Assembly: GCF_048403405.1 (NCBI RefSeq)
Contig: NZ_CP183130.1
Origin: Escherichia coli
GTDB taxonomy: Bacteria; Pseudomonadota; Gammaproteobacteria; Enterobacterales; Enterobacteriaceae
DNA length: 16,403 bases
Reading direction: 5' to 3' (one strand)
Shown: positions 1 to 16,403 of the stretch, in pieces
Numbering within the stretch: the stretch's first letter is position 1
Layout of the letters: each line of letters starts with the position of its first letter
Notes under the pieces: generated by a model
What the model saw: the letters and a program-made list of their open reading frames with translations, nothing else
What the model was told of the DNA's origin: nothing
Databases searched by the model: none
Program-made: the position numbers and the translations under genes

Positions 1-67
1 AAAGAAGAGGACGCAACAGCGTCCTTTAACAGAGTTCAGTTCTTATTCATCATCCGGAAACAAGTTC

Positions 68-472
68 TTAATGTTGTTTCTTGTTTCCAGGAGATTCTGA
101 TCGACTGGAGCAGTATATTTCTTGCGTAGCAGAATCAACCGCAGGCAGGATCGCTTTTGCATTATTACCAGCAGACTGCAGAAATGCCTCCAGCAAACGA
201 ACGACTTCACCATTTTCCTGTTGTGGTAGCGTACTACTGATAATTCGTTGAATATCCTGCATAGACGTGCTGTCTGTCAGGAATTCAGCTATCAGGAACG
301 GCAATCGTTCATCCTGCTTCATCAATGCAGCACCACACAACATCATGGCCCGCATTGCCCGACCACGTTCTTTCTGAGGCAATTTTTCAAGAAACCTGTC
401 AGCCACCCGATCAGCTGCATTTCGTTCCGGATAAATATAAAAAGAGCACTTACGATTATCAGCCATACTCAT
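68..472 (-). CDS. parR: ParR/StbB-like centromere-binding adaptor of a type II (actin-like) partition system
   Basis: 134-aa ORF directly downstream of parM with a 4-nt ATGA start/stop overlap. Translation (KERGRAMRAMMLCGAALMKQDERLPFLIAEFLT) resembles plasmid R1 ParR as I recall it. Family assignment is from memory, not a search. Confidence 0.8.
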   Translation of the reverse strand: MSMADNRKCSFYIYPERNAADRVADRFLEKLPQKERGRAMRAMMLCGAALMKQDERLPFLIAEFLTDSTSMQDIQRIISSTLPQQENGEVVRLLEAFLQSAGNNAKAILPAVDSATQEIYCSSRSESPGNKKQH

Positions 473-1449
473 CCCTTCATTGCCATCATTCCCAACACCA
501 GATCGAACTGAGGATTGTCACTGACAAAGAAACGGTTATCACCCACTCCTGTCGCTTTTTTTACTGCCCCAGCCACAAGGCTGGCACCACCGCCAACAAC
601 CATAACATGAGTAAAACCAGCAAAGCGTCCTACTGAATCCGCCACACGATAATGCAGTTTTTTTTCCCGGTCACGTAATACTGTCAGGATCCGCTCACGC
701 TGTTCTGCATTCGGGATATAACGGGTCAGGAATTCATTGTCATCCCGGCCCTGGATTAGACGATCTGCAAAATAAGAACTGGTTCGTGTACTCACATTCA
801 CATCCATCGCATGCTTAACTGCTTCAGTAATGATGGAGACGCCAGTCTTGGGGTCACAATAGGTTTTTGTGAAACCTGACATTTTGCTGCGGACATGTGC
901 AATATCAAGGGTCGTTCCACCGATATCAACAATCAACAGCGACTCCAGATCATTCAGATCTTTCAGCACGTCAAAACCGGCAGGCACGGACTCAGGCAAG
1001 ACACTGACTTTACGAATGGTAAAGTTTTCACGCCCCTGAACTGTTACAGTTCGCCGGACATTATTTTTCTTACGTTCGATATTAGCCAGATTTGGCTGAT
1101 CGTTCTCATCCAGATACTCACCTAAAGGTAAAGTCACAACAATATCAACAGGTTGTGGAGCAATACCTGACTGCATCAACGCATGATGAATAGCAACCAC
1201 ATTAACGTCGCTGTACTGATAACGCGTTTCTGTGGTGCGCACTGCATCCGGACTCAATTGATCAAAGCTGTATTTTTCTCCATCAATCTCATAGTTTGCG
1301 GAAGCGGGTACAGTGGCATCAGTCAGTCCCTGCAGCGTCATAGACCATTCCGGCTTAAAACTATTCGGACTAATTAACGTTTTCACTGCACCGTCTTCAA
1401 CCCAGGCCAGTTTGATGTTGGTAGAGCCGTCGTCTACAAAGATACGCAT
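469..1449 (-). CDS. parM: ParM/StbA actin-like partition ATPase
   Basis: 326-aa ORF; N-terminus MRIFVDDGSTNIKLAW and internal LLIVDIGGTTLDI, HVMVVGGGA motifs match actin-fold ParM of R1/R100. GAGG RBS 7 nt upstream of the ATG. Confidence 0.9.
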   Translation of the reverse strand: MRIFVDDGSTNIKLAWVEDGAVKTLISPNSFKPEWSMTLQGLTDATVPASANYEIDGEKYSFDQLSPDAVRTTETRYQYSDVNVVAIHHALMQSGIAPQPVDIVVTLPLGEYLDENDQPNLANIERKKNNVRRTVTVQGRENFTIRKVSVLPESVPAGFDVLKDLNDLESLLIVDIGGTTLDIAHVRSKMSGFTKTYCDPKTGVSIITEAVKHAMDVNVSTRTSSYFADRLIQGRDDNEFLTRYIPNAEQRERILTVLRDREKKLHYRVADSVGRFAGFTHVMVVGGGASLVAGAVKKATGVGDNRFFVSDNPQFDLVLGMMAMKG

Positions 1450-1560
1450 CTAGAACCTCACATAAATAAAATGGATTTTTTTAGAAAAATACGAGATCAA
1501 AAACGATTATCACCTAAAACAACGTATCGGTAAAGACCTGATATCGGCCACAAATGGAAA

Positions 1561-1660
1561 AATAAAGAAAAACACAGACAAAAACCGACACCAACAGCAC
1601 AAAAGAGAACAAACAAGAACAAATAAAGATAAACACTGATGAAATCCAGAAAAAACTCAA
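1561..1660. repeat. Putative parC-like centromere: about ten A-rich units with ~10-bp periodicity (approximate consensus AAACAAGAAC) upstream of parM
   Basis: Chunking 1561-1660 into 10-mers gives related units (aacacagaca, aaaaccgaca, aaaagagaac, aaacaagaac, aaacactgat ...). Position upstream of parMR is where ParR-bound iterons are expected. The repeats are degenerate and were aligned by eye only. Confidence 0.35.
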
Positions 1661-1786
1661 AGCTTCATATACAATGTCAGTAATTCATCCTCTGACGCCA
1701 CCACTACCTCCAGCCAAAATGAGCGGGTAAGATATCCGGAGCCTTATAGTCAGGAGGCTTCTACAGGAAAGCTGATGAGGAAGAGA

Positions 1787-2122
1787 ATGCGAACGATCAC
1801 CACACGTGAACAGTTATTAGTGAACGGAAAAGTCAGGGAACGGATTGCCACACATATCGTGACAGGCGCTCACGGGTATGAAACGCTTTGCACAAGTGGT
1901 TATAACTTACAATACAATAAGGAACGGGTACTGATTGAAAACTGCGAAAAGGTGGCTGATGGAGAACTGCCTGTCACCTGCCACACTTGTTTCTCTATAT
2001 GGCAGGATGTACACCGGTTCAAACCTGGTGACTTTGACACAGAATCAGGAAAGGGAAATTTCACTGATACGGAGCTCACGAAAATCACAATTGGACAAGA
2101 AAAAACGCCGAATGCGTGTTGA
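1787..2122 (+). CDS. Hypothetical small Cys-containing protein (start ambiguous, 1775 or 1787)
   Basis: ORF 1775..2122; the second in-frame ATG at 1787 has a GAGGAA RBS. Product has a CHTC pair and further Cys residues. No family recognised. Confidence 0.4.
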   Translation: MRTITTREQLLVNGKVRERIATHIVTGAHGYETLCTSGYNLQYNKERVLIENCEKVADGELPVTCHTCFSIWQDVHRFKPGDFDTESGKGNFTDTELTKITIGQEKTPNAC

Positions 2123-2173
2123 TGTGCCGCGTCAGCCGGCGCAGTAAAAAGAGGAGCATGGCGACATCCTTTA

Positions 2174-2203
2174 CCGGAAAAGAAACGGGCGGTTGCCCGC
2201 CCG
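2174..2203 (-). terminator. Intrinsic terminator-like hairpin downstream of the 323-aa minus-strand gene
   Basis: Perfect 7-bp GC stem CGGGCGG/CCGCCCG (2186-2192 and 2197-2203) with a 4-nt loop; on the minus strand it is followed by TTTCTTTTCC (plus 2174-2185). Confidence 0.45.
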
Positions 2204-2216
2204 TCTCCGTCATACT

Positions 2217-3143
2217 TCATCCACCGTAATGCGCCACCTTGTCGACTATCCACGCAGGTCCGGTGACTTCCGGCAGCTCATCATCATCTGTCGGGGAAGA
2301 CCATTCCAGCTCCCCCCACAGCACATCAACAAGCTCTCCGCGCTCATACAACTGCCAGCCACAGAAATCACAGCCCTGTTCGGCATACCAGTGCTCCAGC
2401 GTGCAGCTGAAACGGCGGCTTAATTCTGCAATAACGTCGCTTTCCGGCTGACACCACGGCGTGTCGAAATCAACCTGAATGAAGTTGTCTCCCTGACTAC
2501 TGATATTCAGGTCATACCCACAAGGCCACTTCACGCCATACCGTTCTGTATACCAGTGATATGCAGAAGGAACACCGTTCAGAACACCGCCGTTAAAGCC
2601 ATTCACTTCAATATCCAGGCGGGTCGGCAAAACCGTCAGCAGGTCAAACGGCATGGTTTTTTCCGGCAGTACGTTGTCACACAGACGGTTCCACCACACC
2701 GATACATCCTCGTTACCCCAGATGTCACACCAGTCACCTCTTTTTGCGGTGAAATGCACAGTGATAGTTTCCCTGACATCATCCGGTAACTCTTCCCAGC
2801 GACGCTGTCCAGTACCGCTCTGCAGCCAGAGTTCATGCAGCATCAGGCAGTTTTGCTCATCCAGCAGTACACCGTTCTGCAGGTGTGTCAGCCAGCGGGT
2901 GAACGCGATATTTTCCGGTGATACAGCACCACGTCCGGCAGCCGTCACTCCGGGGCACTGCTCAGAGCGGATATTTTCAGTGATCTGCAGAAGTCCGGCA
3001 CTTCCGGCCAGAAACAGCTGAATACCTTCATTTGTGGCGCGGCGATAAAGCGGTGTGACTGCACCGCTGGCCAGTCGTTTAATCTCAGCGATCTGTGCTG
3101 GTTCACCAGAAAAATACATACGATTCGAGCACCAGTTTGGCAT
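2217..3143 (-). CDS. Conserved-looking hypothetical protein (~308 aa), Trp/Cys-rich, function unknown
   Basis: ORF 2217..3188 minus; GAGGAG RBS sits 8 nt before the internal Met (MPNWCSNRMYF...), so the start is placed at 3143. Long intact ORF with an rho-independent-type hairpin after its stop. No family confidently recognised. Confidence 0.65.
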   Translation of the reverse strand: MPNWCSNRMYFSGEPAQIAEIKRLASGAVTPLYRRATNEGIQLFLAGSAGLLQITENIRSEQCPGVTAAGRGAVSPENIAFTRWLTHLQNGVLLDEQNCLMLHELWLQSGTGQRRWEELPDDVRETITVHFTAKRGDWCDIWGNEDVSVWWNRLCDNVLPEKTMPFDLLTVLPTRLDIEVNGFNGGVLNGVPSAYHWYTERYGVKWPCGYDLNISSQGDNFIQVDFDTPWCQPESDVIAELSRRFSCTLEHWYAEQGCDFCGWQLYERGELVDVLWGELEWSSPTDDDELPEVTGPAWIVDKVAHYGG

Positions 3144-3379
3144 GGGAATTCTCCTCTCACATGCGGCCTCCATCAGGCCGTGCCGCACCTGTAACCGGGC
3201 GACCGCATACGAATGCAGGTGCGGCCCCGAAGCCGCAGCGCGTGGAGGAGGAACGACGAAACGTGACCGGGTGAGGAGGCCGGCGACAGCGACACACTTG
3301 CATCGGATGCAGCCCGGTTAACGTGCCGGCACGGCCTGGGTAACCAGGTATTTTATTCACAGAACCGTGCGCAAAATGC

Positions 3380-3388
3380 TGTGGATAA
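3380..3388. promoter_or_regulatory. Perfect DnaA-box 9-mer (TGTGGATAA) in the GC-rich intergenic region upstream of the imp promoter
   Basis: Exact match to TTATCCACA on the complementary strand. A single 9-mer can occur by chance; function not established. Confidence 0.25.
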
Positions 3389-3466
3389 GCTGGACACAGC
3401 AGTCCACAGCAGGCATACAGCCACACTCCCAGAGAATTGAGCGTTTTTTAGTCACAATAATGACAT

Positions 3467-3515
3467 TTGACTGTGTGTGGATTCAGTTATTAGAATACTG
3501 TATATGCATACAGCA
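3467..3515 (+). promoter_or_regulatory. imp operon promoter (-35 TTGACT, -10 TAGAAT) with a LexA/SOS box TACTGTATATGCATACAGCA
   Basis: CTGT-N8-ACAG at 3498-3513 within TACTGTATATGCATACAGCA (3496-3515), close to the LexA consensus TACTGTATATATATACAGTA. TTGACT at 3467-3472 and TAGAAT at 3491-3496 with an 18-bp spacer. The box abuts the -10 and lies ~22 nt before the impC ATG. Confidence 0.8.
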
Positions 3516-3536
3516 ATAGAAAAGGGAGATGAGAAC

Positions 3537-3785
3537 ATGATCCGCATTGAAATTCTTTTCGACCGCCAGAGCACAAAAAACCTCAAATCAGGCACACTTC
3601 AGGCGCTACAGAATGAAATCGAACAACGTCTGAAACCACACTACCCGGAAATCTGGCTGCGTATAGACCAGGGCAGCGCCCCGTCTGTATCTGTCACAGG
3701 AGCCCGCAACGACAAGGATAAAGAACGTATCCTGTCTCTGCTGGAAGAAATCTGGCAGGACGACAGCTGGCTGCCTGCAGCATGA
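3537..3785 (+). CDS. impC: ImpC, small first gene of the impCAB SOS mutagenesis operon
   Basis: Internal ATG at 3537 with an AAGGGAG RBS gives 82 aa, the size I recall for ImpC of plasmid TP110. Stop overlaps the impA start (ATGA). Confidence 0.7.
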   Translation: MIRIEILFDRQSTKNLKSGTLQALQNEIEQRLKPHYPEIWLRIDQGSAPSVSVTGARNDKDKERILSLLEEIWQDDSWLPAA

Positions 3786-4219
3786 GTACCGTTTATCACC
3801 GTCCGGCTGACCCTTCAGGCGATGACAGTTACGTGCGACCGTTGTTTGCCGATCGTTGCCAGGCCGGTTTTCCTTCGCCTGCCACTGATTATGCTGAGCA
3901 GGAACTGGATCTGAACAGCTATTGCATCAGCAGACCTGCAGCCACCTTCTTTCTGCGCGCCAGCGGTGAATCGATGAACCAGGCTGGCGTGCAGAATGGT
4001 GATCTGCTGGTAGTGGACAGGGCCGAAAAACCACAACACGGGGACATCGTTATCGCTGAGATCGACGGTGAGTTCACCGTCAAACGACTGCTGTTGCGCC
4101 CACGCCCGGCACTGGAGCCGGTTTCAGACAGCCCGGAGTTCCGCACACTGTATCCGGAAAACATCTGTATTTTTGGTGTTGTCACTCACGTGATACACAG
4201 GACGCGGGAGTTACGCTGA
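3782..4219 (+). CDS. impA: ImpA/UmuD/MucA-family LexA-like self-cleaving accessory subunit of DNA polymerase V
   Basis: 145 aa; candidate Ala-Gly cleavage site (CQAGFP) and S24-peptidase-like GESM ... VKRL motifs. Translationally coupled to impC and impB. Confidence 0.9.
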   Translation: MSTVYHRPADPSGDDSYVRPLFADRCQAGFPSPATDYAEQELDLNSYCISRPAATFFLRASGESMNQAGVQNGDLLVVDRAEKPQHGDIVIAEIDGEFTVKRLLLRPRPALEPVSDSPEFRTLYPENICIFGVVTHVIHRTRELR

Positions 4220-5490
4220 TGTTTGCACTGGCTGATATCAACAGTTTCTACGCCTCATGTGAAAAAGTTTTCCGCCCGGACCTTCGCAACGAACCGGTCA
4301 TCGTACTCAGCAATAACGATGGCTGTGTGATCGCGCGCAGCCCGGAGGCAAAAGCCCTTGGCATCAAAATGGGGCAGCCCTGGTTTCAGGTGAGACAGAT
4401 GCGCCTGGAGAAGAAAATACATGTATTTTCCAGCAATTATGCGCTGTACCACAGCATGAGCCAACGGGTCATGGCTGTTCTGGAGTCGCTTTCTCCCGCA
4501 GTTGAGCCCTACTCAATTGATGAAATGTTTATTGATTTGCGGGGGATAAATCATTGCATCTCTCCGGATTTTTTTGGTCATCAGCTCAGGGAACAGGTAA
4601 AGAGCTGGACAGGACTCACCATGGGGGTGGGCATTGCGCCTACAAAAACGCTGGCTAAAAGTGCACAGTGGGCAACAAAGCAATGGCCACAGTTTTCCGG
4701 AGTGGTCGCGCTGACGGCAGAAAACCGTAATCGGACCTTGAAGCTACTGGGGCTGCAGCCAGTTGGTGAGGTCTGGGGAGTAGGACGCAGACTGACGGAA
4801 AAGCTGAATGCGCTGGGTATTAACACAGCACTGCAGCTGGCGCAGGCTAACACGGCATTCATCCGGAAAAACTTCAGCGTCATTCTTGAGCGTACGGTAC
4901 GCGAACTCAACGGCGAGTCCTGCATATCCCTGGAAGAAGCACCACCGGCAAAACAGCAGATTGTCTGTAGTCGCAGTTTTGGTGAACGAATCACAGACAA
5001 AGATGCCATGCACCAGGCTGTTGTTCAGTATGCAGAGCGGGCCGCAGAGAAACTACGTGGGGAGCGTCAGTATTGCCGGCAGGTGACGACATTTGTACGG
5101 ACATCCCCCTTTGCAGTAAAAGAACCCTGTTACAGCAATGCCGCTGTGGAAAAGCTTCCATTGCCCACACAGGACAGCCGGGACATTATTGCCGCCGCAT
5201 GCAGAGCCTTAAACCATGTCTGGCGTGAAGGGTACCGCTATATGAAGGCAGGAGTCATGCTGGCTGATTTCACACCATCGGGTATAGCACAGCCGGGATT
5301 ATTTGATGAAATCCAGCCCCGTAAAAACAGTGAAAAGTTAATGAAAACACTCGATGAACTGAACCAGTCGGGAAAAGGGACAGTGTGGTTTGCGGGGCGA
5401 GGAACCGCCCCTGAGTGGCAAATGAAACGGGAAATGCTTTCTCCTGCGTATACCACCAGATGGACAGATTTGCCAGTAGCCCAGTTATGA
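4219..5490 (+). CDS. impB: ImpB/UmuC/MucB-family Y-family translesion DNA polymerase
   Basis: 423 aa; N-terminus MFALADINSFYASCEKVFRPDL...VIVLSNNDGCVIARSPEAKALGIKMG is near-identical in pattern to UmuC. Start overlaps the impA stop. Confidence 0.9.
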   Translation: MFALADINSFYASCEKVFRPDLRNEPVIVLSNNDGCVIARSPEAKALGIKMGQPWFQVRQMRLEKKIHVFSSNYALYHSMSQRVMAVLESLSPAVEPYSIDEMFIDLRGINHCISPDFFGHQLREQVKSWTGLTMGVGIAPTKTLAKSAQWATKQWPQFSGVVALTAENRNRTLKLLGLQPVGEVWGVGRRLTEKLNALGINTALQLAQANTAFIRKNFSVILERTVRELNGESCISLEEAPPAKQQIVCSRSFGERITDKDAMHQAVVQYAERAAEKLRGERQYCRQVTTFVRTSPFAVKEPCYSNAAVEKLPLPTQDSRDIIAAACRALNHVWREGYRYMKAGVMLADFTPSGIAQPGLFDEIQPRKNSEKLMKTLDELNQSGKGTVWFAGRGTAPEWQMKREMLSPAYTTRWTDLPVAQL

Positions 5491-5512
5491 ATATGTAATC
5501 CACCCATAATAT

Positions 5513-5544
5513 TGTTATCTTGTTATCTTGTTATCTTGTTATCT
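5513..5544 (+). repeat. Upstream centromere-like iterons: four tandem 8-bp TGTTATCT (TTATCTTG-phase) repeats
   Basis: Direct reading: tgttatct x4 at 5513-5544, immediately after the impB stop and ~125 bp before parA. Confidence 0.7.
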
Positions 5545-5567
5545 TAATTAATCTATAAATCAAATAC

Positions 5568-5657
5568 TTAACAGCTTGTTAAGTTGTTAACATAACAAAA
5601 ATAATTGCATGGTTCGCGTTCAGATGGCAATATTAAGTTGTTAACTTAACAGCTTAA
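5568..5657 (+). promoter_or_regulatory. parA promoter/operator: two related near-palindromic sites built from GTTAAC-like half-sites
   Basis: Site 1 ttaacagcttgttaagttgttaac (5568-5591) and site 2 ttaagttgttaacttaacagcttaa (5633-5657) contain the same two motifs in swapped order. A candidate -35 TTGCAT (5606-5611) lies between them. Typical architecture for autoregulated small-ParA operons. Confidence 0.5.
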
Positions 5658-5669
5658 TATGAGGCTATA

Positions 5670-6296
5670 ATGATAATAGTATTAGGTAGTCAAAAGGGTG
5701 GGGTAGGTAAAAGTACACTGGCGGTATCTATAGCTGCGTATCTGATGTCACTAGGCAATAGAGTGATTATTGTCGACGCAGATGACCAGAAATCAGTATT
5801 AACCTGGTACAACAATCGCCCTGAAGATTTCCCTCATATTCCGGTTACAGGCGCGACAGGTAACATCAAAGCCATGTTAAAGGAACACGAAAAATCCTAT
5901 GATTTTGTTATTGCAGACTGTGCTGGCCGTGATAGCGCAGAAATGCGTAGTGGATTGATGGCCGCAGATGTATTCATTTCTCCTTTGCGCCCATCTCAGA
6001 TGGACCTGGATGTTGTGCCTCATACATGCTCCGTTTTTACAGCAGCAAAAGATTTTAATGAGGATGTTCGGGGATATCTCGTTTTAAACATGACGCCCAC
6101 AAATATGTTTGTTAATGAAGCCAATGAGGCAGCTGAAGTACTTAAGGATTACCCTGAAATGCATCTGGCAAACTCCCGGGTATGTGATCGTAAAGCACAT
6201 CGAGATGCTTGGGCCGAATCAATGACAATTTTTGAAACGCAAAATGATAAAGCCCAGCAAGAAATCGAAGCGTTAGTGAAAGAGGTTATTCTGTGA
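5670..6296 (+). CDS. parA: Small ParA/ParF-type Walker ATPase (type Ib partition)
   Basis: 208 aa; deviant Walker A GSQKGGVGKST near the N-terminus. Size and layout match ParF-like partition ATPases. GAGG RBS. Confidence 0.85.
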   Translation: MIIVLGSQKGGVGKSTLAVSIAAYLMSLGNRVIIVDADDQKSVLTWYNNRPEDFPHIPVTGATGNIKAMLKEHEKSYDFVIADCAGRDSAEMRSGLMAADVFISPLRPSQMDLDVVPHTCSVFTAAKDFNEDVRGYLVLNMTPTNMFVNEANEAAEVLKDYPEMHLANSRVCDRKAHRDAWAESMTIFETQNDKAQQEIEALVKEVIL

Positions 6297-6595
6297 GAAA
6301 TAGAGCAAACACTTCACCTCGTGACGAGGCAGCATTTATTAACGGTGGCACGGCTGGCCTTGATAATACCAAAAAGTCATCAGATAAATCATCGGTTGTA
6401 AGCAAAGCAAAACCAGTGAGTATTTCTTTTTTTGAAGAAAACCTAAAAGACATTGATGCCCTTATAACGGCTGAGATGGTTTCAGGTAAAGGCAGAGTGA
6501 ATCGTTCTGATGTTGTCAGGGCGGCGGTAGAAGCACTTAAAACACTATCAAAAACAGAGGTATCACGATTGATAGCAGAAGTAAAACAAAGATAA
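6293..6595 (+). CDS. Small partner protein of ParA (ParG/ParB-like centromere-binding protein, putative C-terminal ribbon-helix-helix)
   Basis: 100-aa ORF starting at GTG that overlaps the parA stop (GTGA), with AGAGG upstream. C-terminal RSDVVRAAVEALKTL resembles an RHH strand-helix; N-terminal half is low-complexity. Position fits a ParG-type adaptor. Confidence 0.6.
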   Translation: MRNRANTSPRDEAAFINGGTAGLDNTKKSSDKSSVVSKAKPVSISFFEENLKDIDALITAEMVSGKGRVNRSDVVRAAVEALKTLSKTEVSRLIAEVKQR

Positions 6596-6602
6596 CACCT
6601 TA

Positions 6603-6658
6603 CTATCTTGTTATCTTGTTATCTTGTTATCTTGTTATCTTGTTATCTTGTTATCTTC
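6603..6658 (+). repeat. Downstream centromere-like iterons: about seven tandem 8-bp TTATCTTG repeats, same orientation as the upstream set
   Basis: Direct reading: ctatcttg then ttatcttg x5 then ttatcttc at 6603-6658, starting 8 bp after the stop of the ParG-like gene. Confidence 0.7.
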
Positions 6659-7228
6659 AATGTATTTTAGGATGACCTATGTTGAATAGAACCTAAAACA
6701 AAACAAATATTAATAGGGGTCCGCTTGGAAAAGCGGAAATTTTCCCACGCTAAGAGAATTGAGTTGAACGAGTGGTTACATCCAGGCCAGCTAACTCACT
6801 GAACCCCGTACAGGATCAGACATTCGGTATCTCCTTCATCCTCTGAGGAAAACAAATGAATTAACTGCTTACGTATATGGATACATATACAGTATTAATT
6901 TATTAAGGAGAAAATGGCATGTCAAGATTTAATGATAGTGATTATCATTAACATGAAGTGATGTTACACCGTTCAGAAAGCCTGCTGACGCTGTGGCAGC
7001 ATCACAGTCTGAGTATTCTCTGGTGCAATACAAAAACCGGACTTTCCCGTAACAACAGACAATGTTACGGGAAAAGTTACAGAACTGAGCCACAAAATAT
7101 CTCAGTACCTGAGATGCATAAAAACACCGTACATATGTTTCTCAAAAGGGGGATGATCGTTATCCAGCCATTTCGGTGGATCGGTATGCAGAACACCAAT
7201 CTGCTTCATGCCGGTATGCTGCCTGGAT

Positions 7229-16403: not shown

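What the first reader, a model, noticed from the sequence alone, without database searches (positions are those of the whole stretch)
68..6658. Two different partition systems (ParMR and small-ParA type) on one backbone, separated by an SOS mutagenesis operon
A type II actin-like system (68-1660) and a type Ib ParA system with iterons on both flanks (5513-6658) sit ~4 kb apart, with impCAB and an unknown gene between them. Dual par loci are known on pB171, where I recall them as adjacent and sharing a centromere; here they are separate units. The 8-bp iterons on both sides of the ParA cassette are in the same orientation, which would suit a cassette flanked by two centromere sites.
Basis: partly seen in the sequence, partly recalled or inferred. 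Interest (0 to 1): 0.4.

Follow-up and report, generated by a model that had tools for sequence, protein, structure and literature searches.

The report
Two known plasmid partition systems
This stretch of an IncI-gamma/K1 resistance-plasmid backbone carries two partition systems, an actin-type ParMR and a small ParA/ParB with 8-bp repeat centromeres; both the systems and their arrangement are already described, so the finding is correct but ordinary.

Summary
parM and parR lie on the minus strand at 43-1449, with a 10-bp-periodic parC and promoter at 1483-1660. A type Ib cassette lies at 5512-6657. It holds ParA (208 aa), a 100-aa ribbon-helix-helix ParB, and TTGTTATC arrays of 4 copies upstream and about 7 downstream. 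A LexA-boxed impCAB operon and a DUF1281 gene lie between the two systems.

None of this is new. The window is 99.6% identical to the IncI-gamma prototype R621a and has the same gene order. ParB is 100% identical to the pESBL ParB, and ParA differs from it by one residue. Daniel et al. 2020 characterised that system experimentally, including EMSA on this octamer. The same proteins were essential for maintenance in the pMS7163B TraDIS screen. That paper reports that 7% of 460 I-complex plasmids carry both systems. A 2026 PLSDB survey counts 971 plasmids that combine a type-I RHH-ParB system with a type II system.

What I add:
- The ParMR unit is a cassette of about 2.1 kb that is absent from pESBL and pMS7163B.
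- The octamer copy number varies between plasmids.
- This window has a private 1-bp insertion that frameshifts the ParM-binding tail of ParR. It is probably a sequence error.

Novelty: already known. Interest is low.

The parts
43..466 (-). parR, the ParR/StbB centromere-binding adaptor of the type II system. In this window a private 1-bp insertion near position 114 shifts the frame after residue 117, so the ORF stops at 68 instead of 43.
   Evidence: Pfam PF10784, E=2e-32. pB171 ParR 2JD3, E=8e-9. Alignment and translation against L007 and R621a show the insertion and the replaced C-terminal 23 residues. No plasmid or E. coli genome record has the insertion.
469..1449 (-). parM, the actin-like segregation ATPase (326 aa)
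   Evidence: Pfam StbA_N and ParM C-terminal domain. R1 ParM 1MWK, E=3e-103, full length. Identical to the ParM of NZ_AP028873.1. dN/dS is 0.04-0.14 against relatives.
1483..1660 (-). parC-like centromere and parMR promoter. About ten degenerate 10-bp T-rich units (consensus near TGTTCTNTTT) lie upstream of a -35/-10 pair (1534-1506), and two similar units lie downstream of it (1483-1506).
   Evidence: Lag-10 autocorrelation 0.58 against 0.41 +/- 0.04, with 0 of 2000 shuffles reaching it. TTTAC-N17-GATAAT is conserved in pCAR10, in a Klebsiella plasmid and in R64. Promoter scan. ParR binding was not tested.
8..25 (-). Terminator-like hairpin just downstream of parR
   Evidence: Terminator scan.
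1775..2122 (+). ORF of 115 aa with unknown function. It travels with the ParMR cassette.
   Evidence: No credible Pfam or NCBIfam hit. Annotated as hypothetical in relatives. A copy with 77% nucleotide identity lies elsewhere in pMS7163B.
2126..2185 (.). Right boundary of the ParMR cassette. Homology to the ParMR-less plasmids pESBL and pMS7163B begins at 2126. In R621a this 60-bp segment is repeated (93% identity) on the far side of parR.
   Evidence: blastn of the window against L006, L003 and L002.
2217..3119 (-). DUF1281 gene, a leading-region-type backbone gene that is not part of either partition system
   Evidence: Pfam DUF1281 plus DUF1281_C. Annotation in relatives.
3467..5490 (+). 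SOS-regulated impCAB operon: promoter-like site 3467-3496, LexA box 3498-3513, impC 3537-3785, impA 3782-4219, impB 4219-5490
   Evidence: Pfam and NCBIfam DinI, UmuD and UmuC. Promoter scan. CTGT-N8-ACAG match.
5512..5545 (+). Upstream parS array: 4 perfect direct copies of TTGTTATC (the complement is GATAACAA)
   Evidence: TRF score 68, 100% matches. Motif count against shuffles. The same octamer is bound by an identical ParB in pESBL (PMC7602700).
5568..5660 (+). parAB promoter and operator. Octamer-like units in 8-bp register and both orientations: CTTAACAG CTTGTTAA GTTGTTAA CATAACAA at 5568-5599, and GTTGTTAA-C-TTAACAGC at 5637-5653. They overlap a promoter-like site, TTGTTA-18-AATAAT, at 5576-5605.
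   Evidence: Repeat finder. TTGTTAW scan. Promoter scan. Autoregulation is inferred, not shown.
5670..6296 (+). parA, a small Walker-type partition ATPase (208 aa, KGGVGKS deviant Walker A)
   Evidence: NCBIfam ParA_partition, E=1e-45, full length, 155.7 bits against a curated cut-off of 180. ParF 4DZZ, E=8e-15. One residue different (F54L) from pESBL ParA WP_000587689.1. dN/dS is 0.026 against the Klebsiella homologue.
6293..6595 (+). parB, a 100-aa centromere-binding protein. It has a conserved N-terminal motif (MRNRANTPPRDEAAFINGGTAG), a variable linker, and a C-terminal ribbon-helix-helix-like domain with an extra helix.
6589..6657 (+). Downstream parS array: one degenerate inverted unit overlapping the parB stop (GATAACAC, 6591-6598), then 6.8 perfect direct copies of TTGTTATC (6604-6657)
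   Evidence: TRF score 108. Repeat finder. Comparison with the pESBL, pMS7163B and R621a arrays.

Best explanation
The window is the maintenance and leading-region edge of an IncI-gamma/K1 conjugative plasmid of the R621a type. It carries two independent, non-homologous partition modules.

(1) A type Ib ParABS module. ParB dimers (RHH) bind cooperatively to the arrays of the octamer TTGTTATC that flank the operon. The small Walker ATPase ParA, bound to the nucleoid, is stimulated by ParB and positions plasmid copies. Octamer-like units in both orientations overlap the promoter, so ParB probably also represses parAB.

(2) A type II ParMRC module on a cassette of about 2.1 kb. ParR binds the 10-bp repeats of parC around its own promoter, and ParM filaments push plasmid pairs apart.

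The impCAB operon and the DUF1281 gene between the two modules are ordinary backbone genes with no role in partition.

Shown elsewhere by experiment, for proteins identical or nearly identical to these: the type Ib module stabilises mini-F, ParB forms plasmid-dependent foci and binds the octamers, and the module is needed for maintenance.

Inferred here: autoregulation of parAB, parC function, and activity of the ParMR module.
For: Identity of the backbone.
- The window is 100% identical over 8-7000 to NZ_AP028873.1, typed IncI-gamma/K1.
- It is 99.6% identical to R621a over 5-7100 (98.8% over 8-12327), with the same gene order: repA, ProQ/FinO, yagA, parB, parA, impBAC, DUF1281, parM, parR.

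Type Ib module.
- ParB is 100% identical and ParA differs by 1 residue from pESBL-EA11 WP_001245884.1 and WP_000587689.1.
- Daniel et al. 2020 (PMC7602700) showed Tn-seq depletion, mini-F stabilisation, GFP-ParB foci, and EMSA ladders of 7 and 8 complexes on probes with 7 and 8 octamer repeats (consensus GATAACAA).
- The same two protein accessions are the only ParA/ParB pair in pMS7163B. There TraDIS found parAB essential for maintenance (PMC10286972).
- Fold and family evidence.
- Purifying selection.

Type II module.
- Family and structure matches.
- parC periodicity and conserved promoter.
- dN/dS of 0.04-0.14.
- This ParMR lineage occurs in 320 plasmid records.

Co-occurrence.
- 142 plasmid records hold at least 80% of the 7-kb arrangement in one place.
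- Hancock et al. report that 7% of 460 I-complex plasmids carry both the R621a and the pMS7163B par loci.
- McPhillips et al. 2026 count 971 PLSDB plasmids combining a type-I RHH-ParB system with a type II system.
Against: In this window ParR is frameshifted after residue 117 by a 1-bp insertion near 114. The C-terminal tail (SAPVDQNLLETRNNIKNLFPDDE in relatives) is replaced. From my own knowledge of R1 ParR (Salje and Loewe 2008; Gayathri et al. 2012), that tail is the ParM-binding peptide. If the insertion is real, the type II module here cannot couple ParM to parC.

No experiment I found tests the ParMR module of any I-complex plasmid, or the two modules together.

Daniel et al. state that the role of the upstream array, centromere or operator, is undetermined.

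The equation 'parAB_R621a = ParMR' in Hancock et al. is my inference from gene content, not a statement in the paper.
Confidence: 0.9

Rival explanations
1. Only one system works in this plasmid. The ParMR module is a decaying remnant whose ParR has lost its ParM-binding tail, leaving at most a parC-bound repressor, and partition rests on the type Ib module alone.
For: The 1-bp insertion near 114 replaces the last 23 residues of ParR. ParMR is dispensable in the sense that pESBL and pMS7163B lack it and rely on the type Ib module (PMC7602700; PMC10286972).
Against: The insertion is found in none of 72,556 plasmid records and none of 5,426 complete E. coli genomes. The window carries seven further private indels in about 12 kb. 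One destroys the stop codon of the essential repA, three fall in yagA, and one falls in the ProQ/FinO gene. That pattern points to sequence errors rather than biology. ParM itself is intact and identical to its relatives, and the lineage is under purifying selection.
Confidence: 0.12
2. The two octamer arrays are not equivalent centromeres. The upstream array, with the mixed-orientation units at the promoter, serves mainly as the operator for ParB autoregulation. The downstream array is the working centromere.
For: Octamer-like units overlap the promoter-like -35 at 5576-5605. Daniel et al. note that in pB171 the upstream array regulates transcription and that the role of the pESBL upstream array is open. 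The downstream array is the longer one here, 6.8 copies against 4.2.
Against: The upstream direct array (5512-5545) lies about 30 bp upstream of the promoter-like site rather than on it. It consists of the same perfect units as the downstream array. In other plasmids it is the longer of the two upstream forms seen: 7 units in pESBL and 9 in pMS7163B. ParB binds direct and inverted repeats with comparable affinity in EMSA.
Confidence: 0.3
3. The small ATPase is not a partition protein but another member of the ParA/MinD superfamily, for example one that is VirC1-like or MipZ-like.
For: Pfam's best domain hits are generic (MipZ, AAA_31, CbiA, VirC1). The score against NCBIfam ParA_partition (155.7 bits) is below that model's cut-off of 180.
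Against: There is a full-length match to the ParA_partition model and to ParF. The operon has an RHH protein and flanking repeat arrays. There is direct experimental evidence for the nearly identical protein.
Confidence: 0.01

Closest known systems
pESBL (IncI1, E. coli O104:H4) parABS, Daniel et al. 2020, Genes 11:1207; the same locus in pMS7163B, Hancock et al. 2023, PLoS Genet
   Same: ParB is 100% identical and ParA differs by 1 residue. Same octamer (GATAACAA / TTGTTATC), arrays on both sides of the operon, and the same position next to impCAB.
   Different: Array sizes and composition differ. The window has 4 units upstream and about 7 direct units downstream. pESBL has 7 units upstream, and downstream it has inverted units followed by direct units. 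pMS7163B has 9 units upstream including variants. pESBL and pMS7163B have no ParMR.
R621a, the IncI-gamma prototype (NC_015965)
   Same: The whole arrangement, from repA through parB-parA-impBAC-DUF1281-parM-parR, at 99.6% identity over 5-7100.
   Different: R621a has 5 upstream and about 6 downstream octamers (5 exact), an intact parR, and 2 residue differences in ParM.
R1/R100 ParMRC (type II)
   Same: ParM aligns end to end with R1 ParM (E=3e-103). Same order parC-parM-parR, with repeats around the promoter.
   Different: This is a divergent lineage. The repeats have a 10-bp rather than an 11-bp period (the R1 figure is from my own knowledge). ParR was detectable only through Pfam and pB171 ParR.
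pB171 double par locus (par1 ParMR plus par2 type Ib)
   Same: It combines a type II system with a type Ib RHH system. The type Ib operon is flanked by repeat arrays on both sides (PMC7602700; PMC13245405). ParR is homologous to pB171 ParR.
   Different: Here the two loci are about 4 kb apart, separated by impCAB and DUF1281, and share no centromere. The pB171 layout (adjacent, divergent loci sharing parC1) is from my own knowledge, because no pB171 record was available. The repeats here are 8-bp units.
R64 (IncI1) par region
   Same: It also has a type Ib ParA with a small protein, plus ParMR, next to impB.
   Different: It is a different type Ib lineage. ParA is 24% identical, the small proteins are unrelated, and the repeats are GGATATC/GGGTATC-like. 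Its ParMR lies directly downstream of the type Ib genes and is only 66% identical to this one.
TP228 ParFGH
   Same: Small ParA-like ATPase (ParF, E=8e-15) and an RHH centromere-binding protein with a flexible N-terminal tail. The repeats have an 8-bp period (the parH architecture is from my own knowledge).

Membership tests
Type II (ParMRC) partition system | Actin-like ATPase ParM | tested here: met
   Pfam StbA_N, E=9e-79, and ParM C-terminal domain, E=2e-67. R1 ParM, E=3e-103, full length.
Type II (ParMRC) partition system | ParR adaptor encoded immediately downstream of parM, with an N-terminal DNA-binding domain | tested here: met
   Pfam Plasmid_stab_B over residues 7-78, E=2e-32. pB171 ParR 2JD3, E=8e-9. 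The genes are adjacent: the parM stop is at 469-471 and the parR start is at 466.
Type II (ParMRC) partition system | ParR C-terminal tail that binds ParM | tested here: not met
   In this window a private 1-bp insertion near 114 replaces the last 23 residues. Relatives keep the tail ...ETRNNIKNLFPDDE. The insertion is probably a sequence error. The role of the tail is from my own knowledge of R1 ParR.
Type II (ParMRC) partition system | parC centromere: iterated ParR sites around the parMR promoter | tested here: inconclusive
   Significant 10-bp periodicity at 1541-1660 and a conserved promoter at 1534-1506. ParR binding cannot be tested with these tools.
Type Ib (small ParA / RHH-ParB) partition system | Small Walker-type ParA (about 200 aa) without an N-terminal DNA-binding domain, with a deviant Walker A motif | tested here: met
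   208 aa. KGGVGKS at residues 9-15. Full-length match to NCBIfam ParA_partition (203 positions), E=1e-45, though below its curated cut-off (155.7 against 180 bits). ParF, E=8e-15.
Type Ib (small ParA / RHH-ParB) partition system | Small centromere-binding protein with a ribbon-helix-helix fold, encoded downstream of parA | tested here: met
Type Ib (small ParA / RHH-ParB) partition system | Centromere made of short iterated repeats bound by the small protein | tested here: met
   Perfect octamer arrays at 5512-5545 and 6604-6657. Binding is shown by published EMSA for the ParB of identical sequence (PMC7602700). It was not re-tested here.
Type Ib (small ParA / RHH-ParB) partition system | Confers plasmid stability or positioning | not testable with these tools
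   Published for pESBL (mini-F stabilisation, Tn-seq, microscopy) and for pMS7163B (TraDIS), with proteins of the same accession numbers.
Type Ib (small ParA / RHH-ParB) partition system | Autoregulation of the operon by the centromere-binding protein | not tested
   Octamer-like units overlap the promoter-like site at 5576-5605. This is inference only.
ParG family (TP228) | Sequence homology to ParG | tested here: not met

The most novel reading that the evidence does not exclude
The two modules may not be redundant. The ParMR cassette lies next to leading-region-type genes. It looks as if it was acquired by recombination with the homologous leading region of F-like plasmids, because the same lineage sits next to DUF1281 in the IncF plasmid pCAR10. 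It might provide partition that is specific to a host or a condition, or that acts early after conjugation, which the nucleoid-dependent type Ib module cannot provide. A related possibility is that the shared octamer centromere causes partition incompatibility between I-complex plasmids and the Klebsiella IncFII-type plasmids that carry the same repeats. In that case a second, unrelated par system would rescue the plasmid during co-residence.
Probability: 0.12. Interest if true: 0.45.

Novelty: already known. Interest (0 to 1): 0.08.

Why it matters
It matters little as a discovery. IncI-complex plasmids are major carriers of ESBL and AmpC genes, and their maintenance modules are possible targets for plasmid curing.

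The type Ib module is already characterised. The dual arrangement is already present in a prototype plasmid and has been counted in surveys.

The modest open point is that nobody appears to have measured what each module contributes in a plasmid that carries both. It is also unknown whether the variable octamer copy number, or the centromere shared with Klebsiella plasmids, has consequences for incompatibility.

Tried and rejected
- pB171 records. I tried to fetch pB171 (NC_002142, AB024946) for a direct comparison, but it is not in the collections. I used the pB171 ParR structure and R64 instead.
- pMS7163B accession. CP026855 without the NZ_ prefix was not found.
- Paper search syntax. One search failed on the term 'IncB/O'.
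- ParB sequence searches. The search against PDB sequences, Pfam and NCBIfam gave nothing useful. The fold had to be predicted.
- The pCT 'parB' paper. The pCT 'parB' inactivation paper (PMC4083329) targets a parB-like nuclease gene that it describes as unrelated to the R64 and ColIb-P9 parB genes. I take it to be the leading-region gene called parB_2 in pMS7163B, so it says nothing about either system here.
- PMC6961859. This paper is about IncP KorB and is irrelevant.
- PMC6361801. This paper mentions only a generic parA in the maintenance region.
- Chance or simple-sequence origin of the arrays. I considered that the octamer arrays might be a chance or simple-sequence feature. I rejected this: 11 copies against 0.48 expected, and the arrays are conserved across plasmids.
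- A non-partition ParA/MinD ATPase. Considered and rejected; see the rival explanations.
- Exact co-occurrence count. I could not obtain an exact count of plasmids carrying both systems in PLSDB. The figures available are 142 records with the full 7-kb arrangement, 320 with this ParMR lineage and 1436 with this type Ib lineage.

Full report
**What the window is.** Positions 8-7000 are 100% identical to E. coli plasmid NZ_AP028873.1, which is typed IncI-gamma/K1, MOBP, MPF_I. Positions 5-7100 are 99.6% identical to R621a, the IncI-gamma prototype, and positions 8-12327 are 98.8% identical. R621a has the same gene order: repA, a 510-bp ORF, ProQ/FinO, yagA, a 100-aa ORF, ParA, impB, impA, impC, DUF1281, a small ORF, ParM, ParR, and then the methylase, DUF1380 and antirestriction genes of the leading region.

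**Checking the observation: type II system.**
- ParM (469-1449, minus strand) matches both Pfam ParM domains (E=9e-79 and 2e-67). It aligns end to end with R1 ParM (E=3e-103).
- ParR matches Pfam Plasmid_stab_B (E=2e-32) and the pB171 ParR structure 2JD3 (E=8e-9).
- Upstream of parM, a T-rich stretch at 1541-1660 has a clear 10-bp period. Lag-10 autocorrelation is 0.58 against 0.41 +/- 0.04 in dinucleotide shuffles, and 0 of 2000 shuffles reach it. This also holds when the maximum over lags 5-15 is taken.
- A TTTACC-17-GATAAT promoter-like site at 1534-1506 is the one block conserved in the upstream regions of three relatives: pCAR10, a Klebsiella variicola plasmid and R64.
- Two more iteron-like units lie between the -10 element and the start codon.
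- This is the expected anatomy of a parC, with repeats around an autoregulated promoter. ParR binding itself is inferred.

**Checking the observation: type Ib system.**
- ParA (5670-6296) is 208 aa with a KGGVGKS Walker A motif. It gives a full-length match to NCBIfam ParA_partition (E=1e-45; 155.7 bits, below the curated cut-off of 180) and to TP228 ParF (E=8e-15).
- The next ORF (6293-6595, 100 aa) starts with a GTG that overlaps the parA stop.
- Tandem Repeats Finder reports 4.2 perfect copies of TTGTTATC at 5512-5545 and 6.8 at 6604-6657. The window has 11 copies against 0.48 expected by chance. All array copies are on the + strand.
- In addition, the promoter region holds octamer-like units in 8-bp register and in both orientations: CTTAACAG CTTGTTAA GTTGTTAA CATAACAA at 5568-5599, and GTTGTTAA-C-TTAACAGC at 5637-5653. 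They overlap a promoter-like TTGTTA-18-AATAAT at 5576-5605.
- A degenerate inverted unit overlaps the parB stop.

**Checking the observation: genes between the two systems.** These are a DUF1281 gene and an impCAB operon of DinI-like, UmuD-like and UmuC-like proteins. A perfect LexA box, CTGTATATGCATACAG, lies directly after the operon's promoter-like site. A 115-aa ORF of unknown function lies at 1775-2122.

**The type Ib module is a characterised system.**
- Translating the corresponding genes of pESBL-EA11 (NC_018659) shows that the window's ParB is 100% identical to WP_001245884.1. ParA differs from WP_000587689.1 at one residue, F54L.
- Daniel et al. 2020 (PMC7602700) found this locus by Tn-seq in a delta-oriT background and showed that it stabilises a par-less mini-F.
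- They also showed that GFP-ParB forms foci only when pESBL is present, and that ParB binds the octamer repeats (consensus GATAACAA, the complement of TTGTTATC) in EMSA with one complex per repeat.
- They classed it as type Ib, with arrays upstream and downstream like pB171 and pSM19035. They left open whether the upstream array acts in partition, in regulation, or in both.
- The same two protein accessions are the only ParA/ParB pair in pMS7163B. There TraDIS found parAB, together with the replicon, to be required for maintenance (PMC10286972).

**What I add on ParB.** Daniel et al. found no DNA-binding motif in ParB.
- A family alignment of 24 Enterobacterales homologues (down to 56% identity) shows an invariant N-terminal motif, a variable linker and a conserved C-terminal half.
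- An AlphaFold model is confident for residues 41-100: an extended segment, then helices 48-64, 71-82 and 87-99.
- So the protein is 'ParG-like' in fold and role, but not in sequence.

**The ParMR module is a cassette.**
- pESBL and pMS7163B lack ParMR. Their homology to the window starts at position 2126.
- In R621a the 60 bp at window 2126-2185 recur, at 93% identity, on the other side of parR. The unit of about 2.1 kb (parR, parM, parC and the 115-aa ORF) is therefore bracketed by a short direct repeat.
- The same ParMR lineage (96% nucleotide identity) sits next to DUF1281 and the methylase-type leading-region genes in the IncFIA/FIC plasmid pCAR10. An 80% relative sits in a Klebsiella IncFII multireplicon plasmid. 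This suggests exchange through the homologous leading regions of F-like and I-complex plasmids.
- The lineage is under purifying selection. ParM dN/dS is 0.14 against pCAR10 and 0.04 against the Klebsiella copy. ParA is 0.026 and ParB is 0.18 against the Klebsiella homologues.

**The dual arrangement is already reported.**
- It is present in the reference plasmid R621a.
- 142 PLSDB records hold at least 80% of the 7-kb stretch in one place. 320 records hold this ParMR lineage and 1436 hold this type Ib lineage.
- Hancock et al. 2023 report that 20% of 460 I-complex plasmids carry parAB of pMS7163B, and that 7% carry both 'parAB_R621a' and 'parAB_pMS7163B'.
- pMS7163B has only the octamer system. 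R621a has that system plus ParMR. The paper says the two references share no similarity. The R621a reference must therefore be the ParMR pair. This is my inference.
- McPhillips et al. 2026 count 971 PLSDB plasmids that combine a type-I RHH-ParB system with a type II system, and they describe that combination as previously reported.
- R64 also has two systems, but its type Ib is of a different lineage. ParA is 24% identical, the small proteins are unrelated, and the repeats are GGATATC-like. Its ParMR lies directly downstream.

**A caveat for this particular sequence.**
- Against its closest relatives, the window has private single-base indels near positions 4, 7 and 114, at 7231, 8295, 8419 (2 bp) and 8965, and at 11041.
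- The insertion near 114 shifts the parR frame after residue 117 and replaces the C-terminal 23 residues. From what is known of R1 ParR, that tail binds ParM.
- A 35-nt query centred on the insertion finds no match in 72,556 plasmid records or in 5,426 complete E. coli genomes.
- Another of these indels removes the stop codon of the essential repA, and others break yagA and the ProQ/FinO gene. I therefore think they are sequence errors. If the insertion is real, the type II module here is uncoupled.

**Verdict.** The finding is an ordinary, known feature of IncI-gamma/K1 backbones. The remaining open questions are incremental:
- the relative contribution of the two modules when both are present;
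- the role of the upstream array;
- the consequences of variable octamer number. Upstream copies are 4 in the window, 5 in R621a, 7 in pESBL and 9 in pMS7163B;
- possible cross-incompatibility with Klebsiella plasmids that share the octamer.

Noticed in passing
window ~4, ~7, ~114, 7231, 8295, 8419, 8965, 11041: Private 1-2-bp indels relative to the closest plasmids. They frameshift parR (C-terminal tail), yagA (three sites) and the ProQ/FinO gene, and they destroy the repA stop codon. The insertion near 114 is absent from all plasmid and E. coli genome records searched. These are most likely sequence or assembly errors in the source.
   Followed up: partly
window 5512-5545 and 6589-6657; L002, L003, L006: The number and orientation of octamers vary between otherwise near-identical plasmids. 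Upstream: 4 (window), 5 (R621a), 7 (pESBL), 9 with variant units (pMS7163B). Downstream, pESBL and pMS7163B have inverted GATAACAA units ahead of the direct array.
   Followed up: partly
L010 (Klebsiella pneumoniae pLYS105A-2) 1380-2660; About 630 records, mostly Klebsiella IncFII-type plasmids, carry a homologue of the same type Ib module at about 89% nucleotide identity (ParA 97% and ParB 83% amino-acid identity). It has the same TTGTTATC octamer, with 9 copies downstream. This raises the possibility of partition incompatibility with I-complex plasmids.
   Followed up: partly
window 2126-2185; L002 12516-12575: A 60-bp direct repeat (93% identity) brackets the ParMR cassette in R621a. It could mediate loss of the cassette by recombination, or it could be a scar of its acquisition. 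The second copy lies just outside the window's left end.
   Followed up: partly
window 1775-2122 (+): A 115-aa ORF of unknown function travels with the ParMR cassette. A copy with 77% nucleotide identity lies near the pil region of pMS7163B (L003 14202-14485).
   Followed up: no
literature: PMC10286972 against NC_018659 and NC_005014: Hancock et al. 2023 state that the R64 parAB is 100% conserved in pESBL. In the RefSeq records, pESBL-EA11 carries the pMS7163B-type ParA and ParB (the same protein accessions). No R64-type parAB is found in the 66 kb of pESBL examined. R64 ParA is only 24% identical. The last 22 kb of pESBL were not checked.
   Followed up: partly
L004 (R64) 45200-48300: R64 itself has a tandem double par locus next to impB: a type Ib ParA, a 102-aa protein, then ParM and ParR. 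GGATATC/GGGTATC-like repeats lie before, between and after the type Ib genes.
   Followed up: partly
window 10720-10735: A second CTGT-N8-ACAG match (CTGTATTTGTTCACAG) lies between the 510-bp ORF and repA. It could be a chance match, since 5 of 200 shuffles give two or more matches.
   Followed up: no

Follow-up and report, generated by a model that had tools for sequence, protein, structure and literature searches.

A leading-region DUF1281 gene and a small convergent ORF placed beside it by an insertion in Escherichia coli plasmids of the IncI complex

The plasmid region in which DUF1281 genes are found is the first to enter a recipient cell and is known to carry first-line countermeasures against host defence. 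In IncI/IncF-type plasmids the order of genes is DUF1281, the orphan methylase M.EcoGIX, klcA/ardB, ssb, psiB and ardA, followed by oriT. Samuel et al. (2024; PMC11541004, supplementary file 3) listed DUF1281 as family 27 of the top 100 leading-region families, with 1,949 members, a median position of 22 from oriT, location on the leading strand and the label "Uncharacterized; DUF1281"; zero sequence or structure matches to anti-CRISPR or anti-restriction proteins were reported for this family (PMC11541004). Several genes of the array are preceded by long hairpins. That of klcA/ardB has been described both as a class 2 single-strand promoter, ssp2, and as a replication roadblock (Wen et al. 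2025, PMC12672017; Fraikin et al. 2026). It lies 5' of klcA/yfgB and ardA and has been described for pESBL and F (PMC12672017; bioRxiv 10.64898/2026.01.09.698686), and the methylase hairpin is a class 3 single-strand promoter, with a start confirmed by 5' RACE in pESBL (PMC12672017). The pESBL transcriptome study named only six zygotically induced operons (ssi1-3, klcA, ardA and M.EcoGIX), and it did not name a DUF1281 promoter (PMC12672017). The F study named four induced operons, DUF1281 again not being one of them.

The window analyzed here is a stretch of 16,403 nucleotides of E. coli DNA (NCBI RefSeq assembly GCF_048403405.1, contig NZ_CP183130.1). Positions 1500-3500 have 100% identity with numerous plasmids of E. 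coli, Shigella and Salmonella, among them p85 from E. coli 1943 (NZ_CP023362), an IncI-complex plasmid typed as IncI-gamma/K1, MOBP and MPF_I. The initial annotation had pointed to a convergent pair of genes between two partition loci, one for a small Cys-rich protein and the other for a 308-aa Trp/Cys-rich protein. By coordinates this location is correct (stbB/parM at 68-1449, parA/parB-like genes at 5670-6595). The impCAB operon also sits between these loci, and the insertion described below includes the parM locus. Inspection of the ORFs agreed that both are intact and are genuinely protein-coding, uncharacterised genes. The features of the window are as follows.

8-2126: insertion of 2,119 bp relative to R64 and pESBL, defined by blastn and a direct repeat; holds stbB, parM, the parC-like repeats and the small ORF
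68-472, minus strand: stbB (Pfam match on StbB)
469-1449, minus strand: parM (Pfam match on ParM)
about 1550-1648: AC-rich parC-like repeat region, within the insertion
1787-2122, plus strand: small ORF, 111 aa (alternative start at 1775, 115 aa), with a putative single zinc site formed by H23/H29, C35 and C65-x2-C68
2127-2186: copy of a direct duplication of 60 bp, with 92% identity to the other copy, which ends at position 7 (repeat search and junctions)
2176-2207, minus strand: intrinsic terminator of the DUF1281 gene, with an 11-bp GC-rich stem, a GCAA loop and a U-tract
2217-3143, minus strand: DUF1281/YubB (Api92-like) gene, 308 aa
3151-3158, minus strand: Shine-Dalgarno sequence GAGAGGAG, serving ATG 3143 of the DUF1281 gene
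3174-3339, plus strand (template strand for DUF1281): long imperfect hairpin, a candidate single-strand promoter or replication roadblock
3477-5490, plus strand: impC/dinI-like, impA/umuD-like and impB genes
5670-6595, plus strand: parA/parB-like genes
7229-8317, minus strand: yagA
near 8800-9400, plus strand: ProQ/FinO-like gene
10953-12116, minus strand: repA with the PK-repZ pseudoknot

Zero RNA families were found by Rfam in 1400-3600, PK-repZ being its sole match in the window.

Although the large protein had initially been left without a family, it can be confidently described as a full-length DUF1281 plus DUF1281_C member with a solved homologue. Residues 30-206 matched PF06924 (DUF1281) with 159.8 bits (cut-off 27.3), residues 209-282 matched PF18406 (DUF1281_C, or YubB ferredoxin-like domain) with 57.3 bits (cut-off 22.8), and the protein matched Api92, which is encoded in a Yersinia pseudotuberculosis pathogenicity island (PDB 2IJR), with an E value of 3e-47. 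Its fold agrees with that of 2IJR; a ferredoxin-like beta-sheet of the large protein combines an N-terminal strand (residues 4-12) with C-terminal strands (213-278), and a helical insert of ~190 residues lies between them. A profile search against 1.84 billion cluster representatives detected 325 clusters with E below 1e-10 and 3,421 with E below 0.001. The family is spread over Enterobacterales and beyond, and in BFVD its relatives are "YubB ferredoxin-like" proteins of phages and giant viruses, all of them unnamed. DUF1281 is a named family but not a well-characterised one. A functional name for the large or the small protein was not obtained from NCBIfam, PADLOC or PHROGs, and our literature search found no experiment that assigns a function to the DUF1281 family. 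Sequence or structural similarity of DUF1281 to known anti-restriction or anti-CRISPR proteins (ArdA, ArdB/KlcA, ArdC, Ocr, Acr) was not found.

The reading frame of the large gene is intact and encodes 308 aa counted from ATG 3143. The PGAP call is shorter by eight residues (300 aa, from Met9 at 3119) and removes the most conserved motif of the family. The GAGAGGAG Shine-Dalgarno sequence, an alignment with Api92 that begins at residue 3 and the retention of MPNWC in homologues support the upstream ATG as the probable start, and for these reasons we prefer the 308-aa version.

In R64, all genes from DUF1281 (50,577-51,503) to oriT/nikA (about 66.9 kb) are on one strand. This array contains a DNA methylase, a KlcA/ArdB-type antirestriction gene, ssb, a ParB-like gene, psiB/psiA, ardA and DUF4942, and impCAB is located on the opposite strand directly past DUF1281. 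The gene order is the same in pESBL (pESBL-EA11). In both plasmids the co-oriented leading array has DUF1281 as its gene farthest from oriT, with the orphan methylase M.EcoGIX next to it. DUF1281 is located on the leading side, about 20-25 ORFs away from oriT, and has the same orientation as ssb, psiB and ardA. In a plasmid identical to the window, DUF1281 is on the same strand as the methylase, klcA and ssb, with oriT itself outside the window. At 90% or higher nucleotide identity, the gene was detected in 4,888 of the 72,556 PLSDB records. Proteins with 46-60% identity, encoded in Klebsiella, Salmonella and Pantoea plasmids, head an array of methylase, YubE, DUF1380 and KlcA-type genes, and a relative with 33% identity is encoded behind ArdA and ArdC in the same direction, such that distant DUF1281 relatives co-localise with ArdA, ArdC and KlcA. 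Thus, DUF1281 resembles the leading-region genes for ArdA, KlcA/ArdB, PsiB, Ssb and M.EcoGIX in its gene array, its strand and its similar upstream hairpin. However, it has neither homology nor structural likeness to these proteins and has not been reported to be zygotically induced.

The hairpin upstream of DUF1281 has inverted repeat arms at 3175-3201 and 3313-3339 and is located between this gene and the divergent impC promoter, near which a LexA box occurs (3498-3513). It folds stably as single-stranded DNA of either strand (z -3.0 to -5.1). From the gene orientation in R64 and the published model, the DUF1281 template strand would be the transferred strand. The 3' arm carries TTGCAT (3298-3303) and TAACGT (3319-3324), separated by N15 and directed towards DUF1281, and the hairpins of KlcA/ArdB-type genes have the same TTGCAT-N15-TAAnnT block. 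The base stem GCCGTGCC/GGCACGGC and a second stem, CCGGGC/GCCCGG, are also common to the window hairpin and those of klcA. We aligned seven hairpins, namely three that precede klcA in plasmids of E. coli, Klebsiella and Salmonella, two that precede DUF1281 in the window and in Pantoea, and those of the Pantoea methylase and Pantoea klcA. The consensus structure has 39 pairs, 15 of which show compensatory changes.

Like ssp2, the window hairpin is a long template-strand hairpin with both stems, with TTGnnn-N15-TAnnnT in its 3' arm and with a -10-like box that is placed at an internal loop and oriented to the downstream gene. The two also differ. The window hairpin is shorter and less stable (174 nt and -50 kcal/mol, compared with about 240 nt and -74 kcal/mol), their identity is only about 74% over about 73 nt, and the -10-like box is a poor one (TAACGT instead of TAAGAT) behind a short 15-nt spacer; neither a transcription start nor induction has been reported for the window hairpin. 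Its stability is short of the published mining cut-off of -75 kcal/mol, and the TTGCAT and TAACGT boxes are weak. The region upstream of DUF1281 in pESBL is nearly identical to that of the window, and F carries the same region. A different element precedes DUF1281 in Klebsiella and Salmonella plasmids, where over 220-280 nt this 5' region shares 83-91% identity with the methylase hairpin, and in Pantoea the region matches both the methylase and klcA hairpins of the same plasmid. DUF1281 has thus repeatedly been equipped with elements that drive early expression of the neighboring anti-restriction genes.

Position, synteny and upstream elements together argue for a role of DUF1281 in establishment or anti-defence. 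Our overall explanation is that DUF1281 is a leading-region factor of this kind and that the small ORF is an unrelated, insertion-borne gene; we give it a probability of about 0.5. The DUF1281 protein would act in the new host soon after transfer, and the 5' hairpin would probably give transcription, or slow complementary-strand synthesis, while the DNA is single-stranded. It should be noted, however, that the argument for this role draws on association among the closely packed genes of a backbone, which is weak evidence.

Conservation within the family points to the N-terminus of the protein. Across full-length relatives (28 sequences, down to 19% identity) the only invariant residues are Met1 and Cys5, and MPNWC is nearly invariant down to 19-30% identity, being the start of 34 of the 57 full-length cluster representatives. 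An exact aromatic-Gly-Gly C-terminus, which is YGG in the window protein, occurs in 28 of these 57. In closer homologues the polar residues N7, R8, H103, D137, D167, D177, N181, K205, D225, D227, H251 and E255 are invariant as well. Of the motifs that had been listed for the large protein, MPNWC is indeed conserved, whereas the Cys of CGYD (C208) is variable and only the second Cys of CDFCGW (C261) is widely kept. The protein is acidic (pI 4.5) and contains 16 Trp (5.2%) and 10 Cys (3.2%), and the suggestion that it binds metal was not supported, as it has no conserved multi-Cys/His site and Cys5 is the only invariant Cys in the wider family. The CxxC formed by C258 and C261 is replaced in Api92 and in distant members, which argues against a structural metal site, and H251 is variable in distant members. 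A Cys-His-Asp triad (C5, H251 and D225-227) was also considered and rejected, since the His and Asp are lost in distant members.

If DUF1281 is an establishment factor, its likeliest mode would be to bind or covalently capture a host or plasmid partner via a site around the invariant Cys5, and we propose an early establishment or anti-defence function acting through this site only tentatively. A broader version appears somewhat doubtful to us. In it, DUF1281/YubB would represent a new class of establishment or anti-defence effector with a fold unseen in characterised proteins, the hairpin would be a seventh, previously unreported element of IncI/IncF leading regions that acts as a single-strand promoter or roadblock, and Cys5, along with the conserved free C-terminal aromatic-Gly-Gly that roughly half of the family has, would provide a reactive or docking site for neutralising a component of host immunity.

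The same residues could also belong to an enzyme that depends on Cys5 or on an N-terminal Pro, with DNA, a nucleotide signal or a host protein as its target and the adjacent orphan methylase as a possible partner. The invariance of M1 and C5, the common MPNWC start and the many polar residues kept in closer homologues are all consistent with catalysis, and in R64 and pESBL, among other plasmids, DUF1281 directly adjoins the methylase. Removal of Met would leave Pro2 at the N-terminus, a feature of tautomerase and Fpg-type catalysts; we take this as a lead only. We regard the enzyme as an unlikely alternative to the establishment factor described above.

It is similarly improbable that DUF1281 is a dispensable passenger next to a hairpin that serves another purpose, for example priming or stalling of complementary-strand synthesis or insulation from the SOS-regulated impCAB promoter. 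In the F plasmid the gene is frameshifted into ORFs of 183 aa and 145 aa, so that laboratory transfer of F does not require DUF1281; this frameshift is probably also the reason for the two-piece model of the family in Pfam. DUF1281 is outside the six induced operons of pESBL and the four of F, the roadblock role documented for the class 2 hairpin ssp2 of F is independent of its promoter role, and the window hairpin is located between divergent genes with the LexA box nearby. However, the 308-aa reading frame is kept in more than 4,600 plasmids (at 90% or higher nucleotide identity), the family is conserved in Enterobacterales and beyond, as reflected in its 325 clusters with E below 1e-10, and the gene has repeatedly gained copies of single-strand promoter elements that are verified and correctly oriented.

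The small ORF has a different origin. In R64 and pESBL the 60-bp repeat is present as a single copy, with the DUF1281 terminator on one side and the methylase hairpin on the other, and the 2,119-bp insertion that contains the small ORF is missing. Among the matching plasmids, which number more than 5,000, only 197 have the arrangement of the window. The two genes had been described as sharing a hairpin between their 3' ends that reads as a terminator on the minus strand. The second part of this description is correct. The hairpin (2182-2207) begins 10 nt past the DUF1281 stop codon and reads on the minus strand as GAGACGGGCGG-GCAA-CCGCCCGUUUC, followed by UUUUCC; its fold of -27.6 kcal/mol (z -3.3) was equaled by 0 of 200 shuffles. 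On the plus strand a T-run is absent after it, so that it has the character of a Rho-independent terminator on the minus strand only. A consensus terminator scan missed this hairpin, and it was verified by folding instead. The sharing of the hairpin, and the pairing that it implied, did not stand up to comparison. An identical terminator sequence follows DUF1281 in pESBL and R64, both of which have no small ORF at that site, and the small ORF is on the insertion. The terminator thus belongs to DUF1281 alone. With the same terminator in all three plasmids, the insertion and the rarity of the arrangement indicate that the convergent pair is a secondary juxtaposition, in which the small ORF, as an unrelated floating plasmid gene, was brought beside DUF1281 by insertion of the parMR cassette.

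A functional unit of the two genes, either toxin-antitoxin-like or made of a regulator and its target, and coupled via the terminator or convergent transcription, is for these reasons extremely improbable. The genes are adjacent, convergent and 94 nt apart, and the small ORF is without its own terminator, such that its transcript would enter the 3' end of DUF1281. However, each gene is found without the other, its homologues occurring in separate contexts: the small ORF has homologues with no adjacent DUF1281 in the pilI-pilL interval, in Klebsiella and Pantoea arrays and in a MOBC plasmid, and DUF1281 loci elsewhere are without the small ORF. The distribution already refutes joint action, and the pair is an ordinary feature of the plasmid backbone in which convergence and hairpin have no joint function.

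The small ORF extends from 1775 to 2122 on the plus strand and is intact, with 115 aa from its first start and 111 aa from ATG 1787. The latter is the likelier start, judged from the 111-aa length of most homologues counted from the equivalent ATG, an AGGA Shine-Dalgarno sequence of its own and the agreement of PGAP. We detected 115 homologues in Enterobacterales, and the ORF itself in 1,958 plasmids, two thirds of them from Klebsiella (tblastn); relatives were absent from Pfam, NCBIfam, PADLOC and PDB. A homologue with 70% identity is located between pilI and pilL in some IncI1/B/O plasmids. In Klebsiella and Pantoea plasmids other members close arrays of small genes, and a small MOBC plasmid has one next to mobC and a thermonuclease gene; in total, at least four different genomic contexts retain the ORF. 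The homologue in the pilI-pilL interval is a replacement and not an orthologue of R64 PilJ (150 aa) or PilK (196 aa), which fill the same interval; an identification of the small ORF with either protein was rejected (best BLASTP E values of 0.26 and 3.3, respectively). A 111-aa gene downstream of DUF1281 in Klebsiella plasmids was likewise rejected as a copy of the small ORF, as the two are unrelated.

The description "Cys-rich" fits the small protein better than the large one. It has 5 Cys in 111 aa (4.5%), including a conserved CPxC knuckle and Cys35, which are accompanied by His23 and His29. Across 43-94% identity, the residues T3, T5, T6, G14, P62, T64, C65, C68, W72, F78 and F83 are invariant. 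Thus, C65-x2-C68 is kept in all (mostly as CPxC), C35, H23 and H29 are at least 90% conserved, and C53 and C111 are not conserved. Zinc-finger matches in Pfam were sub-threshold (E 0.04-0.08) and limited to 2-3 of 24 members, and no confident fold was obtained, the model being of low confidence around residues 29-37. The residue pattern is compatible with a single zinc site but is no proof of one, and the product would be a small cytoplasmic protein that probably binds zinc. Its dN/dS was 0.22 relative to the 70%-identical homologue and, in comparisons with the Klebsiella and Pantoea homologues, pN was only 0.25-0.36 with synonymous sites saturated, values which, on sequence evidence, show a real gene under purifying selection. 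Finally, a chance ORF in the spacer from parC to the junction would account for the missing consensus sigma-70 promoter upstream, for the missing family match and confident fold, and for the variable C-terminal tail with its frameshift variants, but is hardly conceivable in view of this selection, the 11 invariant residues and the number of contexts.

Both genes and the large-protein family were already present in public databases, and the family is included in the published list of leading-region families. The present finding identifies the genes and shows that their pairing is accidental, and it leaves the picture of plasmid establishment unchanged. DUF1281 is, however, carried by roughly 1 in 15 PLSDB plasmids, mostly conjugative resistance plasmids of E. 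coli and Salmonella, and a family with a crystal structure since 2006 is still functionally uncharacterised. The upstream hairpin, Cys5 and the conserved termini provide a testable lead. If DUF1281 is indeed an early-expressed effector, it would be a new class of protein, and possibly a new target, in the establishment of resistance plasmids in new hosts.

In the RefSeq annotation (PGAP) of the identical p85-type plasmid (L001), the DUF1281 gene is called as a 300 aa protein with Met9 as the start (window 3119-3143; L001 10620 and beyond), and the invariant MPNWCSNR strand is thereby lost from the protein. A strong Shine-Dalgarno sequence is located in front of the ATG at 3143, which is the true start of this gene. 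The copy in the F plasmid (L023, NC_002483, 6811-7781) carries a frameshift that splits it into two ORFs, of 183 and 145 aa. The Pfam DUF1281 entry covers about 170 residues, and the division of the family in Pfam into two domains, DUF1281 and a "YubB ferredoxin-like" C-terminal domain, probably arose because the F copy is frameshifted.

RefSeq also contains "hypothetical protein" CDSs of ~100 aa drawn on GC-rich hairpin DNA, i.e., on single-strand promoter elements. These CDSs are almost certainly not genes. The intervals concerned are as follows:

L001 (p85-type plasmid) 7230-7541, hairpin-DNA "hypothetical protein" CDS
L018 (compared plasmid) 6693-7004, hairpin-DNA "hypothetical protein" CDS
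L023 (F plasmid) 7785-8090, hairpin-DNA "hypothetical protein" CDS
Window 3157-3426, minus strand, ORF over hairpin DNA

Divergent from the DUF1281 gene is the impC/impA/impB operon (dinI-like, umuD and umuC), which is preceded at window 3467-3513 by a sigma-70-like promoter (TTGACT, N18, TAGAAT) and, immediately after it, a perfect LexA box, CTGTATATGCATACAG.

We observed AC-rich imperfect repeats with a spacing of ~10 nt in the interval from parM to the small ORF (window 1550-1648), for which Tandem Repeats Finder returned no score. This region probably supplies the ParMR system with its parC centromere and its promoter. Near its 3' end, the small ORF contains an A-run (window 2095-2105) in the same place as the frameshifted C-terminal variants of its database homologs (e.g., cluster P0121, 243 members). 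The final 7-10 residues seem to be free of constraint, and 4 nt separate the stop codon from the insertion boundary.

Further features of the window were as follows:

12084-12232, minus strand, PK-repZ pseudoknot upstream of repA (Rfam, 188.9 bits)
12775-16403, right end of the window, genes for a NusG-family regulator, a 220-aa protein, an NfeD-like OB-fold membrane protein and a flotillin-family protein

PK-repZ represents IncI-type replication control by antisense RNA and pseudoknot. In a related IncI plasmid (L019), the same NusG-family/220-aa/NfeD-like/flotillin-family set is found immediately 5' of the pil (thin-pilus) genes.

The match list included many singleton "fusion" proteins in which DUF1281 was joined to PsiB, N6_N4 methylase, ProQ or DUF1380 domains; these have the appearance of deletions, or of assembly joins, between the repeated hairpin elements and not of genuine domain fusions. 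In two metagenomic contigs (L027 and L028), a distant DUF1281 relative (33% identity) occurs directly 3' of ArdA and ArdC, with the genes of the array all running in one direction, which is a second, independent association of DUF1281 with anti-restriction genes.

Follow-up and report, generated by a model that had tools for sequence, protein, structure and literature searches.

A predicted class 2 single-stranded DNA promoter upstream of the DUF1281 gene, beside a conserved DnaA-box module, at the far boundary of the IncI1 plasmid leading region

The window, that is the whole 16,403-nt stretch of DNA analysed here, belongs to an IncI1 plasmid of Escherichia coli; its sole Rfam match at gathering score is the repZ regulatory pseudoknot at 12084-12232. 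Within it, a spacer separates a DUF1281 gene (Api92-like; YafB in IncI1, YfdA in F), encoded on the - strand at 2217-3143, from the divergent SOS operon impCAB, of which the dinI-like gene impC begins at 3537 on the + strand (Pfam DinI match, 8e-18). The impC promoter (TTGACT, 18 nt, TAGAAT; 3467-3496, + strand) and its LexA box (TACTGTATATGCATACAGCA; 3496-3515, + strand) lie outside the element studied here. The product of the DUF1281 gene, which is the putative target of that element, matches Pfam DUF1281 (6e-47) and DUF1281_C (1.5e-15) as well as PDB entry 2IJR, 'api92' (3e-47). Its likely start is the ATG at 3143-3141, with a Shine-Dalgarno sequence GAGGAG (CTCCTC on the + strand; 3151-3156) 7 nt upstream on the - strand, which gives a protein of 308 amino acids, and RefSeq annotates the same 927-nt coding sequence in pESBL. 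A preliminary description of this DNA was right in placing a divergent gene here, but the 323 amino acids that it gave correspond to a mechanical open reading frame from GTG 3188, a position inside the hairpin described below. Just past the DUF1281 stop codon a terminator-like GC hairpin can be read by eye on the - strand (ACGGGCGG-GCAA-CCGCCCGT, then TTTCTTTT; 2183-2210). It was not called by the consensus terminator scan; the same sequence is found 3' of DUF1281 in pESBL. The presence of this hairpin after the stop codon suggests that DUF1281 forms a monocistronic unit.

In pEK204 and pESBL, ardA, psiA/B, ssb, klcA, the M.EcoGIX methylase gene and DUF1281 are co-oriented toward nikA/oriT, with impCAB in the opposite orientation. 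The transferred strand is the template of leading-region genes, as stated in the texts of PMC12672017 and PMC11541004. Hence, since the + strand of the window is the template for the oriT-directed leading-region genes, it corresponds to the transferred strand (T strand). DUF1281 is the last T-strand gene of the leading region, about 17 kb from oriT, and represents the leading-region-enriched family 27 with 1,949 members, also YfdA, YafB and YccB (Samuel et al. 2024, PMC11541004). The same authors place the end of anti-defence islands at umu-like operons, most of which do not have the T-strand orientation, and the DUF1281-impC spacer is such an island boundary. No sigma-70 promoter-like site was called on the - strand from 3050 to 3600, and thus no conventional duplex promoter for DUF1281.

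The spacer is rich in G+C (61% at 3144-3345) and dense in palindromes. As the preliminary description had pointed out, this composition sets it apart from the other intergenic DNA of the window, with a G+C fraction of 0.61 over 3101-3400 compared to 0.28-0.41 in the remaining intergenic stretches. All the palindromes that it quoted are located at 3182-3333 and comprise a perfect 10-bp pairing of GCCGCACCTG (3182-3191) with CAGGTGCGGC (3216-3225), the short palindromes TGCGGC with GCCGCA (3220-3225 and 3232-3237) and TGCATC with GATGCA (3299-3304 and 3306-3311), and the motif GTGCCGGCAC (3324-3333). They are present as sequence, but they are not separate elements, being mostly portions of one long-range hairpin with arms at 3174-3200 and 3312-3338. 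Indeed, fold prediction, profile match and covariation delineate at 3174-3338, on the + (transferred) strand, a long imperfect hairpin that is a short variant of the class 2 ssDNA promoter family. Its basal stem pairs 3174-3188 with 3323-3338; beyond an internal loop, a second stem pairs 3192-3200 with 3312-3320, followed by a third one of 3205-3217 with 3299-3310. The apical part contains small hairpins, including the one formed by 3220-3225 and 3232-3237. From the base of the hairpin to the ATG of DUF1281 there are 30 nt. The DNA fold has an energy of -51.1 kcal/mol with a z-score of -2.8, and 2 of 200 shuffled sequences fold equally well; given this modest z-score, the reality of the hairpin rests on homology and covariation. 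Rfam contains nothing that matches the spacer at gathering score, and at E<=1 no match falls inside the hairpin, the only one being a chance snoRNA match outside it. A terminator-like site on the + strand at 3334-3349 was dismissed, as it is within chance expectation and absent from the homologues.

Local blastn connects the element weakly to the spacers that precede ardA and klcA. It can be aligned with the hairpins of these two spacers, with ssp2 of F and with the candidates Frpo'4, Frpo*1 and Frpo*3 of Samuel et al., and the blocks GCCGTG, CGGGCG, AAGCCGCA, CGGGTGA, CTTGCAT, GCCCGGnTA and CACGGC are common to it and the class 2 copies. An nhmmer profile built without the element and its F copy recovered 3177-3335, on the + strand only, with E=8.2e-14 and 43.5 bits, compared to the weak matches of a profile made from just three long near-identical copies (E=0.003 for the 3' arm, 0.24 for the 5' arm). 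The family is widespread, given that the blastn search with one candidate matched 4,056 plasmid records from Klebsiella, Enterobacter, Serratia, Citrobacter, Yersinia, Pantoea and Erwinia. Covariation was assessed on 19 members, taken from six plasmids and the published candidates, with a consensus fold of 34 pairs. A locus search of genome contigs with the DUF1281 protein gave four near-identical loci, and diversity was taken from tblastn/blastn of a plasmid collection. Among the 19 members and 34 pairs, 94% of the cells pair, as opposed to 32-42% when the partners are slid, and compensatory changes occur in 19 of the 34 pairs. Double-change cells number 76, compared to 22.4+-3.9 in column shuffles, and on any of five covariation measures none of 500 shuffles reaches the observed value. 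Of the 34 consensus pairs, the element has 30, its two G.T pairs included. In light of these results, we consider it highly probable that the element is a member of the class 2 (ssp2-type) family.

The first option of the preliminary description was an element known from plasmid leading regions, either a single-strand promoter or a priming site. The homology to class 2 ssDNA promoters, the location on the transferred strand upstream of a co-oriented gene and the retention of TTG...TA...T support this proposal, but as a promoter of a type other than the classical Frpo/ssi one, and with the DnaA box of the same spacer as a separate conserved module 3' of the hairpin and not a part of it. A blastn search (word size 7, E<=1) against Frpo (ssiD) and ssi1-3 of ColIb detected no similarity in 3100-3500, and identity with the classical Frpo/ssi elements was rejected for lack of similarity to five known sequences.

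A -35-like TTGCAT (3298-3303) and a -10-like TAACGT (3319-3324; family pattern TAnnnT) are both found on the 3' arm, on the + strand. The former is paired with ATGCA of 3212-3217, and the latter is placed in the internal loop, where the predicted pair map leaves A3321 and C3322 unpaired opposite 3189-3191. They are separated by 15 nt on the 3' arm versus 18 nt on the template arm, and their register equals that of TTGCAT/TAAGAT in the mapped class 2 copies. The TTG of the -35 and the T, A and T of the -10 are the positions most important to sigma-70, and it is these that are invariant, or nearly so, across the family. Furthermore, the first T of TTG is constant although it pairs with G in 12 sequences and with A in 7 (alignment columns 63/210), which speaks for selection of this base and not of the pairing. 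From the position of the -10, transcription is predicted to start within the template arm at 3180-3182 (- strand), opposite A3331. Such a start, roughly 7 nt past the -10 and near template T3181, would produce a 38-nt leader to the ATG at 3143, including the Shine-Dalgarno sequence.

The folding energies of the two strands are nearly equal, with a small asymmetry, and the family alignment contains 29 G.T cells versus 6 A.C cells, an excess that is partly built in by the prediction method. Strand asymmetry was thus rejected as proof of which strand folds, and because the fold energies barely differ, the transferred strand was assigned from the orientation of the gene and of the motifs, together with experiments on homologues. 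The 14 distinct copies of the family found in pEK204/pESBL, F, a plasmid of Serratia and one of E. kobei all belong to the T strand, and for 13 of them the start of an annotated gene in the same orientation follows within about 100 nt. The downstream genes vary from copy to copy (antirestriction, methylase, DUF1380, hypothetical). The reverse is seen as well, since in plasmids of Klebsiella, Salmonella, Citrobacter and Edwardsiella it is a second copy of the class 3 hairpin, likewise a mapped ssDNA promoter, that precedes DUF1281, the DUF1281 homologues behind it being 44-48% identical, while in E. kobei and Serratia a methylase is found behind a class 2-like hairpin instead. These class 2/class 3 swaps indicate that ssDNA-promoter hairpins act as interchangeable cassettes before the same genes, and the class 3 hairpin before DUF1281 in other lineages indicates that this gene is always fed by a hairpin of such kind.

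Conservation across related plasmids, which the preliminary description had put forward as a check, is high. A 441-bp region is 100% identical in many IncI1 plasmids, and 3145-3432 is about 96% identical in thousands of IncF plasmids, among them F, where the copy sits between sopB/sopC and the DUF1281 gene, just upstream of yfdA. When IncI1 is set against F, 2 of the 165 hairpin positions and none of the 30 leader positions are different, compared to 6.8% of the coding sequence, 11% of third codon positions and 12% of the next 97 aligned columns (3339-3432). The constraint on the hairpin is significant with respect to the coding sequence (P = 8e-4) and to third codon positions (P = 1e-6). This near-identity could, however, come from recent recombination instead of selection.

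Outside the hairpin, on its 3' side, the exact DnaA box claimed in the preliminary description was found at 3380-3388, on the - strand (TTATCCACA; TGTGGATAA on +). A weak DnaA-like box with 8 of 9 matches (TTATTCACA; 3353-3361, + strand) is inverted with respect to it, the two forming an inverted pair 18 nt apart; F has TTGTCCACA in place of the weak box. A local hairpin of TGCTGTGGA and TCCACAGCA that includes part of the exact box (3377-3411, + strand) folds with -14.2 kcal/mol and a z-score of -3.3, and a similar fold value is obtained on the - strand. The copy of TCCACAGCA at 3403-3411 can pair with the exact box. An alternative hairpin, 3353-3388, would render the whole box double-stranded through a 10-bp stem with one T.G, but the minimum-energy fold uses another partner than the weak box. 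In the whole window two exact DnaA boxes were found versus about 0.125 expected, the second one being by the repZ origin.

The box is exact in five of the seven DUF1281 lineages sampled (IncI1, F, Klebsiella IncFII, Salmonella IncFIB and C. portucalensis), degenerate in Edwardsiella (GGTGGATAT) and altered by a 1-nt deletion in a C. freundii plasmid. Each DUF1281 locus examined has one box, at an equivalent place and on the same strand, and where exact it is the sole exact box of the leading region. Across five lineages the spacer has a mean column identity of 33%, with GTGGATA as the sole invariant run. In leading regions without DUF1281 (Serratia, E. kobei), exact boxes occur only near the replication genes. 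Thus the box recurs under either hairpin class and is absent without DUF1281, which argues that it travels with this gene; it is kept in F as well, where no SOS operon adjoins. The DnaA-box module at 3353-3411 is a conserved neighbour that is separate from the hairpin.

Class 2 start sites have been mapped by 5' RACE in pESBL and induction followed by RNA-seq, and the text of that study describes six induced operons (Wen et al. 2025, PMC12672017). For the leading region of F, four ssDNA-promoter operons have been reported (bioRxiv 10.64898/2026.01.09.698686). Both pESBL and F carry the element, and it is not among the six and four operons reported in the text of these two papers. Since the operon lists omit the element even though it is present, DUF1281 may not be strongly induced. 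The mining of Wen et al. used a 300-nt window moved in 10-nt steps, RNAfold with DNA parameters and a cut-off of -75 kcal/mol. When this mining was repeated on the T strand of pESBL, exactly six sites fell below -75 kcal/mol, namely ssi1, ssi2, ardA, ssi3, klcA and M.EcoGIX. In a 300-nt window the element has -70.5 kcal/mol, compared to -81 to -101 kcal/mol for the six mapped hairpins, and hence stays above a threshold that is a screening cut-off and not a biological definition. The screen of Samuel et al., a BLAST search at E<=1e-6 over a large set, probably misses the element too: the best of their candidates matches it with E=3e-6 even against the single window, and no megablast match was obtained. 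The family itself was described in 2025, but the element and the conserved DnaA site beside it seem to be unreported. With the element, the hairpins number seven in pESBL-type plasmids and five in F. Identity with the class 3 (M.EcoGIX) promoter of Wen et al. was rejected, as the latter is downstream of DUF1281 and different in sequence.

The family homology, the conserved fold, the promoter-like positions, the strand and the location are observed, and from them we infer, with moderate confidence, that 3174-3338 is a class 2 (ssp2) ssDNA promoter and that this copy is active. During transfer, the + strand would enter the recipient 5' end first, with ardA, psiB, ssb and others leading and DUF1281 last. 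Once single-stranded, the segment would fold into the imperfect hairpin of about 165 nt, whose 3' arm would serve as the non-template strand of a sigma-70 promoter (TTGCAT, 15 nt, TAACGT) with a -10 kept partly open by the internal loop. RNA polymerase would then initiate near template position 3181, copy the 5' arm and leave the hairpin in the oriT-ward direction into DUF1281 (yafB/yfdA), resulting in early 'zygotic' expression of this gene. Synthesis of the complementary strand would flatten the hairpin and turn the promoter off. Our confidence in this activity is lower than in family membership, because a strong induction of DUF1281 would presumably have been counted as a seventh operon.

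The hairpin could instead act mainly in complementary-strand synthesis, as a barrier at the far edge of the leading region and/or as a source of RNA primers, which we regard as unlikely. Such a barrier would stall synthesis arriving from the maintenance side, so that the leading region stays single-stranded for longer, and some promoter activity would be compatible with it. The element does belong to the ssp2 family by sequence and structure, and ssp2 has been reported to stall complementary-strand synthesis at the base of its stem, with UvrD needed to pass, an effect that the class 3 hairpin lacks in spite of its higher stability (bioRxiv 10.64898/2026.01.09.698686). In the same study, the distal leading-region loci yfdA and yffB of F still convert at 60-90 s, which is later than their distance from oriT predicts and unchanged by ssp2 deletion. 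Given that the F copy is just upstream of yfdA, this class 2-like hairpin would be a candidate second barrier in F, which we offer only as a hypothesis; the position of the element exactly at the island boundary, beside a umu-like operon, fits as well. However, no stall is reported at the element, which is shorter and weaker than ssp2, and the promoter explains the conserved TTG/TA..T and the fixed place before the start codon where a barrier does not. To our knowledge, the priming of the incoming F strand is unsettled, and the DnaA module at 3353-3411 might be a single-strand initiation site of the ABC-primosome type, although this is unlikely. The entering strand would fold the box into a small hairpin duplex, on which DnaA would load DnaB-DnaC for primase to begin the complementary strand, and synthesis would cover the rest of the plasmid. 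The 10-bp stem (one T.G) open to the exact box and the inverted 8/9 box 18 nt away agrees with such a site, and inverted boxes recur at 17-nt spacing in the Klebsiella and Salmonella loci, whose surroundings are 33% identical per column. Moreover, the F differences retain G.T wobbles on the + strand of the module, and the ABC primosome requires just a one-DnaA-box hairpin on SSB-coated ssDNA (PMC6127211). Against this, the minimum-energy hairpin in both the window and F pairs the box with another partner, with its TAA left single-stranded, the hairpins of other lineages are weak (z -0.1 to -1.7) with both strands folding equally well, the box is not intact in Edwardsiella and in the C. freundii plasmid, and an inverted box pair is equally typical of a double-stranded DnaA binding site.

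Another reading of the spacer is that of a conventional duplex control region, where DnaA or a protein binding TCCACAG/CTGTGGA would regulate a normal DUF1281 promoter, or shield it from the SOS promoter, and where the GC-rich hairpin would be a structured mRNA leader. The four CACAG-type repeats around the box (3356-3409) are in line with it, as is the fact that the box stays with DUF1281 under any hairpin class and is missing from leading regions without this gene; a possible weak -10, TAAAAT (- strand, 3355-3350), read by eye, overlaps the weak box. We nevertheless hold it very improbable, given that the promoter scan yielded no site on the - strand and that the loci of Klebsiella and Salmonella do not conserve one. 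Furthermore, an mRNA leader would correspond to the - strand, where the G.T pairs of the family turn into A.C mismatches and the consensus fold is slightly worse, and the text of PMC12672017 describes the homologous hairpins as mapped ssDNA promoters with starts inside the hairpin. A decayed, inactive class 2 relic next to a chance DnaA box would account for the shorter hairpin, the weaker -10 and the absence from the operons reported as induced. This is most improbable when IncI1 and F have just 2 differences in the 165 nt, against 11-12% in flanks and third codon positions, when the element retains every key promoter position and 28 of the 34 consensus pairs, and when the DnaA box recurs across lineages whose spacers are otherwise unrelated. 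Finally, hairpin and DnaA-box module might jointly make the far edge of the leading region a point at which complementary-strand synthesis in the recipient is controlled. DnaA, bound to the box once the strand enters, would load DnaB and primase, and the remaining plasmid would be copied discontinuously; the hairpin would restrain synthesis from entering the anti-defence island, which would keep ssDNA promoters active for longer. This is quite unlikely; if true, F-like and I-like plasmids would have a defined, host-DnaA-dependent priming site for establishment.

Leading-region ssDNA promoters set which plasmid genes (anti-restriction, anti-SOS, methylase) are made in the first minutes after transfer, and through this choice of early genes they affect the establishment of resistance plasmids in new hosts. 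As an ssDNA promoter, the element would add one promoter each to the maps of pESBL and F, before the very common DUF1281 (about 1,950 members), whose function is not known. It illustrates that fixed energy or BLAST cut-offs miss shorter members of the family, and across plasmid lineages this one gene is served by exchangeable hairpin classes. The conserved DnaA box, for its part, offers a concrete and testable way into the question of how the incoming strand encounters the replication machinery of the host.

Compared to known systems, the DnaA-box module resembles the A site of the ABC primosome (Masai et al. 1990; Masai & Arai 1995, both as described in the text of PMC6127211) in having an exact R1/R4-type box that can be placed in the stem of a hairpin, on a strand that becomes single-stranded in the cell. 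In contrast to the A site, a hairpin duplexing the full box is not the predicted optimum here, and the module may act on duplex DNA. The class 3 hairpin, found before M.EcoGIX and as ssp3 in F, occupies the equivalent spot before DUF1281 in other lineages and is followed there by the same DnaA-box module, but it differs from the element in sequence and fold; in pESBL (NC_018659.1) it lies at about 54,490-54,739, inside a hypothetical-protein ORF. With Frpo/ssiD of F, ssi1-3 of ColIb-P9 and class 1 in general (Masai & Arai 1997; Bates et al. 1999), the element has in common the principle of a T-strand hairpin that rebuilds a sigma-70 promoter, located in the leading region before co-oriented genes and active only as ssDNA, the last being predicted for the element. 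It has no detectable similarity to them, a different fold and no A+T-rich UP-like apical stem. Frpo*1, Frpo*3 and Frpo'4 of Samuel et al. 2024 (PMC11541004, Supplementary Table 2), which are low-certainty Frpo* candidates, belong to the same family as the element, and Frpo*1 and Frpo*3 have its short apical architecture; these candidates differ in coming from an insect-gut metagenome element, and their BLAST similarity to the element is weak. The closest counterparts are the mapped class 2 copies, that is, those of pESBL (ardA, klcA) and ssp2 of F (yfgB/ardB). Unlike them, the element has no apical extension of about 50 nt, its -10 TAACGT is further from consensus than their TAAGAT, and in a 300-nt window it reaches -70.5 kcal/mol versus -81 and -84 kcal/mol for the mapped copies. 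Its putative target is another gene, DUF1281, its place is the far edge of the leading region, and the DnaA-box module behind it has no counterpart in the mapped copies. Like them, it is a three-stem hairpin of the T strand with the -35 and -10 on the 3' arm, a 15-nt spacer between the two and the -10 in an internal loop, and it is placed tens of nucleotides upstream of a leading-region start codon.

The hairpin classes found ahead of the leading-region genes behave like swappable cassettes. Upstream of DUF1281, the class 2-like hairpin is replaced by another, second copy of the class 3 one (the family of ssDNA promoters found ahead of the M.EcoGIX methylase) in plasmids of Klebsiella, Salmonella, Edwardsiella and Citrobacter, at positions 2236-2453, 2234-2452, 2736-2952, 1234-1452 and 1233-1452 of the compared loci L008, L009, L014, L015 and L016 respectively. 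Conversely, a class 2-like hairpin lies upstream of the methylase in E. kobei (L013 13732-13920) and in Serratia (L012 16827-16968). The Serratia proteamaculans plasmid concerned (NZ_MT039180.1), a MOBP/MPF_I plasmid far from IncI1 and IncF, carries seven class 2-like hairpins in a single leading region (L012 3710-16968), all of them on the transferred strand.

Ahead of the methylase, the class 3 hairpin is located at L011 4591-4840 (L011 being NC_018659.1 49900-76000, from pESBL), L001 10596-10846 and L003 7874-8124, and it folds at -109 kcal/mol over 401 nt with a z of -6. Nearly all of it is enclosed by an ORF of ~ 100 aa. The pESBL, pEK204 and F annotations label this ORF a hypothetical protein; it is probably no real gene.

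The C. freundii plasmid CP057320.1 (L016) displays CTGTGG-TAAGCTGGACACAGCA on the transferred strand, ~ 330-400 nt upstream of DUF1281. This is the same module as the one at 3379-3401 of the window, minus one A within the DnaA box, and its inverted partner TGTCCACAG is retained. Besides the box in that module, the window has one other exact DnaA box, at 10864-10872 on the - strand near repZ, presumably that of the origin. A consensus scan of the window called as terminator-like a small hairpin followed by ATTTTATT (3334-3349, + strand); this candidate was rejected given that homologues lack such a site and that the call does not exceed chance expectation.

On the 3' side of DUF1281, the conserved flank corresponds to window 2125-2216 and includes a terminator-like hairpin. 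Comparison of L011 4499-4600 with window 469-2125 shows that in pESBL and F the class 3 hairpin, then the methylase, directly follow DUF1281, while the plasmid of the window and pEK204 bear an insertion there that brings in a parM/stbB-like partition pair along with an ORF of 115 aa on the + strand.

Adjoining the IncI1 replication region, window 10190-10330 contains the collinear blocks AGCGGCATGGAAGGC, GCCGAAGCCC and CCTGCCAGACCAT, which match the single-strand initiation sequence ssiE of F (top HSP E=0.008; 51% identity in global alignment).

Follow-up and report, generated by a model that had tools for sequence, protein, structure and literature searches.

A complete impCAB operon of the I-complex plasmid type with a predicted LexA operator in Escherichia coli

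Positions 3467–5490 of the window, which is the whole 16,403-nt stretch of Escherichia coli DNA that was analysed, almost certainly hold a complete plasmid copy of impCAB, the I-complex/IncI counterpart of umuDC, under the control of the host repressor LexA. The region opens at the start of the -35 hexamer and closes with the end of the impB stop codon, and the three reading frames 3537–3785, 3782–4219 and 4219–5490 are all intact, as the initial annotation had proposed. The evidence consists of the integrity of the genes, the family membership of their products, the conserved residues, and the operator and promoter sequences together with their conservation, and nothing in the sequence contradicts an explanation by impCAB and LexA. 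The features are the following:

3467–3472, plus strand, -35 hexamer TTGACT, part of the best promoter-like match in 3150–5750
3469–3488, weak second LexA-like site GACTGTGTGTGGATTCAGTT, with CTG-N10-CAG at 3471–3486
3491–3496, plus strand, -10 hexamer TAGAAT, from the same promoter match as the -35 hexamer
3496–3515, main predicted LexA operator (SOS box) TACTGTATATGCATACAGCA, found by consensus match
3524–3529, plus strand, Shine-Dalgarno sequence GGGAGA for impC, 7 nt before the ATG at 3537
3537–3785, plus strand, impC, encoding an 82-aa DinI-like protein (Pfam DinI)
3782–4219, plus strand, impA, encoding a 145-aa UmuD-like S24 protein, predicted to be self-cleaving (Peptidase_S24)
4206–4210, plus strand, Shine-Dalgarno sequence GGGAG for impB, within the 3' end of impA and 8 nt before the ATG at 4219
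4219–5490, plus strand, impB, encoding a 423-aa UmuC-like predicted Y-family DNA polymerase (Pfam and NCBIfam)

The genes lie on the same strand in the order impC-impA-impB, and both the list of open reading frames and a reading of the sequence show stop/start overlaps at the two junctions. The impC stop and the impA start share the ATGA at 3782–3785, and the impA stop and the impB start share the TGATG at 4217–4221, which is also the junction between umuD and umuC of K-12. To judge from these overlaps the imp genes are probably translationally coupled; impC and impB have Shine-Dalgarno sequences of their own and impA alone is without one. The same order of dinI-like, umuD-like and umuC-like genes, with overlaps as here, is found in impCAB of TP110 (IncI1), pTF2, pMS7163B and the Shigella virulence plasmid, and the promoter and both LexA sites are likewise as in known impCAB systems such as that of pTF2. 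The operon has the properties of the TP110 type, namely gene order on one strand, overlapping junctions, curated names for ImpC and ImpA, and ImpB alleles that are 97–99% identical. Minus-strand reading frames at 4584–5009, 3922–4185, 5241–5507 and 4747–5013 inside the operon have no Pfam match and were rejected as spurious. No Rfam match was found in or near the operon, the sole one being PK-repZ at 12084–12232.

The inferred product of impC matches the Pfam DinI family (PF06183) with 65 bits (cut-off 24.2), and its residues 3–79 are collinear with residues 2–78 of DinI in structure 1GHH (E = 7e-6), including the acidic C-terminal helix of this E. coli SOS protein. The NCBIfam DinI equivalog model NF007893 gives 41.1 bits, below its cut-off of 111, and ImpC is therefore regarded as a paralogue of DinI that may differ from it in function. 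In contrast to DinI, ImpC shares its transcript with the pathway that it presumably targets; DinI modulates the RecA-dependent cleavage of UmuD (PMC6590174). The exact sequence bears the curated name IMPC_ECOLX. The longest reading frame holding impC opens at GTG 3477, and in some RefSeq records the start is placed at 3504, within the operator, but a true start at 3537 agrees with the Shine-Dalgarno sequence, with the alignment to DinI and with the curated entry of 82 aa. This Shine-Dalgarno sequence is kept across the compared alleles, in one of them as GGAAGA.

ImpA scores 85.2 bits with Pfam Peptidase_S24 (PF00717, threshold 23.3) and 143.4 bits with NCBIfam NF007621 for the autoproteolytic subunit of pol V (cut-off 110), shows 49% identity to UmuD of K-12, and its exact sequence bears the curated name IMPA_ECOLX. 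When aligned to 8GMT, 1UMU and K-12 UmuD, Ser64 and Lys101 fall on Ser60 and Lys97 of UmuD, and Ala28-Gly29 corresponds to the UmuD cleavage site Cys24-Gly25, where the UmuD' structure 1UMU begins at the residue aligned with Gly29. Both the Ser/Lys dyad and an Ala/Cys-Gly cleavage site are consequently found at the expected positions. The Ala-Gly of ImpA is shared with LexA and MucA, whereas UmuD has Cys-Gly, and the N-terminal arm of ImpA is slightly longer than that of UmuD.

ImpB contains the Pfam domains IMS, IMS_HHH, IMS_C and DUF4113, scores 798 bits with the NCBIfam UmuC subfamily model NF002955 (cut-off 431) over model positions 1–421 of 422, and shows 59% identity to UmuC of K-12 along its whole length. 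With the family thresholds passed and these identities to the K-12 proteins, the earlier assignment of the products to the UmuD and UmuC families holds. In the alignments of ImpB with other alleles and with UmuC, Asp6, Phe10, Tyr11, Asp101 and Glu102 are invariant, and Q358-P-G-L-F362 stands opposite Q357-L-N-L-F361 of UmuC. From what is known of UmuC we take Asp6, Asp101 and Glu102 to be the catalytic carboxylates, Tyr11 the steric gate and QxxLF the motif binding the beta-clamp, and ImpB possesses all of them. This 423-aa allele of the protein is widespread, is also found under the label 'protein ImpB [Shigella sonnei]' and has an ImpB-named member in its 90% cluster, and it is 97–99% identical to other ImpB alleles, one of which has 424 residues and ends in ...SQCYTTKWRDIPLARLG, whereas the one described here ends in ...SPAYTTRWTDLPVAQL.

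Compared with the chromosomal umuDC (pol V) of K-12, the imp operon also has a LexA box at the promoter, and the catalytic residues and the positions of the cleavage site and the clamp motif are all alike; unlike umuDC, imp is plasmid-borne and has an additional dinI-like gene as the first in the operon. Other LexA-regulated umuDC-like pairs on plasmids or ICEs, namely mucAB (pKM101/R46), samAB and rumAB, perform error-prone translesion synthesis, but these are two-gene operons that are not known to have a dinI-like first gene as imp does. PMC6590174 refers to MucAB and RumA'2B.

The imp promoter (3467–3496) is σ70-like, with an 18-nt spacer and 10 of 12 matches, the sole match of this quality in 3150–5750. 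Its -35 and -10 hexamers are unchanged in eight allelic variants from IncI, IncK/Z and IncF plasmids, and transcription is expected to start around 3503. The 20-bp box TACTGTATATGCATACAGCA agrees with the consensus TACTG(TA)5CAGTA at 17 of 20 positions, i.e. with three mismatches, and its CTGT-N8-ACAG core is perfect. It is the only site in the window with three mismatches or fewer, and no such site arose in 200 shuffles. The half-sites CTGTATA and ATACAG are invariant in eight alleles, the variable positions being 10–12 in the centre and 2, 19 and 20 in the flanks. A member of the LexA regulon should have a palindromic 20-bp box in which the CTG and CAG half-sites are intact and the heterology index (HI) is low, as is the case here. 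The HI of the box is 2.7 on a matrix that was rebuilt from known E. coli sites, and which follows ten published values but reads 0–5 units low, so that the value corresponds to roughly 3–4 on the published scale.

The box abuts the -10 hexamer and spans the expected +1, a placement suited to blocking the promoter. The initial annotation had described a near-consensus SOS box overlapping the -10 element; the near-consensus match is borne out, but the overlap amounts to a single base, T3496, and the box lies mainly over +1. That description also overlooked the weak second site at 3469–3488, which overlaps the -35 hexamer and the spacer and is conserved among the compared alleles except for one T/C position. 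The reverse complement of this site, AACTGAATCCACACACAGTC, is identical to the second of the two LexA sites predicted at impCAB in pTF2, which has an HI of 13.49 (PMC12211044). Motifs of the type CTG-N10-CAG occur 14 times in the window against 4.5 expected, probably because CTG and CAG codons are frequent; the surplus motifs were considered as further LexA sites and rejected, most of them being intragenic.

In the IncI1 plasmid pTF2 both LexA sites are predicted at impCAB, and the HI of the main box is 1.60 (PMC12211044), for which the rebuilt matrix gives 0.74. The pTF2 box is one central base apart from TACTGTATATGCATACAGCA, with A instead of G at position 11. Proteomics of a mutated-lexA strain of hyper-induced SOS showed ImpC up 21-fold, ImpA 9-fold and ImpB 2-fold (PMC12211044). 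LexA control has thus already been shown for a near-identical allele, and it presumably applies to the exact allele in the window as well.

On this plasmid the operon would work as follows. In an undamaged cell a LexA dimer should occupy the strong operator at 3496–3515, over the transcription start, and the weaker site at 3469–3488, over the -35 region, may assist in excluding RNA polymerase. DNA damage or incoming single-stranded DNA would give rise to RecA filaments, self-cleavage of LexA and the synthesis of one mRNA. ImpC should be translated from this mRNA by means of its own Shine-Dalgarno sequence; ribosomes that terminate at the ATGA overlap should go on to translate ImpA, and ImpB should be made through the TGATG overlap together with its own GGGAG. 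On the RecA filament ImpA is predicted to cleave itself between Ala28 and Gly29 via the Ser64/Lys101 dyad, and the resulting ImpA' dimer would join ImpB in an ImpA'2-ImpB complex, a presumptive pol V-like translesion polymerase that could contact the beta-clamp through the motif QPGLF and bypass lesions at a mutational cost. ImpC, being a DinI paralogue, most probably has a modulating effect on the RecA filament and hence on the timing of ImpA processing. ImpB increases only 2-fold in pTF2, and the amount of active polymerase may therefore be small.

Three other readings of the locus were weighed. That the palindrome resembles an SOS box only by chance or as a vestige, leaving the operon outside LexA control, is extremely unlikely: the frequency of CTG-N10-CAG in the window speaks for it, but the number of consensus matches, the perfect core and the shuffles speak against it, as do the exact position of the box at -10/+1 of the sole strong promoter, the invariance of the half-sites across lineages and the response of the pTF2 allele, one base different, to lost LexA repression (PMC12211044). 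It is also very unlikely that the operon, intact in sequence, is practically silent and passive backbone cargo, owing to a very strong operator and the need for ImpA processing. An HI of about 3 belongs to the tightest class of operators, the induction of ImpB in pTF2 is merely about 2-fold (PMC12211044), and about 212 plasmid records with an operator split by an ISL3-family element still persist, all of which would be in line with silence. Against it, the catalytic residues are all intact, and the median dN/dS values among 460 I-complex plasmids, 0.001 for impC, 0.001 for impA and 0.11 for impB, show that all three are under strong purifying selection (PMC10286972). Phenotypes have moreover been reported for imp of TP110 and of the Shigella plasmid, namely UV protection and mutagenesis, as cited in PMC12211044 and PMC10286972.

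Those same phenotypes bear on the third reading, in which an intact operon benefits mainly the damage tolerance or establishment of the plasmid and not host mutability; ImpC would temper RecA and the SOS response on single-stranded entry into a new cell, while the replication of the plasmid would be protected by translesion synthesis. In favour of it, the leading-transfer region contains or adjoins the operon, with genes for ParM/StbA, DUF1281, a methylase, anti-restriction and ssb nearby (see also PMC10286972). Against it, the imp genes are on the strand opposite to the adjacent leading-region genes and so differ from them in orientation, and any link to early single-strand transcription is presumptive. 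In its favour again, the induction is greatest for ImpC (PMC12211044), DinI-family proteins modulate RecA filaments (PMC6590174), and overexpression of impCAB causes a severe growth defect, a toxicity by which expression would be held low (PMC10286972). In pTF2, however, deletion of impC, impA, impB or the whole operon left the SOS level and the conjugation frequency unchanged (PMC12211044), and UV protection and mutagenesis are the phenotypes on record. A main role in plasmid establishment is accordingly considered unlikely, and a LexA-controlled counterpart of umuDC is the reading retained.

An effect of imp on survival and mutation was established for TP110 in the 1980s–1990s, and the operon was revisited in 2023–2025 with pMS7163B (PMC10286972) and pTF2 (PMC12211044). 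Many I-complex plasmids match bases 3300–5600 with 100% identity, and a search of 72,556 plasmid records found the imp promoter in 2,492 of them. Identical DNA on many plasmids, the curated names of ImpC and ImpA and the published induction in pTF2 (PMC12211044) agree with the initial annotation that this is well known biology; the operon is complete and ordinary, and the value of the window lies only in its correct annotation, with an intact operon and impC starting at 3537. More generally, impCAB equips a widespread family of resistance plasmids with a damage-inducible error-prone polymerase, which can increase survival and the supply of mutations under UV or SOS-inducing antibiotics.

The sole mildly new item comes from other plasmids, where insertion sequences of the ISL3 family have repeatedly split the imp LexA box at its exact centre; the records with such a split box make up about 8% of those in which the imp promoter occurs. 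No terminator is present between impB and the parAB partition genes in this window, and SOS induction could therefore raise the transcription of the partition genes as well. From this, the imp operator might be pictured as an evolving control point, with a lineage-variable centre tuning repression, ISL3 insertions uncoupling the operon from LexA, and SOS read-through into the partition genes, a picture that we consider distinctly improbable. Whereas the imp operon is intact, the neighbouring yagA and proQ/finO are frameshifted by indels when compared with a close relative. Upstream of the operon the region 3180–3440 was considered as a dispersed single-strand-promoter repeat of the leading region; it is single-copy in the window and in 20 kb of pKPC-LKEc, and it is structured, folding better than shuffled sequences (z = -3.96).

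The initial annotation had described a complete, LexA-controlled impCAB operon at 3467–5490, and its two end points match the -35 hexamer and the stop codon of impB. The three genes are indeed intact, forming consecutive plus-strand ORFs with no truncation, frameshift or active-site loss found in the sequence or the alignments.

Features of the imp region and its surroundings
3467–3472 (TTGACT) and 3491–3496 (TAGAAT), plus strand, 18 nt apart: imp promoter (promoter scan)
3469–3488: second, weak LexA-like site, with CTG-N10-CAG at 3471–3486 (motif match)
3496–3515: main LexA box, TACTGTATATGCATACAGCA (consensus scan)
3537 (ATG) to 3785 (stop), plus strand: impC, 82 aa (sequence and ORF list)
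3782–4219, plus strand: impA, 145 aa (ORF list)
4219–5490, plus strand: impB, 423 aa (ORF list)
left of imp, strand opposite to imp: ParM/StbA and a DUF1281 gene
right of imp, in order: ParA, a small ParB-like gene, yagA, proQ/finO, and repA with the PK-repZ pseudoknot
12084–12232, minus strand: PK-repZ pseudoknot, upstream of repA (Rfam, 189 bits)

The stop codon of impC and the start of impA share the ATGA at 3782–3785, and those of impA and impB the TGATG at 4217–4221, which is also the umuD/umuC junction of K-12. GGGAGA is located 7 nt before the impC start and GGGAG 8 nt upstream of impB, with no recognisable Shine-Dalgarno sequence before impA. These overlaps, and the missing site before impA, make translational coupling reasonable to infer, above all for impA. 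In some RefSeq records the DinI-like gene begins at 3504, an ATG within the SOS box (93 aa), and in the pEC3I record further upstream still (136 aa); 3537 rather than 3504 is indicated in agreement by the Shine-Dalgarno sequence, the alignment to DinI and the curated entry of 82 aa.

The imp promoter is the one 10/12 match of the promoter scan in 3150–5750. No site in the window other than TACTGTATATGCATACAGCA, whose CTGT-N8-ACAG core is perfect, comes within 3 mismatches of the LexA consensus, and 200 shuffles gave none. The box is thus near-consensus as annotated, but its supposed overlap with the -10 element amounts to one base only, and it lies mainly over the expected start site. The second site overlaps the -35 hexamer. 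Two LexA sites have also been predicted for impCAB of the IncI1 plasmid pTF2 in a 2025 study (PMC12211044), namely TACTGTATATACATACAGCA with a heterology index (HI) of 1.60, which differs from the window box in one central base, and AACTGAATCCACACACAGTC with an HI of 13.49, identical to the reverse complement of 3469–3488. With an HI matrix reconstructed from E. coli operators, which is not the published one, the window box scores 2.7 and the allele published at 1.60 scores 0.74; in terms of the published values, this offset would put the window box at roughly 3–4, comparable to the tightest operators of the chromosome. In an alignment of eight alleles of the promoter, taken from IncI, IncK/Z and IncF plasmids, the -35, the -10 and both half-sites of the main operator are invariant. 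The main box varies at positions 10–12 in its centre and, in its flanks, at positions 2, 19 and 20, as would be expected for a functional LexA site, though the sequences are closely related; the second site has one variable T/C position and is otherwise conserved. The sole other CTGT-N8-ACAG of the window, CTCTGTATTTGTTCACAGTG at 10718–10737, is non-coding and 3' of the minus-strand repA, with a borderline HI of about 11 by the reconstructed matrix.

While 3496–3515 is an intact 'empty site' in the window, ISL3-family insertion sequences recur exactly at the centre of the imp operator in other plasmids (L013:266–340 and L012:3546–3620), with 8-bp target duplications. The element is ISKox3 in p91_CMY-42 (duplication ATATGCAT) and, in the opposite orientation and with a ClbS-like passenger gene, ISEc53 in pE16EC0853-1 (duplication ATATACAT). 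With the insertion in place, impC is about 1.3 kb (ISKox3) or 1.9 kb (ISEc53) away from the promoter and one half of the operator. Junction searches found 13 and 199 records respectively, together about 8% of the approximately 2,492 plasmid records with the imp promoter.

The products align with the UmuD and UmuC families, as annotated. ImpA passes the Peptidase_S24 model and, with 143 bits (cut-off 110), the model for the autoproteolytic subunit of pol V; its identity to K-12 UmuD is 49%. The UmuD cleavage site Cys24-Gly25 corresponds to Ala28-Gly29, Gly29 aligns with the first residue of the UmuD' structure 1UMU, and the Ser60/Lys97 dyad has its counterparts by alignment in Ser64 and Lys101. 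ImpB is 59% identical to UmuC and scores 798 bits against the UmuC subfamily model (cut-off 431), covering positions 1–421 of 422. It contains the Pfam domains IMS, HhH, IMS_C and DUF4113, conserves Asp6, Phe10, Tyr11, Asp101 and Glu102, and its QPGLF (358–362) is aligned with the UmuC clamp-binding motif. ImpC passes Pfam DinI (65 bits, threshold 24.2) and aligns end to end with the DinI structure 1GHH; as its 41 bits against the NCBI DinI equivalog model are under the cut-off of 111, ImpC is classed by sequence as a DinI paralogue.

LexA would repress the operon until damage leads to RecA filaments and LexA cleavage, and the tricistronic mRNA should be translated with falling yield along the operon. 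ImpA would cleave itself on RecA to ImpA', an ImpA'2-ImpB complex would act as a pol V-like translesion polymerase, and ImpC would modulate RecA as DinI does (PMC6590174). This LexA/RecA/pol V-like account is the standard one and the best supported. The published imp phenotypes fit it: for TP110 and the Shigella plasmid, protection against UV and mutagenesis have been reported, as cited in PMC12211044 and PMC10286972. LexA control is likewise supported. A chance match as the origin of the box is contradicted by its position, the statistics, the conservation and the published induction, where ImpC, ImpA and ImpB of pTF2 rise 21-, 9- and 2-fold in a mutated-lexA strain with hyper-induced SOS (PMC12211044).

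Overexpression of impCAB gives a severe growth defect (PMC10286972), and deletions of imp genes in pTF2 left SOS levels and conjugation frequency unaltered (PMC12211044). An effectively silent operon is argued against by the reported phenotypes and by strong purifying selection, the median dN/dS being 0.001 for both impC and impA, and 0.11 for impB (PMC10286972). Possibly the operon's main role lies in establishing the plasmid or in tolerating damage, with ImpC central to it, which is largely a difference of emphasis from the standard account. The biology of impCAB is already known.

Exact-sequence look-up gives the UniRef names IMPC_ECOLX and IMPA_ECOLX for ImpC and ImpA, and ImpB is a common allele of 423 aa that also carries the label 'protein ImpB [Shigella sonnei]'. 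A 424-aa allele departs from it mainly within the last ~15 residues, and both are full-length against UmuC. The C-terminus ...SPAYTTRWTDLPVAQL is found in the window (gene 3' end, 5440–5490) and Shigella sonnei, and ...SQCYTTKWRDIPLARLG in Salmonella members of the aligned ImpB cluster; the two C-termini suggest a recombination breakpoint close to the 3' end of impB. No terminator-like hairpin was found on the plus strand from impB to position 7300. The spacer before parA contains four tandem TTGTTATC units (5512–5545), where the related plasmid pKPC-LKEc has seven. Beyond them, AT-rich inverted repeats (TTAAGTTGTTAAC...) surround promoter-like sites of parA (5566–5660). These repeats probably serve the ParA/ParB-like pair as its partition site or operator.

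The region 3300–5600 is 100% identical to many E. coli, Salmonella and Klebsiella plasmids, and the promoter region 3420–3560 is present in 2,492 of 72,556 plasmid records. The backbone is I-complex, IncB/O/K/Z-like, the replicon being confirmed by the PK-repZ match. Compared with pKPC-LKEc there are 1–2 bp indels at 114, 7231, 8295, 8419 and 8965 and none in the imp region; they put yagA (at three sites) and proQ/finO out of frame, and also touch an stbB-like gene at the left end. The indels reflect either genuine pseudogenes or errors of sequencing. The intergenic minus strand of 3180–3440, which lies upstream of the DUF1281 gene, folds as ssDNA at -59.8 kcal/mol, much better than shuffles (z = -3.96). 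This segment occurs once in the 20 kb examined and is present in 4,390 plasmid records, far above the count for the imp promoter. For the leading-region gene it could represent a structured leader, or else an element resembling a single-strand promoter.
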